From positions 79,473-143,472 of the forward strand of contig JACQSC010000002.1 in assembly GCA_016206155.1 (NCBI GenBank): a stretch of 64,000 nucleotides of DNA, in the 5' to 3' direction. The stretch is from Candidatus Uhrbacteria bacterium (lineage in GTDB: Bacteria; Patescibacteriota; Patescibacteriia; JACQRZ01). Each line of letters starts with the position of its first letter. Within the stretch, counting starts at the first letter, position 1. Both the position numbers and the translations under genes were made by a program. Shown one piece after another: positions 1 to 64,000 of this stretch. Below the pieces are notes generated by a model. The model was not told where the DNA came from, did not search any database, and worked only from the letters and a program-made list of their open reading frames with translations.

Positions 1-81
1 AATGACATGGATGTTGAGAATATTTCACTTGAAGAAATTATAAGTACGATGTACAAACAAAAAAAGGAACCGGAATTATGA
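1..81 (+). CDS. 3' end of an upstream gene running off the window (…NDMDVENISLEEIISTMYKQKKEPEL*); possibly the ATPase partner of the following permease pair
   Basis: Open frame from position 1 to a TGA at 79-81. The stop overlaps the next start codon (ATGA), a typical operon junction. Function cannot be inferred from 26 aa. Confidence 0.35.
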   Translation, partial: NDMDVENISLEEIISTMYKQKKEPEL

Positions 82-869
82 GAGCGTATCGTGCACTTTT
101 CGTTATGTCGGCCCGAGAAGCGTTCGCGCAAAAAGGATCCATCATTGGAACCGCTTGCGTGCATTTGTTTCATATTGTTGCCCTGCTCGGCATATACTCG
201 GTCGCATTTAACGCGCGGGGCGGGTCGTTGGCAGGTATGGACATGACCTCAACGCTGTGGAGTATCAGGGCCTATTTTATCGTCCTTGCCTTAAGCGTGC
301 GGCTTGTGGCAAAGGAAATGGCAAAAGAGATTCGCCACGGCTCTTTTGAGACAAAGCTCAATAAACCGTTTAATTATTTTGTAGCGTCCTGGGCGACACA
401 GCTTGGCAGGGGCATGCCGTATTTTATCCTCGTTGGCGCCTTTAATGTCGCATTCTTATTTATTGTCTTGGGTCCTCCGGCTCTTCAATTTTCGTTGATT
501 TGGGCGGCGGGAGCGCTGGCTTTGTTTTTAGGAGGCATTTGCTTGGGTTTGCTGTTTTATGGGATCATTGGATTATGCGCGGTGTGGCTCCAAGATGTCG
601 ATCCGTTGTATTGGGTTATGGATAAAGGGGTTATGCTTCTTGGCGGCGCGTATATTCCCGTTGCACTTTTCCCTTCAAGCATTCGTGCTCTTGGCGAACA
701 TACGCCGTTTGGCGCAATCATGTTTATTTCACACATCTTTAATCCTGATTTTTCCGCACGATGGGGGGAACTTTTTTTAACGCAGGTGATATGGATGCTG
801 ATATTTTTTATCGTTGCCGTGTTCGTCTATAAAAATGCCATGAAGCATGTATCGGTAAACGGGGGATGA
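78..869 (+). CDS. polytopic membrane protein, ABC-2-type transporter permease-like
   Basis: 263-aa ORF with about six hydrophobic helices. It is translationally coupled to the upstream gene and followed by a paralog of the same size and topology. Confidence 0.6.
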   Translation: MRAYRALFVMSAREAFAQKGSIIGTACVHLFHIVALLGIYSVAFNARGGSLAGMDMTSTLWSIRAYFIVLALSVRLVAKEMAKEIRHGSFETKLNKPFNYFVASWATQLGRGMPYFILVGAFNVAFLFIVLGPPALQFSLIWAAGALALFLGGICLGLLFYGIIGLCAVWLQDVDPLYWVMDKGVMLLGGAYIPVALFPSSIRALGEHTPFGAIMFISHIFNPDFSARWGELFLTQVIWMLIFFIVAVFVYKNAMKHVSVNGG

Positions 870-900
870 GAATAGCGTAAATGCGTATAGCGTTGATGGT

Positions 901-1704
901 ATGAAGAATGTTATCAATGAAATCAAACTGGCTGTTGAAATTATTCGAAGTAATATGAGGGCGGCGATGGAATTGCGCGGTGCGTTTGCCATTCAAGTAT
1001 TTGGCATGATGCTGAACAATACCGCCTTTGTGCTGATCTGGATTTTTTTCTTTCAGGCGTTCGGAAACATCAATGGCTGGTCAAGCACGGAAGTGTTTGC
1101 ATTCCAGGGAGTTGTTGCTTTTTCGTTCGGATGCTCGGCGGCATTTTTTCAAGGGTCGCATTCCTTGCCAACACTTGTGTACAACGGTTCGCTTGATTCG
1201 TATCTTCTGTCCCCGCACAGCGCCTATATGCGTATTCTCACAAGTGAAATTAGAATGTCAGGCGTAGGTGACATTCTTTTTGGTTTTGTATTGATCGTCG
1301 CATATATTGTGATGGCGCACCTTTCGATTCTGCAGACGGTACTTCTCATTACACTTTTGATACCGGCAAGTATCATTATGACAAATGTTTCGCTTATCAC
1401 ATCGCTCTCGAGCTTTTATATGAGCGATGCGATGGCGTTTGCGTCGAATATGTTTGAGGTTTTTGTATCGCCGGCCCTCTATCCGTCCGCGTTATTCCCG
1501 ACCGTTCTTAAATTCTTTTTTATTTTCGTTATCCCAGCACTTGCCGTCGGTGGACTGCCCATTGAGGCCGTCAAAGAATATCAGTGGCATTGGTATGCGA
1601 TCATCTGGTTGCTTGCGGGCGTATGGACATTCATTGCGATAAAACTGCTCGGCATATCCATTCGGCGCTACGAAAGCGGGAATATGGTCGGCGCGCGGGT
1701 ATAG
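901..1704 (+). CDS. polytopic membrane protein, ABC-2-type permease-like (paralog of 78..869)
   Basis: 267 aa with multiple TM helices. Same architecture as the preceding gene; permeases of this kind usually come in pairs. Confidence 0.6.
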   Translation: MKNVINEIKLAVEIIRSNMRAAMELRGAFAIQVFGMMLNNTAFVLIWIFFFQAFGNINGWSSTEVFAFQGVVAFSFGCSAAFFQGSHSLPTLVYNGSLDSYLLSPHSAYMRILTSEIRMSGVGDILFGFVLIVAYIVMAHLSILQTVLLITLLIPASIIMTNVSLITSLSSFYMSDAMAFASNMFEVFVSPALYPSALFPTVLKFFFIFVIPALAVGGLPIEAVKEYQWHWYAIIWLLAGVWTFIAIKLLGISIRRYESGNMVGARV

Positions 1705-1784
1705 TTGATTTTTGCGCGTAACTGTGGCAATCTTGAAAAAGATTCCAAGAATGAGAGTGGTGGAAAAATACAAACATCTGTGAT

Positions 1785-2705
1785 ATGCTAGATAGAAAGA
1801 AATTCACTATGCAACCCATTGATAAGCTATGTGCCTTCATTCTTATCGCGAGCGTGCTGGTCGTCCCTCTTCCTTCTGCCGCGACGCCGTTTGAGTACGA
1901 TGTTTCCATTAGCCCCGGATCAGTAATTTTCGTGCCGCGCGATATTTATGCGGGGGAGCGGGTGCGCGTGTATGCAAACATTGCAAACCTTGGATCAAAA
2001 GACGTGACCGGATACGTTGGATTTTACCAAGGGCCAAATCTCTTGGCGCCCGTTCATCCATTTTCACTTCGCGTCGATAGCGTAACAGAAGATGTGTGGA
2101 TTGATTGGACGCCGGCAGAGGGCCGGTACAATATCATGGTAAAAGTTGATACCGATGTTTCTGATCAGAGTCCGTCAAACAACGCGTTTCTCACGCCGAT
2201 GATGCTCATTGCTAAGCGTCCGTCGCCACCGCCCCAGCCCCAGCCGACACAGCCTACCGGCGGACAGCAAAACCAAAATGGAGCCCCCACCCAAGTATCA
2301 GAGGGTGAAATTCCACAAAAAAAGGCTGAGTTGAAAAAGACCGTAACCAAGAAGCTCGCACAAACAATTGGCGAAACATTGACACCAAAGCTTCCGCTTA
2401 ATCCCCCCGCTGATCGGAATACGCAGAAGGTGTTAGAGTCCCGGCCATCGACTGGAGCGCAGACTCAGCGTGCTGACGTGCCGGTCCAAGCAGTCTCTGA
2501 GCCTCAACCGACTCCAAGCCCTGACGTATCACAACAACCCACACCAATCGCCCCGCAAGCGGTAAAAGGAGAGCGAGCGTTTGCAGACAGAGTTCCACAG
2601 ACACCACTGAAGGATTCGACGCGGCGAGCGCTTCTCGTGGGCATCCTTCTTGCAGCCGCATCGCTAGCGGCGGGCGGGTTTTTTCTTCATAAAAGTAAAG
2701 TATAG
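1785..2705 (+). CDS. secreted Pro/Gln/Thr-rich protein with a C-terminal membrane anchor, possibly with a CARDB-like beta domain
   Basis: N-terminal signal-like hydrophobic segment (LCAFILIASVLVVPLPSAA). A low-complexity PQPQPTQPTGGQQ linker follows, then a C-terminal TM (LLVGILLAAASLAAGGFF) and a basic tail. Confidence 0.55.
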   Translation: MLDRKKFTMQPIDKLCAFILIASVLVVPLPSAATPFEYDVSISPGSVIFVPRDIYAGERVRVYANIANLGSKDVTGYVGFYQGPNLLAPVHPFSLRVDSVTEDVWIDWTPAEGRYNIMVKVDTDVSDQSPSNNAFLTPMMLIAKRPSPPPQPQPTQPTGGQQNQNGAPTQVSEGEIPQKKAELKKTVTKKLAQTIGETLTPKLPLNPPADRNTQKVLESRPSTGAQTQRADVPVQAVSEPQPTPSPDVSQQPTPIAPQAVKGERAFADRVPQTPLKDSTRRALLVGILLAAASLAAGGFFLHKSKV

Positions 2706-2710
2706 TAACA

Positions 2711-3184
2711 ATGTTATTAGACTATCTTCACTCAAAATATCATCGGGAGATTGAGGATGGATGGGGAGCTCTTGAGATTGGAAACACACGAAAGGCGGAG
2801 GAGCACTTTAAAAAAGTTCTTGAACATGAGGATGACCCCTCTATGGCGCTTTCCGATTTGATCGATGCGCATAATGGGTTAGCTGCCACCGCGCGGGAGC
2901 ACAGAGATTTTTTTGATGCGTGGCGCTTGTATCGCGAGGCCGAATATCTTATTGCAAAGGAGTTCTCACCGTTGCCCCCCCATCTTTCGTGGAGCGATCC
3001 GCGAGAACGGCCGGTATTGCGCACGCTCGTTGGGCTTGCGCACACATCCTTTTTGCGCAATAATGTTGAAACGGCGCGCCGTTATTATCGGGAGGTTCTC
3101 GCGCGCGATCCAAAGGATCATCTTGGAATGAGTCGCTATGTCGCCGCGCTAGAAGCCGGTGAGACATTTCCTGATACCAATTGA
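2711..3184 (+). CDS. hypothetical protein, TPR-like helical repeat
   Basis: 157-aa ORF with good coding periodicity. The motifs (YREAEYL…, RRYYREVLARDPKD) resemble tetratricopeptide helices. Confidence 0.45.
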   Translation: MLLDYLHSKYHREIEDGWGALEIGNTRKAEEHFKKVLEHEDDPSMALSDLIDAHNGLAATAREHRDFFDAWRLYREAEYLIAKEFSPLPPHLSWSDPRERPVLRTLVGLAHTSFLRNNVETARRYYREVLARDPKDHLGMSRYVAALEAGETFPDTN

Positions 3185-3342
3185 GGAAAAGGGGGTTGAC
3201 CCCATTTCCCCTTCATTTTTTTGTATTTGAATCCTTTGCGCCTGCCTACCGCAGGCAGGCGCGCCCATTAAAAAAATTCCAATAAGATGGGGAAATGGTA
3301 GTGGTTTTGTTGGTCTGCTGTTCTCGCTCCCTTCCATCTTCT

Positions 3343-3608
3343 CCCCTTATAAGGTAAAGGGCGCAAGAACAGCAGCCCCCGTCGCTTCTGTTTGGCTGAC
3401 TAAAAAAAGCTTTGCAGTATGTATGCTTTTCTCTTACTTTGAATGACCCGGCCCGTGGCGGCTACGGGCGCACCCACTCAGTTGAGTCAAGCATACACGA
3501 TCTGTCCCGTTTCCGCCATGGGTACGCCCGTTGCAAAAGAGCAATGGATTAGAGTCGTCGCTCTCACCACAATTCAAAGCAACGGCTAAGTCGACTTAGC
3601 CGATGGCG
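3343..3608. repeat. left arm of a ~265-bp imperfect inverted repeat (partner 4759..5025)
   Basis: Reverse-complementing 4759..5025 by eye reproduces this segment with only a few mismatches, for example ccgccatggg versus ccgccgtggg. Confidence 0.85.
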
Positions 3609-3855
3609 GGGGCACGATGACGACGGTCCTTGCTTTTGCTTCATTTTCCTGTAGTATAGAAGTATCAATGACTATTGTAGAGTGGTCGTTGGGTTTGGTA
3701 TATCTCCGCCTTGGCTACATTGCCTTCTCTCTCGTTGTTGCAGCTTTGAAATTTTATCCACCAAATATGCTGGACAGCAATCATATCGTGTGCTATAGTA
3801 TCAATACTAACACCACCCACTCTGTGCCTTTGGTACACGGTGGGTTTTGTCTATT

Positions 3856-4449
3856 ATGAGCGAGAAAGAACGCGTAGCGGTTTTCATTGATGGGAGCAAT
3901 CTCTATTATAGGATGAAAGAACTTGGAATACTCAGTATATCAAAGTTCGATTATAGGGCGTTGGCTGAATTTCTCGCATTGGATCGAGACTTGGTATATG
4001 CTGGCTATTATGTCGGCGTCGTGAAAGCGAAACCAGACAATACAAAGGGTCAGGAATTGCGAACAAAACAGCAGAAGCTATTTTCCCATTTAACGTCTCC
4101 TCAACAGAATTTTGACATCAATCGAGGCGTGCTCATCAGAAGTGATAGTAAGTACCACGAAAAGGGCGTTGATGTGCGAATCGCGGTTGATCTTCTCGTA
4201 GGCGCTTTTGACAATATGTACGATACGGCAATTCTCCTTTCATCAGATTCTGACCTCGTTCCAGCCGTACAGAAGGTTACCCAGTTCAAGAAAAAGATTG
4301 AGTATGTCGGATTCTCTCATCGACCGACATATGCGCTCCAAAAAGTTGCAACACGTTCAAAATTGCTTCTCAGGGAAGAGCTCATTGCGTTTCAAGTCAA
4401 GTTACAGAACGATGAGCTAGAAAAACAAAATTTTGAGATCTATCTATGA
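3856..4449 (+). CDS. NYN-domain (LabA/PIN-like) protein, predicted RNase
   Basis: The N-terminus VAVFIDGSNLYY and the later acidic cluster AILLSSDSDLV match the NYN/LabA-like fold. ATG at 3856; a TTG at 3847 is also possible. The stop overlaps the next start (ATGA). Confidence 0.7.
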   Translation: MSEKERVAVFIDGSNLYYRMKELGILSISKFDYRALAEFLALDRDLVYAGYYVGVVKAKPDNTKGQELRTKQQKLFSHLTSPQQNFDINRGVLIRSDSKYHEKGVDVRIAVDLLVGAFDNMYDTAILLSSDSDLVPAVQKVTQFKKKIEYVGFSHRPTYALQKVATRSKLLLREELIAFQVKLQNDELEKQNFEIYL

Positions 4450-4781
4450 TAACTGCCCTCTCATTTTTTCTTGGTCTTATCATTGGCGCGCTTGTTGGCT
4501 ATTTCATTACGCGTAAAACCCGTACAAATAGTGGAATTGCTGCAATTGTAGAACACCGTAGTATCAAAAAGCAAAAACGAAAAGAGCAGATCATAGCTCT
4601 CGTACAACAAAAAGGAACGATAGCAAACAACGACGTTGAGAAGTTCCTCAACGTATCCGACGCCACGGCAACAAATTATATTCAAGAACTTGAAGAGGAA
4701 GGAAAGATCAAACAAATCGGCGAGCGAGGGCGGTTTGTAACCTACCGACTGGCGACCGCGCCATCGGCCAAGTCGACTTAG
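4446..4781 (+). CDS. small membrane-anchored winged-helix DNA-binding protein
   Basis: N-terminal TM (ALSFFLGLIIGALVGYFI). The C-terminal segment IIALVQQKGTIANNDVEKFLNVSDATATNYIQELEEEGKI is a typical wHTH. Translationally coupled to the NYN gene. Confidence 0.55.
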   Translation: MITALSFFLGLIIGALVGYFITRKTRTNSGIAAIVEHRSIKKQKRKEQIIALVQQKGTIANNDVEKFLNVSDATATNYIQELEEEGKIKQIGERGRFVTYRLATAPSAKST

Positions 4782-5025
4782 CCATTGCTTTTAATTGTGG
4801 TGAGAGCGACGACTCTAATCCATTGCTCTTTTGCAACGGGCGTACCCACGGCGGAAACGGGACAGATCGTGTATGCTTGACTCAACTGAGTGGGTGCGCC
4901 CGGAGCCGCCACGGGCCGTGTCATTCAAAGTAAGAGAAAAGCATACATACTGCAAAGCTTTTTTTAGTCAGCCAAACAGAAGCGGCGGGGGCTGCTGTTC
5001 TTGCGTCCCTTACCTTTACGCTCTT
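4759..5025. repeat. right arm of the ~265-bp inverted repeat (partner 3343..3608)
   Basis: Reverse-complement match to 3343..3608. It overlaps the last codons of the wHTH gene and ends about 15 bp before the hrcA -35 box. Confidence 0.85.
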
Positions 5026-5039
5026 GAGTATAGGAACCC

Positions 5040-5068
5040 TTGACAAAGGTTTTTTATTTTTTTATACT
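5040..5068 (+). promoter_or_regulatory. sigma70-type promoter of the hrcA operon (TTGACA, 17-bp spacer, TATACT)
   Basis: TTGACA at 5040-5045 and TATACT at 5063-5068 with a 17-nt spacer. The CIRCE operator follows immediately. Confidence 0.7.
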
Positions 5069-5095
5069 TTAGCAATCTCAGATATTGAGTGCTAA
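5069..5095 (+). promoter_or_regulatory. CIRCE operator (HrcA binding site)
   Basis: TTAGCAATC-N9-GAGTGCTAA, one mismatch from the consensus TTAGCACTC-N9-GAGTGCTAA. It lies between the -10 box and the hrcA start. Confidence 0.85.
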
Positions 5096-5099
5096 ATGA

Positions 5100-5774
5100 A
5101 TGGATGAACGAAAATTGCTTCTTGTCACGCACGTTGTTGACGCATATATTTCCACCGCGCATCCGGTTGGCTCGCAGGTTCTTGCTTCGCGCTATCGCTT
5201 GTCATGGAGTTCGGCGACAATTCGCAACGTACTCTCTCATCTTGAAGAAGAGGGGTATATGTTCCAACCCTATACCTCTGCGGGGCGCGTTCCGACGCAT
5301 TTGGGCTATCGTCTTTATCTCGAACACGTGCATGTAGCGCGCCTCAATCCTGCCCTGGAGCGATCACTGTCAAGCATGGCAGAACAGATGGCTTCCTTTG
5401 ATGAGCTCCGCGAGCTCTGTCGTATCCTCTCGCGCCTGACACAAGAGGTCGTCTTTACGGTCACACGTCTTGGATCGTTTACAACCGGGACACGATTCAT
5501 CACCCGGAAGCCCGAAGCGGAAGATCCGGCATTTATGCGAGATATTACCAATGCCATCGATGCGCTTGAGGATATATGCGCCGCGCTCGAGACGGAAATA
5601 GGCAGCATTACTCAATGTATCGGAGATGGGCAGACGTTTGGAGGTGCGTGCAGTGTTCTGCTCGTGCGCGTTCCATTTCAGCGCTCTACGGTTATGATTG
5701 GCATCCTTGGTCCGCTGCGCATGAATTATCATAAAAATATTGCCCTTCTTCAATCCCTCATCCCTAAACCCTAA
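5100..5774 (+). CDS. hrcA: heat-inducible transcription repressor HrcA (short form, 224 aa)
   Basis: N-terminal wHTH (LLLVTHVVDAYISTAHPVGSQVLASRY…LEEEGYMFQPYTSAGRVPT) is typical of HrcA. It is first gene of the hrcA-grpE-dnaK-dnaJ arrangement. It is shorter than the usual ~340 aa. Confidence 0.8.
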   Translation: MDERKLLLVTHVVDAYISTAHPVGSQVLASRYRLSWSSATIRNVLSHLEEEGYMFQPYTSAGRVPTHLGYRLYLEHVHVARLNPALERSLSSMAEQMASFDELRELCRILSRLTQEVVFTVTRLGSFTTGTRFITRKPEAEDPAFMRDITNAIDALEDICAALETEIGSITQCIGDGQTFGGACSVLLVRVPFQRSTVMIGILGPLRMNYHKNIALLQSLIPKP

Positions 5775-5796
5775 ACCCTAAACCCTAAACCCTAAA
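5762..5796. repeat. (CCCTAAA)x5 heptamer tandem repeat spanning the hrcA stop codon
   Basis: ccctaaa repeated five times. The hrcA TAA stop at 5772-5774 lies inside the tract. Confidence 0.9.
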
Positions 5797-5812
5797 CCCC
5801 AATCCCTCCTCT

Positions 5813-6379
5813 ATGAGCGACGAACAGACACAATCCACAGACGATAACGAAACACTGAAGCATGAGCTTGAAACATGCAAGAAGCAGTGTGAGGAATATC
5901 TCAACGGTTGGAAACGTGCAAAGGCCGACTACATTAACTATAAAAATGAAACTGAGAAGCGACGCGATGAGCTTGCGGGCATGGCTCTTATGACCTCAGC
6001 CGCGCAGTTTATCCCACCGCTCGATAATTTAAAAATAGCATTTATCCAGCTGCCGGATGAACTGAAGGAATCTGATTGGGTGAGGGGCATAGAGCAGATT
6101 CGCAAGCAGCTTGTTGAAATCATGAAAGGTTTGGGGGTTGAGGAGTTTGCAGAACCGGTTGTCGGCGCCGCATTTGATCCGGCAAAATTTTACGCCGTTG
6201 GCGAAGAGCGCCGCGATGATTTTGAGGACGGTGTGATTACACAGGAAGTAAGCCCGGGGTACACATTTCGTGGAAGCCTCATGGTTCCAGCGAAGGTTAT
6301 CGTTAATAAGAATCAAGAATCTAGAATTAAGAATCAAGAATCAGAGGGTGACACAGAGAAGAATGACCTTAATTCTTAA
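5813..6379 (+). CDS. grpE: nucleotide exchange factor GrpE
   Basis: Coiled-coil N-terminus followed by a GrpE C-terminal beta domain (…GYTFRGSLMVPAKVIV). Position between hrcA and dnaK. The C-terminal tail NKNQESRIKNQESEG is encoded by AATCAAG-like heptamers. Confidence 0.9.
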   Translation: MSDEQTQSTDDNETLKHELETCKKQCEEYLNGWKRAKADYINYKNETEKRRDELAGMALMTSAAQFIPPLDNLKIAFIQLPDELKESDWVRGIEQIRKQLVEIMKGLGVEEFAEPVVGAAFDPAKFYAVGEERRDDFEDGVITQEVSPGYTFRGSLMVPAKVIVNKNQESRIKNQESEGDTEKNDLNS

Positions 6380-6437
6380 TTCATTATTCATAATTCTTTA
6401 AATTTAAGAAGCGCTAACATATTAATCAAAATATACT

Positions 6438-8354
6438 ATGTCGAAGATACTTGGCATTGACTTGGGTACAACGAATTCCTGCATGGCAGTCATCGAAGCA
6501 GGCGAGCCCAAGGTACTGGAAAACAAGGAGGGCAACCGCACAACGCCATCCGTTGTCGCAATCAGCAAGTCGGGAGAGCGGCTGGTTGGGCTTCTGGCAA
6601 AGCGGCAGGCAGTGACGAATCCGGAGCACACCATCTATTCCGTGAAGCGCCTTATCGGCCGTCGGTTTAGCGACTCAGAAGTTCAGCGAGACGTATCGCT
6701 TATGCCGTTCAAGATTGTCCAATCAGGTGATGGCGTAAAGGTGGTCATGCAGGGCAAAGAATACACGCCGCAGGAAATTTCTGCGATGGTATTGCAGAAA
6801 ATGAAAGCGGATGCCGAGGAACGTCTGGGAGAAAAGATTACAGAGGCGGTCATCACGGTGCCGGCGTATTTCGATGATTCACAGCGACAGGCGACAAAAG
6901 ATGCGGGAAAGATTGCCGGTCTTGACGTGAAACGCATTATCAATGAGCCGACCGCAGCTGCGCTTGCGTACGGATTTAATAAGAAAAAGGACGAGAAGAT
7001 TGTTGTCTATGACCTTGGTGGCGGCACGTTCGATGTATCTGTTCTCGAGGTTGCCGATGATACGGTTGAAGTGAAGGCAACCAACGGCGACACGCATCTT
7101 GGCGGTGATGACTTTGACCAGCGCATTATCACGTGGATTATCGATGAGTTCAAGAAAGAAAGCGGGATTGATCTCTCAAAAGACCAGCTTGCCCTGCAGC
7201 GTTTGAAAGAGGGGGCAGAGAAGGCAAAGCACGAACTTTCAACCGCAATGGAGAGTGAGATTAACCAGCCGTTCATCACCTCGGATGCCGCGGGTCCAAA
7301 GCATCTGGTGTTAAAATTGACGCGCGCAAAATTGGAAGAACTGGTATCGGCGCTCGTTGATAAAACGCTTGAGCCATGCCGAAGAGCGCTGTCGGATGCG
7401 CAACTCCAAGCATCCCAGATCAATGAGATTATTCTTGTCGGGGGAATGACACGCATGCCCCTGGTTCAACAAACAGTCGAGAAGTTTTTCGGACAGAAAC
7501 CAAATGTTTCAGTGAATCCCGATGAAGTTGTTGCGGTCGGAGCAGCGGTGCAGGCGGGAGTGTTGCAGGGAGAAGTGAAGGATGTACTCCTGCTTGACGT
7601 GACACCTCTTTCCGTCGGTCTTGAAACATTGGGAGGTGTAATGACAAAATTGATCGAGCGCAACACAACCATTCCAACGTCGAAGTCACAGATTTTTTCT
7701 ACCGCGGCTGACAATCAAACCTCCGTGGAGGTTCATGTATTGCAGGGAGAGCGGGAGATGGCAGGCGACAACAAGTCGCTTGGACGATTCATACTCGACG
7801 GTATTCCTCCCGCGCCGCGCGGCGTTCCTCAGGTTGAAGTGTCATTTGACATCGACGCGAACGGCATTCTTAATGTTTCCGCAAAAGACAAGGCATCGGG
7901 AAAAGAGCAAAAAATTACCATCACCGCATCAACATCACTATCGAAGGATGAGGTGGAGCGCATGCGCAAAGACGCTGAATTGCACGCAGAAGATGATCAT
8001 AAAAAGCGCGAGACAATCGACGTGAAGAACAATGCGGAGAGCGTGATTTATCAGACCGAGAAGACGCTTAAGGAATATGCCGAGAAGATTCCAGCTGATG
8101 TAAAGACAGAAATTGAGGGAAAGATTGAGGCGCTAAAAAAAGTAAAAGACTCAGACGATACGCAAAGCATAAAAGCAGCGCTTGAGGATGTGAATCAGAT
8201 CGTCTCAAAGATTGGCAGCGCGCTCTATCAACAGCCGGGCGCAACAGAACAAGCGGGGCAACCAGCAGAAAATCAGGACGCAAGCGGAGAGGCATCCGGT
8301 ACGAAGGCAGATGAGCAGGGACCGATTGACGCCGACTTTGAGAAGAAAGATTAA
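6438..8354 (+). CDS. dnaK: chaperone DnaK (Hsp70)
   Basis: Hsp70 signatures are present: [34 protein letters not shown], and a C-terminal lid. Confidence 0.97.
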
Positions 8355-8356
8355 AA

Positions 8357-9448
8357 ATGAAAAAAGACTACTATTCAACGCTAGGCGTTGCAAAAGGCGC
8401 GAGCAGTGACGATATTAAGAAGGCGTTTCGTAAACTTGCCCATCAACACCATCCAGACAAAGAGGGCGGCGATGAGAAGAAGTTTAAGGAAGCAAATGAG
8501 GCGTATCAAGTGCTCTCCGATCCCGAGAAGAGAAAAAAATACGATCAATTCGGCGCAGATTACGACAAGTATGCAAACCATGGCGGGCATTCCTGGGAGG
8601 ATTTTGCGCGCCAATCTGGCTTTGGCTTTTCGGGTGGCGCTGAGTTTGACCTCAACGACCTCGGCGACATGGTTGGCGAGATGTTTGGCTTTGGCGGACG
8701 CCGTCGCGCGGGACGCGCCAGTCACGGTTCACATCTTCAGATAGAACTCACCATTGAATTCCGTGAGGCGGCATTCGGCGTGAAGAAGGATATACGCATA
8801 ACGCATCAGGTTGTATGTGCGCGGTGCGCAGGCAACGGCGCAGAGCCGGGAACGCGTATTGTGTCGTGCGCGACATGCAAGGGGGCTGGACAGGTTGTTA
8901 CACTCAAACAAACATTCTTGGGGAGCATGCAGGCGGCAGCGCCATGTTCCGCGTGCCACGCATCAGGCAAAACCGCGGAGAAACCATGTAAAGAATGCAA
9001 GGGGGTCGGCGCTGTAAGAAAAGAGGAGGCCGTCTCTGTTCATGTTCCTGCGGGCATTGATCATGGCGAAACAATTCGTTTGCAAGGGCAGGGTGATGCC
9101 GGCCCATCCGGCGCTCTTCCGGGTGACCTCTATATTACGCTTCGCGTCCGTCCCGATGCCGCTTTCGAGCGTGATGGCGCCGATCTTTATAAAAGAGTTC
9201 CTATTCGCATCTCTGAAAGCGTTCTTGGCGCAACAGTCGCGGTTGAGACATTGGACGGTAAGGTCGACATGAAAGTGCCGCCAGGCACCATATCGGGGAC
9301 GAAGTTCCGCCTTGCGCATCTTGGTGTGCCATACTTGAATCGAAGCGGGCGAGGGAACTTGATCGTCAGCGTTGACGTTGTTCCGCCAAAAACACTTTCC
9401 AAAAAACAGCGAGATCTTTTGGAACAACTCAAGAAAGAGGGCATCTAG
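8357..9448 (+). CDS. dnaJ: co-chaperone DnaJ
   Basis: J-domain (DYYSTLGV…HPDK), a Gly/Phe-rich linker, and four CxxCxGxG zinc-finger repeats, with a C-terminal domain. Confidence 0.95.
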   Translation: MKKDYYSTLGVAKGASSDDIKKAFRKLAHQHHPDKEGGDEKKFKEANEAYQVLSDPEKRKKYDQFGADYDKYANHGGHSWEDFARQSGFGFSGGAEFDLNDLGDMVGEMFGFGGRRRAGRASHGSHLQIELTIEFREAAFGVKKDIRITHQVVCARCAGNGAEPGTRIVSCATCKGAGQVVTLKQTFLGSMQAAAPCSACHASGKTAEKPCKECKGVGAVRKEEAVSVHVPAGIDHGETIRLQGQGDAGPSGALPGDLYITLRVRPDAAFERDGADLYKRVPIRISESVLGATVAVETLDGKVDMKVPPGTISGTKFRLAHLGVPYLNRSGRGNLIVSVDVVPPKTLSKKQRDLLEQLKKEGI

Positions 9449-9500
9449 CGCCACTGCCATCTGTTGTATTTATTCTCATGTGATATACTGTGTGTATCAT

Positions 9501-10031
9501 ATGGATCCGCTGATCAATATCTCAATCGACCCGAGCCTAGTGAATATTTCCAATCCAACATGGGACACGTTTCTCGTGCTTTTTTTTATCGTTGGAACAC
9601 TGATCTATTCATTCTTCGCAAGCCGTGAGCGGCTCTCCGTTGTGCTTCTCGCGACGTATTCGACGATTGCCATTCTTTCCGCAACACCGCTGCTGCGCGA
9701 CTATATGGCCGCGCTGCCTGTCGCCGAAGGGATTCCCTATCGTATTGGCATCTTTCTCTTTCTGTTTATCATTCTTTTTGTCCTTTTCTCCTCGCATATG
9801 TCGCTGCGGTCGGACATGGCGCAATCGTGGCTTCATGGCATTGTTTTAAGCTTTTTGCAAATCGGACTTCTGTTGAGTGCGCTGCTTTCGTTGATTCCCG
9901 CGGATGTTTTTTCCACTCAGTTTGTAAAGTCGTTTTTTACCGATGATCTTCCGCGCTCGGTGTGGATGCTTGCGCCCATTGTCGTGATGGCGTTGATGCG
10001 GAGAGGGGCCTCTCATCCTCCCCAAGTATAA
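9501..10031 (+). CDS. hypothetical integral membrane protein
   Basis: About five hydrophobic helices. Start placed at the ATG at 9501, downstream of the dnaJ stop; the longer ORF in the track overlaps dnaJ. Confidence 0.5.
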   Translation: MDPLINISIDPSLVNISNPTWDTFLVLFFIVGTLIYSFFASRERLSVVLLATYSTIAILSATPLLRDYMAALPVAEGIPYRIGIFLFLFIILFVLFSSHMSLRSDMAQSWLHGIVLSFLQIGLLLSALLSLIPADVFSTQFVKSFFTDDLPRSVWMLAPIVVMALMRRGASHPPQV

Positions 10032-10036
10032 TCAGT

Positions 10037-10510
10037 ATGTCAGACGGGCCGACACAAAAAAAACCGCAAGAAGCCGTGGTTCCAAAGCGAGGCGTCGAAA
10101 CACACCTTGAAAAATGGGAGCGGCGTCAGCAGGCGCCGCCCGCGGAACGTCCTTCTGCCGCGGAACAACGCACCACTGCCGTTCCTGTTGCGTCTCCCGC
10201 TCAGACAGCGGCGCTGCCCGCCTCACTCGAGAAATCGCCGCTCCTGCAGCATATCGAAAATATTCTTGAAGAAAATCTCTTGCCGCTTTACAAAGAGCTG
10301 AGCGCTCAACAGCGGAAGCAATTTAGGGTAGAAGGTGAACGCACGGCGCGCAGTATCGAGCAATTGCTTCGCAAGGCGGCCGTGGCCCTCCTCGAAGTTA
10401 TCCGGCTGATCAGACGGTGGCTGCGGCTCCTGCGCGGCGCCAATGTTTTTTTTATCGAGCAAGAGTCAAAAATTAAGGCTGAGCGGATACTGGCGCTGAA
10501 GAAAAAATAG
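10037..10510 (+). CDS. hypothetical protein with a Pro/Ala-rich N-terminal half and a basic coiled-coil C-terminus
   Basis: In-frame ATG at 10037 after the membrane-protein stop. The composition is low-complexity, then a helical tail (QQRKQFRVEGERTARSIEQLLRKAAVALLEVIRLIRRWL). Confidence 0.45.
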   Translation: MSDGPTQKKPQEAVVPKRGVETHLEKWERRQQAPPAERPSAAEQRTTAVPVASPAQTAALPASLEKSPLLQHIENILEENLLPLYKELSAQQRKQFRVEGERTARSIEQLLRKAAVALLEVIRLIRRWLRLLRGANVFFIEQESKIKAERILALKKK

Positions 10511-10524
10511 TTATTCCTACATCC

Positions 10525-13047
10525 ATGGAGGACATCACTCAATCATTTTCAGATTTGCTTGCAGAGAATCCTTTTTTTGGTTTGTTCCTTGTTCTGATTA
10601 TCATTGGTGCGCTTGGATGGGTCGGTATCCTCGCGCTTCGCTATGCGCTCCACAAGTGGTTTGAAATACCACTCTCTTTAAACAAGAAGGTTTTGCAGAT
10701 TCTCGTTCCGAAAGAGTCTGCAAAGAAGGAGGAAGAAGATAAGTCATCAAAAAAAGATTACAAAGAGCTGATAGCCGTCATGGAGAGCTTTTATTCGGGA
10801 CTGGGACACCTCAAGCCAAAGTTACGATTTTTTGCTTTTTTTATCGGCCGCGAGGATCATATTTCCCTTGAGATTGCCGCGATTGAAGGATTGGTAAAAT
10901 TTTTTATCGTTGTTCCCGCGCACATGCAGCAGTTTTTTGAGCAGCAGCTGCACGCCCAATATCCATCGGCGAAGGTGGAAGAGGTTGAGGATTATAATCT
11001 GTTTCGTCCGCGCGGAGTTATCATCGGCGCGCCGATTGTCGCAACCAAGGCGTCCATGTTTCGTATCCGCACGTACAAGACCATGGACTCCGATCCGCTC
11101 AACGCTCTGACCAACGCCATGAGCAAGGTGGAATCAACGCAGGGCGCGGCGATTCAGCTCGTGATCCGCACCGCGCGAAGAGGATGGGGGCGGCGCGGCG
11201 TTGAGATCGCGCGCAAAGTCCAAAAGGGAAAATCATTAAAAGCGGCCATGCAGGGACCGCTCGCTGGTTTCGTTGACGGGCTGGCGCACACATTGATCAA
11301 AGGTACGTCTGATGCGGTTTTCTCACCTGACAAAAAGTCGCCGCCCATGAAAGGAACGGAGGATCCCTATCCGCGACACTCACCGATGGAGCAGGAGCTT
11401 ATCAAATCGATCGAGGAAAAAGCATCAAAGGGCGGCTTTGAGACGAGTATGCGCGTAGTGACATCGGCAGATGATGAGCGCGTTGCCAAGATGCATTTGC
11501 ATAGTATTGCCAATGCGTTTTCCCAATATCTCGCGCCCGAGTCCGGTATTACACTGCGAAAGAAAAAGTATTTTTATTTCAAAGGATCGTTGATAAAAAG
11601 TTTTATCTATCGCAGGTTTGATCATCGGCGGAAATTTATTTTTTCAACCGAGGAACTTGCCAGCCTGTATCACTTTCCGTTGAGCACAACCGAAACGCCA
11701 AATATACAATGGCTGCACGCGCGCACAGCGCCTCCCCCCGTTGATATCCCACAAGAGGGAATTATTCTTGGTGAAAGCATCTATCGGGGCAAGCGCACCC
11801 TTATTCGCATGAAGCGGGAGGATCGCCGCCGTCACATGTACGTGGTCGGTACGACAGGTGTTGGCAAGACGACGATCATGGAAAACATGATTATTCAGGA
11901 TATTCAGAACGGCGAGGGGTGCGGATTCATCGATCCTCACGGCGAGGCCGTCAAACATATCTTGGAGAATATTCCACCGGAACGCGCCGACGATGTCGTG
12001 TTGTTTGATCCATCGGATACCGATCGGCCAGTTGGCCTCAATATGCTTCAGGCCGACACGCCAGCTGAGACTGATTTTGCCATTCAGGAGATGATTGCGA
12101 TTTTCTATAAATTGGTGACAGATCCCTCCATGATCGGGCCGATGTTTGAGCACTACATGAGGAACGCCATGCTGACCCTTATGTCCGATCCAGTCCATCC
12201 GGGAACAATCGTCGAGATTCCTCGCATTCTTACCGATCGCGACTACCAGACCTACAAATTGCAAACGGTGACCGATCCTATTGTGCGGGCGTTTTGGGAA
12301 AAGGAGCTTCCTCAGACCGCCGGACAGACAAAAGGGGAGATGTTGCCTTACCTTGTATCAAAAATTGGACGGTTTATCGAGAACGTCATGATGCGCAATA
12401 TTATTGGGCAGGAGCATTCCGGTTTTGATTTCCGCGAGGTGATGGATCGTAAAAAAATTCTTCTGGTCAATCTCTCAAAGGGACAAGTCGGAGAGATAAA
12501 CAGCAATCTCTTGGGGCTCGTGGTGGTCTCCAAGCTGCAGATGGCGGCGCTTGCGCGCGCCGATATGCCCTCAGAAAAGCGTCACGATTTTTTTCTCTAC
12601 ATTGATGAGTTTCAAAATTTTATCACCGATAGCATTGCAACGATTCTTTCAGAAGCCCGAAAATATCGGCTTAATCTTGTGCTCGGCCACCAGTATATTG
12701 GACAATTGGTGCCCAAACAGGGTGACACCAAGGTTCGCGATGCCGTGTTTGGCAACGTTGGGACCATTTGCGCATATCGTGTCGGTGTCGATGACGCGGA
12801 ATTGATGGCAAAACAGCTTGCGCCGGTGTTCAATGAGTATGACGTCATCAATACGGAGAAGTACACCGCCAACCTTCGCCTTCTTATCGACAATACAGCG
12901 GCGCGCCCTTTTAGTATGCGTACTTTTCCTCCATTGGAGGGAGATGTGAATATTGCCGAGGCAATTCGGCAGCTTGCGCGCCTTAAATACGGACGCGACC
13001 GCGCGTTGGTTGAGGCCGAGATCCTCGAGCGCTCTCAGCTTGGGTAG
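10525..13047 (+). CDS. TraD/TrwB/VirD4-family coupling-protein-like ATPase with a long N-terminal transmembrane extension
   Basis: N-terminal TM (FFGLFLVLIIIGALGWVGILAL). Walker A motif GTTGVGKTT and Walker B motif FFLYIDEFQNF, followed by HQYIGQL. The architecture matches T4SS coupling-protein and TraG-D_C ATPases. Confidence 0.75.
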   Translation: MEDITQSFSDLLAENPFFGLFLVLIIIGALGWVGILALRYALHKWFEIPLSLNKKVLQILVPKESAKKEEEDKSSKKDYKELIAVMESFYSGLGHLKPKLRFFAFFIGREDHISLEIAAIEGLVKFFIVVPAHMQQFFEQQLHAQYPSAKVEEVEDYNLFRPRGVIIGAPIVATKASMFRIRTYKTMDSDPLNALTNAMSKVESTQGAAIQLVIRTARRGWGRRGVEIARKVQKGKSLKAAMQGPLAGFVDGLAHTLIKGTSDAVFSPDKKSPPMKGTEDPYPRHSPMEQELIKSIEEKASKGGFETSMRVVTSADDERVAKMHLHSIANAFSQYLAPESGITLRKKKYFYFKGSLIKSFIYRRFDHRRKFIFSTEELASLYHFPLSTTETPNIQWLHARTAPPPVDIPQEGIILGESIYRGKRTLIRMKREDRRRHMYVVGTTGVGKTTIMENMIIQDIQNGEGCGFIDPHGEAVKHILENIPPERADDVVLFDPSDTDRPVGLNMLQADTPAETDFAIQEMIAIFYKLVTDPSMIGPMFEHYMRNAMLTLMSDPVHPGTIVEIPRILTDRDYQTYKLQTVTDPIVRAFWEKELPQTAGQTKGEMLPYLVSKIGRFIENVMMRNIIGQEHSGFDFREVMDRKKILLVNLSKGQVGEINSNLLGLVVVSKLQMAALARADMPSEKRHDFFLYIDEFQNFITDSIATILSEARKYRLNLVLGHQYIGQLVPKQGDTKVRDAVFGNVGTICAYRVGVDDAELMAKQLAPVFNEYDVINTEKYTANLRLLIDNTAARPFSMRTFPPLEGDVNIAEAIRQLARLKYGRDRALVEAEILERSQLG

Positions 13048-13050
13048 CGA

Positions 13051-13099
13051 GGGGTCTGGCTCAGTTTTTGCACCGGCAAAATCTGTGCCTGACCCCATT
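13051..13099. repeat. palindromic element copy, intergenic (family with termini GGGGTC(A/T)GG)
   Basis: ggggtctggctcagtttttgc…gcaaaatctgtgcctgacccc forms an imperfect hairpin. Its reverse complement is near-identical to the element inside thrC at 24291..24355. Confidence 0.8.
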
Positions 13100-13141
13100 T
13101 TACTTTTGCAATATTACGGCATTTTGTTAGGATGATCCAAT

Positions 13142-14236
13142 ATGAGTCTCTATCGAAAATATCGCCCTCTTCTTTTTGCGGATATCGCGGGACAGGAACA
13201 TATAAAACAGACGCTTCAGCGCGCGATCGTGCGGAACGAGCTGGTGCACGCCTATCTCTTTTCCGGGCCGCGCGCGGTTGGCAAAACAACAACGGCGCGC
13301 ATTTTAACGCGGGCGGTCAATTGCGCGGCGAGAGCGAGTGATCAAAGCGAACCGTGCAACAGGTGTGACGCCTGTATGGCAATCCTTGAAAACCGCGCGC
13401 TCGATGTCATTGAAATCGACGCCGCATCCCATACGGGGGTTGACAACGTGCGCGATACCATTATCGCCGCCGCGCGCGTTGGGCGTGCAGGACTTGCAAA
13501 AAAGGTATTTATCATCGATGAGGTGCACATGCTCTCAACATCTGCATTCAACGCGCTTCTCAAGATTCTTGAAGAACCTCCCGCGCAGGTGCTTTTTATT
13601 CTTGCAACGACGGAATTACACAAGGTTCCAGCAACAATCGCGTCGCGCTGTCAGCGATTCGACTTTAAAAGGATCGCTCCCGATGTCATGCGAGCACGTC
13701 TGAAAAGACTCATCGGTCTTGAGAAAAAAAATGTAACGGATGACGTTGTTGATACGATTGTTCGCCTTTCGGACGGATGCTTGCGTGACGCGGAATCACT
13801 TCTTGGGCAAGTGCTTGTGCTTGGCGACAAGAAAATCGACCGTGATGCGGCTTGTGTGATATTGCCTATTGGAAACCTCGCCGCAGTGAAGGATCTCATC
13901 GCCGCGCTGCTCGCCGTTGACGGAGCATCCGCGCTTCGCATTATCAACGATTGTATTGAGCGCGATTGCGATCTCTCCGTGTTTACGGCCGATACGCTCG
14001 AATATTTCCGTACGTTGCTGCTTATCCAATCAGGGACGCCCGAGCTGGTTGGGATGAGCGAATCAGAGCTTCGCGAGCGGACGGGGCAGGCGGCACGCAT
14101 CACGAGCGAACGCTTGCTTGCGATAATTGGGCATTTCAGCGTTGCGCAGCGTGATGTGCGCTATTTCTCCATTCCTCAGCTTCCCATTGAAGTTGCAATT
14201 GTCAAAAGTTGCTTGTATACTGACGCACATCAATGA
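13142..14236 (+). CDS. dnaX: DNA polymerase III subunit gamma/tau (short form)
   Basis: YRPLLFADIAGQEHI…GPRAVGKTT…CNRCDAC zinc module…EIDAASHTGVDNVRD and a box VII SRC motif. At 364 aa it covers domains I-III only. Confidence 0.9.
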   Translation: MSLYRKYRPLLFADIAGQEHIKQTLQRAIVRNELVHAYLFSGPRAVGKTTTARILTRAVNCAARASDQSEPCNRCDACMAILENRALDVIEIDAASHTGVDNVRDTIIAAARVGRAGLAKKVFIIDEVHMLSTSAFNALLKILEEPPAQVLFILATTELHKVPATIASRCQRFDFKRIAPDVMRARLKRLIGLEKKNVTDDVVDTIVRLSDGCLRDAESLLGQVLVLGDKKIDRDAACVILPIGNLAAVKDLIAALLAVDGASALRIINDCIERDCDLSVFTADTLEYFRTLLLIQSGTPELVGMSESELRERTGQAARITSERLLAIIGHFSVAQRDVRYFSIPQLPIEVAIVKSCLYTDAHQ

Positions 14237-14289
14237 TGCGGGATCGTCTAATGGTAGATAAAATTTAGATTTCATGCTATGCTCTATGA

Positions 14290-14991
14290 ATGAAAGCATG
14301 GAATAAAGGACAAACCAAAGAAACGAACAAATCCGTCTTGAAGATTTCAAGAACAATGAAGCGCAAGCGCCTCGATAATTTTAAGGCCTGGCGCGATCAT
14401 ATGAAAAACAGCGGAAGGATTAAGTCGGTATATCCCTCTTTTCCAAAAACTGCCGAAGTAGCAGAGCTCATTGGGGTTTTACTTGGGGATGGTCATATAG
14501 AGAGATTTCCACGGACAGAACGGCTCTACATTTTTTCAAACGCCAACAATCACGGTTTTATCCAGAGATACGAAAAAATTTTGACAAGATTGTTTAAGAA
14601 AAAAATCGCCGTAAAAAAAGTTACCGGTAGTGAGTGTGTTAGATTGTCAGTATATGAAAAAAATATCAGCAAAAGAATCGGCATACCATGTGGAAGTAGG
14701 GCAAAATTACATGTGAGAATACCGACATGGATTAGTAATGATGCTTCAGTGTTGCGCTGTTATATCAGGGGGTTGTATGAAGCGGAGGGATCGTTCTGTG
14801 TTCACAAGCCGACATCTACGTATAAGTTTATTTTCGTGAACCACAATGATAGTTTGTTAGATATAGTATTCACCAGCTTGGAGAGATTTGGGTTCCATCC
14901 ACATAGAAGCCTGCACAAGATTCAATTATCGAGAAAGGATGAGGTTATGAGCGCGGTTGATTTTTTTAAGTTTCGGGACTATACTGATTAA
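14290..14991 (+). CDS. LAGLIDADG-family homing endonuclease (free-standing)
   Basis: Two LAGLIDADG-type motifs (LIGVLLGDGHI and LYEAEGSF). The gene is markedly AT-rich compared with its flanks. It sits between dnaX and tRNA-Gln. Confidence 0.75.
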   Translation: MKAWNKGQTKETNKSVLKISRTMKRKRLDNFKAWRDHMKNSGRIKSVYPSFPKTAEVAELIGVLLGDGHIERFPRTERLYIFSNANNHGFIQRYEKILTRLFKKKIAVKKVTGSECVRLSVYEKNISKRIGIPCGSRAKLHVRIPTWISNDASVLRCYIRGLYEAEGSFCVHKPTSTYKFIFVNHNDSLLDIVFTSLERFGFHPHRSLHKIQLSRKDEVMSAVDFFKFRDYTD

Positions 14992-15007
14992 AATTTGATA
15001 TTATAGA

Positions 15008-15078
15008 TGCGGGATGGTGCAACGGCAGCACGCTTGGCTCTGAACCAAGTAATCGTGGTTCGAATCCACGTCCCGCAG
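15008..15078 (+). tRNA. tRNA-Gln (anticodon CTG), CCA not encoded
   Basis: Manual cloverleaf fold: acceptor TGCGGGA/TCCCGCA, D-stem GTGC/GCAC, anticodon stem CTTGG/CCAAG with loop CTCTGAA, T-arm CGTGG-TTCGAAT-CCACG. The U1-A72 pair is typical of tRNA-Gln. Confidence 0.85.
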
Positions 15079-15916
15079 GAAATTACTACAAAATGCATTT
15101 TCGCTCCCTTCAGGAGTATTTGAGTTTGAAATTAAATCCCGCCCAGAATCCAATTTTGAATTGAATTCATAAACAAAATTCCAAGGGGCATTGAAATCCA
15201 CCGCCACTTTCCGCTCCGCGAGGAGGCGGTTCGAGCCGTGTTTTTTAAGAAAATCTTTTTTTGCGAAAAGATTTTCTTCCAAAGCGACATTTTCCGCTTG
15301 GTGAGCAGCTAAAATGAACTTTCTTGAAAGTTCGAGCCACGCGTTGCCCTTTCGCTCAAAATCTTTCAATTTCTGCTCAAGATCCATTTTTTGAGAAAGC
15401 ACTTTGTTCTTCTTTGCCGTGTATTCTTCACGGGAGATAGCTTGCTCCAAATGGGCATCGAGCAGAGTGTCCAGCTTGTCGTCATACACCTTAATCTCAT
15501 TCTTGGTTTTTTGAGCGAATAGGGCATCAGATTGGGCGGTGTCCGATTGATCTTTTTCTAGTTGTTCGAGCATCTCGTCCGTCCAATCTTTTGGCAGAGA
15601 AACTTTTTTGATCATCTCGTTTATCTGTTCGGTGAGAAGCTCTTCGCGAATATATCGTTGAGAACATTTTGTGCCATCCTTTTTCTTCGTGCATCGGTAA
15701 TATGCGTGTCCTTTCTTAGACTCGGCAGTAATTGAACAGCCACACTCTCCGCACGAAAAAAGTCCACGAAGGGGAAAAAGCTTCTCGCCCCGTTTCTTTG
15801 GGCAGGCCTTGCTTGTAAGCACTGTCTGCACACTATCAAAAAGTTTCTTTGACACGCATGGCTCATGAGTTCCAGAAAAAAGCTCGCCGTTGGAAAGGAA
15901 GGCACCGTAAGTCAAA

Positions 15917-15963
15917 ATAATGGGGTCAGGAGCCATTAAATTAATGGCTCCTGACCCCATTAT
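15917..15963. repeat. perfect palindrome AATGGGGTCAGGAGCCATTAA-a-TTAATGGCTCCTGACCCCATT, followed by (CATTATTTC)x3
   Basis: The arms were verified by reverse complement. It shares the AATGGGGTCAGG terminus with the copies at 13051, 24291 and 56081. It sits at the truncated 5' end of the recombinase remnant. Confidence 0.85.
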
Positions 15964-16101
15964 TTCCATTATTTCCCATTATTTCATGACCACATTATCC
16001 TATGGACCAGTGCAAGATATAGACATACTCATTTTGACGCTGTATGATGGTTTTAATGTCATACCCGTCCGCAATTTAACGCATACGAACACGAATGCAT
16101 T

Positions 16102-16839
16102 GTGAATAGCAAAGATACCCCGCCACAGATTGAGCCAAGCGAGCAAGAAGCTAAAGAATCGCATGTAGTCGATCTTATTTCACTTTCTGAGAAAGAGTCT
16201 GCTATACTCACTTCTCGAATCCAGGCTTCACGGGGCACAATCCGTATATTTGTACACCCTTATTACTATGAAAAAATGCTGGAGCGGGACAGTGAAGCGC
16301 GCGCAATGGGCGAGGAGGTTTCCTTTGAGGGTCAGGACGTGATCACAGAAGGCGCTCTTCAGAAATTAGCTCGCATCTATGAAGCAATTCCGCGGATCGT
16401 GAAGTTGTCGGCCGAACAAGGTCCACCGGTTATTTTTTTTGAGGAGGAACCCGCTGTCGGAGCATTAGCCGAAAAGATTGAAGATATGCTTTCTGGATGT
16501 ACGGCAGATGCGCGCATCTATGTTGTTCCAACATTTGAGGATCGCGCTACGCCTCGAGTCGTTGCGAAGGATGATGAGCAATCAATGCTGGTCCAGGACG
16601 CCATGAACTGGCCGCTTATCATTGAGCGGCTGACATCACTCGGAGTTTCAAGGATTATTCTGAGCGGGGCAATGCTCACTATAGAAAAGAGCGAAGAAGT
16701 GGGGGCGCGGCACCACCACTGTCTCGGCGCTGCGCGTAACGAATTGTTAAGAGGCTTTAATGTCTCGCTTTCGGAGCTGACGTTTCCCCATGGAAGGAAA
16801 GAAGTGCGCGCCGCAATCGAACAGGTGGTCGGCGATTAA
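16102..16839 (+). CDS. hypothetical protein (GTG start as drawn)
   Basis: 245-aa ORF with good codon usage and no motif I can name. An internal ATG start is possible. Confidence 0.5.
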   Translation: MNSKDTPPQIEPSEQEAKESHVVDLISLSEKESAILTSRIQASRGTIRIFVHPYYYEKMLERDSEARAMGEEVSFEGQDVITEGALQKLARIYEAIPRIVKLSAEQGPPVIFFEEEPAVGALAEKIEDMLSGCTADARIYVVPTFEDRATPRVVAKDDEQSMLVQDAMNWPLIIERLTSLGVSRIILSGAMLTIEKSEEVGARHHHCLGAARNELLRGFNVSLSELTFPHGRKEVRAAIEQVVGD

Positions 16840-16851
16840 CATTACTAGACA

Positions 16852-18687
16852 ATGGAAAAACAGACAGATGCATTTCAACACTATGGCAGGGAAGTCGCCG
16901 CATCCATTGATGCGGTAAAGAAAAAGATACACGACGAGAAAAAAAATCGATCGTATATTCCGTTTGGCCAATATCCCATCGAGAAACTCGAGGTGGAACT
17001 GGAGGCTATGATTAAAGGAAAGCTTGGGATCGAGGATTCGGATTTTGTGGAGCTAGGGCATGCGCCCGCGCATATTTCCGGTGATCTGTGTTTTGAGGTT
17101 TTTGATATGGCGAAACGCCATGGGAAGAATCCCGCAGCGGTCGCTCTCTCTTTCAGTTCATGCATCAATGAGGGGAAAGGAAACATGATCCATGAGGCCT
17201 CTGCATTCGGAGGGTTTGTCAATCTTGTTCTTCATAAGGATACGTTTTATCATCAAGCCCTAGCCTGCAGTGAGGCGCTTGGCGATCGGTTCGGTGAAAA
17301 CGATCGACACGCCGGAGCGGTGGTCGTTATTGATTACTCGGCGCCAAATATAGCAAAGCCAATCGGTGTCGGTCATTTGCGTTCGACAATCATCGGCGCC
17401 GCTCTTGCAAACCTCTATGAGAATTCAGGATATAGTACGATCAGGGACAATCATATCGGAGATTGGGGAACCCAATTCGGCGCGCTTATCTATGCGTACA
17501 AAACATGGGGTGATGAGGCGGCAATAGAACGTGAACCGATTCGCGAATTAAAGAATCTGTATGTGCGTTTTCACGAGGAGGTTGCTGATCATCCCGAGAT
17601 ACAAGACAAGGCGCGGAACTATTTTCTTCAGCTCGAAGAAAAAAATGCAGAGCTTGCAAACATATGGAAGAGGTTTCGCGATTTGAGTTTGCGTGATTTT
17701 GGAAGTACCTATCAGCGTCTCGGCGTCACGTTTGACCTGACCATCGGAGAAAGTTATTTTATTGACGATGCACACCGTATTGTTAATGAGTGCCTCGCCC
17801 GCGCGCTGTGCCGTATCGATCATGAGACTGGTGCGGTTGTTGTTGATGAGGCAGAAGGACTTCCTTCGTTCTTGTTGAGAAAAAAAGATGGCGCGTCGCT
17901 GTATATGTCTCGCGATATCGCTTGCCTGCGTTTTCGGATCGAAACATTTAATCCCGCGGCAATCTTGTATGTTGTCGGCAATGAGCAGGAGTTGAACTTC
18001 AGGCAGCTCTTTTCATTTTGCCGGCGCGCGGGTTTTTTGCCAGCGGGTCTCGCGGTTGAACATATTGGCTTTGGCATGGTGCTTACGGATGGAAAAAAGA
18101 TGTCGACACGACGGGGAACGCTTATTGAGCTTGAGGATCTCCTTGGCCAATCGATTGAAAAATCTAAGGAGATCGTGGCAAGAAAAGGCACGGATGGTTC
18201 CTCTGATGAGCTTGATGCCATTGCGCATGCCATCGGTGTCGGCGCAATACTCTATAACGACCTCAAACAGTCGCGGGTTAAGAATATTTCATTTGATTGG
18301 AAGAGAATGCTTGATCTTGAGGGCGGGAGCGCTGTCTATCTTCAGTATACGGTTGTGCGCATTCATTCCATTTTACGCAAACTGGGGGAAGTGGGTACTG
18401 TTGATACCTATCGTTTTGAGGGGCAGACCGAATTTGCCCTCGCGCGCAAGCTTATGATGTTTCCCTCCATACTTCTGAAGGCGCAGGAAGCTAACGCCCC
18501 CCACCATCTCTGCACCTACCTTGAGGAGCTTGCGAGCGCATTTAATACGTTCTACAACGAAGTATCGATTGTGCAGACAGAACAGCATGAGCTGAAAACA
18601 TCTCGCGCAGTACTGTCGCGCGCGGTTGCGCGGGTGATCCGGCGCGGGCTTGCTTTGCTTAATATTACCGTACCAAATAGGATGTAG
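16852..18687 (+). CDS. argS: arginine--tRNA ligase
   Basis: Class I aaRS with an HIGH-region variant (…PNIAKPIGVGHLRS) and GDWGTQFG. A KMSK-like MSTRRG motif is present, along with a C-terminal DALR anticodon-binding domain. Confidence 0.92.
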   Translation: MEKQTDAFQHYGREVAASIDAVKKKIHDEKKNRSYIPFGQYPIEKLEVELEAMIKGKLGIEDSDFVELGHAPAHISGDLCFEVFDMAKRHGKNPAAVALSFSSCINEGKGNMIHEASAFGGFVNLVLHKDTFYHQALACSEALGDRFGENDRHAGAVVVIDYSAPNIAKPIGVGHLRSTIIGAALANLYENSGYSTIRDNHIGDWGTQFGALIYAYKTWGDEAAIEREPIRELKNLYVRFHEEVADHPEIQDKARNYFLQLEEKNAELANIWKRFRDLSLRDFGSTYQRLGVTFDLTIGESYFIDDAHRIVNECLARALCRIDHETGAVVVDEAEGLPSFLLRKKDGASLYMSRDIACLRFRIETFNPAAILYVVGNEQELNFRQLFSFCRRAGFLPAGLAVEHIGFGMVLTDGKKMSTRRGTLIELEDLLGQSIEKSKEIVARKGTDGSSDELDAIAHAIGVGAILYNDLKQSRVKNISFDWKRMLDLEGGSAVYLQYTVVRIHSILRKLGEVGTVDTYRFEGQTEFALARKLMMFPSILLKAQEANAPHHLCTYLEELASAFNTFYNEVSIVQTEQHELKTSRAVLSRAVARVIRRGLALLNITVPNRM

Positions 18688-18709
18688 GTTAAGTCATAAT
18701 GTTTTTTCT

Positions 18710-18907
18710 ATGAATGCATCTCTCTATATGCGAATAAGTGCCACGCTTTTTCTGATCATCTTTGTCTTTCATCTGTTGCGTGTTATCTATGGGTGGGAGG
18801 CGGCTATAGCGGGATGGTCTGTTCCGATGTGGCTTTCTTGGGTTGCAGTTCTTGTCTCCGGCTTTCTTTCTGCATACGGATTCCGGCTCGGGTATCAAAA
18901 GACATAG
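18710..18907 (+). CDS. small hypothetical membrane protein (two TM helices)
   Basis: Short ORF after argS with two hydrophobic helices. Weak support only. Confidence 0.3.
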   Translation: MNASLYMRISATLFLIIFVFHLLRVIYGWEAAIAGWSVPMWLSWVAVLVSGFLSAYGFRLGYQKT

Positions 18908-18949
18908 CGGGTGGGGGAACACCATTTCCAATTGGCGAAGGTCAATAAA

Positions 18950-20326
18950 ATGAAAATTTTAAAATTCGGCGGAACGTCGGTCGGGACACCCGAATCGATA
19001 CGAAAAGTTATTGAGATCGTCCGTGCTGCTGCGGCCGATGAATCGTGCGTTGTGGTGGTGTCTGCATTTACCAAGGTAACCGATAAATTGATTGATGTGT
19101 GTGAAGCCTCCGCGCTTGGAGGAGATTATCAGGCTTCGCTGCAGGAACTTGAGCGTCGCCATGTTGAAGCGGTTAGCGAGCTGATTTCGTTTGCCGATCA
19201 ATCATCGCTTGTCGCAGAGGTAAAGGCGTCATGTAATGAACTTGCTGATATTCTTCGCGGACTTTCGCTGCTTGGCGAACTCACACCGCGCGCGAGAGAT
19301 TTGGTTATGAGTTTTGGCGAGCGGCTTTCGGCGACGGTTATAGCGGCGGCACTCAAGGGAGGTGGTCTTCCCGCTACTCTACTCGATGCGCGAGAATGCA
19401 TCAAAACCGATTCGCAGTACGGGCACGCGCAGGTTCTCTTTGCTGAAACTGTGTCGCTCGTGCGTAGGTATTTCCATGAAAGGCGCTCCGTGACCGTTGT
19501 CACCGGATTTATTGCCTCTACCATTGATGGACACACGACAACACTCGGCCGTGGAGGCTCTGACTATACCGCATCAATCCTTGGCGCGGCGCTCGACGCA
19601 TCGGCTATTGAAATTTGGACCGATGTTGATGGTGTCATGACCGCAGACCCTCGTATCGTACCGCAGGCACGACGCATCAGAAAGACAACCTATGAAGAAA
19701 CAATGGAGCTCTCATATTTTGGGGCAAAGGTGATCTATTATCCAACGATCATACCGGCGCGCGAACATCATATCCCGCTGGTGATCAAGAACACGTTTAA
19801 TCCGGACGCTCTTGGAACGAACATCGGTGACGAACCAAGCAGTGATCATTCTCCAGTTACCGCAATTACATCGGTTGCCCCAATCGTGCTTCTCCAAATA
19901 AAAGGCGTGGGGTTGATTGGAACAAAGGGAATGGCGCGCCGCGTGTTTGGCGCGCTTGCAGACGCGACCATCAACGTCATCCTCATCTCTCAGGCATCAA
20001 GCGAATATTCCATCTGCATCGCAATCGCAGCACACGAAAAAGACCACGCGCTGGCAACGCTTGCGAGCGAATTTGAGTTGGAAATTATTCAGAAGCGCAT
20101 TGACCCCATTTGCGCGGAGAATGAATCCGCTATTATTGCGGTTGTCGGGGCTCGAATGCGGGAGACGCCTGGGACTGTCGGGCGCGTGTTCTCTGCGGTG
20201 GGGAGCAGAAAGATCAATGTACGGGCAATTGCTCAAGGGTCATCGGAGTTGAATATCTCGTTCGTTGTATCGGAAAGTGACAAGGAGGAAGCCATCCGTG
20301 CGATTCATGATGAGTTTTTTGTATGA
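18950..20326 (+). CDS. lysC: aspartate kinase
   Basis: MKILKFGGTSVG amino-acid-kinase N-terminus and two C-terminal ACT-like regions. First gene of the threonine operon. Start placed at the ATG at 18950. Confidence 0.9.
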   Translation: MKILKFGGTSVGTPESIRKVIEIVRAAAADESCVVVVSAFTKVTDKLIDVCEASALGGDYQASLQELERRHVEAVSELISFADQSSLVAEVKASCNELADILRGLSLLGELTPRARDLVMSFGERLSATVIAAALKGGGLPATLLDARECIKTDSQYGHAQVLFAETVSLVRRYFHERRSVTVVTGFIASTIDGHTTTLGRGGSDYTASILGAALDASAIEIWTDVDGVMTADPRIVPQARRIRKTTYEETMELSYFGAKVIYYPTIIPAREHHIPLVIKNTFNPDALGTNIGDEPSSDHSPVTAITSVAPIVLLQIKGVGLIGTKGMARRVFGALADATINVILISQASSEYSICIAIAAHEKDHALATLASEFELEIIQKRIDPICAENESAIIAVVGARMRETPGTVGRVFSAVGSRKINVRAIAQGSSELNISFVVSESDKEEAIRAIHDEFFV

Positions 20327-21381
20327 ATGTTTTTCTTGTTGGAACCGGACTCATCGGATCTACACTTCTCACACAGATTCGTGAGAATCAATCACGGTTG
20401 AAGGCGGAGGGAGTCGAGTTAAGCGTGTGCGGGATTGCAAACGCAGAGCGCATGCTTCTTGACGCAAACGGCATTGCGCTCGATCGGTGGCAGGAGCGTC
20501 TTGCGCAGGACGGCATCTCGCTTGATCTCGCCGCATATATCTCAGCAAGCGGATCGTGGAGGATGCCACGCAGTGTTTTTGTTGATTGCACCGCCAGTCA
20601 GGATGTTGCCGATGCATATTGCAGTATTGCGCGTACCGGAGCGGCGATTGTTGCGGCAAACAAAAAGGCGCAGTCCGGTTCGCTCGATGCGTACGAAACA
20701 TTATGGAAGACGCTTCATGAGACAAGAACATCATTTTTGTACGAGACCAATGTGGGCGCGGCGCTGCCGGTGATCAGCGCCCTCAAAGATCTGCTTGTGA
20801 CAGGTGATCGTGTTGAAAAAATTGAGGCGATTCTTTCGGGTACCTTGAGCTATATCTTCAACACATATTCGGATTCTCGCAGTCCATTTTCTGATATCGT
20901 CCGTGAGGCAAAAGAAAAAGGCTACACAGAGCCCGATCCGCGTGACGACCTTTCAGGATTGGATGTTGCACGAAAAGCCGTGATTCTGGCACGAGAGATT
21001 GGGCAGAAGATTTCAGTAGAGGACATCGCACGCGCTCCGCTCCTTTCCGACACGTGCATGAGCGCCGGATCGGTTGATGATTTTTTTTCAGCACTGGAAT
21101 CAATGAACGCGGAATGGGAAGAAAAGAAGCAATCGGCAAAAAGTCGCGGAAGCGTGTTGCGCTACATTGCAACAATTGATCAAAGCGGAGCGCGTATTTC
21201 ACTCGAGGAAGTAAATCAAACACACGCCTTTTATTCTCTGTCGGGAAGTGATAATATCGTTGCATTCACAACAGCTCGTTACTGTGATACTCCGCTTGTG
21301 ATTAAAGGTCCAGGCGCCGGCGCACAGGTGACTGCCGGGGGCGTTTTTGCGGATATTCTTAAAACAGGGTATAGGGTTTAG
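20323..21381 (+). CDS. hom: homoserine dehydrogenase
   Basis: NAD-binding N-terminus (VFLVGTGLIGS) and the HSDH catalytic signature (…EAKEKGYTEPDPRDDLSGLDVARKAVILAREIG). Overlaps the lysC stop. Confidence 0.88.
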   Translation: MNVFLVGTGLIGSTLLTQIRENQSRLKAEGVELSVCGIANAERMLLDANGIALDRWQERLAQDGISLDLAAYISASGSWRMPRSVFVDCTASQDVADAYCSIARTGAAIVAANKKAQSGSLDAYETLWKTLHETRTSFLYETNVGAALPVISALKDLLVTGDRVEKIEAILSGTLSYIFNTYSDSRSPFSDIVREAKEKGYTEPDPRDDLSGLDVARKAVILAREIGQKISVEDIARAPLLSDTCMSAGSVDDFFSALESMNAEWEEKKQSAKSRGSVLRYIATIDQSGARISLEEVNQTHAFYSLSGSDNIVAFTTARYCDTPLVIKGPGAGAQVTAGGVFADILKTGYRV

Positions 21382-21388
21382 GGTTTAG
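21367..21388. repeat. (TTTAGGG)~3 heptamer tract, reverse orientation of the CCCTAAA tracts, spanning the hom stop codon
   Basis: gggtatagggtttagggtttag. The hom TAG stop at 21379-21381 lies inside the tract. Confidence 0.85.
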
Positions 21389-21410
21389 TCATTTCATTTG
21401 GGAACCATTT

Positions 21411-22517
21411 TTGTGTATGGCTAATCGAAAAAAGAAGATTCCCGTTGGTATTCTGGGTGCGACAGGCATGGTTGGACAGCGGTATATTCAACTGCTTGAA
21501 AACCATCCATTGTTTGAGGTTGCGTTTGTTGCGGCATCGCCTCGATCAGCGGGGATTTCGTATGCGGATGCGGTTGCCGGAAGATGGGTCATGGATACGC
21601 CGATTCCTGTTGTGGCCGCATCCCTGACAGTGTATGAGGCGACAGATGTTGTCGCTGCAGCTGATCGATGCCGTTTCGTATTTTCCTGCCTTGAAATGGA
21701 TACCAAAGAGCAGATTCAGGAGTTAGAGAGGGCGTATGCCGCCGCCGGACTGCCGGTTGTGTCCAACGCATCGGCACATCGTTGGACTTCCAATGTCCCG
21801 ATGCTTATTCCCGAAGTCAACGCTGAGCATCTTTCGATTATTCCAGCTCAGCAAAAGCACTATGGGTGGAAAAGTGGATTCATCGTGACAAAACCTAACT
21901 GTAGTTTGCAGAGTTATGTCACGCCGCTCCATGCACTGATGCGTGCGGGATATTCGATTGATCGCGTTATGGTCACGACACTCCAGGCGATTTCGGGCGC
22001 GGGATATCCTGGTGTCGCGAGTCTTGATATCATTGATAACGTTGTTCCGTTTATCAACGGAGAGGAAGAAAAAACAGAACAGGAACCAATGAAAATTTTT
22101 GGCTCAATAGACGATGGCCACTGCGTTCCTCGCACGGATATTACTATATCAGCGCAATGCACCCGCGTGCCGGTGATTGATGGACATACGGCGTGTGTGA
22201 ATATTGGATTTGCGGGCAAGAAGCCAACGCCGGAAGAAATAAAAGAAATTTGGTCGTCGTTTCGCGCAAAGCCGCAGGAGCTGGACTTGCCATCTGCGCC
22301 GCGCCAACCTATTATCTATCGTGAAGAAGAGAACCACCCACAACCGCGAAAAGACAGGAATAATGAAAAAGGAATGGCGGTGACCGTGGGCCGTCTTCGG
22401 CCATGCCCCGTGTTTGATTATAAATTTATCGCCTTGTCGCACAATACGATTCGTGGCGCTGCCGGCGGGGGAATCCTTAATGCAGAGCTCCTCGTTGCTG
22501 AAAAATTTATTCGTTGA
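21411..22517 (+). CDS. asd: aspartate-semialdehyde dehydrogenase
   Basis: N-terminal GATGMVGQ Rossmann motif. The catalytic region (…NCSLQ…AISGAGYPG) matches ASADH. Confidence 0.9.
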   Translation: MCMANRKKKIPVGILGATGMVGQRYIQLLENHPLFEVAFVAASPRSAGISYADAVAGRWVMDTPIPVVAASLTVYEATDVVAAADRCRFVFSCLEMDTKEQIQELERAYAAAGLPVVSNASAHRWTSNVPMLIPEVNAEHLSIIPAQQKHYGWKSGFIVTKPNCSLQSYVTPLHALMRAGYSIDRVMVTTLQAISGAGYPGVASLDIIDNVVPFINGEEEKTEQEPMKIFGSIDDGHCVPRTDITISAQCTRVPVIDGHTACVNIGFAGKKPTPEEIKEIWSSFRAKPQELDLPSAPRQPIIYREEENHPQPRKDRNNEKGMAVTVGRLRPCPVFDYKFIALSHNTIRGAAGGGILNAELLVAEKFIR

Positions 22518-22540
22518 CCGTATCGATAGCTTTCTACCAC

Positions 22541-22622
22541 GAAGAATTACGAATTACGAATTAAGCATAAAAAGCAACAGATTTAAGCTCCTTAATTCTT
22601 AATTCTTGATTCGTAATTCTTC
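22541..22622. repeat. imperfect inverted repeat built from GAATTAC/GAATTAA heptamers (hairpin between asd and thrB)
   Basis: gaagaattacgaattacgaattaag …35 nt… cttaattcttaattcttgattcgtaattcttc. The arms are reverse-complementary apart from one heptamer variant. Confidence 0.75.
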
Positions 22623-22646
22623 TATAACTATAGGAAAGAAATTGGT

Positions 22647-23582
22647 ATGCATAAAATAAAAGTGTTTGCCCCGGCAACCGTTGCCAATGTAGGTCCCGGA
22701 TTTGATGTCTTTGGTTTTGCCGTTGAGCAGCCCGGAGATGAGGTTGTTGCGACATTATCAGATACGCGCGGCGTTCGTGTCATTGAGATTACAGGTGACA
22801 ATGGCCTGTTGTCAAAAGATGCGGATAAGAATACCGCTGCCGTTGCAGCGAAAGGACTCCTCGAGCATCTTGGAAGCAATCAAGGCATTGAATTGTCGGT
22901 TCACAAAAAAATGCCGCTTGGAAGCGGTCTGGGATCGAGCGCGGCAAGCGCGGTTGCAGGAGTTGTTGCGGCAAATGAATTGCTTGGCGCGCCATTGTCT
23001 CGGCGGGAGCTTTTACCTTTTACGATGGAAGGCGAGCGTGTCGCGTGCGGCGCCGCGCATGCGGATAATGTTGCGCCGTCACTTCTCGGCGGATTTATTT
23101 TGATTCGCAGTTATGACCCACTTGATGTTATCCGGATTCCCACACCGGAGAATCTTTGGTGCACCGTTGTTCATCCGCACATAGAGGTTCGCACTGAGGA
23201 TGCGCGGCGCATTATGCCAAAGGAAATTTCGATACCAACGGGCATAGCGCAATGGGGCAATACGGCAGGACTTATCGCAGGGCTGTTTGCAAACGATCTC
23301 GAATTGATTGGCCGTTCGTTGGTTGATCATGTCGCCGAGCCGGCACGCTCACAGCTGATTCCCGGGTTTACTGAAGTGAAAAAAACAGCGTTGCGGTTAG
23401 GCGCGCTTGGTTCAAGCATATCGGGGAGCGGTCCGTCAGTTTTTGCGTTGAGTGATTCGCAAGAAAAAGCGAAGCGCATAGGGCAAGCGATGCATGATGC
23501 ATGGACAGATCGCTATTCACTTGACAGCGACGTGTTTGTATCGCAAATCAATAAGGAAGGCCCGCGTATTATTTCACAATGA
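22647..23582 (+). CDS. thrB: homoserine kinase
   Basis: GHMP-kinase motif PLGSGLGSSAASAVAGVVAANELLG. N-terminus VFAPATVANVGPGFD. Confidence 0.9.
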   Translation: MHKIKVFAPATVANVGPGFDVFGFAVEQPGDEVVATLSDTRGVRVIEITGDNGLLSKDADKNTAAVAAKGLLEHLGSNQGIELSVHKKMPLGSGLGSSAASAVAGVVAANELLGAPLSRRELLPFTMEGERVACGAAHADNVAPSLLGGFILIRSYDPLDVIRIPTPENLWCTVVHPHIEVRTEDARRIMPKEISIPTGIAQWGNTAGLIAGLFANDLELIGRSLVDHVAEPARSQLIPGFTEVKKTALRLGALGSSISGSGPSVFALSDSQEKAKRIGQAMHDAWTDRYSLDSDVFVSQINKEGPRIISQ

Positions 23583-24928
23583 ACTATTACAGCACAAACA
23601 AAAAAGCGCCGAGCGTGTCATTGCGCGAGGCGGTATTGAACGGTCTTGCGCAGGACGGGGGATTGTATATGCCTGAGCGGATTTCACAGATGCCGTCAGA
23701 TTTTTTTGTTCGTCTTCCCTCGCTATCATTTCAAGAAATTGCATACGAGGTTGGCCGTGTGCTTTTTGCCGGAGATCTTCCCGACAGTACTCTGGATGAG
23801 ATATGCAGAGAAAGTTTTGATTTTCCTGTTCCGTTAAAGCGTGTCGATGCATCGACACACGCTCTTGAGCTATTCCATGGGCCGACACTGGCATTCAAGG
23901 ATTTTGCCGCACGATTTATGGCTCGGCTCATGGGCTATTACGTGCGTCATGATGATCGGGAGCTGACTATCCTTGTCGCAACATCCGGAGATACGGGAAG
24001 CGCGGCTGCGCACGGTTTTCTTAATGTTCCTGGCATTCGCGTCTTTATTCTCTATCCATCCGGCCGGGTCAGCGATCTTCAGGAGAAGCAGCTGACGACA
24101 ATGGGCGGGAACATCACCGCGCTTGAAGTTCAGGGGAGTTTTGATGATTGTCAGGCGCTGGCAAAGCAGGCATTTGTTGATCCGGATTTAAAAAAGAAAA
24201 TGCGCATGGGATCGGCAAATTCAATTAACATCGCGCGGCTTTTTCCGCAGACGTTTTATTACTGGTGGGCAGTTGAACAAATGGGGAAACGGGGTCAGGC
24301 ACAGATTTTGCATTCGCAAAAACTGAGCCAGACCCCAACTGAGCCAGACCCCATTATCGTCTCTGTCCCGAGTGGCAACGTTGGCAATCTCACGGCCGGG
24401 CTTATTGCAAAACAAATGGGTCTGCCAATTGGCCGCTTTATTGCCGCATGCAATGAAAATAACGTTATTCCGGAGTACCTTAAAACAGGGATCTTCACGC
24501 CGAAGCCTTCTCGTGCTACGATATCCAATGCCATGGATGTAGGCAATCCAAGCAATTTTGTGCGGATGCAGGAGCTCTATGGTCACTCTGCAGATGCGAT
24601 GAGGCATGATCTCTCGGCCCATTCCTTCACCGACGATCAGACACGAGCGGCGATGCGGGATGTGTATAACGATACGGGATATATTCTTGACCCTCATGGC
24701 GCCGTTGGATATTGCGCGCTCAAGGAATATCAGAAACAATATCCGGAAACGTATGGCATTATTCTTGAGACCGCTCATCCGGCAAAATTCAAAGACGTTG
24801 TAGAGGACACTATCGGCTCGCCGGTTGACATACCAAAGCGTCTGGCAGAATATATGATGCGAGAGAAGCAAGCAGTTTTACTACCCGCGCGATTTGGGGC
24901 ATTAAAAGAATTTTTGATTAGCTCATGA
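23579..24928 (+). CDS. thrC: threonine synthase (carries an in-frame palindromic-element insertion)
   Basis: PLP-binding FHGPTLAFKD lysine motif and SGNVGNLTAG. Overlaps the thrB stop. Positions 24291-24355 encode an extra peptide (…GQAQILHSQKLSQTPTEPDP…) from a repeat element. Confidence 0.92.
   Translation: MNYYSTNKKAPSVSLREAVLNGLAQDGGLYMPERISQMPSDFFVRLPSLSFQEIAYEVGRVLFAGDLPDSTLDEICRESFDFPVPLKRVDASTHALELFHGPTLAFKDFAARFMARLMGYYVRHDDRELTILVATSGDTGSAAAHGFLNVPGIRVFILYPSGRVSDLQEKQLTTMGGNITALEVQGSFDDCQALAKQAFVDPDLKKKMRMGSANSINIARLFPQTFYYWWAVEQMGKRGQAQILHSQKLSQTPTEPDPIIVSVPSGNVGNLTAGLIAKQMGLPIGRFIAACNENNVIPEYLKTGIFTPKPSRATISNAMDVGNPSNFVRMQELYGHSADAMRHDLSAHSFTDDQTRAAMRDVYNDTGYILDPHGAVGYCALKEYQKQYPETYGIILETAHPAKFKDVVEDTIGSPVDIPKRLAEYMMREKQAVLLPARFGALKEFLISS
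24291..24355. repeat. palindromic element copy inserted in-frame inside thrC
   Basis: ggggtcaggcacagattttgc-attc-gcaaaaactgagccagacccc forms a 21-bp stem with three A-A mismatches. The right arm is partially duplicated (aactgagccagacccc x2). Near-identical to the reverse complement of 13051..13099. Confidence 0.85.
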
Positions 24929-24959
24929 ACTCCCTCATGAACTCTCTCATGAACTATGA
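24924..24959. repeat. 12-mer tandem repeat (CATGAACTCCCT, CATGAACTCTCT, CATGAACTATGA) linking the thrC stop to the next start codon
   Basis: The thrC TGA (24926-28) lies in unit 1. The ATG of the downstream gene (24956) lies in unit 3. Confidence 0.85.
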
Positions 24960-25138
24960 CATCGAAAAAATGTATTACAGGCGTATCAGTGCGAAAATTA
25001 TCAAAAGTCGCAGGAGGCAAGAGCTATAGCATGACCATTCCGAGTGATATCGTTCGTGCATTTGGATGGAAAGAACACCAGAAGCTTGTTGTCTCCCGCG
25101 TCGGACGACATATTGTCATAAAAGATTGGAGGAAATAA
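24956..25138 (+). CDS. small AbrB/MazE/SpoVT-like DNA-binding protein (antitoxin-like fold)
   Basis: 60 aa. VRKLSKVAGGKSYSMTIPSDIVRAFGWKEHQKLVVSRVGRHIVIKD fits the swapped-hairpin AbrB/MazE pattern. A GGAGG ribosome-binding site for the next gene overlaps its 3' end. Confidence 0.5.
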   Translation: MTSKKCITGVSVRKLSKVAGGKSYSMTIPSDIVRAFGWKEHQKLVVSRVGRHIVIKDWRK

Positions 25139-25140
25139 GT

Positions 25141-25860
25141 ATGCCAAAAAAACAACCAGGACCAGAATCAGCAGGGGACGGACAGGAGTCATTTGAGCAA
25201 GCACCAATGGGCGGTGATATTAAAACCGGGAGGAAAACCGGTGAAACGAAGAATGAGAATCAATATTTTGCGCTCATTCGAGATATGCGCGCGAGGGCGG
25301 ACAGTGTTTCGCTGGACATACATGAGCACGCAGTAACGCGCAGCGTGAAGAGACCTATTAGAATGAAGGATAAGCGATATTACGTTGATGCGATCATTTC
25401 CGCCAGACCGACTATTGATCCAGGCGGAGGACATGATTATGATTCAGCAATTTATGTACATAGCTATGCAGTGCATCGTGAAGTAGTAGATGAGATGCGC
25501 TTCGTAGATCAGATGCGCGATGAAAAATATGTTGCGCGTAATAAGGTGAGTGAACCCATGATGGAATCAGCGAATGATATAGGAGGGTACGTTATACAGA
25601 TTAGCCTTCCCGATCCAGTGTCATTCTTTGTTAATTCTCGAGATCATAATGTAGTGAGAAGGTTGCATCGAGAAATTGTGCGAATGAGCGAGAAGCTTGC
25701 GACACTTGACGCAGAGCGGGTTGCAGATATGTTTTCGGATCGTCATGTAAATGATCTTGCGAGTGACGGAGATCGGCTCATAAGCGAACGTGAATATATG
25801 GTTCTTCCAGACCCGCCCTATGAGAGTCCGCACGAGAAGCGCTATCCTCTCACTGAATAA
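25141..25860 (+). CDS. hypothetical protein (one copy of an unknown ~90-aa module)
   Basis: ATG at 25141 preceded by GGAGGA. It contains YVDAIISARPTIDPGGGHDYDSAIYVHSYAVH…NDIGGYVI, which also appears twice in the next protein. Confidence 0.55.
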   Translation: MPKKQPGPESAGDGQESFEQAPMGGDIKTGRKTGETKNENQYFALIRDMRARADSVSLDIHEHAVTRSVKRPIRMKDKRYYVDAIISARPTIDPGGGHDYDSAIYVHSYAVHREVVDEMRFVDQMRDEKYVARNKVSEPMMESANDIGGYVIQISLPDPVSFFVNSRDHNVVRRLHREIVRMSEKLATLDAERVADMFSDRHVNDLASDGDRLISEREYMVLPDPPYESPHEKRYPLTE

Positions 25861-25869
25861 GAAGTCATT

Positions 25870-27087
25870 ATGAAGAATCACATGAAAGCTGAGTTCGGAC
25901 CGTTTGAACTGCCGCAGCCGCACGATAACGACCGCGATCACAATCCTGAACAGAGCGGCCAGCGCCCACAGCATCCCGAACGTGAGAAGATTGTTATCAC
26001 CGATCCACAACAGTATCAGCATGCACTTGAGAACGTTGCCAAAATCATCTCGGCGAAAGAGTATACAGGCCACCAGCACTCTTTTTTTATTGATATTCAG
26101 GGCGAAGATGATTCTGTAATACCGTCTCGGTATATTGATGCATTTGTAACAGCGCGTCGGGCATATCGTATTCCCGACTATAAAAAGTCAGGCGACTGGA
26201 TTCGAAAGCCAGCCTTTGTCATCCATACGTATGCGGTGAGCGATATGTTTGACGATCGCGGCAGAACGCCGCTTAGAACAGAAAACGATATCGCGGGATA
26301 TTATCTTACCGCAGGAACCGCAGGCAATACCTATGGAATGTTTGTCCGTACGCATAATCGTCAGCTCCTCAAAGGATTGCATGAAACACTTGTTAAGCTG
26401 TGTTCGAAAAAGTCAGAACCAAAAAATCCGCAAACTGCTATTCAAGAACTTTACGAACAATACAATAACACACAGCATAATGAAGCATCTTCTGTCACCG
26501 AATTCATATGGAAAGGCATCATTCCACGTACACCAATACCTGGCATGCCCCTTCTGAGTATCGTTCAGGAATTGCGCGCAAGCGATCGTCCGGAAGATGA
26601 CACACTATCAGAAGAGTCGATTGAACGAAGCAGTTACGATCGAGAGAGACGAAAGCGGATGCGTATCGCGGCGCTTCGCAACCATGACGAGCAGCAGGTT
26701 GAATTGCCGGATTATTGTCCGCGGGGCTATCTATCGCCACGTCGTAGGGGGGATCGCCGTGTTTATATAGATGAAATTATTTCTGGGCGGAGTGATGGTA
26801 TTTATCTTCATACGCGAGGAATTGACCTTGAGCGAAAACCACTCATGAAGCCGACGGATATTACAGCCTACAAAACGACGTTCGGCCTTGAACCATTTGC
26901 GTATGATCTTATCATTTATACCAAAGATCGGGCAGATGCCGTGAAAGTTCACGCAGAAATTATTGAACGCGCGCAGCATATTATTCATGATCCAGCATTT
27001 AGCCCACTGCATATTCTGCGGGCTCTTGCTGAGGAATATAATAGGGGGCGCGATATGCCATTTATTCGCGTACTTACTGCTGAATGA
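25870..27087 (+). CDS. hypothetical protein (two copies of the same unknown module)
   Basis: RYIDAFVTARRAY…AFVIHTYAVS…NDIAGYYL and RVYIDEIISGRSDGIY…TDITAYKT. There is an acidic/basic linker (ERRKRMRIAALRNHDEQQ). No nameable homology. Confidence 0.6.
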   Translation: MKNHMKAEFGPFELPQPHDNDRDHNPEQSGQRPQHPEREKIVITDPQQYQHALENVAKIISAKEYTGHQHSFFIDIQGEDDSVIPSRYIDAFVTARRAYRIPDYKKSGDWIRKPAFVIHTYAVSDMFDDRGRTPLRTENDIAGYYLTAGTAGNTYGMFVRTHNRQLLKGLHETLVKLCSKKSEPKNPQTAIQELYEQYNNTQHNEASSVTEFIWKGIIPRTPIPGMPLLSIVQELRASDRPEDDTLSEESIERSSYDRERRKRMRIAALRNHDEQQVELPDYCPRGYLSPRRRGDRRVYIDEIISGRSDGIYLHTRGIDLERKPLMKPTDITAYKTTFGLEPFAYDLIIYTKDRADAVKVHAEIIERAQHIIHDPAFSPLHILRALAEEYNRGRDMPFIRVLTAE

Positions 27088-27104
27088 TAAGAACATAAGC
27101 GTGC

Positions 27105-28025
27105 ATGGACATCGTATCAATCATTCTTATTGTCGCGGGGTTGTGTTTGTTTGAGACAATCAGCAGCATTGATAATGCCATTATCAATGCGGAGGTACTC
27201 TCAACAATGAAGGAGCGAGCGCGGCGGTGGTTTCTGACGTGGGGCATTTTTTTTGCCGTGTTCCTTGTGCGCGGTTTGTTGCCGCTCGTGATTGTCTGGT
27301 TGACGGTGCCATCACTTGGTCTGTGGGGTGCGTTCACCGCGACGTTTTCAAGCGATCCGGCAGTCATTGCGGCGATCGAGCATTCGGCGCCGATGCTTCT
27401 TATCGGCGGCGGTGTTTTTTTGATACTTATTTTTCTCCACTGGCTCTTTATGGAGGAAAAAAATTATGCCTTTCCCGGAGAACGCTTCATTCATGAAAAC
27501 GGTGTGTGGTTCTTTGCGTCGGCCTCCGTTGTTCTTGCCAGCGTTGTCTGGTTTGCGCTTCAGACAGACCCCTTGATGGCCTTTGCGGCGGTGGTTGGGT
27601 CCACGGCTTTTTTTATTACCAACGGCTTTAAGCAAAACGCCGAGGCGGCCGAAAAAAATCTCATGAAGGCTCATCTTTCCGATATCAGCAAGATTATGTA
27701 TCTTGAGGCGCTTGACGCGACATTCTCGGTTGATGGCGTGTTGGGCGCATTTGCCTTTACTCTTTCCGTTCCGCTCATTCTTTTTGGCAATGGACTTGGC
27801 GCGATTGTCGTCCGACAGATCACGATTGGCAATATCCACAGGATAAAAAAATATGCCTACTTGAAAAACGGAGCGATGTACTCTATTCTTGTGCTCGGGT
27901 GCGTTATGCTTGCCGAAAGTTTTGGCGCCCATATCGAGCCGTGGATGGCGCCCGTACTCACGTTTTTGATCGTTGGATATTTCTTTTTTAAATCAACAAG
28001 GATACAATTAAAGCCATTGGAATAA
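27105..28025 (+). CDS. TerC/DUF475-like integral membrane protein
   Basis: ETISSIDNAIINAEVL is the hallmark SxDNA motif of TerC-family membrane proteins. About eight TM helices. Confidence 0.6.
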   Translation: MDIVSIILIVAGLCLFETISSIDNAIINAEVLSTMKERARRWFLTWGIFFAVFLVRGLLPLVIVWLTVPSLGLWGAFTATFSSDPAVIAAIEHSAPMLLIGGGVFLILIFLHWLFMEEKNYAFPGERFIHENGVWFFASASVVLASVVWFALQTDPLMAFAAVVGSTAFFITNGFKQNAEAAEKNLMKAHLSDISKIMYLEALDATFSVDGVLGAFAFTLSVPLILFGNGLGAIVVRQITIGNIHRIKKYAYLKNGAMYSILVLGCVMLAESFGAHIEPWMAPVLTFLIVGYFFFKSTRIQLKPLE

Positions 28026-28026
28026 T

Positions 28027-29514
28027 GTGAAGTATTCTTACAGATCACCATACAAAGAAAAACCACAGACGCCGGTCATTGCGGTTTTTGCAGAGCAGAA
28101 GATGAGTCATCCTTTTTTGCGCACGTTAGATGAGCAGGATGCGCGCTATGTGTCAGCCATTCTCAAGGATTTTAAGGCAGGGTGGCTTGAGATGGATGCT
28201 GTTTCACTACCTTCGCGGCCTGCGGCGCATGCCATTCTCCTGGGCTTGGGGGACAGGAAGAAATGGACGCACAGAAAGATGTATCTGGCAACTCGCAAAC
28301 TTGTGCAGTATGTAAAAGGCGCAAAGGAAAAGACATGCTCTGTTCTGCTGGACGATGTTAAAATTCCCGGTCTTTCTCTTGAGCATACTGCGGAGCGTTT
28401 TGCGCGGGAGGCGGAGCTTGCGCAGTACGAATTTAACCACTATCGCGAGACGCCAAAAGAGGGCTGGCCGAGTATAGATGAGATTTTTGTATACACAAAA
28501 GTTTCCAGCGCCTCGCGCTCAGTGCAAAAGGCATTGGAGCGGGGAGGGATCGTTGGTGAGCAGGTTAACCGTTCTCGGGAGCTTGCGAATATTCCCGGCG
28601 GCGACATGACACCCAAGCGCCTAGCCGCGGCCGCGCAGGAGGATGGGAAACGGTTTGGATTTACCGTTACTGTGCTTGGCGAGCCTGAGATGAAGAAACT
28701 TAAGATGGGAGCGCTGCTTGGAGTTTCACAAGGAAGCGACGAGGAGGCGCAACTCATCGTCATGGAGTATCGCGGCGGCGCCAAATCGAAAAAGCCAATC
28801 GTGTTTGTCGGCAAGGGGATTACATTTGATACCGGCGGCATCAATTTAAAGCCAACGGGCGCCCTTGATGAGATGCACATGGATATGAGTGGCGGCGCCG
28901 CAGTTCTTGCGGCGCTGGGGGCAATTGCTCGGCTCAAGCTCCGGGTGAATGTTGTCGGTATTATTCCGGCGGTTGAGAATATGCCATCGGGATCAAGTTA
29001 TCGTCCGGGGGATATTCTTCGATCCATGTCGGGGAAAACGATTGAAGTGTGTAATACCGATGCGGAAGGGCGCGTCGTGCTCGCAGACGCACTCACGTAT
29101 GCCGAGCGTTATGATCCCTCTCTTGTTGTTGATTGCGCGACGCTTACCGGTGCGTGCATGGTTGCGCTCGCCCGCTATGCTTCGGGATTATTCTCCTATG
29201 ATGAGTCACTGGTGTCTCGCCTGCGAACCTATGGAGAACAGTCAGGCGATTATCTCTGGCCGTTGCCATTGTGGGAAGAATATGAGGAAGAGCTCAAGAG
29301 TAAGGTTGCCGATCTTTCAAACGCAAATAAGACACGCAATGCCGGCGCAACAAACGGCGCTTTGTTCTTGGCGCAATTTGCCAAAAAGTTTCCTCGTTGG
29401 GCGCATGTTGATATTGCGTCAAGCATGACAACGGCGCCGGATATGTTCCTTGCTGCCGGATCCCGAGGCGCGGCAACGGCGCTGTTTGTTGAGATTGCGC
29501 GGGGCGAATCATAG
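28027..29514 (+). CDS. pepA: leucyl aminopeptidase (M17 family)
   Basis: NTDAEGRVVLADALTYAE and GKGITFDTGG are M17 signatures. GTG start as drawn. Confidence 0.88.
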   Translation: MKYSYRSPYKEKPQTPVIAVFAEQKMSHPFLRTLDEQDARYVSAILKDFKAGWLEMDAVSLPSRPAAHAILLGLGDRKKWTHRKMYLATRKLVQYVKGAKEKTCSVLLDDVKIPGLSLEHTAERFAREAELAQYEFNHYRETPKEGWPSIDEIFVYTKVSSASRSVQKALERGGIVGEQVNRSRELANIPGGDMTPKRLAAAAQEDGKRFGFTVTVLGEPEMKKLKMGALLGVSQGSDEEAQLIVMEYRGGAKSKKPIVFVGKGITFDTGGINLKPTGALDEMHMDMSGGAAVLAALGAIARLKLRVNVVGIIPAVENMPSGSSYRPGDILRSMSGKTIEVCNTDAEGRVVLADALTYAERYDPSLVVDCATLTGACMVALARYASGLFSYDESLVSRLRTYGEQSGDYLWPLPLWEEYEEELKSKVADLSNANKTRNAGATNGALFLAQFAKKFPRWAHVDIASSMTTAPDMFLAAGSRGAATALFVEIARGES

Positions 29515-29601
29515 GTTCCACTTGACGAGTTTTTTTTAGATACTATCATTTTATAGTATCAATAATAATGAGACGTTCGAGGTGAACGTCGACAGATCAG
29601 T

Positions 29602-29808
29602 ATGGATAAGCAATACGTATGCATCGAATGCGGTGAGGAATCAGACATTCAGGGACCATGTCCAATGTGCGGTCTTCCAATGATTCCCGCGCACGATGAG
29701 GACACTGACGACGATACGTCGTTTGATGACCTTAATGACAGTGCAACTGCGGATGATGAGGAAGAGGAAGAAGAGGGAGAGGCAAGCTATAATCCCTATG
29801 AGGAATAG
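29602..29808 (+). CDS. small zinc-ribbon protein with a poly-acidic tail
   Basis: CIECG…CPMCG are two CxxC pairs. The C-terminus is DDEEEEEEGE. Confidence 0.45.
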   Translation: MDKQYVCIECGEESDIQGPCPMCGLPMIPAHDEDTDDDTSFDDLNDSATADDEEEEEEGEASYNPYEE

Positions 29809-29927
29809 TACAACGACATACGCATCTGGCGTATTGCTTCGTTGCGACCTCCGGTGCTCGACACCGTACCACCAGAGTACGCCTTACTCCGCTTCTCGGT
29901 CGCGCCTCGCACTACATCCAGCTGCAT

Positions 29928-30932
29928 ATGTCACATAGTACTTATAAAATCAAGTGCGTTTTGAATCCCCACCACATCGTTGATGGGGATTCTTGTTATG
30001 ATATATGCATTGTCGGCGCCGGCGCTGCCGGTTTGTCTGCGGGTATCTTTGCGGCGCGCCGCGGCTATACCGTTGGCATTATCTCGACAGATTATGGCGG
30101 TCAGACCGCATCTACGGCCGAGATCGAAAACTACCCCGGTTGCGGGAAGGTTGAAGGTCCCGATCTGGCGCGCGCATTTTTTCGTGAAGCCGTAGGATTC
30201 GGCTGCAGTTTTATCAGCGATCGAATCAATGGTATTACACGCAATGGGACAATCATGCTTGAGGGAGTACAAGGGCAGTATCGATGCCGCGCATTGATTG
30301 TCGCAACCGGTAAATCGCCGCGTCGGCTTGGCGCTGCAGGCGAGCAAGAATTTTTCGGTCACGGCGTGCAGTATGCAGGCGCTTTTGATCCGGAACCATT
30401 TCGGGGTTGTCACGTTCTCGTTGTTGGCGGTGGGAATTCAGCGCTTGATGCCGCGGTACGCGCAGCGCTGTCGGCATCACAGGTGACACTTGTTCATCGC
30501 CGTGATCAGCTATCTGGGGAACGCATACTTCAGGATCGCCTACATGCCGCGCAAAATATTTCTGTGCGACTCGACACAACGGTTGCCGCAATTGAGGGTG
30601 GCACGCGCGTGGAGTCAGCGCGTGTTATGGACAGTTATGGAGCAGAGCAGGTGATCTCTGTCGGTGCGGTTATCGTAGCTGTTGGATTTGAAATGCGCTC
30701 TGGATGGGTTTGCGGCGCTGTGTCATGCACAGAAGATGGCCGAGTGCGTATTGATGATTCGTGCCACACGAGCGCGGAGGACATATTTGCCGCCGGGGAT
30801 TGTACGACAGTCCCATTTCAGCAAATTGTCATATCAGCAGGGGAGGGAGCAAAAGCCGCACTCAGCGCCACGCGCTATCTCGACGGAAAAGACGGGAAAC
30901 GCTCCATACGCACCGATTGGGGATATGTGTAA
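29928..30932 (+). CDS. FAD-dependent pyridine nucleotide-disulfide oxidoreductase, thioredoxin-reductase-like
   Basis: DICIVGAGAAGLSAG FAD-binding motif and a second Rossmann motif VLVVGGGNSALDAA. C-terminus FAAGDCT. A canonical CxxC redox pair was not clearly seen. Confidence 0.8.
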   Translation: MSHSTYKIKCVLNPHHIVDGDSCYDICIVGAGAAGLSAGIFAARRGYTVGIISTDYGGQTASTAEIENYPGCGKVEGPDLARAFFREAVGFGCSFISDRINGITRNGTIMLEGVQGQYRCRALIVATGKSPRRLGAAGEQEFFGHGVQYAGAFDPEPFRGCHVLVVGGGNSALDAAVRAALSASQVTLVHRRDQLSGERILQDRLHAAQNISVRLDTTVAAIEGGTRVESARVMDSYGAEQVISVGAVIVAVGFEMRSGWVCGAVSCTEDGRVRIDDSCHTSAEDIFAAGDCTTVPFQQIVISAGEGAKAALSATRYLDGKDGKRSIRTDWGYV

Positions 30933-31005
30933 CAAACGGCTTCTGGCGTATTATTGTAGGTATGGTATGCTATCAATGTATAAACCGGTTTATACATTGA
31001 CGAAA

Positions 31006-31030
31006 CCCTAAACCCTAAACCCTAAACCCT
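31006..31030. repeat. (CCCTAAA)x3+CCCT tract abutting the start codon of the YtxH-like gene
   Basis: ccctaaaccctaaaccctaaaccct immediately followed by ATG at 31031. Confidence 0.9.
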
Positions 31031-31381
31031 ATGAAAGGAACACTTAAAGGAGCGGCGCTTGGCGCGCTCGTAGCATCCGCCGCAGCGCTTCTCCTCGCTC
31101 CAAAGTCAGGAAGAAAAACACGCGCTGACTTAAAAAAATTGCTTGATACCGCATCGACAGATTTGCAAAAAAAAGCAAAAAAAATACAGAATCTCTCACA
31201 AGCGCAATATGAAGAGCTCTTTCTTCATTCACTTGCCCAAGCCGCGCGAAAAAAAGAAGAAATCGTTGATGTGCTTGGCGATGTTGCCGCAGTGCTGAAG
31301 AAGGGATGGAGCGATGTGCGCCAGGAGCTAAAAACCTCAAAGCCGGCAAAGACTACGGGAGGTGCAAAAAAGAAAAAGTAG
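31031..31381 (+). CDS. YtxH-like (DUF948) stress protein
   Basis: GAALGALVASAAALLLAPKSGRKTRADLKK matches the YtxH N-terminal motif. Lys-rich helical remainder. Confidence 0.7.
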   Translation: MKGTLKGAALGALVASAAALLLAPKSGRKTRADLKKLLDTASTDLQKKAKKIQNLSQAQYEELFLHSLAQAARKKEEIVDVLGDVAAVLKKGWSDVRQELKTSKPAKTTGGAKKKK

Positions 31382-31383
31382 GT

Positions 31384-31815
31384 ATGGCATTTTCACGCAC
31401 CGACGAAGGACAGTCCAGCGCCATCACCTGTGAGGGTCCTGCATCGCGGGATGTGTTTGTTGATGCGGCTCACGGTTTGTTTGATGTGATCGCTGATGGC
31501 AGCAAGATTCGCGGGGATGAGCGCCAGGAGATTGTTGTTCAGGCAGAGGATATGCAGCGCTTGTTCGCAGCATGGCTTGGCGAGCTTATTGAGCGTGTGG
31601 CGCAGACAGGGATGGTGTACAGCGATTTTGAGGTTTTTTCAATCCAAAAAGGCGGACCAAAGCAGTATGTGCTCACAGGCGCGGTCTATGGCGAGGTCGG
31701 AGATCCCAAGCGCCATACGATTCGCCCGAGTGTTACCCTTGATCAGAATCACGTCGCATTTTCACAGAGCGATACGCGTTCATCCGGCTCATTTAAGGTT
31801 CGCTGGAGCGATTGA
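31384..31815 (+). CDS. hypothetical protein, weak archease-like pattern
   Basis: ATG at 31384. DVFVDAAHGLFDVIADGSKI and LFAAWLGELI loosely resemble archease helices. The metal-binding HTAD motif is absent. Confidence 0.5.
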   Translation: MAFSRTDEGQSSAITCEGPASRDVFVDAAHGLFDVIADGSKIRGDERQEIVVQAEDMQRLFAAWLGELIERVAQTGMVYSDFEVFSIQKGGPKQYVLTGAVYGEVGDPKRHTIRPSVTLDQNHVAFSQSDTRSSGSFKVRWSD

Positions 31816-32351
31816 ACCTACAAACAATGATTGACATTACTTTTTTTCTCAATCGGCTGATTTCCATTGGAGCAATTATCGGTTTTGCGATCATTGCCCA
31901 TTGGACAATCCTGATCCTTTCTCATCGATGGGTTCGGTTTGCAAACAATACATTGCGCGTATTTCGCGGTGATGACCCTCGGATTGGGACGCTGTCGACG
32001 CTCATTCGATTTGCGGGAGGTGTCGGCATTTTTTTTGTCGCAGGTTCGATGATTCTAAAGGAGCTATCAATCGATATTACTCCCCTCTTGACAGGCGCCG
32101 GAATTCTTGGTCTTATTATCACGTTCAGTCTTCAGACACTCCTCAAAGATGTTGTTGCGGGCGTGTTTATCCTCTTTGAATCGCAGTACAGCCCAGGAAC
32201 ACAGGTGACGCTCAATGATATCTCCGGTGTTGTCGAACGTCTATCGCTGCGCTCAACAGTACTCAAGGACGCCGATGGAAACCATGTCTATATTCCGAAT
32301 GGGTCGATAGGCGTGGTGCGTGTGATATCAAAGAAAAACAGGGAGAATTAA
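31812..32351 (+). CDS. small-conductance mechanosensitive channel (MscS family)
   Basis: ILGLIITFSLQTLLKDVVAGVFILFESQYSPGTQV…GVVERLSLRSTVLKDADGNHVYIPNGS matches the MscS pore-helix and beta-domain signature. TTG start at 31812 or ATG at 31827. Confidence 0.7.
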   Translation: MNLQTMIDITFFLNRLISIGAIIGFAIIAHWTILILSHRWVRFANNTLRVFRGDDPRIGTLSTLIRFAGGVGIFFVAGSMILKELSIDITPLLTGAGILGLIITFSLQTLLKDVVAGVFILFESQYSPGTQVTLNDISGVVERLSLRSTVLKDADGNHVYIPNGSIGVVRVISKKNREN

Positions 32352-32361
32352 CGGCCGAAGC

Positions 32362-33855
32362 ATGCAATACGGGAGAAAAGAAACCCGACTCTACGAAATG
32401 ATACCAGGCGCGCTCGTCTGGTTTACTTTTTTTGTTGCGATCGCCATATCGATTGCAAAACCGCTGTGGGCGATTTATGGCATCATTCTCTTTGATTTGT
32501 ATTGGCTTTTTCGTGTCGTGTATTTTCTAATTTTTGTGATCTATAGCTGGAATCGCTATCGCAGATCAATTCGGATCCGCTGGTTTGAGCGATTGAAGAG
32601 TGAGAAAAAAGAGTGGGGGAGCGTGTACCACCTCATTTTTTTGCCGATGTCATCAGAGCCGTTCGCAATTGTCGAGGAAACGTTTCGCGCGCTGATCTCT
32701 TCGCAGTATCCGAAGGATAAGTTTATTGTCGTTCTTGCGGGCGAAGGGCGATGTGAAGAACACTTTCAATCCATTGCAAAGGAGATCGCCAAGCGATACG
32801 GGGATGCGTTTTATCGGCTGCTCATCACCGTACATTCCGACAATATCCCGGGTGAGATTATCTCGAAGGGGTCGAATCTTCACTATGCGGCCGGCGAGGC
32901 GAAGGGGCTGATTGATCGGCTCGACATTCCCTATGAGCGGGTGATCGTATCAACGTTTGACATTGATACCGTTGTTCACCCCGAATACTTCTCCTGTCTT
33001 GCTCATACGTACTTGAGTCAGGCAGACCCGACGCGTTCAAGCTATCAGCCGGTGGTGCTCTATAACAACACGATGTGGGATTCACCCGCGCCGATGCGCC
33101 TTGCCGCATTGAGTGCGACGTTTTGGCTCTTGACTGAATTGGCGCGGCCCGATCGTCTGTTTACATTTTCATCACACAGCATGAGCTTTAAAGCGCTGGT
33201 CGATGTAGGTTTTTGGGAAAATGACATGATCAATGAAGATTCGCGGATTTTTCTTCAGTGCTATCTTCACTATCACGGCCGCTACTCGGTTGTGCCGCTT
33301 TACATCCCCGTTTCCATGGATACGGTTCTGGCGCCGACCCTTCCGCGGAGTCTCGTCAATCTCTACAAACAGCAGCGCCGTTGGGCGTGGGGGGTTGAAC
33401 ACTTTCCCTATCTCTGTCACGCCTTTCTTCATGATAGGGCAATTCCGCTGCGCAGTAAAATCTATCGGTTATGGCTGCAAACTGAGGGAATGTATACATG
33501 GGCAACCGCTCCCATTATCATTCTGATCTTGGGATACCTTCCGCTTCTTCTCGCTGATGACGTTGTGAAAGAAACCGTTATCGCGCAGAACGCGCCGTAT
33601 ATTCTTGCGTGGCTCATGTATTTTAGCATGATTGGTATGTTCGTCCTTGGACTTCTTTCATTTTTTTTGCTTCCTCCGCGCCCCGAACGGCACGATCCGT
33701 ATAAATTTTTGTACATGGTTGCCCAGTGGGTGCTGCTCCCGGTTACCATTATTTTGTTCAGCGCCCTGCCAGCGATTGACGCGCAAACACGGCTGATGAT
33801 CGGGAAGTACTTGGGCAGCTTTAATGTCACTGAAAAAGCGCGAAAGGATCATTGA
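32362..33855 (+). CDS. membrane glycosyltransferase family 2, processive type with a QxxRW motif
   Basis: N-terminal TM helices, a GT-A core, and YKQQRRWAWG (the QxxRW motif of processive beta-glycosyl synthases). C-terminal TM bundle. Confidence 0.8.
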   Translation: MQYGRKETRLYEMIPGALVWFTFFVAIAISIAKPLWAIYGIILFDLYWLFRVVYFLIFVIYSWNRYRRSIRIRWFERLKSEKKEWGSVYHLIFLPMSSEPFAIVEETFRALISSQYPKDKFIVVLAGEGRCEEHFQSIAKEIAKRYGDAFYRLLITVHSDNIPGEIISKGSNLHYAAGEAKGLIDRLDIPYERVIVSTFDIDTVVHPEYFSCLAHTYLSQADPTRSSYQPVVLYNNTMWDSPAPMRLAALSATFWLLTELARPDRLFTFSSHSMSFKALVDVGFWENDMINEDSRIFLQCYLHYHGRYSVVPLYIPVSMDTVLAPTLPRSLVNLYKQQRRWAWGVEHFPYLCHAFLHDRAIPLRSKIYRLWLQTEGMYTWATAPIIILILGYLPLLLADDVVKETVIAQNAPYILAWLMYFSMIGMFVLGLLSFFLLPPRPERHDPYKFLYMVAQWVLLPVTIILFSALPAIDAQTRLMIGKYLGSFNVTEKARKDH

Positions 33856-34034
33856 CCTTCACGCAGTACCTTAACGAAAAAGCCTATGATTTTTGCACGC
33901 TCCTTGCCGTTCGCCCCACCATGTCCTCATCGTACCAACAGTACGACTGTGGGATGGTGGGACTCCACGACTTCGGATCGTATCAAAAATCATACATTTT
34001 TTCTTGTTAACGCACCACGCAAAGGTCAATAGCT

Positions 34035-35132
34035 ATGCCAAAGCTGGTTGTCAGTCTTGTTACGTATAACAGTAAAAACACCCTTGCGCGCTGTTTGGAG
34101 AGCGTTGCCAATCAGACATTTCGCGATTTCGAACTCATATGTCGCGACAATCATTCATCTGACGGCAGTGCTGATGGTGTGCGGCGTGCGTACCCTTCCG
34201 CACACTGTATCCAATCGCCGACAAACGAAGGATTTTCTCGAGCGCACAATGCAACGATTCGCGATACGACGTCTCCGTATCTGTGTATTCTCAACGCGGA
34301 TCTTATTCTTGATCCGTCCTATTTTGAGGAATGTGTTTCTTTTCTTGATGCGCATCATGGGGCGGCAGCAGTTTCCGGGCTTCTGGTGAAAGTACATTCA
34401 TTGACCGAGCCGGTTCATTCTGATACCATAGATTCCTCGGGGATCGTTCTTTTTCGCACGGGCCGCGCCGCTAATGCAGACGCAGGTAAATCCATTGAGG
34501 CGTTTAAGAAAATAACACAACGCATCGGTGTTCCCGCAACTGCGGCCGTCTATCGTCGCGCAGCGCTTGAGGATATTTCGTTGAAGATTTGTACATGTCA
34601 GCGGATGAGGCACTCGCAGTCGGATGGAGTGCAAGGCGGCAGCGATGAGCGGAGTAAGGCGTATATGGAAATACGTCGTCGAGCACCGGAGCTGGCAACG
34701 CAGCAATCCGCCGACTGCGAGTGCCGTATCGAATACTTTGACGAGGATTTTTTCATGTACAAGGAAGATGTCGATGTGGCTTTGCGCTTGACCCTTCGCG
34801 GATGGCGCTCCTATGCAATTCCCACATCACGCGCGTACCATATGCGCAGCACCGATGAAAACATTTTAAAAAGACCCTCGCCATTTATTAATCGTCTGTC
34901 ATATCGAAACCACTGGTTTGTTTTATTAAAAGATCTCCCTCGTTCCTTCTGGCTCCGTAATGGATTCCGGATTCTCTTTTTTGAAAGCGCAAAGCTTTTG
35001 TATCTCCTCATGCGCGAACCGAGCACGCTTGCAGCGCTTTTCGATGTCCTGAAGCTACGAGAAAAGATGCTTCAAAAAAGAGCCTTCATAATGGAAAGGG
35101 CAAAAGTTAAAAGCATAAAGTTAAAAGCATAA
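34035..35132 (+). CDS. glycosyltransferase family 2
   Basis: VVSLVTYNSKNTLARCLESVANQTFRDFELICRDNHSSDGS is a classic GT2 N-terminal motif. The last codons are encoded by a 14-mer tandem repeat. Confidence 0.8.
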   Translation: MPKLVVSLVTYNSKNTLARCLESVANQTFRDFELICRDNHSSDGSADGVRRAYPSAHCIQSPTNEGFSRAHNATIRDTTSPYLCILNADLILDPSYFEECVSFLDAHHGAAAVSGLLVKVHSLTEPVHSDTIDSSGIVLFRTGRAANADAGKSIEAFKKITQRIGVPATAAVYRRAALEDISLKICTCQRMRHSQSDGVQGGSDERSKAYMEIRRRAPELATQQSADCECRIEYFDEDFFMYKEDVDVALRLTLRGWRSYAIPTSRAYHMRSTDENILKRPSPFINRLSYRNHWFVLLKDLPRSFWLRNGFRILFFESAKLLYLLMREPSTLAALFDVLKLREKMLQKRAFIMERAKVKSIKLKA

Positions 35133-35140
35133 AGTTAAAA
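35099..35140. repeat. 14-mer tandem repeat (AAAGTTAAAAGCAT x~3) spanning the GT2 stop codon
   Basis: aaagttaaaagcat aaagttaaaagcat aaagttaaaag. It encodes …KVKSIKLKA*. Confidence 0.85.
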
Positions 35141-35145
35141 GTTCA

Positions 35146-35964
35146 ATGCCTGACATCTCCCTGATTATTTTGAATTTCAATAATGCTGGCTTGACGCGCG
35201 AGTGCGTTAAGAATTTTAAAAATCACAGCACCGCTGCGACGCTTGAAATAATCGTGGTTGATAATAGTCGCGACACCGCGCTTGCGGAGACGCTTCGCAT
35301 GCGGTATCCCGATGTCGTGTATATTCCAATGAAGGCTAATGTTGGTTTTGCGCGAGGGAACAATGCCGGCATTGCGCGCGCGACAGGGCGGTACATAGCG
35401 ATTGTTAACTACGATATCACCCCTCTGCCCGGAGCGTTGGATGGGTTCATGCGATATATGGACGAGCGCCCCGATGTCGGTATTGCGGCGCCGAAGCTCT
35501 ACAACCCGGACGGATCAGTTCAACAATCATATTACCGTTTTCATACCCTCCTCACGCCATTCTATCGCCGTCTTTTTGTCGGGCGTTTTCAATTCGCGCA
35601 ACGAAATCTTGATTCCTTCCTGATGCGCGATGCAGACATGAGCAAGCCGCAAGATGTGGACTGGGTGCTTGGCGCTTTTTTGTTTGTGCGCAGGGAAGCG
35701 ATTGAACACGTTGGAGCATTCGATGAACGTTTTTTTCTGTATTTTGAAGATACGGATTGGTGTCGGCGTTTTCATATCTCCGGCTGGCGTGTGCGCTACC
35801 TTCCGCATATTGGCCTTCTTCACTTGCATCTCCGCGATTCCGCGCATACAATGGGAATACGGGCTCTTCTTCATAAAACAACCCGAACCCACATTATAAG
35901 CGCGTGGAGATATTTTTTGAAACAGTGGCGCGGGGGATATAAGGTAAATAGGGAGGCATCATGA
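35146..35964 (+). CDS. glycosyltransferase family 2
   Basis: ISLIILNFNNAGLTRECVKN…VVDNSRD and a DxD-like region. Confidence 0.8.
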   Translation: MPDISLIILNFNNAGLTRECVKNFKNHSTAATLEIIVVDNSRDTALAETLRMRYPDVVYIPMKANVGFARGNNAGIARATGRYIAIVNYDITPLPGALDGFMRYMDERPDVGIAAPKLYNPDGSVQQSYYRFHTLLTPFYRRLFVGRFQFAQRNLDSFLMRDADMSKPQDVDWVLGAFLFVRREAIEHVGAFDERFFLYFEDTDWCRRFHISGWRVRYLPHIGLLHLHLRDSAHTMGIRALLHKTTRTHIISAWRYFLKQWRGGYKVNREAS

Positions 35965-38081
35965 GCAGAAAAAGAAAGAAAAAAAAATCTACCATTGAGG
36001 AGGGTGGCGTTCCCACGAGCGATACTGAGGAAGAGGATGAGCTCGAGCAAGCGATCCAAGAAGCGGAGAGCGACGACCAAGATCAACAAGGCGGTATCCT
36101 GGAACAGGGGCCGTCAGAGGAACAATTTTTTGCTCCGCAGATTTATCGCGCGCATACGCCGCTGCTTCACCGCATCATTCCTGTTTTCATTGCGGCAATT
36201 GTCGTTATTGTCGTGATCGGCACAGGGGCATCGATTTTTGTTGCATCCCAGCTTCTCAGCGCAAAGAACGAGTCGTCACGCGTGCGCGCATCATTCGAGA
36301 GCATTGAGAAGAGCGTTGGGAACCTTGATTTTCGCGGCGCGCTTTCGGAATTTCCAAAGGGAGAGCAATCGATCCGCTCGCTGATTACGCGCGTTGATCG
36401 TTTCTCATTCTTGACATGGGTTCCGGTTATTGGCAAGCGTATCAGCGAGTCGCAAAAAGGGTTGCGCGTTCTCGTTAGTTATTTTACGGGAGGGCAGCGA
36501 TTGCTTGCCGTAGTTGAGCAGATAGGGGGAGTTATTTTTACAAAAGGCGATAAACCGTTCGAGCTCTATATGCGGACGCTTTCGCGTTCTGATAAAGCGG
36601 CGATTCTTGAAGCGCTCGTAAAGGCCGTGCCCACTATCCATGGCGTTCAAGCGCAACTTCGCCTTGCCGGCCTTGAACTCGACGCGCTTGATTTGTCGGT
36701 ACTTTCCAAGGATTTGGTTGCCGCACTACGCGAGACGAAGATTGGCGGGGCCATTATCCAGTCGCTCATAGAAAAATGGCTTCCGCTTGCCGAGGTGCTC
36801 CCTTCATTTTTGGGTTATCCCGATGAGAAAACCTATCTTATTCTTCTTCAGGATACATCGGAGGTGCGCGCGACAGGAGGATTTATTTCCCACTACGGAA
36901 TACTGAAGCTGCACAATGGCGAAATTACGCTCTTAAAAACCGATAATGTTTACAATCTCGACGATCGATCGTCGGGGAAACTTTCTCTTGCGCCACCCGA
37001 TCCGATGAGCCGCCACTTCCCGCGCCCTTTGGGGCAATGGTTCTTGCGAGATTCGAATTGGGCGCCGGACTTTTCTCAGAGCGCTCGGCAAGCGGAGATT
37101 TTCTACGCGCTTGAGGGTGGCAGGGAGAAGATTGATGGTGTGATTGCGGCAACACCGGAATTGGTGCGCTCGCTTCTCCGATATACCGGCCCGATACGCG
37201 TTGAAGGCCGTGACTATGCGGCAGACACGCTCCTTTCGAGCCTTGAGTTCGAAGTGCGGGAGGGACACTACAAACGAGGGATTGAGGAGGGAAAGCGAAA
37301 GGAGATTTTTGGTCAGCTTGTTGCGCTTATTGGCGAGAAGCTCCTTGAGCTTCCCCTCACGCGCTGGCTTGAGCTCTATACAACGCTTGAAACGCGACTG
37401 AACGAAAAACACGTCCTGATCTATAGCCACGATCCGCGGATGCAGGCATTTGCCCGCGAACGCAACTGGACCGGAGAGATGCGCCCCACAAAGGGGGACT
37501 TCCTGATGGTTGCGGATACGACATTTGCGACATTGAAAACGGAGAGCGTTATGGACAAGCGGATCAATTATTCGATGCGGGAGGATCCCGATGGTTTTCT
37601 TGTTGGCAGGCTCGATTTGACGTATACGAACCGAGCAGTCTTTACCGACGTGACGACAACCTATCGTGACTGGATTCGCGTGTATGTTCCAGACGGAAGC
37701 ACGCTTGTAAAGGCGACAGGCATTCAGGGGAGTGACGATCCGGCAAGTCTTGGGACACTTGAGGTTACTAAAAAGTATGATAAACTCGAGTTCGCCGGTT
37801 ATGCATCGGTTGAGCCGCGCCGCACAAAGGTTGTCACGATAGAGTATCGTCTGCCCGATCGGCTCTATAAGCAGGTTCAGGAAGGATCATATTCCCTTCT
37901 CATCCAAAAGCAACCAGGCATCTCCAATCAACGATTTGACGGCGATTTTTCGTTTCTCAAGCCGATTGAATCATACCAACCGTTAGGGTTTTTCAATGTC
38001 CGGCGCGCGGATACGCGACTCTCCATGTTTCATGATTATCGTACCGATCAGGAGATCATTATCACGCTGAAAAAAGAATAA
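35961..38081 (+). CDS. large membrane-anchored extracytoplasmic protein (possibly DUF4012-like)
   Basis: Acidic low-complexity N-terminus, one TM (IIPVFIAAIVVIVVIGTGASIFVA), then a ~600-aa exported domain. It sits in the glycosyltransferase cluster. The family assignment is tentative. Confidence 0.6.
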   Translation: MSRKRKKKKSTIEEGGVPTSDTEEEDELEQAIQEAESDDQDQQGGILEQGPSEEQFFAPQIYRAHTPLLHRIIPVFIAAIVVIVVIGTGASIFVASQLLSAKNESSRVRASFESIEKSVGNLDFRGALSEFPKGEQSIRSLITRVDRFSFLTWVPVIGKRISESQKGLRVLVSYFTGGQRLLAVVEQIGGVIFTKGDKPFELYMRTLSRSDKAAILEALVKAVPTIHGVQAQLRLAGLELDALDLSVLSKDLVAALRETKIGGAIIQSLIEKWLPLAEVLPSFLGYPDEKTYLILLQDTSEVRATGGFISHYGILKLHNGEITLLKTDNVYNLDDRSSGKLSLAPPDPMSRHFPRPLGQWFLRDSNWAPDFSQSARQAEIFYALEGGREKIDGVIAATPELVRSLLRYTGPIRVEGRDYAADTLLSSLEFEVREGHYKRGIEEGKRKEIFGQLVALIGEKLLELPLTRWLELYTTLETRLNEKHVLIYSHDPRMQAFARERNWTGEMRPTKGDFLMVADTTFATLKTESVMDKRINYSMREDPDGFLVGRLDLTYTNRAVFTDVTTTYRDWIRVYVPDGSTLVKATGIQGSDDPASLGTLEVTKKYDKLEFAGYASVEPRRTKVVTIEYRLPDRLYKQVQEGSYSLLIQKQPGISNQRFDGDFSFLKPIESYQPLGFFNVRRADTRLSMFHDYRTDQEIIITLKKE

Positions 38082-38083
38082 TT

Positions 38084-39091
38084 ATGTTGACACCAAAACT
38101 CGGTATAGACCTTGGAACAACGAATGTGCTTGTCCACGTTCCAAAAAAAGGAATCATCATAAATGAACCATCTGTCGTTGCCATCTCTGTTATTGATAAG
38201 CGCGTGCTTGCGGTTGGCAAAGAGGCAAAAGAAATGTTGGGAAGAACGCCAGATACGATTGTTGCCTACAGACCTCTCAAGGATGGCGTGATCGCTGACT
38301 ATCGGACAACCGAGGCAATGCTTCGGTATTTTATCAACAAGGCGCTTGGGGGCTTTCGCATCTTTCGTCCGGAGGTTATGGTGGCGGTTCCGGCGGGCAT
38401 CACGTCAACGGAGCGCCGCGCTGTTATTGATGCGACGCTTGCCGCCGGCGCGAAGGCCGCCTATATCATCAAGGAGCCTGTTGCGGCGGCAATTGGCGCC
38501 AACATCCCAATCGGAAATGCTTCTGGCCACATGATTATTGATATTGGCGGCGGAACGGCAGAGATTGCGGTTATTTCATTGGGGGGTGTCGTGACATCAA
38601 CGTCTGTGAGGGTTGGCGGTAACAAGTTCGATGCGGCAATCGGCGAACATATTCGCAAACGCTACAACCTTGCGATTGGGGAGCGAACCGCTGAGGAAAT
38701 AAAAATTACGGTTGGTTCCGCGCTTTTTCTTGAAGACAAGCTTACGATGGAGGTGCGCGGCCGCGACACCATTACAGGACTTCCAAAAACAATAACAGTA
38801 AGTTCCGACGATATTACGGATGCGATTTCGAACGAACTTGACACTGTCATATCGGCGTTGAAGTCGGTGCTTCAGCAAACGCCGCCGGAGCTTGCGGCAG
38901 ACATTATTGATCGCGGCATTATCATGTCTGGCGGCAGTTCCTTGCTTCGCAATATCGACCAGCTTGTTACGCGCGCAACGCAGATCCCCTCCTATATCGC
39001 CGATGAATCGTTGTTGTGTGTGGCAAAGGGAACCGGCATTGTGCTTGAGAATCTTGACGCTTATAAGAGAAGTATTTTAGCCACAAAGTAA
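38084..39091 (+). CDS. mreB: rod shape-determining protein MreB (actin-like ATPase)
   Basis: [25 protein letters not shown] and the Hsp70/actin fold motifs. Confidence 0.9.
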   Translation: MLTPKLGIDLGTTNVLVHVPKKGIIINEPSVVAISVIDKRVLAVGKEAKEMLGRTPDTIVAYRPLKDGVIADYRTTEAMLRYFINKALGGFRIFRPEVMVAVPAGITSTERRAVIDATLAAGAKAAYIIKEPVAAAIGANIPIGNASGHMIIDIGGGTAEIAVISLGGVVTSTSVRVGGNKFDAAIGEHIRKRYNLAIGERTAEEIKITVGSALFLEDKLTMEVRGRDTITGLPKTITVSSDDITDAISNELDTVISALKSVLQQTPPELAADIIDRGIIMSGGSSLLRNIDQLVTRATQIPSYIADESLLCVAKGTGIVLENLDAYKRSILATK

Positions 39092-39093
39092 TC

Positions 39094-40200
39094 ATGCTCA
39101 TTGGCATAGACGCATCGCGAACATCAAAAAAGGAAAAAACCGGCGTGGAGTGGTATGCGTATCATCTGCTTCGCGCGATGCGGAAGTTACCGAGCGCTCA
39201 TTCGTTCCGTCTTTACACCCGTGATCCGCTTCCATTCTCAATGCCGCCTGCATGGGAGGAGAGAGTGGTTGCGTGGCCATTCCCACTGCTCTGGACGCAA
39301 GGGGGCTTATCAATGGAGATGCTCAGACACGCCCCCGACATTCTCTTTGTTCCTTCAAGCGCATTGCCATTTATCCTTCCGCGGCGCAGCGTGACTACAA
39401 TCCATGATGTTGGATTTCTTCAGGAGCGCTCGTATCGAAGCGCTCGTGAGCTGTCCTATCTTGACTGGTCGACCCGCTTTGCAGTCAATCATGCCACGAA
39501 AGTCATAGCGGTATCCGAATTTACAAAACGTGAGCTGGTCCGCCTCTATGACGCGCCTCCGGAAAAAATTGTCGTGGTTCATGAGGCCCATGCTCATGCT
39601 GTGCCATTCACCGAAGAAGCGGTGCAAGAGATTCGGCGCACCCATCAGCTGACGCGTCCGTATCTCTTGTTCGTGAGTCGCATTGATAGCAGAAAAAATG
39701 TCGGCACACTCATCGAGGCGTTTCGACTTCTTAAAAAACGCAAGGTATTCGATGGCGATCTGGCGCTGGTTGGGCCCCTTGGCTTTGACGGCGCGGATAT
39801 CATTCGCCAAGGAGGAACAGGAGCGTACGGTGAATGTATCCGCCATCTTGGCTGGATTTCAGAAATGGAAAAGAACGCATTGCTTCAGGCGGCGGTTGCG
39901 TTTGTTTTCCCAAGCCTCTATGAGGGGTTTGGCATGGTGATTCTGGAAGCGCAATCGCGTGGCGTGCCGGTCATTTGTTCAAATACAACAAGCCTTCCGG
40001 AAGTTGCGGGCCGGGGAGCTTATGGCATTGATCCCAATGATCCTGAATCTGTCGCAGCTGGCGTCTCAGCAGTACTCCAGGATAGCGAATTACGTCATAC
40101 TCTTGTGATGAGAGGACGGGAAAACGCCAAAAATTTCTCCTGGGATCGCGCGGCGCGAGAAACGCTTGAAGTATTCGAACAGGCCGCGAACACTCATTGA
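39094..40200 (+). CDS. glycosyltransferase family 4 (GT-B, group 1)
   Basis: LLFVSRIDSRKNVGTLIEAF…EGFGMVILEAQSRGVPVICSNTTSLPEVAG is the GT4 E-x7-E region. Confidence 0.85.
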   Translation: MLIGIDASRTSKKEKTGVEWYAYHLLRAMRKLPSAHSFRLYTRDPLPFSMPPAWEERVVAWPFPLLWTQGGLSMEMLRHAPDILFVPSSALPFILPRRSVTTIHDVGFLQERSYRSARELSYLDWSTRFAVNHATKVIAVSEFTKRELVRLYDAPPEKIVVVHEAHAHAVPFTEEAVQEIRRTHQLTRPYLLFVSRIDSRKNVGTLIEAFRLLKKRKVFDGDLALVGPLGFDGADIIRQGGTGAYGECIRHLGWISEMEKNALLQAAVAFVFPSLYEGFGMVILEAQSRGVPVICSNTTSLPEVAGRGAYGIDPNDPESVAAGVSAVLQDSELRHTLVMRGRENAKNFSWDRAARETLEVFEQAANTH

Positions 40201-40949
40201 TGCCATCTCGGTTTTCTGGTATACTTATAATCATGAATGAACCATATTCACGCATATGCGATTATCTGACCGCCGCCGTAAAGGGGGGCGGTATGGCGTC
40301 TGCCACTGTCTTTGTTGGATCCTCGGAGTCTGACCGAGAGGCAATGAGCCGATGGCTTTGCGATGTCCTCGCGCCATGCGGAATCATCTCGCTTGCGGGC
40401 GCAACGGAGGAGGGTGCGTTGATTTCAGTTTCAGATGTTCGCGATGTTCTCTCACAAATTTCCCGGACAACATTTGAGGGGGGAAGGAGGGTGATTCTGT
40501 GTACGAACGCGGATCGTCTTACTCAAGAAGCGGGAAATGCATTGCTAAAATGCACTGAGGAGCCGCCAGCGCAGACACTCTTCATCTTCGCGGTCCAGCA
40601 CGAACAGGCATTGCTGCCCACCATTGCTTCACGATGCCAGATTATTAGGCTTCCAACTCAGCGCGTCGCTTTAGGTGGTAGTGATCTCTGGCGATATCAC
40701 CAATGGCGAAAAATGTTTTCGTTGCCGCTATGGAACAGAATGGCAGTAACGCAAGCAACGGAAGGTACGGCGCCGCACGGTGATGAGATAGAACGATATA
40801 TCCATCACATGCTCAATGATAACCAGTCGAGCAAGAAGGACTGGGCGAACGCAGTATCATGCGCAGATCACCTTCGCGAATTATATCGATATCGATCGCT
40901 TGCATCTGCGCGATCGGCAAACGATAGGCTGGCGCTTGCGTTTTTATGA
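40197..40949 (+). CDS. holB: DNA polymerase III delta' subunit-like
   Basis: QEAGNALLKCTEEPPAQTLFIFAV…LPTIASRCQIIRL matches the delta' clamp-loader motif. Confidence 0.7.
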   Translation: MMPSRFSGILIIMNEPYSRICDYLTAAVKGGGMASATVFVGSSESDREAMSRWLCDVLAPCGIISLAGATEEGALISVSDVRDVLSQISRTTFEGGRRVILCTNADRLTQEAGNALLKCTEEPPAQTLFIFAVQHEQALLPTIASRCQIIRLPTQRVALGGSDLWRYHQWRKMFSLPLWNRMAVTQATEGTAPHGDEIERYIHHMLNDNQSSKKDWANAVSCADHLRELYRYRSLASARSANDRLALAFL

Positions 40950-42040
40950 ATACTGCCACCCCCATTCGACTTGTCGCCGCTGTGATCACGCTGCTCTTTA
41001 TCGGGCAGTCATGCGCGCTGCAATTTTCTGAAAGCGAGGACACCGGGCTTTTCAAGTCAGTTACTGCCGGACGTTCGTGGCGACAGAAAGAGGTGCTGCG
41101 GCTTCGGGACGGTACAACAGCTACACTGAACGAAGTTGACGTTACGCGCATTGTTGTCGATGCGCGTAGGCCACAGCGTATTTTTATGGGCACGGCGCGA
41201 GGCGGACTTTTTGCAAGCGAAAACGGCGGCGAGGAGTGGCTTCAGCTCATCTCGGGGCAGATTGTTTCAGATATCGCAATTGACCCAACATCGCGCTGCC
41301 AGCTCTATTTTTCTACCCCTGCGGCGGTTATGCGAACGACAAACTGTGCCGATTCGTGGGAGATGGTCTTTCGGGAAACGCGGGACGGCGTCGCTATTCG
41401 CAGTATCGCGCTGGACTATTCGAATCCGTCTGTTGTTTACATTTCAACAACTGCGGGTGACCTGTTCGTTAGCGCTGACGGGGGATTAACGTGGCGGACG
41501 CTCTATCGGGAACCCGGTCGTCGCTTTACAAAATTTATCATTGATCCCTTTCTTCCCTCCATCCTCTATCTTGCCGATGAGGGCGGATACATGATTCGCA
41601 GCGCCGACCGTGGTGTGACCTGGCAGGACATCTCCGCAAACCTTGCTTCTTTTCCTGATGCGAGATCATACCGCGCCTTTGAAATTCTTGGCAATCCGGA
41701 CAGCTATTTTTATGCATCCGGGCAAGGGTTGTTCCTATCGACGAACGGCGGCGCGGAGTGGCTACGCATACCGCTCCTTACCCCTCAGGGAAGCGCGCCG
41801 ATTCTGCTTGCCGGCGCCAACATACGAAATGATCGTGAATTTTTTTATGTGACACGCAATACGTTTTATCATACCGTTGATCGCGGGGAGCACTGGTTTG
41901 CTCAATCGCTTCCGTCCGGCACGATACCGGCGGCGCTTGCGGTGGATCCGACAAACGCCGCAGTACATTATCTTGGATTTAGGAAAGATCGGCGCGATTT
42001 GGAGCCCTTTTGGTATTATGGGTCTGAAACGTTTTATTAG
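40946..42040 (+). CDS. secreted BNR/Asp-box repeat beta-propeller protein
   Basis: Signal peptide, then repeated S/T-x-D-x-G-x-T/E-W motifs (SADGGLTWRTL, SADRGVTWQDIS, STNGGAEWLRI, VDRGEHWF). Confidence 0.65.
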   Translation: MNTATPIRLVAAVITLLFIGQSCALQFSESEDTGLFKSVTAGRSWRQKEVLRLRDGTTATLNEVDVTRIVVDARRPQRIFMGTARGGLFASENGGEEWLQLISGQIVSDIAIDPTSRCQLYFSTPAAVMRTTNCADSWEMVFRETRDGVAIRSIALDYSNPSVVYISTTAGDLFVSADGGLTWRTLYREPGRRFTKFIIDPFLPSILYLADEGGYMIRSADRGVTWQDISANLASFPDARSYRAFEILGNPDSYFYASGQGLFLSTNGGAEWLRIPLLTPQGSAPILLAGANIRNDREFFYVTRNTFYHTVDRGEHWFAQSLPSGTIPAALAVDPTNAAVHYLGFRKDRRDLEPFWYYGSETFY

Positions 42041-42105
42041 TTATACTCTTGCAATACTGTGACGAGTTCCGTATACTAAAGCATAAAACTAATCATGGCA
42101 TCACT

Positions 42106-42657
42106 ATGCAGGATCTAAAATTCTACAAGGAGGAATTTGAGAAAGCGATTACTCATCTTCAAGAAGAATTAAATGGTATTCGCACCGGAAGAGCCCACAT
42201 CAGCGTTGTTGAAAATATTTCCGTTGATTGTTATGGCGCAATGACGCCATTAAAGGGTCTTGCATCAATCAGCATACCAGATGCGCGGACGATTCTTGTC
42301 ACCCCTTGGGATACGTCGATCATAAAAGAAATTGAAAAGGCGCTTGCCGCAAGCACACTCGGAGCGCATCCGGTGAATGAAGGTACAAGTATCCGTATCG
42401 TCCTTCCGCAACTGACAGAAGAGAATCGCATCGCACTTGCAAAAGTGGTCGGCCAGAAGCAAGAGCACGCAAAAGTCTCGCTTCGATTGGTGCGCGACAA
42501 GATACGTGAAGAGATACAGAAGGGTGAAAAGAATAAAGAAATTACAGAGGATGATCGGTTTGTCCTCCAAAAAGATCTTGACGAAATGACGAAAACATAT
42601 ACGGCGCGGGCAGATGCGCTGGCAGGAGAGAAAGAGCAAGAGGTCATGAGCATATAA
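42106..42657 (+). CDS. frr: ribosome recycling factor
   Basis: Full-length similarity to the RRF pattern (…RTGRAHISVVENISVDCYGAMTPL…VTPWDTSIIKEIEKA…). Start placed at the ATG at 42106. Confidence 0.9.
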   Translation: MQDLKFYKEEFEKAITHLQEELNGIRTGRAHISVVENISVDCYGAMTPLKGLASISIPDARTILVTPWDTSIIKEIEKALAASTLGAHPVNEGTSIRIVLPQLTEENRIALAKVVGQKQEHAKVSLRLVRDKIREEIQKGEKNKEITEDDRFVLQKDLDEMTKTYTARADALAGEKEQEVMSI

Positions 42658-42668
42658 TTGAAGCGCCG

Positions 42669-43742
42669 ATGGACATCATATCAACCATTATTCTCTTTTT
42701 AGTCATTCTCAGCTTCCTCGTGCTTGCGCACGAGTGCGGTCATTTTTTTGCCGCGCGATTTTTTGGCGTTCATGTTGAGGAGTTCGGGCTTGGATTCCCT
42801 CCACGCATAAAAGCATGGAAGCGCGGACCTGTTGCCTATTCGCTCAACTGGTTGCCGCTGGGCGGATTTGTAAAGCTCAAAGGAGAGCAGGGAGAGGCTG
42901 CACACGATTCCGATAGCTTCGCCGCAAAACCTATTTGGCAGCGAATTATCATTCTTGTCGCGGGCGTTGCGATGAACGCCCTTCTTGCCGTTGTCCTTTT
43001 GACCATCGGCTTTACGTTTGGCATGCCACAGGTTGTCGATACCGATGAGGAGCGGGCTGGGAGCGTCGGGGTGCAGTATATTCAGATCGTAAACGTATTG
43101 CCCGACTCGCCCGCCGAGAAAAGCGGTATTCGGCTCGGTGATATCATCACTCGCATTAACGGAGAACGGTATCAAAAAATTGCAGATGTCCAGCGCGCAA
43201 TTGCAGAACATCGGGGCGTGCCGATGACGGTCGAACTTGCACGAGGGGATGAGGCGATGACCATTGCTGTTACTCCAGATTCTACCGGAGTGGGCGAGCC
43301 GGGGCGCATTGGAATCGGCCTCGCAAAGACAGCAGTCGTGTCGTATCCCATTCACCAAGCCTTTATTCTGGCAATCAAAACTACAGGCGCTCTGATCGTC
43401 GGTATTGCCGCCATGCTATTGAATGCGCTTACGCGATTGGCGTTTGATGGTTTTGTCGGACCTGTTGGCATCGCAGCCTATACCGCGACCGCAGCGAAGC
43501 TCGGATTTTCTTATCTTATCAATCTGATGGCTCAACTTTCGGTGAGTCTCGCGGTAATCAATGTCCTGCCGATCCCCGCACTCGATGGCGGAAGAGTGCT
43601 CTTTGCACTAGTGGAAAAAGTACGAGGACGCGCGTTGCGGCCTATCTTTGAGAATGCGATTCATGTCATTGGTTTTTTTGCGCTTATTCTTTTATTGCTT
43701 GCCGTTACGGTTCGGGATATCGGAAGGCTCATTCCGTTTTAA
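42669..43742 (+). CDS. rseP: RIP zinc metalloprotease RseP (site-2 protease, M50)
   Basis: HECGHFFAAR HExxH motif in TM1, a PDZ domain (…LPDSPAEKSGIRLGDIITRINGE…), and a C-terminal LDGG motif. Confidence 0.88.
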   Translation: MDIISTIILFLVILSFLVLAHECGHFFAARFFGVHVEEFGLGFPPRIKAWKRGPVAYSLNWLPLGGFVKLKGEQGEAAHDSDSFAAKPIWQRIIILVAGVAMNALLAVVLLTIGFTFGMPQVVDTDEERAGSVGVQYIQIVNVLPDSPAEKSGIRLGDIITRINGERYQKIADVQRAIAEHRGVPMTVELARGDEAMTIAVTPDSTGVGEPGRIGIGLAKTAVVSYPIHQAFILAIKTTGALIVGIAAMLLNALTRLAFDGFVGPVGIAAYTATAAKLGFSYLINLMAQLSVSLAVINVLPIPALDGGRVLFALVEKVRGRALRPIFENAIHVIGFFALILLLLAVTVRDIGRLIPF

Positions 43743-43752
43743 CATCTATACA

Positions 43753-44280
43753 ATGGATAGTGAACTCTTTCTTTTCATTTTTGGTTTTGCTCGTCAATGG
43801 TTTGTTTTGGACGGCATCGCCATTTTTTTCGCGGCGTATGCGATTTTTTTCTTGTTTCTGCTGTGTCTTGTCGGCGCGGCCGGGAATCGGCGAGTTCTTG
43901 CCTGCATGTTGTTCTCTGCAATCCTTGCCTACGCCATTAATGCGGGCATTGGCGCATTGCACTTTCGTCAACGACCGTTCGTTGCTTTTGAGCAGTCATC
44001 GCTGATCACGGTTGACCGCGATGACAAGTCCTTCCCATCCGACCATACCGCCGTTTCCTTTGCGCTCGCCGTCGCGGTTGGATTGGTTTCTCGGGCTTGG
44101 CTTATTCCGCTTGTGCTCATTGCATTCCTGATAGGACTTTCGCGCGTGTTTGTCGGCGTTCACTATCCCGGCGATATCTTCGCTGGTATCGGCGTTGGCG
44201 CGCTCTCTGCCGTGATGATCAGCGCAGCCATTAACACCGTGAACCGGAGAAAGGTACGTGTCCCATGGAGGAGTTTATAA
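43753..44280 (+). CDS. PAP2-family phosphatase (undecaprenyl-diphosphatase-like)
   Basis: PAP2 motifs are present: KSFPSDHTAVSFA and SRVFVGVHYPGD. Multiple TM helices. Start placed at the ATG at 43753. Confidence 0.75.
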   Translation: MDSELFLFIFGFARQWFVLDGIAIFFAAYAIFFLFLLCLVGAAGNRRVLACMLFSAILAYAINAGIGALHFRQRPFVAFEQSSLITVDRDDKSFPSDHTAVSFALAVAVGLVSRAWLIPLVLIAFLIGLSRVFVGVHYPGDIFAGIGVGALSAVMISAAINTVNRRKVRVPWRSL

Positions 44281-45305
44281 AACCACAACGCGCCGCAACG
44301 TTTGGCGGTGCGCTTGTTGCCATCGGAGTCGGCGTGCTTTTTCTGCTCGTTGTGGCAGCGCTTTGGCTATCGTACATTCTTTTTCAGCCCGTGGTGCTGA
44401 CGGCTGAGCACAGCGTAAGCGTAGCAAAGGGAGAAACCATTTCGTCAATCGCAGATCGCCTTAAAGATGAGGGAATTATTCGTAGCGCGCATGCGTTTCG
44501 CCTTCTTGTTTCTCTGCGATACGCCGGCGAGACAATGAAAGCCGGGGACTACACACTCTCCGGTTCGCCTACGCTCGCGCAGACCGCCTTGCTTTTTATG
44601 AGCGGGGCGCCAAACAGCGAGTTCACGATTACGGTAATCGAAGGATGGACCGTAGCAGATATTGCGCGGACGCTGGAAGATGTCGGTGCGCTATCCTCCA
44701 GGGACTTTCTTGCTGCCGCACAAGAGGATTATACCGGCCTCTTTCCCTTTCTTCCGCCGCAGAGCAGGACACAGTCACTTGAAGGATATCTTTTTCCCGA
44801 CACCTATCGCTTGTTTAAAAAGAGCGCGGGTCGTGACATGATAGAGAGGATGCTTGAAAATTTTGCTGAAAAATATACTGCAGACATGGTCGCAGAAACG
44901 CTTGCACAAAAGCGGGATGTTCACGCAATCGTAACGCTTGCAAGCTTATTGGAACGAGAGGTGCAAGGCGACAGGGACAGACGCATGGTCGCAGATATTT
45001 TTTACCGCCGCCTTGAGAAGGGAATGCCGCTTCAGGCAGATTCAACGATTAACTATATCACCGGGAAAAAGGACGCGCGCGCGCGGTTGACAGATCTAGA
45101 AATCGTATCGCCATATAATACCTATCGGAATAAGGGACTCCCCTCCGGACCGATAGGAAATCCCGGACTGTCTTCTCTTCAGGCCGCGCTTTCACCTATC
45201 AAAAATCCCTTTTGGTTTTTTTTGACAACACCAGACGGGGAGGTCATCTACAGCAAGACGTTTGAAGAACACGTGAAGAATAAGTTGAAATATCTTAAAA
45301 AATGA
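44265..45305 (+). CDS. mltG: endolytic murein transglycosylase MltG (YceG-like)
   Basis: N-terminal TM, then the YceG domain with EGYLFPDTY and …EGWTVADIA. Confidence 0.85.
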   Translation: MEEFIKPQRAATFGGALVAIGVGVLFLLVVAALWLSYILFQPVVLTAEHSVSVAKGETISSIADRLKDEGIIRSAHAFRLLVSLRYAGETMKAGDYTLSGSPTLAQTALLFMSGAPNSEFTITVIEGWTVADIARTLEDVGALSSRDFLAAAQEDYTGLFPFLPPQSRTQSLEGYLFPDTYRLFKKSAGRDMIERMLENFAEKYTADMVAETLAQKRDVHAIVTLASLLEREVQGDRDRRMVADIFYRRLEKGMPLQADSTINYITGKKDARARLTDLEIVSPYNTYRNKGLPSGPIGNPGLSSLQAALSPIKNPFWFFLTTPDGEVIYSKTFEEHVKNKLKYLKK

Positions 45306-45627
45306 AAAACTATTCGCGAACAAAAAACACCGGCCGTCTTTCATATCGAACCCCCAGCCGGTTTATTGTTAAAAAAACCCATGAGCGAGTGCGGGTGCAG
45401 GCAGTGGCGCCGACACGCAAGCGTGCCGCGGTGTATCCCTTGACCTTTTTTTTACATCTGCTAGATTGACATATATCCCACAGACAATTGGTTCCGCCCG
45501 GGTGCGGTGTAATGGTCCGATGCCAATCGGCCCGCCTATCGAGGGAATATCCTTATCATAAGGAAAAGGTCGTACTCGATCAATTTTGTCTGTAATACTG
45601 TGGGAAGCCACAGTTTTATATTTTTGT

Positions 45628-46173
45628 ATGGCACGATCAAAACAAAGCAAACAGGATATACTTGAGAAGCTAGCGGATGCTCTAGGAAGGAGCGTTTCCG
45701 TAGTATTCGCAAGCGTAAAGGGCCTCAAGGTGTATGAGTTGGAGGAGCTTCGAAAAACGCTTCGAACCGAGGGTAACGAGTGTTTTGTCGCAAAAAAAAC
45801 ACTTCTCTCCCGCGCATTTTCCACCATGGAAACTAAGTTTGACTTCAGAGGTATGGATGGAGAGGTTGCAGCGGTTTTCGGATATACTGATCAAGTTGCG
45901 CCAGCGCGTGTACTGAGTGCGTTTGGCAAGACCCACGAGAAACTGACTATTCTTGCCGGTTTCATCAAGGATGAGGCAAGTGGCGTACAGTCATTGACAT
46001 CATCAGCCATTGCAGCGCTTGCGCTTTTGCCCTCCCGTGATGAACTGCGCGCCCGGGTTGTTGGATCACTGGCGGCACCGTTGCGTAATTGTGTTGGTGT
46101 TCTCCAGGGACCGCTTCGCGCATTCGCTCAAGTACTTAATGCATACGCACAAACCCTAAACCCTAAACCCTAA
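45628..46173 (+). CDS. rplJ: 50S ribosomal protein L10
   Basis: [39 protein letters not shown]… matches the L10 pattern and is followed by rplL. The ~320-bp upstream spacer likely contains the L10 leader. Confidence 0.9.
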
Positions 46174-46178
46174 ACCCT
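46154..46178. repeat. (CCCTAAA)x3+CCCT tract spanning the rplJ stop in the rplJ-rplL spacer
   Basis: ccctaaaccctaaaccctaaaccct. The rplJ TAA at 46171-73 lies inside the tract, and rplL starts 7 nt after it. Confidence 0.9.
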
Positions 46179-46184
46179 ATTTGT

Positions 46185-46589
46185 ATGTCAGATGAAAAAA
46201 ATGAAGTGGCCGTTCCAGAAAAGTTTAAGGACCTTGTCTCAAAAATCGAAAATCTGAGCGCTCTCGACCTCGCTGAGCTTGTAAAAGTTCTTGAGGAAAA
46301 GTTCGGCGTATCCGCCTCTGCGCCAGTCATGGCAGTGGCAGCAGCCGCACCGGGCGCTGGAGCTCCCGTTGAGGAAAAGTCATCGTTCGATGTTGAGATT
46401 ACAGAAGCTGGCGGCAACAAGATTGCCGTTATTAAGGTAGTCCGCGAGATCACTCAGCTTGGATTGAAGGAAGCAAAGGATCTAGTTGATGCCGCACCAA
46501 AGGTTGTGAAGGAAGGCGCAGGCAAGAATGATGCGGAGACAATGAAGAAGAAACTTGAAGAGGCCGGCGCAAAGGTCACATTGAAGTAA
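46185..46589 (+). CDS. rplL: 50S ribosomal protein L7/L12
   Basis: N-terminal dimerisation helix, an Ala/Pro hinge ([10 protein letters not shown]), and the C-terminal domain …[20 protein letters not shown]…. Confidence 0.93.
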
Positions 46590-46608
46590 CATACGCTTCG
46601 CGAAATCA

Positions 46609-46640
46609 AAAGACCCCGCATCAGCAGGGTCTTTTGATTT
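46609..46640. terminator. bidirectional intrinsic terminator between convergent rplL and the 46661..48967 gene
   Basis: Stem agacccc/agggtct with loop gcatcagc. It is flanked by an A-run upstream and a T-run downstream, so it would terminate both strands. Confidence 0.7.
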
Positions 46641-46660
46641 CGGTATGTCGTCGCGTTCAT

Positions 46661-48967
46661 TTACTTAACCTCGTAGGGGAAGGAAAGAAGAGAGCCGCCA
46701 TCAAGCATCAGGATCGTTTTTCTTTTTTTGGAAACATCAAAGTCAATTACGCGTTTGAACGCTGGCGATGATAGTTGTCCGACAAGCGCAAACGACTCCT
46801 TGTTAACAATCACTATCCTTTTTCGTTCTCTGTCAAGAGCATAGAGATAGGAAAGATCGTCGCTCGTGATCAGGCGCGATGCACCCGCAAGCGCATCCCG
46901 CGTCTCGGGCGGAATCGCGCCAGTCGCTTCATTTCCCGCGCGATATACCTTGAGCGCTCCTTGCTGCGTGATGATATAGACGCGGCCATCGATCGCAATG
47001 TCGCGCGCATTAACCAGTTGTGCGTTGGCGTTTTTAATCCACCGCGTTCCCGTTGCGTAGGCATCACCGTTTTTCGCGTAACGCACAAGCATACCGTTTG
47101 CGTCCGAGAACGCATACAATCTATTGTTGTATAGGATTATTTTTTGAGGGGCATCGTTCGATCCGCGCGACAATGTATGTGAGCGGACGGTTTGATCGGG
47201 AAGAGTGAGTATGGAAACGCGCGTTGCGTCAGCATTACAAAACATAAATTCATGCGCCGATACTTTCGCGGCGCAAGAGATGCTTGTGATTTTTTCGTGA
47301 ATTGGAAGTTCGACAAGCTGCTGCGCCTCTCGATTGTAGAGATAGACAGTATCATTACTCACGACGATTATCTGATCATCCGTCGCCATCATCCGAGGGT
47401 TCTTGCCTGCATCCGCACCGACGTCGCCGGGGATCGAAGCAAGCGCTGTCGGTTGTTCGATGGTCATAACGTTGTCGATCTTCATGCGTAACTTTTCAAT
47501 TGACTGTTGAGACGCGACAAACTCCTTTCTTCCTTTGAGCTTCTCGTCAACAAGCGCAAGCAGGCTCTCTGATTCACGGAGCAGGGCGCGCGCCCGTTCT
47601 TTGTCGTCATAAATGATGCTCGCGTCGGCAGCGAGCTGTTTCTGTTCAACGGCGACGAGTATTTCTTTTAATCGCGCTTCTCGCCCTCTCGATGATTTAT
47701 TGAACTGAATGCTCAGGAGGCTAGCAAGGAAAAGGAGTATAAAGATACTGCTCAAAATAAAAAGTGCGCGAGAAACCGTGTTAAGCGAAAAAAACCAGTC
47801 GCGTCCGTTACGGCATATGCGTACACACCTCTGCGAAGCGTGACGCCATTGCAGTAGCGCAAACGTTTTTATGTCTCCGCGGCGAAATGATGTTGCTACT
47901 GTGTACACCCTCGCGCGCACAATGGGGAGGACGGATGGGATGCGGCGCGACCAGTTTTTTAGCGCTTCACGACACGCGCTGTAAGCGCGGCAATATTGCT
48001 GCTTCTGCTCTCGCGCAGTAAGAAAACCAATGAATGTGCGCGCTGTGCCAACCGTCATGCGCGACACCGCGATGAGCAATGTTCCGATACGCCGGAGAGT
48101 ATGCGTGACGTGCGGTCGCATCGACGGTGTTAATATTGACTGCGTTGATGAGGCAGTGCTGTTTAGGCCGGTCATGGATGCGGATGGCGCAGATGGCGCT
48201 TGCCGATGGGTGGCGAGCCTGCCAGATCCCGTGGTGTCTCGCGTAATAAGCAATGAGGAAAAGTCATGCCGCGCGTGAACCTTTGAGAGGAGATGTTCAA
48301 AATACGGAATGACCGTATCGATCCTTGAATTTGAAATCGTTTGCTTGATCTGCTGCGTTGAAATATAATCGAGGAACGACTGATTGCATATCATGATGCT
48401 AGATCCCTGAATCGCGACAGACCCGCTCAGCAACTGAGAAAACAGGCGCGCATGCGGATCCATTGATTGCTCGCCGCTGTTCTCGACAATATTCATAAGC
48501 ACGTATTGCACGGGGCCGTTGCGGTGGCTTACCGGATAGATGAGCAGCGGTTGTATCGCTGTTCCGGTAATGGAGAGGTAGAGCACGTCATGGACAAGTG
48601 CGCCGAGAATGCAGTGTATCTTTTTTGTGTCTACTGCGTATTTGCCACTCGCCCTCTCTTGCAAAAGGTGAAGCGCGTCTGTTACCTTTTCGTAGGTATA
48701 TTGAATCGAATTTTCAAACATGAATTCTGTCGAGTCCGGCAGCTCGTCGGAGCGAAAATCCTTGGCCGGAGATGCTGAATGATAGAAGTCAAGGAAGTGT
48801 TTGACAGTCTCTTTGATTATGGTATGGTAAACCTCGTTCGTTGAGGCGACGTCGAACATTCCAAACAGCATATGCGAATCATTTTCCTGTTCGGGCAACT
48901 CGTCGGCGAACACATATGAGAGTTCTGTGTTTTGTTTTCCTGGAATTGAGAGCTTTGCGAAGTACAT
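46661..48967 (-). CDS. large hypothetical membrane protein: ~390-aa cytoplasmic N-domain, one TM, ~350-aa extracytoplasmic C-domain
   Basis: 768-aa ORF convergent with rplL. It has a single strong TM (ALFILSSIFILLFLASLLSI). The C-terminal region looks beta-rich. No family assigned. Confidence 0.6.
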   Translation of the reverse strand: MYFAKLSIPGKQNTELSYVFADELPEQENDSHMLFGMFDVASTNEVYHTIIKETVKHFLDFYHSASPAKDFRSDELPDSTEFMFENSIQYTYEKVTDALHLLQERASGKYAVDTKKIHCILGALVHDVLYLSITGTAIQPLLIYPVSHRNGPVQYVLMNIVENSGEQSMDPHARLFSQLLSGSVAIQGSSIMICNQSFLDYISTQQIKQTISNSRIDTVIPYFEHLLSKVHARHDFSSLLITRDTTGSGRLATHRQAPSAPSASMTGLNSTASSTQSILTPSMRPHVTHTLRRIGTLLIAVSRMTVGTARTFIGFLTAREQKQQYCRAYSACREALKNWSRRIPSVLPIVRARVYTVATSFRRGDIKTFALLQWRHASQRCVRICRNGRDWFFSLNTVSRALFILSSIFILLFLASLLSIQFNKSSRGREARLKEILVAVEQKQLAADASIIYDDKERARALLRESESLLALVDEKLKGRKEFVASQQSIEKLRMKIDNVMTIEQPTALASIPGDVGADAGKNPRMMATDDQIIVVSNDTVYLYNREAQQLVELPIHEKITSISCAAKVSAHEFMFCNADATRVSILTLPDQTVRSHTLSRGSNDAPQKIILYNNRLYAFSDANGMLVRYAKNGDAYATGTRWIKNANAQLVNARDIAIDGRVYIITQQGALKVYRAGNEATGAIPPETRDALAGASRLITSDDLSYLYALDRERKRIVIVNKESFALVGQLSSPAFKRVIDFDVSKKRKTILMLDGGSLLSFPYEVK

Positions 48968-49060
48968 AGATCTAGGAGCGCAGGGTGAAAATTGCAGGTA
49001 ATTATAATAAAATTAGTATACACAATAGATAAAAAACCGCAACCGCATACGCGGGGATAA

Positions 49061-49687
49061 ATGAAATCAGCCGCTCCTATGCTTGAACAACTCTTTGGTT
49101 CACGGACTCGAACAAAACTTCTTCGCCTCTTTCTCATGCATTCCGAGAGATCTTTTTTTATCCGAGAACTTACGCGCCTCATCGATACTCAGATTAATTC
49201 CGTGCGCAGAGAGTTGCAAAATCTTCTTGAAAGCGGCGTCATTCGCGAGGCAGAGGGTGTCGCACCGAATGCGGATAGTGATGCTGCGCGGCTCAAGCGC
49301 GTTGACAAACAGCCAAAGAAGTATTTTCAAGCGGATGCCGACTTTATTCTCTACGACGAACTGAAGGCGCTCTTTTCCAAAAGCCCACGCCTGCTCCAGA
49401 ATATACTCGAGCAAGAACTTGAAAATCTGGGCACGATTGATTGCGCCGTGCTTACGGGGTTTTTTGTAGATCGTGATGATACGCCGATCGATCTGCTTAT
49501 CGTTGGGTCGGTACTGCGCTCTCGTCTGGCAAAACTGATTCATCGATTCGAAAAGGATATTGAGCGCGAGATCAACTACACCACGATGACCACGGAGGAG
49601 TTCCTGTATCGCAAGAGCATCATTGACCGTTTTCTGTTTAGCATTCTTGAGGGGAAGAAGATTGTTGTCGTCGATCGCCTTTCCTGA
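49061..49687 (+). CDS. winged-helix transcriptional regulator with an uncharacterised C-terminal domain
   Basis: The N-terminus TRTKLLRLFLMHSERSFFIRELTRLIDTQINSVRRELQNLLESGVI is an ArsR/MarR-like wHTH. Confidence 0.5.
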   Translation: MKSAAPMLEQLFGSRTRTKLLRLFLMHSERSFFIRELTRLIDTQINSVRRELQNLLESGVIREAEGVAPNADSDAARLKRVDKQPKKYFQADADFILYDELKALFSKSPRLLQNILEQELENLGTIDCAVLTGFFVDRDDTPIDLLIVGSVLRSRLAKLIHRFEKDIEREINYTTMTTEEFLYRKSIIDRFLFSILEGKKIVVVDRLS

Positions 49688-49704
49688 AATCCTTTTTTGT
49701 TGGC

Positions 49705-50352
49705 TTGGTTTCTGCTATACTCTCTACATGTAATTCACAGCATGGTTGTATGGCTGGTTTTATTCAATCGCTCACGCTGGAGGCGGGGGAGGAGATGCGG
49801 GGGGTATATCATCGCCACGGGATGACCCTGTTCATGCGTCTCGTGCCCTACGCGGTGATTTTGATTGTCTTGTTTCTCTTTCTGTTTCCTCTCTTTACGC
49901 TTGGATGGAAGGGAGTGATTCTTTTTAGTGTTCTATTTCTCGCGTGTCTTCTTTTATCGATTCGCTCCATTATATCATGGCTCGGTTCGATGACCGTGCT
50001 CACGAACGTGCGCCTTCTTCTCGTTGAGCGTTCCGGATTTTTTAAAACACAGGTTTCTGAGATGAAGCTCGATCAGATTTTTAAAGTATCCTATGAGATG
50101 AAGGGCGTGCGGCAGGCGCTGGGGCGCTATGGCACAGTCATTCTCGTTGTCATGTTTACCGGTGATAATATGCACATTAAGGATATCCCCAACCCGCAGG
50201 AAGCATTAAATCAAATTTCCGCTGCGGTATCCGAAGTAAAAAAATCTGAGCAGGGGAAGAGCGATACATCGATGGCTGTCCCCACTCACCAGACGCATGG
50301 TCGACCAACATTTCACGCACAGAAAACAAGCGATCCCGCGAATTGGCGGTAA
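49705..50352 (+). CDS. membrane protein with a bacterial PH (bPH_2, YdbS/YdbT-like) domain
   Basis: Two TM helices, then SMTVLTNVRLLLVERSGFFKTQVSEMKLDQIFKVSYEMKG…YGTVIL. The true start may be an internal Met near 49789. Confidence 0.5.
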   Translation: MVSAILSTCNSQHGCMAGFIQSLTLEAGEEMRGVYHRHGMTLFMRLVPYAVILIVLFLFLFPLFTLGWKGVILFSVLFLACLLLSIRSIISWLGSMTVLTNVRLLLVERSGFFKTQVSEMKLDQIFKVSYEMKGVRQALGRYGTVILVVMFTGDNMHIKDIPNPQEALNQISAAVSEVKKSEQGKSDTSMAVPTHQTHGRPTFHAQKTSDPANWR

Positions 50353-50777
50353 CGATTATGCCGCACGGAGAACATACAAAAAAAATCCAACAATGGCTGC
50401 GATCCAGAGTTGCGCTTGTCGCAAGCGTCTTGCTTGCGGCATTTCTTTTTTTTCAGCTGATCGTGATTGTAAAAAAAAGCAGCGAAACGGATGGTGATAT
50501 TGAGGCGCTGCAACTGGAGCGTACACGCCTTAAGGATGAGCAGGAACAGCTATCAAAGCTCCATACGTTTCTCGGCACCGACTATTTTGCCGAAGCGGAG
50601 GCGCGGACCAAGCTTGGATATCAAAAAAAGGGGGAGGTGGCGGTCATCATTACTGACGAAAACAAGCAAGATCAGGTCATACTTGATGATGGGCAAAAAG
50701 CCGTTGCAAAAACCTTACCAGCATCAGGCGAGGTTCCCAACGTTCGCTTGTGGTGGCGATATTTTTTTGGGTATTAG
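50343..50777 (+). CDS. septum formation initiator FtsB/DivIC-like
   Basis: N-terminal TM, then a coiled coil (ALQLERTRLKDEQEQL) and the FtsB/DivIC motif DYFAEAEARTKLGYQKKGE. Confidence 0.6.
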   Translation: MAVTIMPHGEHTKKIQQWLRSRVALVASVLLAAFLFFQLIVIVKKSSETDGDIEALQLERTRLKDEQEQLSKLHTFLGTDYFAEAEARTKLGYQKKGEVAVIITDENKQDQVILDDGQKAVAKTLPASGEVPNVRLWWRYFFGY

Positions 50778-50861
50778 CCCTTAGCCGAACCCGCGCATCA
50801 TGATGTGTGGGTTTGCCGTCAAGGGTAGCGCGAATTCATTTTTTTTCATTGCTATTTTTTC

Positions 50862-50935
50862 TGGAGCCCCCTGCCAGAATCGAACTGGCGCTCGTGGTTT
50901 ACGATACCACTGTTCTGCCACTGAACTAAAGGGGC
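50862..50935 (-). tRNA. tRNA-Thr (anticodon CGT), CCA encoded
   Basis: Reverse complement: GCCCCTT-TA-GTTC-AGTGGCA-GAAC-A-GTGGT-ATCGTAA-ACCAC-GAGC-GCCAG-TTCGATT-CTGGC-AGGGGGC-T-CCA. This is a good cloverleaf. Confidence 0.85.
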
Positions 50936-51000
50936 ATTTGCAAAATTATAACCTTTTCCTATACTGAAGCAGATACGCTATTATTAACGGGTTTACCTAT

Positions 51001-51249
51001 ATGAACATTATTCTGTACACAAAAGCAGGCTGTCCTTGGTGCGACGAGGTGCGCTCTCTTTTTCAGCAAAAGGGGGTTGTCTTCCAGGAGCGAGAGTGCC
51101 GCAATAATCAGGCGAATTTTGATGAACTCGTGAAGAAGTCAGGACAAACCTTGACGCCGACACTCGATATAGACGGTGAGATTATTGCCGACACGGACGC
51201 TCGGGCGCTCTCGACGCTGTTCAAGGAAAGGGATGTGCCCGGTTTTTAG
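51001..51249 (+). CDS. glutaredoxin-like protein
   Basis: IILYTKAGCPWCDEVRSLF is a thioredoxin-fold CPxC motif. 82 aa. Confidence 0.7.
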   Translation: MNIILYTKAGCPWCDEVRSLFQQKGVVFQERECRNNQANFDELVKKSGQTLTPTLDIDGEIIADTDARALSTLFKERDVPGF

Positions 51250-51333
51250 CCAATCTGTCCACAAGTGTACTGTTTTTTTTTAATTATGCAAGATTGTTAT
51301 CACCCTAACCCCTATACCATAACCCATTCTTAA

Positions 51334-53022
51334 ATGAAACATCCCAAATTCATTTTTGTTATCGGCGGTGTCATGTCCTCAGTCGGCAAGGGCATTACTG
51401 CATCATCGATTGGAACAATTTTGCAATCACGCGGATATCGTATTACAAACGTAAAGTGCGATATGTATGTGAATATCGACGCCGGCACTATTCGCCCGAC
51501 AGAGCACGGGGAGGTATTTATTGGCGCAGACGGCATTGAGGCGGATCAGGATTTGGGAAATTATGAGCGTTTTACGGGAAGGACCATGACAGAGCTCAAC
51601 TATATCACGACTGGGCAAGTCTATCAGGAGGTCATACGAAAAGAGCGGAACCTTGAGTATCATGGGGAGGACGTTGAGGTTGTCCCCGATGTCCCCCAAG
51701 AGATTATTCGGAGAATCGAATGTGCACAGAAAAAAAATAAGGCAGAGATTACTATCGTTGAGTTCGGAGGAACCGTCGGCGAATATCAGGTTCTCCTTTT
51801 TTTGGAAGCGGCGCGCATTATGAAGGTTCACAATCCTGACGATATTGCGTTCGTGCTCGTAAGCTACTTGCCCCTGCCGAGCCATATTGGGGAAATGAAA
51901 ACCAAGCCGACGCAGTATGCGGTGCGTACGTTGAATGCGGCAGGCATTATGGCAGATTTTATTGTTGCGCGTGCCGAGCGAGTGCTTGATCAGCGGCGGC
52001 GTGAAATCTTGGCGATGGTTTGCAACCTGCGACCAGGAACGGTATTGGCGGCTCCGAATCAGGAGTCAATTTATGATGTCCCGCTCCTCTTTCACGAACA
52101 AAAACTTGATGAAATGCTTCTTCGATCGCTCGGATTGCGCCCACGAAAAAATGATTTGCGTATTTGGCGAAATTTTTCACGCAAAGTAAAGCGCTGCAAG
52201 AAAACAGTGAATATCGGCGTTGTCGGCAAATATTTTGGGACAGGAGATTTTACATTGGCCGATTCCTATATTTCGGTTATTGAGGCGGCAAAGCACGCCG
52301 CGTGGGCGCATGACGCAAAGCCGCACCTGACGTGGATCGATTCGGCAGAGTATGAGAAGGATCCCAAAAAAGTGCGCGAGCTCTCGCGCTATGACGGTAT
52401 TATTGTGCCAGGAGGATTCGGGTCGCGCGGAATCGAAGGTGTCTTGCGCGCCATTCAGTATGTGAGGGAGAACGGTATCCCGTATTTAGGATTGTGTTAT
52501 GGCATGCAGCTTGCCACAATCGAGTTTGCAAAAAACGTCGCAAAAATTGCCAATGCGAATAGTGTTGAAATTGATCCGAACACGAGCGATCCGGTGATCT
52601 GCGTCAATCCAAAACAGCAAAAAAATATCTTAGAAAAACAGATGGGCGCAACCATGCGCCTTGGATCATATCCTTGTACAGTGCAAAAAAAATCATTGGC
52701 CTATCGCGCATACAAGCAAGGGAAAATTTCAGAACGCCATCGTCACCGCTATGAATTTAATAATCACTATCGAGAGGCGCTTGAACGCGCAGGCATGCGC
52801 ATTTCCGGAATCAATGAAAAAGATAATCTTGTCGAGATTGTTGAACTTATCAATCATCCATGGTTTGTCGGCACCCAATTTCATCCAGAATTCCAGTCGC
52901 ATCCGTTGACTCCGCATCCGTTGTTTAAGGATTTTATCGGCGCTACGCTTAAAGAAAAAAACGGACGGTTGGGCAACGCTTCAACCCGCATTGCTGCGCA
53001 AGCAAATCATGCCAAAGATTAG
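51334..53022 (+). CDS. pyrG: CTP synthase
   Basis: N-terminal synthetase domain (IFVIGGVMSSVGKGITASS) and a C-terminal type-1 glutamine amidotransferase (GLCYGMQ, HPEF). Confidence 0.95.
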   Translation: MKHPKFIFVIGGVMSSVGKGITASSIGTILQSRGYRITNVKCDMYVNIDAGTIRPTEHGEVFIGADGIEADQDLGNYERFTGRTMTELNYITTGQVYQEVIRKERNLEYHGEDVEVVPDVPQEIIRRIECAQKKNKAEITIVEFGGTVGEYQVLLFLEAARIMKVHNPDDIAFVLVSYLPLPSHIGEMKTKPTQYAVRTLNAAGIMADFIVARAERVLDQRRREILAMVCNLRPGTVLAAPNQESIYDVPLLFHEQKLDEMLLRSLGLRPRKNDLRIWRNFSRKVKRCKKTVNIGVVGKYFGTGDFTLADSYISVIEAAKHAAWAHDAKPHLTWIDSAEYEKDPKKVRELSRYDGIIVPGGFGSRGIEGVLRAIQYVRENGIPYLGLCYGMQLATIEFAKNVAKIANANSVEIDPNTSDPVICVNPKQQKNILEKQMGATMRLGSYPCTVQKKSLAYRAYKQGKISERHRHRYEFNNHYREALERAGMRISGINEKDNLVEIVELINHPWFVGTQFHPEFQSHPLTPHPLFKDFIGATLKEKNGRLGNASTRIAAQANHAKD

Positions 53023-53053
53023 CGCTGTCATCCCGCCGAAGGGCGGGATCCAG

Positions 53054-53713
53054 ACTATAAAAATGACAAACGAAAACAATCAAATTTCAGGTCTCGCGCT
53101 GGATATTGACGACACCATCGTCTGGACCTGCCGTGAGTGGGTTGATGTTATTCATGAAGAGTTTGGCAATCCGGAAAATCTTACCAAGCACGAATTCTAT
53201 GAGAAGTATCGCTTGTTGCATAATGCGCCTTATATTCAGCGCGATGATATCATCGCGCGCGTGCGAGAGATTTGTGTTGATGAGCGTCATCATGAGAACT
53301 TACCTCTTATTGAGGATGCGTTGCCCGCGATTGAGCGCATTGATAATGTTATCCCGATTGTCACGTATCTCACTGCTCGACCGGAATGTATGCGGGAGAG
53401 TACCGAGCGTTGGCTATCGCGCCATGATTTTCCCAAGCTTGAATTAGTTATGCGTCCCGACGATGTGCCTTTCGGGAAGTCGGCGTCATCATGGAAAGCG
53501 CGTGCACTCGAAGACCTCTACCCACGTGTGTTTGGCATCATTGATGATAATCCCAGCATTTGCCTCAATCTTTCACCAGATTATCCCGGAACTATTTTTC
53601 TCTATCGATACAGCGGAGATGACATGACTCATACCTTCGCTGTCCCGTGCGGGGATTGGAGCGATGTCATAGAAAAAGTAAGGAGCCATTACGAAAAAAA
53701 AAGAATTGCATGA
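53054..53713 (+). CDS. HAD-superfamily hydrolase-like protein
   Basis: LALDIDDTIVWT is a DxDx(T/V) motif I; IIDDNP is a later Asp motif. Start placed at the ATG at 53054, after the pyrG stop. Confidence 0.55.
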   Translation, partial: TIKMTNENNQISGLALDIDDTIVWTCREWVDVIHEEFGNPENLTKHEFYEKYRLLHNAPYIQRDDIIARVREICVDERHHENLPLIEDALPAIERIDNVIPIVTYLTARPECMRESTERWLSRHDFPKLELVMRPDDVPFGKSASSWKARALEDLYPRVFGIIDDNPSICLNLSPDYPGTIFLYRYSGDDMTHTFAVPCGDWSDVIEKVRSHYEKKRIA

Positions 53714-54001
53714 TTTTCCCCAGGGATATCCCTAGGGAAAAAATATATGCCTCACGAACAAGAATGCGAAGTAACGGGTAAACGGTTTATCGTCAGTGAT
53801 GCGGAGATTGAACTGCGGTATCGCGATTCAGACAAGCATGCGGAACGAAGACACGGTTCTTTGCGAACAGTGTTATCAGGAGGCGATTTACTAGAGCAGT
53901 AGTCAAAGTCACTGGAGGATGGTTGACTTTGTTAATCAAGCATACTATACTACTTGTATTAAGCAAAAATAAGGTTTTTTGCTTAATATGAATAAAGTAA
54001 T

Positions 54002-55315
54002 ATGCAAAAAGGCCTATTAAAAACAATAGTATCAAAACAACAGGGCGAAAAACACGCCCTCTTAAACCTGCCGTACATAGAACGGGCAAAGGCGGAGCAC
54101 GGGAAAAAATGGTTGTCTTCACCATTGATAAAGGTAGTACTGGGTCCGCGCCGTGCAGGCAAATCGGTATTTTCACTCATGCTCTTGAAGGATAAAGAGT
54201 TTGCTTATTTTAATTTTGACGATCCGGCTTTGGTAGGTGAAAAACTTGATCTGTACGAATTCATGGACGAACTACACGCTCGTTATGGGGATACGAAATA
54301 CGTTTTGTTCGATGAAATACAAAACTTGCCGGGTTGGGAGATGTTCGCTAATCGTCTGCATCGTCAAGGGTATAATGTCGTTTTGACTGGCTCGAACGCA
54401 AACTTACTGTCGATGGAGCTGGCTACGCATCTCACCGGAAGACATTTCCCCATAGAAATATTGCCCTTTAATTTCAGCGAATTTTTGAAAGCGAGAAATT
54501 TGATCGTTGATTCTGAATTTGCTACTCTGCCCCAAAAACACAGCGAGTTATTGAAACTGATGGAGGAATATTTGGTCAACGGCGGTTTTCCTGAAGTTGT
54601 TTTGAAAAATCAGCGTCCATTTGGCTATCTTGATATACTGTTCGAGGCAATTCTTTTTAAGGATGTTGTTAAACGTCATAGGGTTCGTTTTTCCGAACAG
54701 ATAGATCAGCTTGGATCGTATGTAATAAACAATGTCTCTGGTCGGTATAGTGCGCGCAGAATGGCTCATGTATTGAAATTCAAAAGCGATGTTACTCTTG
54801 AGCGATATCTTAGCTACCTTACCGAAGCATATGTGTTATTTTCCCTTTCCAGCTATTCCGTGAAAGCCGGAGAGCGACTTAAGTCTCCAAAGAAGATTTA
54901 TGTGGTTGACAATGGCTTTGTCAGCGCCAAAGCAATTCAGCATTCTCCCGACAAGGGCAAGTTAATGGAAAATCTTGTCTTTACCGAATTCGTCAAACGC
55001 GGAGTAAAACCCAACAGAGAGTTATTCTATTATAAAACTCGTAACGATCGCGAGGTTGATTTTGTGGTAAAAAGGGGAATAGAAGTGTCTGAACTGGTAC
55101 AGGTTAGTTACGAAACAATAAATTCAGACGTTGAGCAGAGAGAAGCAAAAGCGCTCTGTGAAGCAGGCGAGGAGTTAAAGGTGAAAAAGTTGACCCTGAT
55201 TACGTGGGATGAAAAGCGCGAAGTAAAGAAAAACGGCACCGTGATACAGTTCATACCGCTTTGGGAATGGTTGCTTTTACCACCCGACGCACCTCCTTCA
55301 TTTCGTGTCCCTTGA
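54002..55315 (+). CDS. AAA-family ATPase with a DUF4143-type C-terminal domain
   Basis: VVLGPRRAGKS Walker A and VLFDEIQN Walker B. The overall architecture is that of widespread AAA_14+DUF4143 proteins. Confidence 0.75.
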   Translation: MQKGLLKTIVSKQQGEKHALLNLPYIERAKAEHGKKWLSSPLIKVVLGPRRAGKSVFSLMLLKDKEFAYFNFDDPALVGEKLDLYEFMDELHARYGDTKYVLFDEIQNLPGWEMFANRLHRQGYNVVLTGSNANLLSMELATHLTGRHFPIEILPFNFSEFLKARNLIVDSEFATLPQKHSELLKLMEEYLVNGGFPEVVLKNQRPFGYLDILFEAILFKDVVKRHRVRFSEQIDQLGSYVINNVSGRYSARRMAHVLKFKSDVTLERYLSYLTEAYVLFSLSSYSVKAGERLKSPKKIYVVDNGFVSAKAIQHSPDKGKLMENLVFTEFVKRGVKPNRELFYYKTRNDREVDFVVKRGIEVSELVQVSYETINSDVEQREAKALCEAGEELKVKKLTLITWDEKREVKKNGTVIQFIPLWEWLLLPPDAPPSFRVP

Positions 55316-55509
55316 ATTCGTAGAATCGTGAGCAGAGGCGCTGTACCGTGGGGCGATGCGAGACAATAATTGCGGTTTTGCCCTTTAGGCGATGCTAAAG
55401 GAATTGCACGACACGCTCCTCGGTTTGAACATCTAGATGTGCCGTCGGTTCGTCGAAGGCGAAAGTGATCGATGTTGCGGTAGAGAAGCAAGAGCACTGA
55501 ACATATACA

Positions 55510-56718
55510 TTACGAGGCGGACGTGCGTCGCTGAGTCATGATAAAAACTATAAAGCACAGCGTTGCCAAAGCGGCTAGTACAGCGCCAAATAGAAAAGGA
55601 GCAGAAGGACTCACTCGATCCCACAGCAGACCAGCAATAAAACTCGCTGGCAGGCTCACAAGTCCAATAGCGGTGTTATAGATGCCATATGCCCGACCGC
55701 GATGAGTGGCAGGGACCATATCGGCGACAAACGCCTTGGCAACACCATAAGTTGTTGCATAGTAGAGTCCGTAGAACGCAAAGAGGAGCCATATCTGATA
55801 GCTTGCGTTCGCAAGTCCAAATCCGAGATACGCAATGGCATACGCACACCACCCAAGCAGAATGACTTTTTCGCGTCCAATCCTGTCAGATAGACTGCCA
55901 AGGGGAACCGACGCGCTTGCATAGACCGCATTAAACAGCGCAAACACAAGCGGAATGGCAAGAATGGTGACGCCAACATCCTGCGCGCGAAGAATGAGAA
56001 ACGCGTCGGATGAATTACCGATGCCAAAAAGCAGCACGATTGCGAGGAAGATATAAAATTTTTTTGGGATGGCGCGAGCTGTGAAAATGGTGTCAGGAAT
56101 AGTTTTTGCAGAAACTATTCCTGACACCATTTTCACGGATGTTTCTTTCACCTTTGTTTGGAGGAGGGTCAGCGTAATAAGAAGCGGGAATGCGCAGGCG
56201 ACGAGAATGATCTGATACTGGAGCGGATGGTCTTTCAAAATGTACAGAAGCAAAAAAAGGACGAGCGGCCCCGCTACTGATCCGAATGTATCCAGCATGC
56301 GCGCAATGCCAAAACTTTTCCCCCGCGTAGAAGCGTCAGACGAATCGGCAATCAGCGCATCTTTTGGCGAATCCTTCAATCCCTTACCGATACCGTCGAG
56401 GAAGCGTAAAAAAAGAATACCCCCCGCACTTGAGATAACGGCCAGAAGTGGTCGCGCTATCATCGAAAGAAAGTAGCCAAGGAAAATAAAAGGTTTTTTC
56501 TTTCCGAACTTATCAACCCAGAATCCCGATACGATTTTAAAAAGGCTGGCTCCACTGGTAACAAGTCCCTCCGAAATGCCAATGAATGCTTTATCAAGTC
56601 CTATGACATTGGCAAGATACAGTGGAAGTATAGGAGCAAAAATATCCTGGCTGATTCCGCCAAAGAAGCTCAACAGGCCTATGAAGAAAACATTTTTCGT
56701 TGGTTTTTTCACTTTCAT
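55510..56718 (-). CDS. MFS transporter (carries an in-frame palindromic-element insertion in the central loop)
   Basis: 12-TM topology and an MFS motif region (…FGKKKPFIFLGYFLS…). The central cytoplasmic loop is encoded by the 56081..56136 palindrome. Confidence 0.85.
   Translation of the reverse strand: MKVKKPTKNVFFIGLLSFFGGISQDIFAPILPLYLANVIGLDKAFIGISEGLVTSGASLFKIVSGFWVDKFGKKKPFIFLGYFLSMIARPLLAVISSAGGILFLRFLDGIGKGLKDSPKDALIADSSDASTRGKSFGIARMLDTFGSVAGPLVLFLLLYILKDHPLQYQIILVACAFPLLITLTLLQTKVKETSVKMVSGIVSAKTIPDTIFTARAIPKKFYIFLAIVLLFGIGNSSDAFLILRAQDVGVTILAIPLVFALFNAVYASASVPLGSLSDRIGREKVILLGWCAYAIAYLGFGLANASYQIWLLFAFYGLYYATTYGVAKAFVADMVPATHRGRAYGIYNTAIGLVSLPASFIAGLLWDRVSPSAPFLFGAVLAALATLCFIVFIMTQRRTSAS
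56081..56136. repeat. perfect 25-bp-arm palindrome (GTGAAAATGGTGTCAGGAATAGTTT-ttgcag-AAACTATTCCTGACACCATTTTCAC) inside the MFS gene
   Basis: The arms are exact reverse complements. The terminus AATGGTGTCAGG resembles the AATGGGGTCAGG family. The host reading frame is preserved. Confidence 0.85.
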
Positions 56719-57263
56719 TGGGTGAGTATTTTTTTTACCGCTGCGATTCTTTCATCGATGGTGCCGCTAATTTCTCTGAAGGGGAGATTGAGTGCGGTAA
56801 GAACCGTCAGGAGATGGGCGTGAACCTGAATGCGCATAGCAGCGGATTCTGTTCGAACGGCATCCGTATCATCAAATTGATAATCAATATCATCGGGATT
56901 GAGAAGGAGAAAAAGTGTCACATCTCTCAGATGCTCGATTGAGCCATCGGTCAGCCGACGGACAGCTTCTGTATCCTGCCCCAACATAGCGTACACGATA
57001 CAGCTTATGAGCGAGCTGTCACTAATGACGGTCCGCGCACCGCTTGATACGGCATCAGCAAGATCCGCAATAAAATGACGCTGGAGCGTTGATTGGTTTT
57101 CAAATGATGAACGCTGCTCCAAGGGGATGTCGTATGTTTGATAGTATGTGCGCGCTGATTCAGCAACAAAGGAGCAGTCCGGTACTGCCTCCGCGCGAAT
57201 ACTATCAAAAAGTGTTGTCTTCCCTGATGCGCTCGTTCCAACGAGCGAATAAATAAGCGGCAT
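56715..57263 (-). CDS. P-loop NTPase, AAA_28/NadR-kinase-like
   Basis: MPLIYSLVGTSASGKTTLF Walker A at the N-terminus. ESARTYY, VISDSSLISCIVYA and LLLNPDDIDYQFDD follow the AAA_28 pattern. The longer ORF in the track runs over tRNA-Gly and is not used. Confidence 0.6.
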   Translation of the reverse strand: MPLIYSLVGTSASGKTTLFDSIRAEAVPDCSFVAESARTYYQTYDIPLEQRSSFENQSTLQRHFIADLADAVSSGARTVISDSSLISCIVYAMLGQDTEAVRRLTDGSIEHLRDVTLFLLLNPDDIDYQFDDTDAVRTESAAMRIQVHAHLLTVLTALNLPFREISGTIDERIAAVKKILTQ

Positions 57264-57266
57264 AGG

Positions 57267-57291
57267 TGATTGGAGCGGGATACGGGAATCG
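57267..57291. repeat. 25-nt direct repeat of the tRNA-Gly 3' end (att-like), partner at 57383..57407
   Basis: tgattggagcgggatacgggaatcg occurs twice, 116 bp apart. The second copy is the real 3' end of tRNA-Gly. Confidence 0.8.
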
Positions 57292-57386
57292 CCGCTCGCT
57301 CCGACTCGCGGTCCGGGGTTGCTGCGCGCACTCGCAACCCGTTCGATTCCCGCGCGACAGCTGCCAGCTGTCGCTTTCATTATGAT

Positions 57387-57460
57387 TGGAGCGGGATACG
57401 GGAATCGAACCCGTGCTGCTTGCTTGGGAAGCAAACGTACTGCCATTATACGAATCCCGC
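57387..57460 (-). tRNA. tRNA-Gly (anticodon CCC), CCA encoded
   Basis: Reverse complement: GCGGGAT-TC-GTAT-AATGGCA-GTAC-G-TTTGC-TTCCCAA-GCAAG-CAGC-ACGGG-TTCGATT-CCCGT-ATCCCGC-T-CCA. Confidence 0.85.
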
Positions 57461-57483
57461 AAAAAGTGTGATATACTGTTGCA

Positions 57484-58182
57484 ATGTTCATAGATTACTC
57501 TATGCGAACAATCTTTGCAATAATGCTGGTGGCGGGTGTCTTGGCGAGCATTGGATCGCCCAACGTCGCGCATGCATTCGTGGGTATTCATGAAGATCCA
57601 ACTGCGTGCGAGAATGGGATTTCTCTGGCGGGATCTAAAAAGGGGCTGATCACCGATACCATTCCGTGGAACATTGTACAGGAATTTACCCCGATCCCTG
57701 AGAATCTCAAAGCATTGTCGTCGATCTGCGCCTTTGCGCTGACCACGAACTCGGTGATTAATTTTTCCTACGAGCATGAACCGACACTGTATCGTCCTCG
57801 CGTATACAATTGGGTTGCGGGAACGCGCCAGTGGCGTCCTGTCGAGACAACGATGGACAGGACAACAAGTACTGTCTCGGCAACACTCGACAGCCAGCGA
57901 GGCGTGATCGGCGTTTTTATTGATCAACGCGATGCATATGAGGGAATCGCAAGTTGGTACCGCCACAAGCGGTATCCTACCGGCGCCGCCACGAACATCT
58001 ATCCGATTGGGACAAAATTACGCGTCACAAATCTCGATACAAACGCGTCGACAACGGTGACAATAACATCCACATGGACGAATAAAAAGAATGAACGTAT
58101 AATTGATCTTGTCAGCGCCGCGTTTGAAAAAATCGGCAATCTGCGTGCCGGCCTTATCCCCGTGCGAATCGAAAGAATATAA
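57484..58182 (+). CDS. secreted RlpA-like double-psi beta-barrel protein
   Basis: Signal peptide, then the C-terminal DPBB domain GIASWYRHKRYPTGAATNIYPIGTKLRVTNLDTNASTTVTI…RIIDLVSAAFEKIG. Confidence 0.7.
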   Translation: MFIDYSMRTIFAIMLVAGVLASIGSPNVAHAFVGIHEDPTACENGISLAGSKKGLITDTIPWNIVQEFTPIPENLKALSSICAFALTTNSVINFSYEHEPTLYRPRVYNWVAGTRQWRPVETTMDRTTSTVSATLDSQRGVIGVFIDQRDAYEGIASWYRHKRYPTGAATNIYPIGTKLRVTNLDTNASTTVTITSTWTNKKNERIIDLVSAAFEKIGNLRAGLIPVRIERI

Positions 58183-58188
58183 CACGGT

Positions 58189-58869
58189 ATGATCGTCCTT
58201 GAAGGAGTAACAAAACAATATCATCCAGATACCATCGCGCTTGCCGATGTTTCACTGACGATCGAGCAAGGGGAATTTGTGTTTCTTGTCGGCATGAGCG
58301 GGGCAGGGAAGTCAACGCTCGTACGCCTGTTGACCGCGGAGGAGCGCGCGACAAGCGGGACCATTTCTGTCGGGGGATGGGATATAACGCGGATTGCGCG
58401 GCGGGATGTTCCTCTGCTGCGCCGCCAGATTGGGGTTGTCTATCAGGATTTTAAATTGCTTGAACAGAAGACCGTTGAGGAAAACGTTTCTTTTGCCCTC
58501 GAGGTATGTGGCGAACCGTCAAAGAATGTGCGCACGATCGTGCCGCAAGTACTCAAGATTGTCGGCCTTGAGGAAAAGGCGCATCGGTATCCGCGGCAGC
58601 TCTCCGGAGGGGAACAGCAGCGCGTCGCGATCGCACGCGCGCTCATTCATCGGCCCAAGCTGCTTATTGCCGATGAGCCGACCGGCGACCTTGATACCCT
58701 CACTGCGCAAACGATCATCGATGTTCTCATGCGGATCAATGATCTGGGAACAACGCTTTTGTTTGTCACTCACAACAAAGATGTCGTGAATACGATGAAG
58801 CGCCGTGTGATATCGATGCAGGAAGGTCGCATTATTTCAGATAAGCTCCACGGCAAGTATTTCATATGA
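58189..58869 (+). CDS. ftsE: cell division ATP-binding protein FtsE
   Basis: ABC ATPase motifs GMSGAGKSTL, LSGGEQQRVAIARAL and LLIADEPTGDLD. It is followed by ftsX. Confidence 0.9.
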   Translation: MIVLEGVTKQYHPDTIALADVSLTIEQGEFVFLVGMSGAGKSTLVRLLTAEERATSGTISVGGWDITRIARRDVPLLRRQIGVVYQDFKLLEQKTVEENVSFALEVCGEPSKNVRTIVPQVLKIVGLEEKAHRYPRQLSGGEQQRVAIARALIHRPKLLIADEPTGDLDTLTAQTIIDVLMRINDLGTTLLFVTHNKDVVNTMKRRVISMQEGRIISDKLHGKYFI

Positions 58870-59004
58870 CCCCGCACTTAAGGACGATTGTTGCTCTCAA
58901 TTCAGCCATATAGGTATGACACACAACACAATTATTATTTATCAAACGATATTCTCCTTGGGCGCACGACGCAACCAAAGGATGAATCGTTCTTAAGTGC
59001 GGGG
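58870..59004. repeat. 135-bp spacer bounded by 20-bp inverted repeats (ccccgcacttaaggacgatt / aatcgttcttaagtgcgggg) between ftsE and ftsX
   Basis: The arms are reverse-complementary with one mismatch. The right arm overlaps the alternative GTG start of ftsX. Confidence 0.75.
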
Positions 59005-59005
59005 T

Positions 59006-59920
59006 ATGATTACCTCATTCAATCGCATCATCCGATTTTCGTTCCAGAACTTTTGGCGGAATGCATGGCTCTCGTTCGTGACGATTTCTATCCTCACCCT
59101 TACGCTTCTCTCCGTTAATTTTTTTGTCGCGCTCAACGCGCTCTTTGATTATTCGCTTCTTACGATCGAGGAGAAGGTCAACATCACCGTACACTTTCAG
59201 CAGACAGCTCAAGAGAATAACGTCAAGGCGTTTCTGGCTTCGCTTTCGGCGATGCCCGATGTCGCCTCGACCGAGGTTCGCACCAAGGAAGAAGCGCTCG
59301 AAAAATTTCGCACTACGTTCAAGGGCGATCAGCACATCCAGGAATCCCTGCAGGAACTGGAAAATAATCCGCTTCCCTCAAGCGTTATCATCCGCGCAAA
59401 AGAGATCCAGCGCTACGATTCGATTCTTGCGTTTATCAATGATCCGCGCTATCAGGGCATTATTGAACGGCAGACGTTTGTCGATCGAACAAAGTTTATC
59501 GAGCGTTTGCAGGAGCTTAAAATAAACGCGCGACGCATCGGCGCCGGAGTTACGATTTTTTTTGCGCTGATTGCGGCGCTCATTGTCGTCAATACAATCC
59601 GCATGACGATCTTTACGCGCAGGCGCGAGGTTGGCATCATGAAGCTGGTCGGCGCGACAAATCGCTTTATCCGCGCCCCGCTTTTTTTAGAGGGCATCTG
59701 GTACAGCATTGCGTCGGTGCTACTCACTATTCTTATTGTCTTTCCTCTCATTAGCACATTTCAGCCATACCTTAATCATCTTTTTGAAAATTCGCCTTTT
59801 GACATGCTTGCGTATTTCAGCGACAACTTCGGGATTATTTTCGGATCCCAGTTTGCGGCCATTGTTCTGCTCAACACGCTTGCCTCATTCATAGCCATCG
59901 GCCGGTACTTGAAGGTGTAA
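59006..59920 (+). CDS. ftsX: cell division permease-like protein FtsX
   Basis: Four-TM FtsX topology, a large periplasmic loop, and the conserved MKLVGATNRFIRAPLFLEG segment. ATG at 59006; the alternative GTG at 58997 lies inside the repeat arm. Confidence 0.85.
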   Translation: MITSFNRIIRFSFQNFWRNAWLSFVTISILTLTLLSVNFFVALNALFDYSLLTIEEKVNITVHFQQTAQENNVKAFLASLSAMPDVASTEVRTKEEALEKFRTTFKGDQHIQESLQELENNPLPSSVIIRAKEIQRYDSILAFINDPRYQGIIERQTFVDRTKFIERLQELKINARRIGAGVTIFFALIAALIVVNTIRMTIFTRRREVGIMKLVGATNRFIRAPLFLEGIWYSIASVLLTILIVFPLISTFQPYLNHLFENSPFDMLAYFSDNFGIIFGSQFAAIVLLNTLASFIAIGRYLKV

Positions 59921-60077
59921 TGATAATTATTTAGCGTGTGCCATGATGCATATAGTGCGCTGCGGCATATCTCTTGATTTTTTCCGTTTTGATGTGTATA
60001 TTCGTGAGACCGCAAAGATATCGCAAGACGAATTATTCTGTTATGGGTATGTGCGATGAATGCGCGTTTTTTTATGA

Positions 60078-60148
60078 TGGGGGATCGTCTAATGGCAGGA
60101 CAACTGACTTTGACTCAGTTTATGAGGGTTCGAATCCTTCTCCCCCAG
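60078..60148 (+). tRNA. tRNA-Gln (anticodon TTG), CCA not encoded
   Basis: Acceptor TGGGGGA/TCCCCCA (U1-A72), D-arm GTCT-AATGGCA-GGAC, anticodon stem ACTGA/TCAGT with loop CTTTGAC, T-arm GAGGG-TTCGAAT-CCTTC, discriminator G. Confidence 0.8.
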
Positions 60149-60188
60149 AATCGCGCCATTTTGGCGATAACTATTAATTATTCTTGAT

Positions 60189-61460
60189 ATGAAAAAAATC
60201 ATTATTGGCATCATTGCGCTTTTTCCAATTCTGGTATTTGCGGCGGGGGAGCCGAATACGTATAACGATGACTTCTCTATCAATCTTCCAGATCGCGCGG
60301 AAGATCTGCGAGACATTCCTCCGCTATCGAACCCAGGAATACTTGGGAGTCAAATAGTTGCCGGTGTGACGGTAATTTCAGTAACGTATAGCAATCGCGA
60401 TATCAAGTATAACGAAAAGGGGTTTGAAAAAATTTCATATCGACCATACAGCGACACTATCACCGCCGCAGAATTGATTAAGCCAGAAACAGTGAAAACG
60501 CTCGCGGGTACGACACTGTATTTTTTTAATAAAAGCAGCAGGCAGCTTCTTGTCGAGAGCGCCGACGGGAAACTTGCCAACTTTGGCATGAGTGAAGCGG
60601 CATCAAGTGACAGCGAGCCGGTGTATAGCTATCTTTTTCGACTGCCCGGTACATATACGGTGAGAAATAAACTCCTGCCCTACCAGCAAGTTATCATTGA
60701 TGTGAAGGATCCCAGAGAAAAGGACGTTTGTGTGATACGCGAGACGTATATCAAGCAGGGTGTTGCGCAAACCAAGGAATATCGCGCATCATGGTGCGAC
60801 GCGCCGCGCGATGCATCTGCCGTTATGTATCCAGAAGATGAAATAAAAAAAGAGAAGGAAGAACTGATGGCGTGCATTCAAGTAATCGCGCCGGCGCGCA
60901 ACACGGCTACAGGCGAGATAAAAGAATTTCCAACGCCATGCGATATTCCCGATGGTTGGGAAAAGCTGCCGCTTGGATACGATGTAAAGGCGCAACCGCG
61001 CAGAGAACAGCCGAAGCCAGTACAGCAATCGCTTCCAAAGAAACTTACCCATCTCAAGGGGCGAATTCTTCTCCAAGTGCAATCGGCAGGCGAGGCGTGG
61101 TATGTTAATCCAAAGACCGGAGATCGCACGTTTTTGGGGCGGCCCGCAGACGCCTTTGTTGTTATGCGAAAGCAGGGCATTGGCATAAGCAACAACGACC
61201 TCAAGCGTCTCTTTGGGATTATGCCAAGCGCTGAAAAGGAACTGAAAGTAAAAGACATCGCGCTCGGGCAACGGCTTGCCGGCGCCATCGTGCTCCGCGT
61301 TGAGCAAAAAGGCGAGGCGTACTACATTGATCCCGTCACTATGACCGGCTATTTTCTCGGGCGGCCCGCAGACGCCTTTGACATCATGCGAAAAAGAGGA
61401 CTGGGCATCACAAACGATAATCTCTCAGCGGTTCCGCAGGCCTCCTCGTCCGCTCAATAA
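60189..61460 (+). CDS. secreted hypothetical protein with two C-terminal copies of a ~50-aa module
   Basis: Signal peptide (IIGIIALFPILVFAAG). The repeats are ILLQVQSAGEAWYVNPKTGDRTFLGRPADAFVVMRKQGIGISNNDLKRL and IVLRVEQKGEAYYIDPVTMTGYFLGRPADAFDIMRKRGLGITNDNLSAV. Confidence 0.6.
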   Translation: MKKIIIGIIALFPILVFAAGEPNTYNDDFSINLPDRAEDLRDIPPLSNPGILGSQIVAGVTVISVTYSNRDIKYNEKGFEKISYRPYSDTITAAELIKPETVKTLAGTTLYFFNKSSRQLLVESADGKLANFGMSEAASSDSEPVYSYLFRLPGTYTVRNKLLPYQQVIIDVKDPREKDVCVIRETYIKQGVAQTKEYRASWCDAPRDASAVMYPEDEIKKEKEELMACIQVIAPARNTATGEIKEFPTPCDIPDGWEKLPLGYDVKAQPRREQPKPVQQSLPKKLTHLKGRILLQVQSAGEAWYVNPKTGDRTFLGRPADAFVVMRKQGIGISNNDLKRLFGIMPSAEKELKVKDIALGQRLAGAIVLRVEQKGEAYYIDPVTMTGYFLGRPADAFDIMRKRGLGITNDNLSAVPQASSSAQ

Positions 61461-61472
61461 TGTGGGTTCACT

Positions 61473-63587
61473 ATGGCTCGGTTTTGTTTTTTGCGCATAC
61501 ATATCATAGAGTGGGTCATCGGAGGTCTTATTCTCGGAGTTTTTTCACTCGGCGTATTTGCGGTATCCGGCATATCGACGTCGCCATCGACACTGCGCGG
61601 TTTACTGCTCATTCAGGCAGAGGCGCGCGGAGAGGGGTGGTATATTGTGCCGGAGAGCGGGAAACGACTGTATCTGGGCAAGCCACGCGAGGCGCTCCTT
61701 CGCTTGCGCGCGGTTGGTATGCCCATAACATCCGCGGCGCTTGATCGCATTCCTCAAAGGGGAAGCGTTTTTTCAAAAGTCGCAGGCGATCACATCGGCG
61801 CAACAACAAAAAAATATCTTGGCGCAATTCTTATCCGCGCAGACCGCGCGCCCTATGATGCGTGGTACGTCCATCCTATAACCGGCGTACGCCATCCGCT
61901 TCATTCACCATTTGATACGCTCGCGTTGATGCGCGATTTTTCGCTCGGCATTGCCGAGGATGATATCGCGCGCATTCCAATTGAGACGCTTGAGGAAGAT
62001 CGGTTTCCCTTGGCAATCGAGCCACTTATATCTGAGCGAACTACGATTATTCCAGGACGCACGTCCTTCGCGGTTGCAAACACTACAATTGAGCGCATAG
62101 AGAAGTTTGCGGCAGATTCGCGCGCAAACAAAGCGGTTGCTGGAACATACATCTTTGCATCCATTGATCATACGCCTGTGCTTGTCTATCCGCGCTATGG
62201 AAGCTGGTTTATTCTCGGACCCTCGGGAAGCGCCGATTCATTCCGCCTCGTCGATCTTCTTGATGGGTACGGCACGCTATATCGCGCAGATGGCGCGGAG
62301 AGCTTTTATGGTCTTTATGCGCCGCTGGCGAAAGAAGATCGCGGTCCGGTGTTCTTGATAGAGCGGGGCGGGCAGATAGCGACCTTAGAAATTGGCATAA
62401 TCGCAACCGAAACGCGGTATAGCAATGTAGATGCGCAATCACTATCACTGTTCTCCAATACAAAGAGCCCGATATTTTCCGGAATGGTACTGAGCGATTC
62501 CACGGCGGTCTATGTTTTTCATAATAGGAAACTCACGCGGCTTGGCGGCGCTGACCGCACAACCCTTCAGACGTGGCAAACACAAGGCGGCTCGCCAGTG
62601 TTTGGCGATACGCACGGATTGTATGCAACCGACAGAGAGGCGGATGTCTACCGTGTTCCAGTGAGCGATCCGCTGACTGTTCGCATCAATCGGACACAAA
62701 GCGCCGGTAAGGTTGCCTCACTCACAGATGCTGAAGGAGACTTTTATATAGATCCGGCGAGCGGCCGCATCCGCAGGGCGGAAAGCCGGGAACAGGGCGG
62801 TGTACAGCGCATTGCCCAAGGCATTATCGCAAAAGATGGGCATGTTTATATAGAGTCGCCGCTTGTCAAGTCACCCATACCACTTGAGGGCGTGACTGCG
62901 GATTCATTTTTTGTTCTGCCGCAAAGCGAGGATACATTGTATTCTGATGGCGTCAAACTCTATTACCGTCCGTCAGCGAATCCGTCGCCGAATCTGTTTG
63001 TGCTTTCTTCGCTTGATACCGCAAGCTTTCAATTCCTTGCAAAAACAAAAAATGGCATCCTTCTCAAAGATCGCAATGGCGTCTACACCATATCATCGGA
63101 TGACGGCGCGCTTGCGCAGATCGCGGACGCCGACGCAGAGTCCTTTCGGCTGCTGTACGCCGATGGCGAGATGCTTGTTGCCAAGGATGCTAACCATGTG
63201 TTTGCCGGTGAAGCGCTGCGTCAGGTGAGCGGCGCCGATGCAGCATCATTTCATATGGTGTTTACCATCGAGGGTATTCCATTTGGCAGAGATCGAAATG
63301 CGATATATTATGCGCTACCCCGCGACCCTACGACATTTCGCACGTTAACAGCCGCGGATCCATCAACATTTGTGGTCCGCACAATTCCCGCGGCTGAGCC
63401 CGCGCTGCGCACCCTCGCGCATCAGGGTACGGATCGTATTGTGTACGCGATCGATCGCCAATGGATCTGGTTCTACGACGGCAAGCGCGATGGGCTGCTC
63501 GTTATCCGCCGCGCCGATCAGAGCGAGAAGGTCAGCGATGCGCAGATCATTGATTTTGCCCGCATGTACGCCAACGCTGTGCCGTGA
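61473..63587 (+). CDS. membrane-anchored protein with two copies of the same ~50-aa module, then DKNYY-like repeats
   Basis: N-terminal TM, then LLLIQAEARGEGWYIVPESGKRLYLGKPREALLRLRAVGMPI… and ILIRADRAPYDAWYVHPITGVRHPLHSPFDTLALMRDFSLGI…. These are followed by repeated DxxSF…(Y/V)AKDxNHVF units (DAESFRLLYADGEMLVAKDANHVFAG, DTASFQFLAKTKNG…, DPSTFVVRT…). Confidence 0.65.
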   Translation: MARFCFLRIHIIEWVIGGLILGVFSLGVFAVSGISTSPSTLRGLLLIQAEARGEGWYIVPESGKRLYLGKPREALLRLRAVGMPITSAALDRIPQRGSVFSKVAGDHIGATTKKYLGAILIRADRAPYDAWYVHPITGVRHPLHSPFDTLALMRDFSLGIAEDDIARIPIETLEEDRFPLAIEPLISERTTIIPGRTSFAVANTTIERIEKFAADSRANKAVAGTYIFASIDHTPVLVYPRYGSWFILGPSGSADSFRLVDLLDGYGTLYRADGAESFYGLYAPLAKEDRGPVFLIERGGQIATLEIGIIATETRYSNVDAQSLSLFSNTKSPIFSGMVLSDSTAVYVFHNRKLTRLGGADRTTLQTWQTQGGSPVFGDTHGLYATDREADVYRVPVSDPLTVRINRTQSAGKVASLTDAEGDFYIDPASGRIRRAESREQGGVQRIAQGIIAKDGHVYIESPLVKSPIPLEGVTADSFFVLPQSEDTLYSDGVKLYYRPSANPSPNLFVLSSLDTASFQFLAKTKNGILLKDRNGVYTISSDDGALAQIADADAESFRLLYADGEMLVAKDANHVFAGEALRQVSGADAASFHMVFTIEGIPFGRDRNAIYYALPRDPTTFRTLTAADPSTFVVRTIPAAEPALRTLAHQGTDRIVYAIDRQWIWFYDGKRDGLLVIRRADQSEKVSDAQIIDFARMYANAVP

Positions 63588-63590
63588 GTG

Positions 63591-63959
63591 TTAGCCGATG
63601 TATTCCTTGATCTGCTTTTTGAAAAAGGCATGAAGTTTTGAAATTGTAATGTTTTCATCAACCAGCTGTGTTGCCTTCTTATCCTCCGGGCGAATATCTT
63701 TTGTATAGAGGAGCTGACCAAAGAACAGCTTTTCACTGAACTCATTCCCGTAGGTTTTTTTTGCATGTGTGATCATCCATGGCAAGGTGACATCGGTGCG
63801 GGAAAGTATGGCGTAAAGATCAAGGTAATCCCTCCAACGATTTCGTTGCCCAATTGCGAATGCTTTTGCAATAGCTACGCCGCCAATTGAGAGGAGGGTG
63901 ATCGGTCGCATTCTGATGGCATACGGGGTCATATCATACGGATAACAAAAAAAAGTCAT
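63591..63959 (-). CDS. hypothetical small protein, faint nucleotidyltransferase (AbiEii-like) pattern
   Basis: 122-aa ORF convergent with the upstream gene. SIGGVAIAKAFAIGQRNRWRDYLDLYAIL resembles the GG…R.S.D.D motif of minimal nucleotidyltransferases. Weak. Confidence 0.4.
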   Translation of the reverse strand: MTFFCYPYDMTPYAIRMRPITLLSIGGVAIAKAFAIGQRNRWRDYLDLYAILSRTDVTLPWMITHAKKTYGNEFSEKLFFGQLLYTKDIRPEDKKATQLVDENITISKLHAFFKKQIKEYIG

Positions 63960-64000
63960 TTTAACGCCGGTTTTTGTGAGAAAGGTATACTCATCTTCAT

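Follow-up and report, generated by a model that had tools for sequence, protein, structure and literature searches.

Integrons, invertible segments, the cargo hotspots of P2/P4-like prophages and satellites, and REP elements are the described systems that come closest to the locus reported here. In integrons, variable and often promoter-poor cargo is delimited by imperfect palindromes, the attC sites of 57-141 nt, in which the base (RYYYAAC...GTTRRRY) is conserved and the centre is variable. Invertible segments, such as those of the Hin/Gin/Cin type, the shufflons and the Bacteroides invertons, consist of a short promoter and gene segment bracketed by inverted repeats, which in known invertons measure ~15-35 bp. 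P2/P4-like hotspots exchange unrelated defence-type cargo between conserved frames, and REP/BIME sequences are short conserved extragenic palindromes that, in REPtrons, stand as inverted pairs around a RAYT gene. For the cargo itself, the nearest described relative is HEC-09, a PADLOC candidate defined by its embedding in Hma (helicase-methylase-ATPase) systems (10.1101/2024.01.29.577857).

The genomes of Patescibacteria are tiny, and little is known of the ways in which these bacteria gain and reshuffle accessory and defence genes. Here, we analyse a locus in a 64-kb stretch of Candidatus Uhrbacteria DNA (64,000 nt, hereafter the window), in which a two-gene operon, framed by a long inverted repeat, lies next to the promoter of the heat-shock regulator gene hrcA.

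An insertion with a long inverted repeat at the hrcA promoter

A block spanning positions ~3192-5034 of the window (1843 nt) is missing from three related Uhrbacteria contigs (L111, L112 and L113), and it is an insertion, because these three relatives join the TPR gene straight to hrcA across a gap of only ~100 nt. In blastn alignments, the homology between the relatives and the window stops at 3153-3159 and restarts at 5035; the GC content of the cassette core is 42.7%, as opposed to 49-52% in the neighbouring genes. The insertion point falls between the TPR gene and the promoter of hrcA (TTGACA-17-TATACT, 5040-5068), in a gap of ~40 nt; beyond this promoter, a CIRCE operator can be read at 5070-5096. 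The initial annotation had already placed an insertion at this promoter, as the empty sites of the relatives now bear out, and had suggested looking for an allele joining 3342 to 5026; the empty site does exist, with homology that breaks off at ~3159 and restarts at 5035. No intact recombinase or transposase was found in or beside the block, and the whole insertion gave no blastn match to phage or plasmid records. The locus provides a clean example, with empty sites in relatives.

Within the block, repeat search and alignment delimit the two arms of an inverted repeat at 3351-3611 (left) and 4756-5016 (right). Each arm is 261 nt long, 251 of the 261 positions are complementary (96%, 10 mismatches), and the two are 1144 nt apart; a 27-mer of the arm has exactly two occurrences in the window and none in 100 shuffles. 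The near-perfect repeats reported initially are therefore upheld, with boundaries that lie 3-9 nt away from the 3343-3608 and 4759-5025 given then, and the right arm ends 23 nt, rather than ~15 bp, before the -35 box of hrcA. Logan contigs from six SRR121134xx runs contain the junctions between flank and left arm, between arm and core on both sides, and between right arm and hrcA at 99.1-100% identity, and they end inside the arms, which is the behaviour expected for a repeat. Since independent assemblies of several sequencing runs give the same junctions, the repeat is not an assembly artefact, and a chimera of assembly or MDA is ruled out.

The arms had also been taken to bound a possible mobile cassette, an interpretation that the ends of the insertion contradict. 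The inserted DNA extends past the left arm by a conserved element of ~160 nt and past the right arm by 18 nt (5017-5034, from the empty-site comparison), so the arms are not its termini. Further or solo copies of the arms, which the initial annotation had proposed to seek, were not found in the window (blastn, no third copy), in phage and plasmid records, or in JGI metagenomes (24-mer scan). A 20-mer scan of the GTDB species genomes returned ten matches only, which we ascribe to chance because none extends beyond 20-22 nt. A tblastx search with the arm against all loci collected returned the same organism only, and the arm interior (3410-3579) had a homologue nowhere in the collections searched.

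Read from its inner end outwards, each arm is composed of the last 8 codons of a winged-helix (wHTH) gene, a conserved hairpin, a spacer of ~180 nt and the initial ~50 nt of a conserved structured non-coding element (CE), which is complete on the left only (3192-3409), where it overlaps the outer ~55 nt of the arm. It has two helices, is ~67-70% identical to positions 7071-7296 of L029 and 4087-4283 of L042, and is recovered by an nhmmer profile search at E 5.6e-60; RNAalifold gives six pairs with compensatory changes. Its hairpin A (3312-3378, detected by repeat search; 22-bp stem, 23-nt loop) is kept in L029 with a compensatory G-C to C-G change, and it is in the loop of this hairpin that the left arm begins (3351). 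On the right, the CE is cut off in the same loop: a truncated second copy on the minus strand (4958-5009) retains the last ~52 positions (profile positions 173-224, nhmmer E 3.1e-10). CE, spacer and hairpin are collinear in the window and L042, and mirrored in L029.

A further copy of the CE is probably present in another Uhrbacteria MAG, judging from the spurious ORF P0310: a phmmer search of 1.84 billion representatives with a spurious ORF covering arm and CE matched in the CE part only, in that one MAG. The CE was found in four organisms only and is not a general partner of wHTH cassettes; its pattern had no match in IMG/VR. Rfam searches of the locus and 18 related loci returned nothing but tRNAs at the gathering thresholds and nothing but chance-level matches at E<=10, an outcome that covers the arms, the CE and the border hairpins, none of which matches a family.

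Two other explanations of the arms were considered. That an arm is the relic of a second, opposite wHTH gene is not supported, since within the boundary of the arm neither DNA nor protein comparison shows any remaining similarity. A template/variable-repeat signature of a DGR was considered because the closest wHTH homologue adjoins a DGR reverse transcriptase; the ten differences between the arms are not adenine-specific, and this explanation is rejected.

The operon, its border hairpins and the wHTH cassette family

The core opens with a leader (3612-3855, plus strand), followed by the gene of a 197-aa NYN/LabA-type nuclease (3856-4449, plus strand). This protein matches Pfam NYN (PF01936) with 80.6 bits against a gathering cutoff of 24.2 (E 2e-22), shows the motifs FIDGSN, GVDVRIAVD and SSDSD in its translation, and aligns through residues 5-181 with positions 2-184 of the 203 positions of the HEC-09 profile (E 1.3e-24). 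It is encoded once in the window. At E<=1e-10 it has 1356 homologues, of which the closest non-self one is 61% identical; inverted repeats around NYN homologues were looked for and not found. The stop codon overlaps, as ATGA, the start of a second gene (4446-4781, plus strand), which encodes a membrane-anchored winged-helix protein of 111 aa (Pfam HTH_DeoR/HTH_24) with a hydrophobic N-terminal helix and runs, with its last codons and stop, into the right arm and its hairpin. The Pfam matches, the overlap and the hydrophobic helix substantiate the original reading of this operon as an NYN RNase with a translationally coupled membrane wHTH protein. The wHTH protein, whose predicted soluble domain covers residues ~40-111, has at least 535 relatives in JGI metagenomes and no match in IMG/VR. 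In the leader, a promoter-like site (TGGACA-17-TATAGT with TG, 3771-3799) is followed by a stem-loop (3810-3850) and UUUUG, just 5' of the NYN start (fold z -2.8). The leader also contains repeats at 3650-3675 and 3790-3812. Over its last 48 nt, it has 83% identity with the leader that immediately precedes the wHTH homologue in L028, and an 80-aa ORF in the leader of the window has no Pfam match.

Each arm carries a border hairpin near its inner end, HP1 on the left (3580-3605, CAAC-GGCTAAGTCGACTTAGCC-GATG) and HP2 on the right (4762-4787, CATC-GGCCAAGTCGACTTAGCC-ATTG). HP2 encodes the residues SAKST and the stop of the wHTH gene, and the minus strand of HP1 reads the same tail, ...PPPSAKST and stop. 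These hairpins belong to a family with the consensus AAC-GGCTNA...TNAGCC-GTT (also AACGGCTNA...TNAGCCGTT), a length of 25-50 nt, a base of the form (A/C)AAC...GTT(T/G) and a loop that varies from 2 to >20 nt. In the window, the motif occurs at two sites only, 3584 and 4766. Among 94 wHTH genes from Patescibacteria metagenomes, 46 have the hairpin at -40 to +150 relative to the stop, a density of 2.6 per kb versus 0.097 per kb elsewhere, and the AAC/GTT flanks, which the search pattern leaves free, pair in 87-94% of 93 distinct hairpins. The same hairpin stands at the gene end of wHTH homologues that are 69-72% identical (L026-L028).

In at least 15 loci, pairs of such hairpins flank segments of 0.9-5.9 kb that contain a wHTH gene, usually at the 3' end. 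The cargo between them is variable and includes restriction-type, zeta-toxin, Panacea and PIN-like genes. A comparison of L034 with L047 shows the exchange: the two loci have common flanks as far as the end of HP1 and, on the other side, from the start of the wHTH gene onwards, and the cargo in between is unrelated. At other loci, the paired hairpins share 23-45 nt only, and longer paired similarity is found at the window locus alone, so we regard the 261-nt repeat as a one-off. The arrangement of hairpin, cargo, membrane wHTH gene and hairpin is absent from the RNA, protein-family and defence libraries that we searched, and our search of the literature on serine recombinases, inverted repeats, gene cassettes and hairpins in Patescibacteria/CPR yielded nothing relevant.

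Origin and possible behaviour of the cassette

Taking these observations together, we propose, with moderate confidence in the explanation as a whole, that the block is a horizontally acquired cassette of foreign DNA, one unit of a Patescibacteria-wide family of hairpin-delimited accessory cassettes, in which the border module has been duplicated in inverted orientation. A unit of this family would comprise variable cargo, a conserved membrane wHTH gene that is usually last, and conserved border hairpins, one of them right at the stop of the wHTH gene and in many cases another upstream of the cargo. The initial annotation had overlooked both aspects, namely that the inner end of each arm is the conserved hairpin marking a large wHTH cassette family and that the arms are an inverted duplication of the border module. 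The NYN-wHTH operon would be read from its own predicted promoter at 3771-3799, toward hrcA, and the hairpins may act as terminator or insulator structures; they could be conserved simply as co-inherited terminators. In the family alignment, the recognition helix of the wHTH protein is as invariant as the hairpin base, which makes the hairpin duplex (AACGGCTNA; AACGGCTAAG/CTTAGCCGTT) a likely, if putative, binding site of this protein.

As to how the cassette arrived, related units may move by recombination at or beside the hairpins, and their source is probably a class of tRNA-Gln-integrated elements. In L042, a large serine recombinase gene (2241-3764) lies beside a tRNA-Gln gene (2168-2240) and is followed by the CE and a hairpin. 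The window holds, at 15001-15969 and on a tRNA-Gln, a truncated copy of this recombinase (87% nucleotide identity) without the catalytic N-terminus; it is 10 kb from the block and is the only recombinase found in the window. The ends of the block carry neither recombinase nor tRNA, unlike the integrative element of L042. The long repeat would have arisen once, by strand switching or by recombination at the palindromic hairpins, an origin that we offer as conjecture; it would allow RecA-type inversion of the 1144-bp core, although it is not known to cause it. Wherever it came from, a foreign operon has come to within 23 nt of the -35 box that belongs to the only heat-shock regulon promoter, and it may affect hrcA-dnaK expression. 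If the hairpins are recombination or protein-binding sites, they would represent a previously undescribed organisation of mobile cargo in Patescibacteria and a simple sequence tag for finding variable genes.

A different question is what the cargo does. The two genes could form a toxin-antitoxin or abortive-infection pair, with the NYN RNase as toxin and the wHTH protein as antitoxin or regulator, a proposal that is compatible with our explanation of the arms and that we consider possible but doubtful. It draws on the ATGA coupling, on the match of the NYN protein to HEC-09, on the resemblance of the wHTH protein to the wHTH domains of AbiEi, CasR and SoFic, and on the zeta toxin, Fic, Panacea-type and restriction genes that adjoin wHTH homologues. 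However, NYN homologues at 54-61% identity adjoin tRNA synthetases, heliorhodopsin or sugar-modification genes and lack a wHTH neighbour, and the NYN-wHTH pair is not conserved, because the partners of the wHTH gene are highly variable. HEC-09, moreover, showed no phage protection when tested (10.1101/2024.01.29.577857). The toxin/regulator module suggested at the outset loses ground accordingly.

A more ambitious version of our proposal holds that the hairpins and the small membrane wHTH protein constitute an undescribed cassette-exchange (docking) system of Patescibacteria, integron-like in function and without an integron integrase. Defence-type cargo would then be swapped between the frames, and recombination at the palindromes would have produced the 261-bp repeat, either as a by-product or as an invertible variant. 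We regard this version, taken jointly, as speculative and rather unlikely.

Less probable again is a programmed invertible switch, in which a recombinase acting on the hairpins, or homologous recombination on the arms, flips the 1144-bp core and sets the operon reading toward or away from hrcA. Each of the two inverted repeats carries a palindromic site at its inner end, and both arms encode the same tail, so that the frame of a flipped wHTH gene would still be completed. The wHTH cassette is directed away from the CE in the window and in L042 and toward it in L029; the same element family includes a serine recombinase, if truncated in the window; and at position 4849, in the right arm, sample SRR12113428 carries the left-arm allele, which is compatible with arm exchange. 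Yet the window contains no intact invertase, and the loops of 2 to >20 nt are unlike the crossover sites of serine invertases, in which the spacer is fixed. That the arms differ from each other at 10 fixed positions speaks against frequent exchange, and the short-read contigs end in the arms, such that no assembly shows, or could show, a flipped core.

It is very unlikely that a non-autonomous transposon, MITE-like or composite, brought the NYN and wHTH genes to the hrcA promoter region, with the arms as its terminal inverted repeats. Long, near-identical inverted repeats around cargo without a transposase, at a locus that is an insertion relative to its relatives, would fit such an element, and the insertion junctions at 3181-3192 (TTGAGGAAAAGG) and 5024-5035 (TTGAGTATAGGA) share a weak, imperfect similarity (8/12), the only candidate for a target-site duplication, with nothing flush with the arms. 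Against it, the insertion (3192-5034) extends beyond the arms (3351-5016), which are not its exact ends, and no further copy exists in the window, the GTDB species genomes, JGI metagenomes, IMG/VR or phage and plasmid records. Terminal inverted repeats of 261 bp would be atypical for a bacterial IS element or MITE.

Lastly, the least probable of all is that each arm is the gene for, or a 3'-UTR with, a structured RNA of ~260 nt in two convergent copies. In its favour, shuffled sequences fold somewhat less well than either strand of the arm (z -2.6), the outermost ~50 nt are part of the CE with its compensated helices, and 3 of the 10 arm differences would be G-U-compatible on the inward-reading strand. 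However, the ~265-nt RNA envisaged initially corresponds to no Rfam family at gathering or permissive thresholds in a covariance-model search, no homologue of the arm interior turned up in the collections searched, the two strands do not differ in how well they fold, the arms contain no promoter-like site, the right copy has a CE fragment only, and the three G-U-compatible changes are ordinary transitions.

Comparison with known systems

Of the known systems, integron cassettes share several features with the locus. As there, variable and often promoter-poor cargo is delimited by imperfect palindromes whose base (AAC...GTT here) is conserved and whose centre varies, and neighbouring units have similar sites. 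In contrast to integrons, no IntI tyrosine integrase or attI was found, there is no such ORF within 9 kb of the locus, nor were many cassettes seen in an ordered array. The hairpins, at 25-50 nt, are shorter than attC; they have the core GGCTNA/TNAGCC and flanks that do not fit RYYYAAC/GTTRRRY, and they are accompanied by a conserved wHTH gene.

With invertible segments, the locus shares inverted repeats around a short promoter and gene segment; because these repeats include the 3' end of the gene, a flip would preserve the reading frame. The repeats are, however, ten times longer than known recombinase sites, and, unlike in a Hin/Gin-type switch, no invertase gene adjoins the segment. The likeness to REP/BIME sequences and REPtrons lies in the short conserved extragenic palindromes and their inverted pairing around a gene; here there is no RAYT/HUH transposase, two copies rather than hundreds occur in 64 kb, and the motif goes with a single gene family. 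The exchange of unrelated defence-type cargo between L034 and L047 recalls the P2/P4-like hotspots, although the hosts are Patescibacteria, no phage context was found, and the frame consists of a hairpin and a small membrane wHTH gene instead of phage genes. Finally, the NYN protein matches the HEC-09 profile over its full length and has the NYN aspartate motifs. HEC-09 is embedded in an Hma system, whereas no Hma genes flank the NYN gene in the window, which is instead coupled to a wHTH gene within a hairpin-bounded cassette.

The inverted repeat and the insertion upstream of hrcA

The two arms, at window 3351-3611 and 4756-5016, are 261 nt each and 96% complementary, with ten mismatches and a separation of 1144 nt, which confirms the long near-perfect inverted repeat described in the initial annotation. 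A 27-mer derived from them has exactly two matches in the window and none in shuffled sequence, and no third arm copy lies within these 64 kb. The repeat is not an assembly artefact, since independent Logan contigs from six SRR121134xx runs recover the four junctions (left flank/arm, arm/core on both sides, and right arm/hrcA) at 99.1-100% identity; all of them terminate within the arms because a de Bruijn graph must break at the repeat. Position 4849 in the right arm, one of the ten that distinguish the arms, carries the left-arm allele in L007 (a contig from sample SRR12113428), which could reflect exchange between the arms (gene conversion) or ordinary polymorphism. Judging by its length, the repeat may sustain RecA-dependent inversion, and the wHTH reading frame would survive such a flip.

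Going by the NCBI names of identical proteins, the genome is that of a Candidatus Uhrbacteria bacterium (Patescibacteria). The hrcA promoter (5040-5068) starts 23 nt past the right arm and is followed by the CIRCE operator (5070-5096), as read from the sequence. For the three closest HrcA homologues whose contigs could be used (L111, L112 and L113; 82-86% identical), hrcA-grpE-dnaK-dnaJ comes right after the 300-aa gene and TPR gene also seen in the window, across a gap of about 100 nt. Alignment with the window at the nucleotide level breaks off at 3153-3159 and picks up again at 5035, which makes window ~3192-5034 (1.84 kb) additional DNA. The search for an empty site thus found the TPR gene joined to hrcA without the block in all three relatives, and the earlier idea, a mobile cassette that entered the hrcA promoter region, holds in essence. 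The GC content of the insertion core is 42.7%, versus 49-52% in the adjoining genes. The arms themselves were rejected as transposon ends, since the inserted DNA continues ~160 nt beyond the left arm and 18 nt beyond the right one; the two insertion junctions share only weak similarity (8/12).

The surroundings contain other repeats. Short arrays of the plant-telomere-like heptamer CCCTAAA/AAACCCT occur at 5755-5807, 21366-21386, 31003-31031 and 46151-46179, and a 14-mer derived from it has 12 matches in the window against 0.01 expected. The one at 5755-5807 reaches into the end of hrcA and takes up the whole gap to grpE, a gap of just ~10 nt in L111. Further heptamer arrays are AAGAATC (6308-6343) and CTTAATT (6368-6398 and 22591-22621). 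Downstream, 10525-13047 encodes an 840-aa ATPase whose L111 orthologue has TrwB/T4SS coupling-protein domains (PF10412, PF02534 weak). Relatives keep it in synteny beside the dnaK operon, and it therefore probably does not belong to a mobile element.

The NYN and wHTH genes

Between the arms lie, as initially described, a NYN/LabA-type nuclease gene (3856-4449; Pfam NYN, E 2e-22) and, coupled to it by an ATGA overlap, the wHTH gene (4446-4781), which encodes an N-terminal hydrophobic helix and a winged helix. At E<=1e-10 the NYN protein matches 1356 homologues, of which the nearest that differs from it has 61% identity. Those on long contigs are found between tRNA synthetases, beside heliorhodopsin or in sugar-modification clusters, and none of them has inverted repeats or a wHTH partner. 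The best match in the defence library is HEC-09 (E 1.3e-24), a single-gene candidate that was tested for phage protection, with none seen (10.1101/2024.01.29.577857). With no wHTH partner beside those homologues and HEC-09 unprotective, a dedicated NYN-toxin/wHTH-antitoxin pair is not supported, and neither is the proposed two-component toxin/regulator module, NYN and wHTH not being conserved together; a regulator-plus-effector operon is possible.

The 48 nt before NYN include a stable stem-loop and match, at 83% identity, the leader that immediately precedes the wHTH homologue in contig L028. This suggests that NYN was inserted behind a leader that was already there and ahead of the wHTH gene. 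Two similar motifs (TATAG..TATCAAT.ACTA) can be read in the cassette leader at 3650-3675 and 3790-3812, the second overlapping a predicted -10 box; they were not reported by the repeat search at seed 6 and could be operators or duplicated promoter elements.

A border hairpin and the composition of the arms

The wHTH gene ends within the right arm with ...PSAKST*, and GGCCAAGTCGACTTAGCC, the stretch coding for SAKST and the stop, is palindromic. The two closest wHTH homologues (69-72% identity; Logan contigs L026-L028) share this ending, tail and palindrome alike, and the tail is absent from more distant members of the family alignment. Both recur on the opposite strand in the left arm, where similarity breaks off sharply 10 nt inward of the palindrome; no relic of a second wHTH gene was found beyond that point. 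The ~180 nt outward of the palindrome in each arm had no homologue in any collection searched. At the left end of the insertion, window 3192-3409 is the full copy of a ~200-nt conserved non-coding element (CE) with compensatory changes in its two helices, 67-70% identical to L029 7071-7296 and L042 4087-4283 on two unrelated metagenome contigs. Judging by the spurious ORF P0310 (MBI4239986.1), it would also be present in a fourth organism, another Uhrbacteria MAG. The right arm has only the last ~52 CE positions and stops within the loop of the 22-bp hairpin that belongs to the CE. Each arm thus consists of a wHTH tail, a hairpin, a spacer and a CE edge, in that order. Nor are the arms a known RNA: the covariance check against Rfam gave no family for hairpin, CE or arms. 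Immediately past the CE in L029, perfect 54-nt direct repeats (7379-7432 and 8822-8875) surround a zeta-toxin gene and a 67-aa gene, an arrangement that resembles a further duplication of the cassette type.

Searching JGI metagenomes with the wHTH alignment gave at least 535 relatives, from which 80 loci were taken. The hairpin GGCTNA...TNAGCC lies at -40 to +150 nt of the stop in 46 of the 94 wHTH genes with enough downstream sequence, at a density of 2.6 per kb versus 0.097 per kb in the rest of the same loci; additional variants outside the search pattern were seen by eye. The flanking bases AAC/GTT, left free in the search, pair in 87-94% of 93 distinct hairpins, whose inner stems and loops are freely variable. 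The window has just two occurrences of the motif, at 3584 and 4766, and these mark the inner ends of both arms. In at least 15 loci, paired hairpins surround 0.9-5.9 kb with a wHTH gene, usually at the 3' end. The stretch shared by the pair is just 23-45 nt in all other loci, and the 261-nt similarity is confined to the window among the loci compared. In L026 (4569-6336), a diversity-generating retroelement (bAvd and a 333-aa reverse transcriptase) is followed immediately by the wHTH homologue that is the closest one on a long contig, at 69% identity; this contig ends 7 nt past the wHTH stop in two samples, which suggests a repeat there too.

Cargo exchange, a serine recombinase and a proposed mechanism

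The cargo of these cassettes includes a Panacea-like protein with a partner, small membrane proteins, large restriction-like or ATPase proteins, and an XRE regulator with a PIN-like protein; zeta toxin genes, a type I restriction system and a DGR reverse transcriptase are neighbours. Two related contigs, L034 and L047, have flanks that align as far as the final base of the upstream hairpin, and alignment returns at the first codon of the wHTH gene; the intervening 4.5 kb (L034 1489-5982; a 1024-aa protein and two others) and 3.7 kb (L047 2225-6000; 826-aa and 379-aa proteins) are unrelated. On these alignments, the hairpin and wHTH gene are a frame within which cargo is exchanged.

The CE and hairpin are linked beside a serine recombinase in L042, a contig from a relative with 74-87% nucleotide identity in common genes. 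It starts with genes syntenic with window 58.3-60.0 kb, a tRNA and a large serine recombinase (XisF/Ccr-like), continues with the CE (oriented as in the window), a ~90 nt spacer and a hairpin, and ends with six genes including a wHTH gene and a second hairpin, which forms a 28-nt inverted repeat with the first. The order is mirrored in L029: wHTH, one ORF, hairpin, spacer, and the CE on the other strand. Both junction types are present in the window, whose inverted repeat amounts to the two together at one locus. A degenerate inverted copy of part of the recombinase 3' coding region lies upstream of the same gene in L042 (2355-2394 and 3849-3888), with protein similarity reaching ~4005, so that an old inverted repeat encloses most of the gene.

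No intact serine recombinase is visible in the 64 kb. Window 15001-15969 (minus strand) holds a 5'-truncated large serine recombinase without the catalytic N-terminal domain, 87% identical in nucleotides to the intact L042 gene; the element family was therefore once in this genome. The truncated gene overlaps tRNA-Gln(CTG) (15008-15078), its reading frame running antisense through the tRNA gene, and is probably the remnant of a tRNA-integrated element.

We propose that the units would move by recombination at or beside the hairpins. These may act as terminators or insulators, and A-runs and T-runs stand either side of many, by no means all, of them. They may also be candidate binding sites of the wHTH protein: its recognition helix, VSDATATNYL, is conserved as strictly as the AACGGCT stem base. 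The 261-nt repeat could stem from a single event: if a strand had switched, or if the two palindromic hairpins had recombined, the outer flank would have been duplicated in reverse orientation, which would account for a repeat beginning at one hairpin and stopping inside another hairpin's loop. The most useful outcome is the family-level architecture that this locus revealed. We consider it unlikely that the frame of hairpin and wHTH gene represents a truly novel system for exchanging cassettes in Patescibacteria; the locus is an unusual variant of accessory-gene insertion.

Follow-up and report, generated by a model that had tools for sequence, protein, structure and literature searches.

Intergenic CCCTAAA heptamer tracts at gene junctions of an Uhrbacteria genome belong to a known class of bacterial repeats

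Tandem tracts of the heptamer CCCTAAA lie at five gene junctions in a 64,000-nucleotide stretch of DNA (the window) from Candidatus Uhrbacteria, a member of the Candidate Phyla Radiation (CPR). The tracts belong to the known class of bacterial intergenic heptamer repeats, and their resemblance to the plant telomere repeat is coincidental. We suggest, giving the idea about an even chance, that they are slippage-born microsatellites tolerated only in spacers and gene tails, and that in the C-rich sense orientation they provide an open leader for Shine-Dalgarno-independent initiation.

The first-pass annotation of this DNA had placed a perfect tandem tract of CCCTAAA at 5762-5796, and we find five exact copies there. 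The perfect run extends to 5799 (5.4 units), and TRF, which takes in degenerate units on both flanks, widens this first tract to 5755-5807 on the forward strand. It makes up almost the entire hrcA/grpE spacer together with the last codons and the stop of hrcA, whose ORF (5100-5774) ends in a TAA within unit 2 (5772-5774), as had been noted. Tract 2, at hom/asd (21366-21388, reverse strand), has TTTAGGG on the sense strand in about 3.3 imperfect units (93% identity), contains the final codons and TAG stop (21379-21381) of homoserine dehydrogenase (hom), and ends 29 nt before the asd ATG (21418). Upstream of ytxH, tract 3 (31003-31031, forward strand) reads AAA(CCCTAAA)3CCCTA, a perfect array of 4.1 units with four C-runs, and its final base is the A of the ytxH ATG (31031). 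The same perfect 29-mer, again 4.1 units, forms tract 4 at rplJ/rplL (46151-46179, forward strand), where it encodes the last six codons of rplJ (L10) and the stop at 46171-46173; the ATG of rplL (L7/L12) follows at 46185, 5 nt past the tract end. Tract 5 (51303-51333, forward strand) consists of degenerate heptads in the C-strand sense (CCCTAAC CCCTATA CCATAAC CCATTCT TAA) and runs up to the ATG of CTP synthase (pyrG) at 51334. The four perfect tracts originally described are thus three, the fourth (tract 2) being imperfect and oppositely oriented, while the placement on gene boundaries was accurately seen: all five loci fall within spacers or the final 2-6 codons of a gene. Across them the arrays measure 23-53 bp and hold 3.3-5.4 units, or up to 6.6 by TRF, in junction spacers of 11-98 nt. 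At four loci the tract lies 0-13 nt from the ATG, the distances for the perfect tracts being 0, 5 and 13 nt.

Chance does not produce such tracts, in agreement with the original assertion. The 14-mer has eight matches in the window against 0.00 in 100 dinucleotide shuffles, and the 17-mer with up to three mismatches has 15 against 0.05. Period 7 is the only tandem period enriched in the window, with four exact runs of at least 2.5 units, none at periods 5, 6 and 8-12, and two at period 4, which is under the shuffle mean for that period. Half of the TRF rows have a period of 7, 14 or 21, and other heptamer units are present as well (AAGAATC, CTTAATT, GAATTAC, AAAAGTT). Being head-to-tail, above chance and excluded from coding sequence, the CCCTAAA tracts qualify as heptanucleotide simple sequence repeats (SSRs), and "slippage-prone" was the correct category for them.

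The tracts are also real features of the genome. In seven SRA runs, 11 Logan contigs, assembled independently and 99.9-100% identical to the window, each join the tract directly to grpE, ytxH or rplL, and an assembly artefact, which the annotation had raised as a danger, can therefore be rejected. All 11 contigs end within the tract; exact-protein look-ups with GrpE, L7/L12 and YtxH gave only Logan contigs that start there, and a metagenome scan for further strains, using the end of hrcA and the first unit, returned no match. The tracts evidently break short-k assemblies at every locus, which bears on the completeness of metagenome-assembled genomes and on the screening out of "telomere" contamination. 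Contamination from telomeres or eukaryotes is itself rejected here, since the arrays are internal and bacterial genes adjoin them in independent assemblies. Nor is a link to telomeres supported, the arrays being 23-53 bp long, situated within operons of a 245-kb contig and bordered on either side by unique bacterial genes.

Tract 1 illustrates how such an array sits in its operon. The upstream gene encodes a short HrcA (5100-5774, forward strand; Pfam HrcA) of 224 aa with the C-terminal HrcA domain only. It is preceded on the forward strand by a sigma-70-like promoter, TTGACA-17-TATACT (5040-5068), and by a CIRCE operator (5069-5095) of the form TTAGCAATC-N9-GAGTGCTAA, an arrangement indicating that hrcA-grpE-dnaK-dnaJ form one operon and that tract 1 is internal to it. 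The grpE gene (5813-6379, forward strand) begins 13 nt past the perfect run and 5 nt past the degenerate array, behind a leader, CCCCAATCCCTCCTCT, that lacks a Shine-Dalgarno sequence. In the closest relative (L127) the same junction carries a degenerate period-7 C-rich array (CCCCTAG ATCCTAA TCCCTAT ACCCTAA), as it does in L125/126, and the five further relatives, out of seven distinct ones, have spacers of 9-27 nt and no array, so that between species the array is perfect, degenerate or absent. HrcA length is constant across the relatives while its tail changes from ..QSLTISH* to the ..QSLIPKP* encoded by tract 1. The gene order hrcA-grpE-dnaK(-dnaJ) is kept whether or not the array is present, among those relatives whose contigs extend far enough for comparison, and the proposal of a recombination hotspot is not borne out. 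Related Uhrbacteria carry other junction heptamer arrays, AGGTGTC x7, CTGATCA x10 and, at dnaK/dnaJ, TCGTAAC x5, and in the window GrpE has an extension of about 20 aa derived from (AAGAATC)5. The final codons of essential genes (HrcA, L10, Hom, GrpE) of a reduced genome are visibly recast by arrays of this kind.

The annotation had further supposed that repeat number tunes the HrcA C-terminus, and here the position of the stop in unit 2 decides otherwise. In a perfect array, the gain or loss of a unit is equivalent to a change at the 3' end, leaving the frame of entry and the TAA unaltered, so that the same unit-2 TAA is reached as long as at least two units remain and the HrcA C-terminus is immune to copy number. 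L10 is likewise invariant, the rplJ stop lying in the third unit of a perfect run. More generally, (CCCTAAA)3 has a TAA in three frames, and any ORF that enters the array terminates there. The placement at gene junctions is accordingly in part trivial: with ORFs covering about 90% of the sequence, a median spacer of 14 nt between co-directional genes in the window, and no in-frame location available, an array of 29-53 nt must contact a start or a stop.

An operon-internal position is also favoured for tract 4, since upstream of rplJ there is no more than a weak promoter-like match, and downstream of rplL a stem followed by a T-run. Among 26 L7/L12 relatives none has a CCCTAAA array at the rplJ/rplL junction (0/26), some having other period-7 arrays, and conservation at this junction is not supported. 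A perfect 28-bp palindrome precedes tract 3. A promoter was considered for the same tract and rejected, for although TTGACG lies just 5' of it, no acceptable -10 hexamer follows 16-18 nt on, within the tract. An Rfam search over the window returned four tRNAs only, with no family at any tract. The loci share no sequence beyond the array and no terminal inverted repeats, and a dispersed element of REP or MITE type is rejected for want of these common flanks and inverted repeats.

The host has a GC content of 49%, is about 90% coding, and lacks a Shine-Dalgarno signal: a Shine-Dalgarno-like 4-mer stands upstream of 8 of 57 starts, which is the 14% background. Leaders in the window are A-rich, and C accounts for 17% of positions -20 to -1, so a C-rich leader is atypical; the favourable A at -3 is absent from all four tract genes. 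RNA of the C-rich strand of the tract is free of G and contains no AUG, GUG or UUG. Folding predictions place the four genes that follow C-sense tracts at ranks 1-4 of 39 for unpaired probability over -25 to +5 (0.69-0.80, against a median of 0.42), a high accessibility that follows automatically from the G-free composition, and in a 450-nt context the tract is predicted to be about 80% unpaired.

The same tract occurs well beyond this genome, and the view that it is a genome-specific motif has to be given up. A scan with (CCCTAAA)3 detected it in at least 109 further bacterial genomes; Bacteroidota predominate, with 59 of the 109 among the matches listed. Our comparisons use the 120 loci listed from that scan, perhaps not a random sample. 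Of the 99 listed tracts flanked by ORFs on both sides, none falls within an ORF. An ORF closer than or at 25 nt stands 3' of the C strand in 48 listed tracts and 5' of it in 11 (binomial p = 1e-6), and this polarity appears both for gene pairs with the C strand in sense (22 v 5) and for those with the G strand in sense (14 v 2). Of 139 tracts listed, 31 are followed on the C strand, within 25 nt, by the start of an ORF of 100 aa or more; for the G strand the number is 5. The listed tracts often stand 0-20 nt ahead of a verified housekeeping start: Pfam assigned a family to 19 of 20 ORFs following a tract (TIM, SecY, L16, SerRS, YchF, DnaE and YebC among them), and in about a dozen of the 20 the match begins at residue 1-7 of the ORF, indicating true starts of ordinary housekeeping genes. 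Other CPR genomes have tracts directly before rplP and secY. All-against-all BLAST of the 120 listed tract loci gave zero orthologous pairs. Bacterial tracts of CCCTAAA or TTTAGGG were also sought in the literature, where the matches concerned plants, oomycetes and primers only. Bacteroidota lack Shine-Dalgarno sequences, mRNA structure tunes their initiation, and extra AUGs are avoided near their starts (PMC6847099).

The account that we favour joins these observations as follows. The arrays were most likely created by slippage during replication, in short and G-poor spacers of a compact Uhrbacteria genome. A 7-nt unit breaks the reading frame, and this one brings in stops in all three frames on both strands; arrays can therefore persist only in spacers and the last dispensable codons, where they sit on stops and starts. 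Orientation would then be filtered at the RNA level, transcription of the tracts being presumed. An mRNA of the C-rich strand would have an unstructured spacer and leave the next start as accessible as possible for initiation or re-initiation without a Shine-Dalgarno sequence; in an mRNA of the G-rich strand, the array would stay beside the upstream stop and distant from the next start. A change in copy number alters spacer length only and leaves the upstream protein the same. Any effect on translation is a part of this scheme that we infer from predicted folding. The scheme yields a sharpened, testable hypothesis, namely that the C-rich strand may serve as an open leader free of start codons; Pedobacter and Chryseobacterium are cultured, genetically tractable carriers of the tract. 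Several points tell against this account, the atypical C-richness of the leaders and the missing A at -3 among them. The RNA-level model needs two rules, C strand before starts and G strand after stops, and a single DNA-level cause could also yield the polarity, which is intrinsic to the repeat. Slippage by itself does not account for the presence of one unit at five loci in 64 kb, two of them with the identical 29-mer. In a stronger form, the sense (CCCTAAA)n would be a convergently selected leader or intercistronic insulator that replaces the Shine-Dalgarno sequence in Bacteroidota and some CPR, and the G-rich strand would act as a 3' element close to stops; we regard this as something of a long shot, although it would make a plant-telomere-type repeat a widespread bacterial cis-element.

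The arrays might instead be neutral debris of slippage without function, their position reflecting exclusion from ORFs and their polarity and orientation a mutational bias or purifying selection against G-rich leaders. We take this to be a genuine possibility, while giving it well under an even chance. Several unrelated units form junction arrays both here and in relatives, arrays invade gene tails (HrcA, L10 and Hom end within a tract, and GrpE is extended by (AAGAATC)5), the array at hrcA/grpE is dispensable to judge from the five of seven distinct relatives that lack it, and the 14-nt median spacer makes contact with starts and stops unavoidable. Debris is less easily reconciled with the strong polarity, which among the matches listed holds in both gene orientations and across phyla, with the far-side spacers of about 95-107 nt (median) in other genomes, where the listed arrays still hug one ORF, and with the use of one unit at five loci of a window that contains no 2-unit arrays of CCCTAAA. 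A function at the level of G-quadruplexes or i-motifs, in which four G3 runs in antisense DNA or G-sense RNA would modulate transcription, replication or mRNA 3' ends, seems to us improbable. The unit does consist of GGG plus 4 nt and so resembles GGGAATC, and a published class shares the polarity and favours four units (PMC4692102), yet its authors found no function for it (PMC4692102). The number of C3/G3 runs is exactly four in tracts 3 and 4 and would suffice for two quadruplexes in tract 1, and the G4 model of ViennaRNA folds the antisense strands at -8.4 to -19.0 kcal/mol. Plant-type telomeric d(TTTAGGG)4 makes quadruplexes in vitro. By the same model, however, only three of the five loci qualify, tract 2 (three runs) and tract 5 being unable to form a quadruplex, and other junction heptamer arrays of the clade have no G-runs at all. 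Four runs are the commonest number among the 148 tracts listed (52, against 21 with five), which is not a fair test because the 21-nt search pattern under-sampled three-run arrays.

Phase variation, by which copy number would switch the upstream C-terminus or downstream expression after the manner of the H. influenzae hmw (ATCTTTC)n repeat, appears very improbable. H. influenzae does offer a case of expression controlled by 5'-UTR heptamer repeats (PMC12721329), the stop-to-start spacing would shift by 7 nt with each unit, and a different array, the (AAGAATC)5 inside grpE, would shift the frame on a change of unit number. Yet a stop in unit 2 or 3 keeps the upstream protein constant whatever the copy number, the genes concerned have housekeeping roles in this genome (grpE, rplL, asd, pyrG) as in 20 others, and the tract has no partner G-rich arm. 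Most remote of all, in our estimation, is a sequence-specific protein-binding or regulon motif, a recombination hotspot or a mobile element, as the first-pass annotation had in part proposed. The recurrence of one unit at five loci, with tracts 3 and 4 identical 29-mers, would fit such a motif; the downstream genes, however, have no common function, neither flanks nor terminal inverted repeats are shared as a mobile element would have them, synteny around the junction is conserved, no Rfam family marks any tract, and a lineage-specific regulator is difficult to square with more than 100 unrelated genomes that carry the tract.

Comparison with described systems places the slippage-born tracts, which we continue to favour, among bacterial heptamer microsatellites. 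The Arabidopsis telomere shares the unit sequence, (TTTAGGG)n, but telomeric arrays run to kilobases at chromosome ends, whereas those described here span 23-53 bp, lie internally and are oriented relative to genes. The H. influenzae hmw 5' UTR carries at least 11 units of ATCTTTC, which pair with a G-rich arm into a long hairpin, a substrate of RNase III (PMC12721329). That repeat controls a surface adhesin, whereas the tracts here have 3-6 units, are predicted to be unpaired, and precede housekeeping genes. An hmw-like pairing with a distant G-rich arm is rejected on the predicted openness in the 450-nt context, and the phase-variable contingency class on the housekeeping genes and the invariance of the protein to copy number. 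TAACTGA repeats (MacGregor, 2015), found in marine Beggiatoaceae, some cyanobacteria and Bacteroidetes, are start-proximal like our tracts (PMC4679880). They come in 2-6 copies a few nucleotides before starts, mostly of genes without a Shine-Dalgarno sequence, also occur in ribosomal-protein operons, and contain stops in all frames, and a translational role has been proposed for them (PMC4679880). Their placement is paralleled here, with a Shine-Dalgarno-less start 0-13 nt on and rplJ/rplL among the junctions; the TAACTGA system differs in its unit, in having no G3 or C3 runs, and in numbering 169 sets per genome.

The closest parallel is provided by the GGGAATC and GGGGA(C/T)T repeats described by Rehm et al. 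(2015) in Xanthomonas and Nostoc (PMC4692102), which like ours are tandem heptamers of three to four G followed by an A/T-rich remainder. They are intergenic, mostly between co-directional ORFs with ordinary metabolic neighbours, and some overlap stop codons (PMC4692102); their G strand is antisense within 50 bp before an ORF, or sense at or just after a stop, and about four units are common (PMC4692102). This polarity rule holds at all five loci of the window and is reproduced in the 99 listed tracts (48 v 11). What is shared between GGGNATC or GGGGA(C/T)T and the GGGTTTA found here is the G3+N4 architecture and not the sequence, and our tracts differ further in their CPR host and in the two of five loci that cannot form a G4. 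As cited in these two heptamer studies, in many bacterial genomes the long repeat units most strongly in excess are heptamers (Mrazek et al., 2007, via PMC4679880, PMC4692102), and long SSRs, like the cyanobacterial STRR heptamers of Calothrix PCC 7601, are mainly non-coding and have been attributed to polymerase slippage (PMC4679880, PMC4692102). The Mrazek and STRR surveys, to the extent that they are represented there, predate CPR genomes, and the CCCTAAA unit goes unmentioned in the portions of the heptamer-repeat literature examined. Heptamer microsatellites in bacterial spacers have thus been known since 1990 and 2007, and their odd polarity since 2015. To these the present tracts add an extension of the phenomenon to the CPR, a new repeat unit that is incidentally the plant telomere repeat, and the finding that, among the matches listed, the 2015 polarity rule holds for CCCTAAA across more than 100 genomes, mostly of a phylum free of Shine-Dalgarno sequences.

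Five arrays of CCCTAAA-type heptamers occur in the window, and all five adjoin or overlap a start or stop codon of the flanking genes, which were identified by Pfam. Tract 1 comprises five exact units (5762–5796) in a perfect run reaching 5799, within a 6.6-unit TRF array (5762–5807) with a degenerate unit from 5755; it spans the hrcA/grpE junction, with the hrcA stop TAA (5772–5774) in unit 2 and the grpE ATG 13 nt past the perfect run. Tract 3 (31003–31031), AAA(CCCTAAA)3CCCTA, lies 70 nt past a thioredoxin-reductase-like gene, and its final base is the A of the ytxH ATG; tract 4 (46151–46179), an identical 29-mer at the rplJ/rplL junction, contains the rplJ stop and is followed 5 nt further on by the rplL ATG. 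At the homoserine dehydrogenase/asd junction, tract 2 (21366–21388) contains the hom stop TAG and has TTTAGGG on the plus strand. The first-pass annotation had described four perfect tracts on gene junctions: tracts 1, 3 and 4 are perfect, tract 2 is an imperfect, inverted array of 3.3 units, and the junction placement holds for all, including a degenerate C-strand array newly found here upstream of CTP synthase (tract 5, 51303–51333), which stops right at the ATG. The tracts are also, as had been stated, real and non-random, given 8 two-unit CCCTAAA matches in the window versus 0 in shuffles. When exact tandem runs of 2.5 or more units are counted, period 7 yields four and periods 5, 6 and 8–12 none; the two period-4 runs fall below their shuffle mean. 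Directly 5′ of tract 3 lies a perfect, loop-free 28-bp palindrome (TCAATGTATAAACC/GGTTTATACATTGA, 30973–31000), which occurs once in the window and could be an operator or hairpin.

The window's GrpE matches exactly an NCBI protein from a Candidatus Uhrbacteria genome, encoded on a 245-kb contig. Eleven Logan contigs of the window organism, from seven SRA runs and 99.9–100% identical to the window, each link a tract with grpE, ytxH or rplL without a break; the tract–gene junctions are therefore not chimeric and the suspicion of an assembly artefact can be set aside. All of these contigs (L001–L003, L129–L136) break within a CCCTAAA tract, because the loci have a 30-mer in common and tract 1 exceeds k = 31 in length. 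Such repeats systematically fragment short-k assemblies and, at contig ends, could pass for telomeric contamination.

Upstream of hrcA lie a sigma-70-like promoter and, after it, a perfect CIRCE operator (5069–5095), an arrangement that places tract 1 inside the hrcA-grpE-dnaK-dnaJ operon; tract 4 is likewise internal, to rplJ-rplL. As 7 is coprime to 3, (CCCTAAA)3 carries TAA, and (TTTAGGG)3 TAG, in all frames, and any ORF entering an array must terminate within three units. Where the array is perfect, an ORF enters it at the 5′ end in the same way whatever the number of units, so that HrcA (..SLIPKP*) and L10 (..QTLNPKP*) stay invariant while two or three units remain, and the proposal that repeat number tunes the HrcA C-terminus fails on logic. 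It was probably the birth or homogenisation of the arrays, not their copy number, that changed both proteins; in the closest relative, L127, HrcA is equally long but its tail reads ..QSLTISH*. Matters differ at an (AAGAATC)5 array inside the 3′ end of grpE, which is translated (..VIVNKNQESRIKNQESEGDTEKNDLNS*): there, in contrast to the CCCTAAA tracts, one unit more or less would cause a frameshift. GrpE in relatives ends ..VIVNKK(x)*, so that the array has lengthened the C-terminus by about 20 aa. Its repeats can pair with a (CTTAATT)4 array spanning the grpE stop (region 6308–6398), in a weak predicted fold (−17 kcal/mol, z −1.05). HrcA itself is short (224 aa, the C-terminal PF01628 part only) despite its canonical operator, as it is in the seven relative loci with complete hrcA (219–228 aa; L124–L128, L218, L219), and a separate 111-aa winged-helix ORF upstream (4446–4781) might supply the absent DNA-binding domain.

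Comparison of the orthologous hrcA/grpE junction in eight loci, representing seven distinct relatives, revealed degenerate period-7 arrays, C-strand in sense and almost G-free, in L127 (CCCCTAG ATCCTAA TCCCTAT ACCCTAA) and L125/126 (AACCCCT AGACCCT AACCCCT ATAACCT); the spacers of the other five are 9–27 nt long and hold no array. L127, which is identical to the window over the 24 nt before dnaK, also carries AGGTGTC x7 and CTGATCA x10 before hrcA and TCGTAAC x5 at dnaK/dnaJ. At rplJ/rplL, none of 26 L7/L12 relatives has a CCCTAAA array, and their spacers are A/T-rich and lack a Shine-Dalgarno sequence, some with other period-7 arrays. Perfect period-7 runs number 6.25 per 100 kb in the window versus 1.29 in relatives (387 kb, where periods 8 and 9 give 0.26). 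Together with the spacer arrays, these densities make heptamer arrays a property of the clade's spacers, and the window organism is unusually array-rich, with one dominant unit.

Other repeats were also seen in the window. An array of (AAAGTTAAAAGCAT)2.8, with an underlying period of 7 (35103–35141), overlaps the stop of a GT2 glycosyltransferase gene, with 4 nt left between the array and the start of the following one; it resembles an AAAAGTT/C array before rplL in one L7/L12 relative (L162). After asd, two inverted arrays, (GAATTAC)3 and (CTTAATT)4-like (22541–22622), form a long predicted hairpin without a U-tail (−30.2 kcal/mol, z −9.96), which may serve in RNA processing, stabilisation or termination as an element made of heptamer repeats. 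A REP-like palindromic group (13050–13097, 15917–15963, 24291–24352) comprises one copy of GGGGTCTGGCTCAGTTTTTGC-N4-GCAAAATCTGTGCCTGACCCC, an inverse copy with a duplicated half and a related hairpin with a 20-bp stem (GGGGTCAGGAGCC...); the copy at 24.3 kb sits within a predicted 449-aa ORF.

Contrary to one earlier suggestion, the unit is not genome-specific, since searching one genome for each species of bacteria and archaea turned up at least 120 loci with (CCCTAAA)3, from at least 109 genomes; the matches listed (109 genomes) include 59 Bacteroidota (Rhodothermales included), 5 CPR and 37 from other phyla. Placement was analysed, among the matches listed, in 99 tracts with two flanking ORFs, leaving out arrays near locus ends or longer than 150 nt (possible contamination or long-read oddities). 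None of these lies inside an ORF, and the ORF 3′ of the C-rich strand is within 25 nt in 48 tracts, compared with 11 for the ORF 5′ of it (p = 1e-6), a bias seen where the mRNA reads CCCTAAA (C-sense, 22 versus 5) or TTTAGGG (G-sense, 14 versus 2), and in Bacteroidota (26 versus 4) and other phyla (13 versus 3). ORF-calling bias does not explain this polarity, because a G-sense pair has a stop at its near boundary, and the start, which can be over-extended, at its far one. Among all 148 internal tracts listed, a separate set with only arrays near locus ends excluded, 32 are followed, within 25 nt on the C strand's 3′ side, by the start of an ORF of 100 aa or more. Of these ORFs, 20 were run against Pfam and 19 have a family (TIM, SecY, L16, CutC, YchF, SerRS, DnaE, YebC, GSIII and others); for about a dozen of them the aligned part starts at ORF residue 1–7, indicating that the starts are real and the genes housekeeping; in other CPR genomes listed, a tract lies directly upstream of secY, rplP or serS. 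Left out of the statistics were (CCCTAAA)n arrays of 40–90 or more units, internal or at contig ends (L014, L030, L042, L103, L105), in long-read assemblies of Alphaproteobacteria, Acidobacteriaceae, Hyphomicrobiales and Minwuia, which may be eukaryotic contamination, chimeras or genuine.

Position alone is readily accounted for: 90% of the window falls within ORFs of at least 100 aa, and co-directional genes are separated by a median of 14 nt, so a non-coding array of 29–53 nt necessarily meets gene ends. Pure neutrality of the tracts, which has also to be weighed against the polarity in other genomes, we consider a serious but less likely alternative. The window organism appears, from its leaders, to make no use of Shine-Dalgarno sequences: a Shine-Dalgarno-like 4-mer precedes 8 of 57 starts window-wide, the 14% background rate, leaders are A-rich (36% A at −20 to −1) and somewhat G-poor, and grpE is preceded by CCTCCT, a match to the anti-Shine-Dalgarno sequence. 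C-sense tracts contain no AUG, GUG or UUG and are predicted to lack structure (minimum free energy about 0 within the tract; unpaired probability 0.80–0.83 versus 0.38–0.46 for the 450-nt context), and the four genes behind them rank 1–4 of 39 in predicted accessibility from −25 to +5 (0.69–0.80 versus a median of 0.42). This accessibility is due to G-free composition but, if the predictions hold, it is the physical effect that counts. Bacteroidetes have no Shine-Dalgarno sequences; there, mRNA structure tunes initiation, and additional AUGs close to starts are avoided (PMC6847099). A role for G-quadruplexes (G4) is a further alternative, considerably less probable than neutrality: in tracts 1, 3 and 4 the antisense strand forms a three-layer G4 in the ViennaRNA model, but tracts 2 and 5 cannot fold and the clade's other heptamer arrays have no G-runs, so G4 is not the general driver here, although its predicted formation may add to the success of the CCCTAAA unit.

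We suggest that, most likely, heptamer arrays would originate by slippage and be tolerated only in spacers and gene tails, with an RNA-level orientation filter that would favour the G-free strand before Shine-Dalgarno-independent start codons. There is no support for C-terminus tuning, for a genome-specific regulator or recombination hotspot, or for a relation to telomeres.

Our literature search found no report of CCCTAAA tracts in bacteria, and two studies of other heptamers, which do not mention this unit, provide the closest comparisons. A general excess of heptamer repeats, with polymerase slippage as the cause, is credited in both to Mrazek 2007 (PMC4692102; PMC4679880). The hmw repeat of H. 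influenzae acts via a hairpin with a G-rich arm (PMC12721329), which is absent at the window tracts. The GGGNATC heptamers of Xanthomonas and Nostoc (Rehm et al.; PMC4692102) are intergenic, between aligned ORFs, with the G strand either antisense, up to 50 bp ahead of an ORF, or sense, at a stop or beyond it; four units are preferred, the neighbouring genes are ordinary and no function is known. The TAACTGA repeats described by MacGregor lie a few nt upstream of starts lacking a Shine-Dalgarno sequence, including in ribosomal-protein operons, and were proposed to bind S1, Csp or CsrA (PMC4679880). The window tracts thus belong to a known class of heptamer microsatellites, and both the unit and the host lineage are new to it.

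What the first reader, a model, noticed from the sequence alone, without database searches (positions are those of the whole stretch)
24291..24355. Palindromic repeat element inserted in-frame inside threonine synthase
A ~65-bp hairpin-forming element lies within the thrC open reading frame. Its arms are ggggtcaggcacagattttgc / gcaaaaactgagccagacccc, with part of the right arm duplicated. It adds roughly 20 residues (…GQAQILHSQKLSQTPTEPDP…) between the conserved YYWW and SGNVGNLTAG regions without breaking the frame. Its reverse complement is almost identical to the intergenic copy at 13051-13099. Its termini match the palindromes at 15917 and 56081. This is a MITE/REP-like element that tolerates, or is selected for, in-frame insertion into protein loops.
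Basis: seen in the sequence. Interest (0 to 1): 0.78.

Follow-up and report, generated by a model that had tools for sequence, protein, structure and literature searches.

The report
Hairpin repeat translated inside threonine synthase
A 46-base hairpin-forming repeat, plus a 16-base extra piece of its right arm, sits in frame in a floppy surface loop of threonine synthase in a Candidatus Uhrbacteria genome. It belongs to a REP-like selfish repeat family that has also entered other housekeeping genes of these bacteria, a known kind of event seen here in a new group.

Summary
Window 24291-24336 is an imperfect 46-bp palindrome with 21-nt arms, three A·A mismatches and loop ATTC. It is followed by a second copy of the distal 16 nt of the right arm (24337-24352). 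It lies in frame in thrC (23579..24928, Candidatus Uhrbacteria).

- **Insertion:** It adds 17 residues relative to 23 of 26 orthologues. In an AlphaFold model these residues form a low-confidence coil between a helix and a strand.
- **Paralogue:** Its arms match the reverse-strand intergenic copy at 13051-13096 at 42 of 42 bases, but the loops differ.
- **Family:** Two further palindromes share the foot AATGG[G/T]GTCAGG. One is in frame in an MFS transporter and is absent from an 88%-identical orthologue. RmlD of this genome and of three relatives carries in-frame, partly nested copies.
- **Closest ThrC (74% identical):** It has the element at the same site in a different reading frame, with no substitutions over 43 nt. 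The peptide is therefore a passenger.
- **Mechanism lead:** The foot fits the GGGGWSAS motif reported for inverted repeats flanking RAYT-like tyrosine transposases ("TIRYT"). I found such genes flanked by this motif in three other genomes, but none in this window.

Verdict: a REP/RPE-like element, a new member of a known kind. The link to a transposase is inferred, not shown.

The parts
23579..24928 (+). thrC (threonine synthase, 449 aa), the host gene. It is intact and all family-invariant residues are present.
   Evidence: ORF; Pfam Thr_synth_N, PALP and THR4_C; 1vb3 E = 2.6e-105; invariant columns; AlphaFold2 mean pLDDT 89.4.
24291..24311 (+). Left arm GGGGTCAGGCACAGATTTTGC, read as (R)GQAQIL.
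24312..24315 (+). Loop ATTC. It differs in every paralogous copy: CGGT, GGTA, TGGT.
24316..24336 (+). Right arm GCAAAAACTGAGCCAGACCCC, read as QKLSQTP. It pairs with the left arm except for three A·A mismatches.
24337..24352 (+). Second copy of the distal 16 nt of the right arm (AACTGAGCCAGACCCC), read in the other open frame as TEPDP. It brings the downstream gene back into frame. It is probably the right-arm remnant of an older resident copy.
   Evidence: The same architecture occurs in L142 rmlD.
24353..24355 (+). ATT. It completes the family terminus CCCCATT and is also the native Ile codon of the conserved P-I-V motif.
13051..13096 (-). Paralogous copy with arms 42/42 identical and loop CGGT in the thrC orientation. 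It is intergenic, starting 3 nt after the stop of a VirD4/TraG-like ORF (10525..13047) and lying upstream of dnaX (13142..14236).
15915..15965 (.). Family member with a perfect 25-nt stem (AAATAATGGGGTCAGGAGCCATTAA) and a different interior. It lies at the 5' end of ORF 15001..15969(-), giving MEIMGSGAINLMAPDPI.... That ORF is only the C-terminal fragment of a serine recombinase.
   Evidence: (I3).
56081..56136 (.). Family member with a 28-nt stem and foot AATGGTGTCAGG. It is in frame in the central loop of MFS transporter 55510..56718(-), giving VKMVSGIVSAKTIPDTIF. This 9-aa insertion is absent from an 88%-identical orthologue and from 14 others.
   Evidence: (I1).

Best explanation
The feature is a copy of a short, non-autonomous, hairpin-forming repeat of the REP/REPIN type. 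Its conserved foot is (A)AATGG[G/T]GTCAGG...CCTGAC[C/A]CCATT(T).

The most likely mechanism is that such elements are recognised as single-stranded DNA hairpins and copied in trans by a RAYT-like HUH/Y1 tyrosine transposase. This is the 'TIRYT' group, TnpA-Y1 subclass 2.1, whose flanking repeats carry GGGGWSAS. The elements land without a target-site duplication, often in the apex of resident copies.

One copy entered the part of thrC that encodes a surface connection between a helix and the strand leading to the PLP-phosphate loop. It survives because the element has no stop codon in two of three frames. The total inserted length was adjusted to a multiple of three, here by the extra 16-nt right-arm piece. 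The loop tolerates 17 disordered residues. The peptide is a passenger, and the conserved unit is the DNA hairpin.

Shown: the hairpin, the family, in-frame insertions in thrC, MFS and rmlD, loop location, DNA-level conservation with a frame change, nesting, absence of target duplications, and motif/transposase association in three other genomes. Inferred: that a Y1 transposase mobilises the copies in this Uhrbacteria genome, the single-strand mechanism, and neutrality for ThrC function.
For: **Repeat family**
- The arm occurs 4 times against 0 expected, and the foot 9 times against 0.62 expected.
- There are four loci in 64 kb.

**Insertion in a permissive loop**
- 1vb3 has a 16-residue gap here, and 23 of 26 homologues lack 17-18 residues.
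- In the AlphaFold2 model, residues 238-258 are coil between helix 223-237 and strand 259-264, with pLDDT below 50 at 245-254.

**The peptide is a passenger**
- P0002 thrC carries the element at the same junctions but reads GSGTDLLRKTEPDP, against GQAQILHSQKLSQTPTEPDP in the window.
- The element has 0 substitutions in 43 aligned nt. The genes are 72.7% identical in DNA, and 45% identical at four-fold degenerate sites.

**More in-frame copies**
- The MFS loop insertion is absent from an 88%-identical orthologue.
- RmlD in L124 has three copies, confirmed as gaps of 15 and 16 aa against PDB RmlD.
- RmlD of the window's own genome (P0242/L138) and of two relatives have copies at the same loop, some nested.

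**No target duplication**
- None is seen in three filled/empty comparisons.

**Link to Y1 transposases**
- The literature gives the consensus GGGGWSAS for repeats flanking TIRYT genes (PMC3733652; PMC6006769).
- In L075 (Luteimonas) a Y1_Tnp gene (PF01797, E = 3.7e-13) is flanked by AAAATGGTGTCAGGGACAATTT in inverted orientation. Hairpins made of the same arms lie nearby.
- Two Opitutae genomes have homologous Y1 genes next to motif copies.
- That makes 3 of 119 8-kb loci. This is more than I would expect by chance; my rough estimate, from the reported prevalence of these genes and not computed with a tool, is about 0.04-0.24.
Against: - No Y1_Tnp gene is in the 64-kb window. This was tested by tblastn, a 3-sequence profile and Pfam on 39 ORFs. 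The rest of the genome could not be read, so the partner enzyme is unproven for this organism.
- The three transposase-adjacent cases come from only two lineages.
- Paralogous copies share identical arms but have unrelated loops. Simple copy-and-paste does not predict this.
- The significance of the cross-phylum spread lacks a like-for-like control. Scrambled-arm palindromes gave 5, 0 and 1 hits in the viral collection, against 0 for the true pattern.
- About 44 kb of three related Uhrbacteria contigs (L003, L004, L135) contain no copies.
Confidence: 0.6

Rival explanations
1. The hairpins are host-function sequences, such as bidirectional terminators, mRNA stabilisers, or binding sites for a nucleoid or replication protein. 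On this view they are kept identical by selection and spread or homogenised by gene conversion, not by a dedicated transposase. The thrC copy would be a by-product.
For: - Arms are 42/42 identical across at least three organisms while loops are randomised, which looks like selection on the stem.
- The 13051 copy starts 3 nt after a stop codon, and the 15915 copy scores as a bidirectional terminator.
- A/T tracts flank the foot in most genomes.
- No transposase is in the window.
Against: - The intragenic copies in thrC, MFS and rmlD cannot be useful terminators.
- The thrC copy has no U-tract after it.
- Nested copies and arm remnants are hallmarks of insertion events.
- The motif flanks Y1 transposase genes elsewhere.
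Confidence: 0.15
2. The thrC hairpin is a selected cis-regulatory element of the thr operon, acting for example as an intragenic attenuator, an RNase III site, or a translational pause that helps folding. Its DNA would be conserved between the two ThrC orthologues for that reason.
For: - There are zero substitutions in 43 nt against a 27% diverged gene.
- Compensatory 1-nt indels in both arms keep the pairing.
- The RNA hairpin is stable at -28 kcal/mol.
Against: - Identical arms occur in an intergenic spacer and in rmlD of other organisms, so conservation is a property of the family, not of thrC.
- 23 of 26 ThrC orthologues, including Uhrbacteria ones, lack it.
- No Rfam family matches.
Confidence: 0.1
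3. It is a classical MITE: a deletion derivative of a DDE-transposase insertion sequence, moved by cut-and-paste.
For: It has terminal inverted repeats, small size, multiple copies, and lineage-specific subfamilies.
Against: - No target-site duplication appears at thrC, MFS or rmlD site 2.
- The whole element is one hairpin of 46-56 bp.
- The only transposase genes found flanked by the motif are Y1/HUH.
- No DDE transposase was found in the scanned window ORFs.
Confidence: 0.07
4. The extra 17 residues are an adaptive protein feature of this ThrC, such as an interaction or regulatory loop, and the palindrome is incidental.
For: The insertion is retained in two diverged orthologues.
Against: - The two orthologues translate the left arm in different frames and share only TEPDP.
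- The model predicts disorder.
- The same DNA is translated in unrelated proteins.
Confidence: 0.03

Closest known systems
Rickettsia palindromic elements (RPE; Ogata et al. 2000, from my own knowledge; discussed in PMC3733652)
   Same: Both are palindromic selfish repeats found in frame inside housekeeping genes. They add short segments to the encoded protein (for this element, in a loop predicted to be disordered) without destroying the gene, and copies are shared by related species.
   Different: RPEs are about 100-150 bp, restricted to Rickettsia and unrelated in sequence. This element is a single 46-56 bp hairpin with a GGGGTCAGG foot. It occurs in Candidatus Uhrbacteria, and its motif is found in many phyla.
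REP/REPIN elements with RAYT transposases (Nunvar 2010; Bertels and Rainey 2011; Messing 2012)
   Same: Both are short imperfect palindromes present in many copies without target duplication. Dimers and nested clusters occur. The master sequence is conserved over long times. Both are associated with a single-copy Y1/HUH transposase. Intragenic REPs have been reported (PMC3733652).
   Different: This element has no GTAG or CGTC tag. The conserved block is an 11-12 nt foot. In the 64-kb window (n=4) three of four copies overlap ORFs, two of them internal and in frame. No RAYT has been identified in this genome.
TIR repeats of 'TIRtrons' (TIRYT, TnpA-Y1 subclass 2.1; Di Nocera 2013 PMC3733652; Quentin 2018 PMC6006769)
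   Same: The core GGGGTCAG fits the published GGGGWSAS consensus. Self-complementary TIR repeat families were described in S. maltophilia. Here, Y1 genes flanked by the same motif were verified in Luteimonas and Opitutae.
   Different: The repeats have not been described in CPR/Patescibacteria or as translated in-frame insertions. Quentin et al. found no REP-like sequences near subclass 2.1 genes. The link to this genome is by motif only.
Intrinsic (Rho-independent) terminators
   Same: The stem is GC-containing, with A- and T-rich flanks in many copies. The 15915 copy is called as a terminator on both strands.
   Different: The thrC copy lies inside a gene and lacks a U-tract. The sequence, not just the structure, is conserved across loci and species.

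Membership tests
GGGGWSAS-tagged TIR repeats associated with TIRYT / TnpA-Y1 subclass 2.1 | The motif GGGG[AT][CG]A[CG] lies at the outer end of each inverted arm. | tested here: met
   GGGGTCAG is in the left arm of the thrC and 13051 copies and in both arms at 15915. The complementary arm of the thrC-type copies reads GGGGTCTG, which departs from the motif at position 7. The variant GGTGTCAG occurs at 56081.
GGGGWSAS-tagged TIR repeats associated with TIRYT / TnpA-Y1 subclass 2.1 | A RAYT-like Y1/HUH transposase gene flanked by the same repeats is present in the same genome. | tested here: inconclusive
   None was found in the 64-kb window. The other ~180 kb of the contig and the rest of the MAG could not be read. 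The feature is met in other genomes: L075, L120 and L026.
GGGGWSAS-tagged TIR repeats associated with TIRYT / TnpA-Y1 subclass 2.1 | It is a repeated family within the genome. | tested here: met
   There are four loci in the window, plus nested copies in rmlD of the same genome (L138).
REP (GTAG- or CGTC-tagged repetitive extragenic palindromes) | A GTAG or CGTC tetranucleotide lies at one end of the palindrome. | tested here: not met
   The termini are AATGGGG/CCCCATT in all copies. The only nearby GTAG (13045) contains the stop codon of the upstream ORF and is not seen at other copies.
REP (GTAG- or CGTC-tagged repetitive extragenic palindromes) | It is a short imperfect palindrome, multi-copy, without target-site duplication. 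| tested here: met
Rickettsia palindromic elements (RPE) | It shows in-frame insertion in protein-coding genes at permissive sites. | tested here: met
   thrC, MFS, rmlD.
Rickettsia palindromic elements (RPE) | Its sequence is related to the RPE-1 to RPE-8 consensus, it is about 100-150 bp long, and its host is Rickettsia. | tested here: not met
   The length is 46-62 bp, and the host is Candidatus Uhrbacteria. No RPE consensus library was available, so sequence relatedness was not tested directly.
Classical MITE (derivative of a DDE insertion sequence) | Target-site duplications flank the terminal inverted repeats. | tested here: not met
   There are no direct repeats at the thrC, MFS or rmlD site 2 junctions. 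The element ends overlap native bases instead.
Known structured RNA families (Rfam 15) | It matches a family at or above the gathering score. | tested here: not met
   Only four tRNAs were found in the window. The best hit at the element is 18.1 bits against a cut-off of 75.9.

The most novel reading that the evidence does not exclude
The AATGGGGTCAGG-footed hairpins may be the long-missing REP-equivalents of TnpA-Y1 subclass 2.1, the second-largest class of HUH/Y1 'domesticated' transposases, whose DNA substrates are unknown. On this reading they form a pan-bacterial family. In small CPR genomes with little intergenic space, the family lives mainly inside coding sequence, homes into the apex of its own copies, and is kept base-for-base identical across species (arms 42/42) while loops randomise. 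That would imply an active, sequence-specific maintenance process, such as transposase-guided replacement or conversion, rather than passive decay.
Probability: 0.3. Interest if true: 0.75.

Novelty: new member of a known kind. Interest (0 to 1): 0.55.

Why it matters
- **Genome annotation:** Candidate Phyla Radiation bacteria have tiny, gene-dense genomes, yet selfish hairpin repeats persist in them by being translated as disordered loops in essential enzymes. Examples are ThrC, RmlD and an MFS transporter. This affects annotation and homology modelling, because unexplained 10-25 residue insertions may be repeat DNA. It also provides natural maps of permissive sites.
- **A testable substrate:** The work connects a concrete, easily searched DNA motif to the poorly understood TIRYT/subclass 2.1 tyrosine transposases. 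That gives biochemists a candidate substrate.
- **An open puzzle:** Arms that are identical across species while loops are unrelated would be worth population-level study.

Tried and rejected
- **Literature search by sequence string.** Searching for GGGGTCAGG/CCTGACCCC returned only unrelated eukaryotic papers.
- **Chance control for the cross-phylum pattern.** The only remaining collection was viral contigs. The true pattern gave 0 hits and three scrambled-arm palindromes gave 5, 0 and 1. Arbitrary 11-mer palindromes therefore do occur by chance, and the raw count of at least 119 genomes is not in itself proof. I relied instead on three observations: extra half-sites in the same loci (72 found, about 13 expected, and 3-29 for control 9-mers), biased flanking positions, and genome-specific subfamilies.
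- **Regex for RAYT motifs.** A strict pattern found nothing because the HUH motif is NHAH/NHFH in these proteins. It was replaced by ORF inspection, tblastn and a small profile.
- **Tn3-family inverted repeat.** Tn3 ends in GGGGTCTGACGCTCAG, a resemblance I recalled from memory. I did not pursue it because these elements are 46-bp hairpins without 5-bp duplications.
- **DNA uptake signal arranged as terminator pairs, as in Neisseria.** This is not supported, because the copies are intragenic, nested, and associated with Y1 genes.
- **Other insertions at the same ThrC loop.** I checked whether those in P0089 and P0004 are other palindromic elements. They show no convincing hairpin.
- **Assembly artefact.** This is rejected. 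The identical ThrC is on an independent Logan assembly (L001), and the element is present in a different study's contig (L002).
Full report
**1. What is there**

The window is part of a 244,926-bp contig of a Candidatus Uhrbacteria (CPR/Patescibacteria) MAG, with about 49% G+C. ORF 23579..24928 (+) is threonine synthase. It matches Thr_synth_N, PALP and THR4_C and E. coli ThrC 1vb3 at E = 2.6e-105. It follows asd and thrB in an operon, as in relatives.

The feature has these parts:
- Left arm GGGGTCAGGCACAGATTTTGC at 24291-24311.
- Loop ATTC at 24312-24315.
- Right arm GCAAAAACTGAGCCAGACCCC at 24316-24336.
- An exact second copy of the last 16 nt of the right arm at 24337-24352.
- ATT at 24353-24355.

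The hairpin has 18 pairs and three 1x1 A·A mismatches. It is far more stable than shuffled sequence, at -17.9 kcal/mol as DNA (z = -6.0) and -28 kcal/mol as RNA (z = -5.1). The arm and the 9-nt foot are strongly over-represented in the window: 4 occurrences against 0 expected, and 9 against 0.62.

**2. It is an insertion in a permissive loop**

E. coli ThrC has a 16-residue gap at this point. In an alignment of 26 homologues, 23 lack 17-18 residues between the helix ending ...YYxxAxxQ and the strand PIVxSVPSGN. The AlphaFold2 model has mean pLDDT 89.4. Residues 238-258 are coil between helix 223-237 and strand 259-264, with pLDDT below 50 at 245-254. All invariant ThrC residues are present, so the gene looks functional. 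That last point is an inference.

**3. It belongs to a repeat family that is translated in several genes**

In the window:
- 13051-13096 is the same element on the other strand. The arms match at 42/42 bases and the loop is CGGT. It starts 3 nt after the stop of a VirD4/TraG-like gene and lies upstream of dnaX.
- 15915-15965 and 56081-56136 share only the foot AATGG[G/T]GTCAGG...CCTGAC[C/A]CCATT. Their stems are perfect or near-perfect, 25 and 28 nt long, with different interiors.
- The 56081 copy is in frame in the central loop of an MFS transporter (..VKMVSGIVSAKTIPDTIF..). This 9-residue insertion is absent from an 88%-identical Uhrbacteria orthologue and from 14 others. At the DNA level, 56 bp replace about 29 nt of a variable loop, without a target duplication.
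- The 15915 copy forms the first 17 codons (MEIMGSGAINLMAPDPI) of an ORF that is only the zinc-ribbon fragment of a serine recombinase, next to a tRNA.

Outside the window, a metagenome scan for the thrC-type arms found five contigs. One of them, L124, encodes an RmlD with three in-frame copies. Two of these are confirmed as 15- and 16-residue gaps against solved RmlD structures. The third, near the N-terminus, lies where the PDB alignment breaks and is seen as an insertion only against the three orthologues whose DNA was read.

RmlD of the window's own genome (P0242, L138), of GCA_016209345.1 (P0243) and of a third relative (P0244) all carry family copies in the same loop before FGIYHY. At least six other CPR orthologues have a short loop there.

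Across these coding copies, the left arm is read as MGSG/MVSG or WGQ, and the right arm as (E)PDPI or (S)QTPF. The third frame of the right arm contains TGA and is never used.

**4. The conserved unit is DNA, not peptide**

The closest ThrC is P0002, 74% identical, from a Hainich groundwater contig. It has AAAATGGGGTCAGGCACAGATTTGC-TTC-GCAAAACTGAGCCAGACCCTATT at the same junctions. Its left arm is read in a different frame, giving GSGTDLLRKTEPDP.

Outside the element, the two genes are 72.7% identical in DNA, 48% at third positions and 45% at four-fold degenerate sites. Inside the element there are no substitutions in 43 aligned nt. There are only three 1-nt indels, one in each arm (which preserves pairing) and one in the loop. 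Relative to P0002, the window has -1 nt at the left junction, +3 nt in arms and loop, and +16 nt from the extra arm piece. The net change is +18 nt, or six codons, so the reading frame is restored.

Identical 42-nt arms, including the three mismatches, also occur in rmlD of L124 and L142. The RmlD proteins of those organisms are only 72-78% identical to that of the window genome. The four loops are unrelated: ATTC, CGGT, GGTA and TGGT.

**5. Nesting**

In L142 rmlD, a complete thrC-type element sits between a left arm (AATGGGGTCAGGTACAGATTTTG) and a right-arm remnant (AAACTGAGCCAGACCCCATT) of an outer copy. In L138 and L141, an element of another subfamily (AAAATGGTGTCAGGT...CCAGACACCGTTTTC) replaces the apex of an outer thrC-type copy.

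The window's thrC therefore has the same architecture as L142: a complete element followed by AACTGAGCCAGACCCCATT. The 'duplicated right arm' is thus probably what is left of a resident copy into whose apex a second copy inserted. Slippage duplication cannot be excluded. The similar loops of the window and P0002 copies (ATTC and TTC) favour orthology of the complete copies, so the question stays open.

Tandem arm duplications are also seen in other genomes: L069, L075 and L020.

**6. Wider distribution and likely mobilising enzyme**

It had then found 119 stretches, spanning Proteobacteria, Bacilli, Clostridia, Actinobacteria, Elusimicrobia, Verrucomicrobia, Planctomycetota, Chlamydiae, Omnitrophica, Aminicenantes and a Nomurabacteria (CPR) MAG.

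Palindromes are common, and scrambled-arm controls in the viral collection gave 5, 0 and 1 hits against 0 for the true pattern. The count alone is therefore weak evidence. Three further observations support a real family:
- The same loci hold 72 extra half-sites, against about 13 expected and 3-29 for control 9-mers. 42 of 119 loci have at least one extra copy.
- Unspecified flanking positions are biased: A is 70% at position -1, T is 57% at +1, and G is 2-3% at +2 and +3.
- Each genome has its own multi-copy subfamily.

Elements are depleted from long open frames: 41% are spanned by a frame of at least 150 aa, against 88% of control positions. True in-frame cases still exist, for example in Elusimicrobia GuaA.

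Di Nocera et al. reported that RAYT-like tyrosine transposase genes lacking REPs ('TIRYT') are flanked by inverted repeats sharing GGGGWSAS (PMC3733652). Quentin et al. equate them with TnpA-Y1 subclass 2.1, present in 14.9% of strains, and found no REP-like partners (PMC6006769). GGGGTCAG fits that consensus.

I tested the link directly:
- In L075 (Luteimonas), an ORF with Y1_Tnp (E = 3.7e-13) is flanked by AAAATGGTGTCAGGGACAATTT in inverted orientation. It scores 61 bits on NCBIfam REP_Tyr_transpos, below the 80-bit cut-off. Hairpins made of the same arms lie nearby.
- Two Opitutae MAGs (L120, L026) have homologous Y1 genes adjacent to motif copies.

No such gene is in the 64-kb window.

**7. 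Interpretation**

The best-supported reading is a REP/REPIN-like hairpin repeat of the GGGGWSAS-tagged class, fixed in frame in a tolerant ThrC loop. The phenomenon is analogous to Rickettsia palindromic elements, but the family, size and host differ.

Mobilisation by a TIRYT-type Y1 transposase acting on single-stranded hairpins is inferred from the motif, from the association seen in other genomes, and from the lack of target duplications. It is not shown for this organism.

The rivals are all weaker. They are a host-function hairpin maintained by conversion, a thrC-specific regulatory hairpin, a DDE-type MITE, and an adaptive peptide. Each is listed separately with its evidence.

Unexplained points:
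- Arms are identical across species while loops are unrelated.
- The element ends overlap native bases (AAGGGG, CCTATT, CATTAC) at every filled/empty comparison.
- It is unclear whether the thrC copies of the two orthologues are strictly orthologous.

**8. Verdict**

The feature is real, correctly described, and correctly interpreted in outline. It is a new member of a known kind: palindromic selfish repeats tolerated in coding sequence. It is of moderate interest for three reasons. It occurs in CPR bacteria, the copies are dense and nested in housekeeping genes, and it offers a candidate DNA substrate for an uncharacterised, widespread class of Y1 transposases.

Noticed in passing
window 22541-22622 and 6303-6396: A second repeat family consists of hairpins built from tandem heptamers (GAATTAC/GAATTAA/GAATCAA), with 12 pattern hits against 0.15 expected. 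One fills the asd-thrB spacer, which is 129 nt here against 1-37 nt in relatives L003 and L004. The other overlaps the 3' end of grpE (5813..6379) and supplies its last ~22 codons and stop; the Pfam GrpE match ends at residue 166 of 188.
   Followed up: partly
L005-L123 (genome-contig loci), e.g. L010, L014, L018, L029, L057, L069, L107: Palindromes with the same foot AATGG[G/T]GTCAGG occur in at least 119 stretches from species-representative genomes of many phyla (some genomes appear several times). Each genome has its own interior subfamily, and the palindrome often continues outside the conserved block. There are none in viral contigs.
   Followed up: partly
L075:3333-4170; L120:461-964; L026:87-1022: RAYT-like Y1_Tnp genes lie next to the same motif. 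In L075 the gene has inverted copies on both sides (a 'TIRtron' architecture); in L120 and L026 a copy was seen on one side only. The genomes are a Luteimonas MAG and two Opitutae MAGs. HUH reads NHAHLLL or NHFHLML. The proteins score below the NCBIfam REP_Tyr_transpos cut-off.
   Followed up: yes
L138:1736-1830 (rmlD of the window's own genome), L141:4702-4796, L142:1353-1450, L124:470-530, 962-1012 and 1088-1143: RmlD of four Uhrbacteria-lineage organisms carries one to three in-frame family copies. Some are nested inside one another at the same loop, and other CPR orthologues have a short loop.
   Followed up: yes
L138 and L141 rmlD N-terminal region; proteins P0249, P0251, P0257: Other translated insertions occur in RmlD. 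LDPGLRRDD comes from GGATCCCGGCCTGCGCCGGGATGAC. HSERSE...IPRHARNDG-type insertions also occur, though their DNA was not read. This suggests that several unrelated repeat families are read through in CPR proteins.
   Followed up: no
L022:2996-3025 (Elusimicrobia GuaA); L118:5916-5958 (Planctomycetota): In-frame copies of the same motif family occur in real proteins of other phyla, for example ..LADGNGVRSEDLTPLPHPGVF.. in GMP synthase.
   Followed up: partly
ThrC loop, alignment A1 columns ~275-297: The same ThrC loop carries unrelated extra segments in P0004 (+5 aa) and P0089 (+11 aa) that are not convincing hairpins. The loop is a general indel hotspot.
   Followed up: partly
window 14290-16100: This stretch looks like a remnant of a mobile element. 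It holds a tRNA at 15008-15078(+), a serine-recombinase C-terminal fragment at 15001..15969(-) whose 5' end is the palindrome, and a LAGLIDADG-domain ORF at 14290..14991.
   Followed up: no
window 24956-27087: Directly downstream of thrC lies a MazE-like antitoxin ORF (24956..25138), followed by two ORFs of 264 and 405 aa with no Pfam hit (25066..25860 and 25870..27087). The same arrangement is on the independent Logan contig L001.
   Followed up: no
window 24291-24336, 13051-13096; L124:1092-1137; L142:1378-1423: Four copies in at least three organisms have 42/42 identical arm bases, including three conserved A·A mismatches. Their 4-nt loops are completely different (ATTC, CGGT, GGTA, TGGT). 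Neither simple copy-and-paste nor neutral decay explains this.
   Followed up: partly
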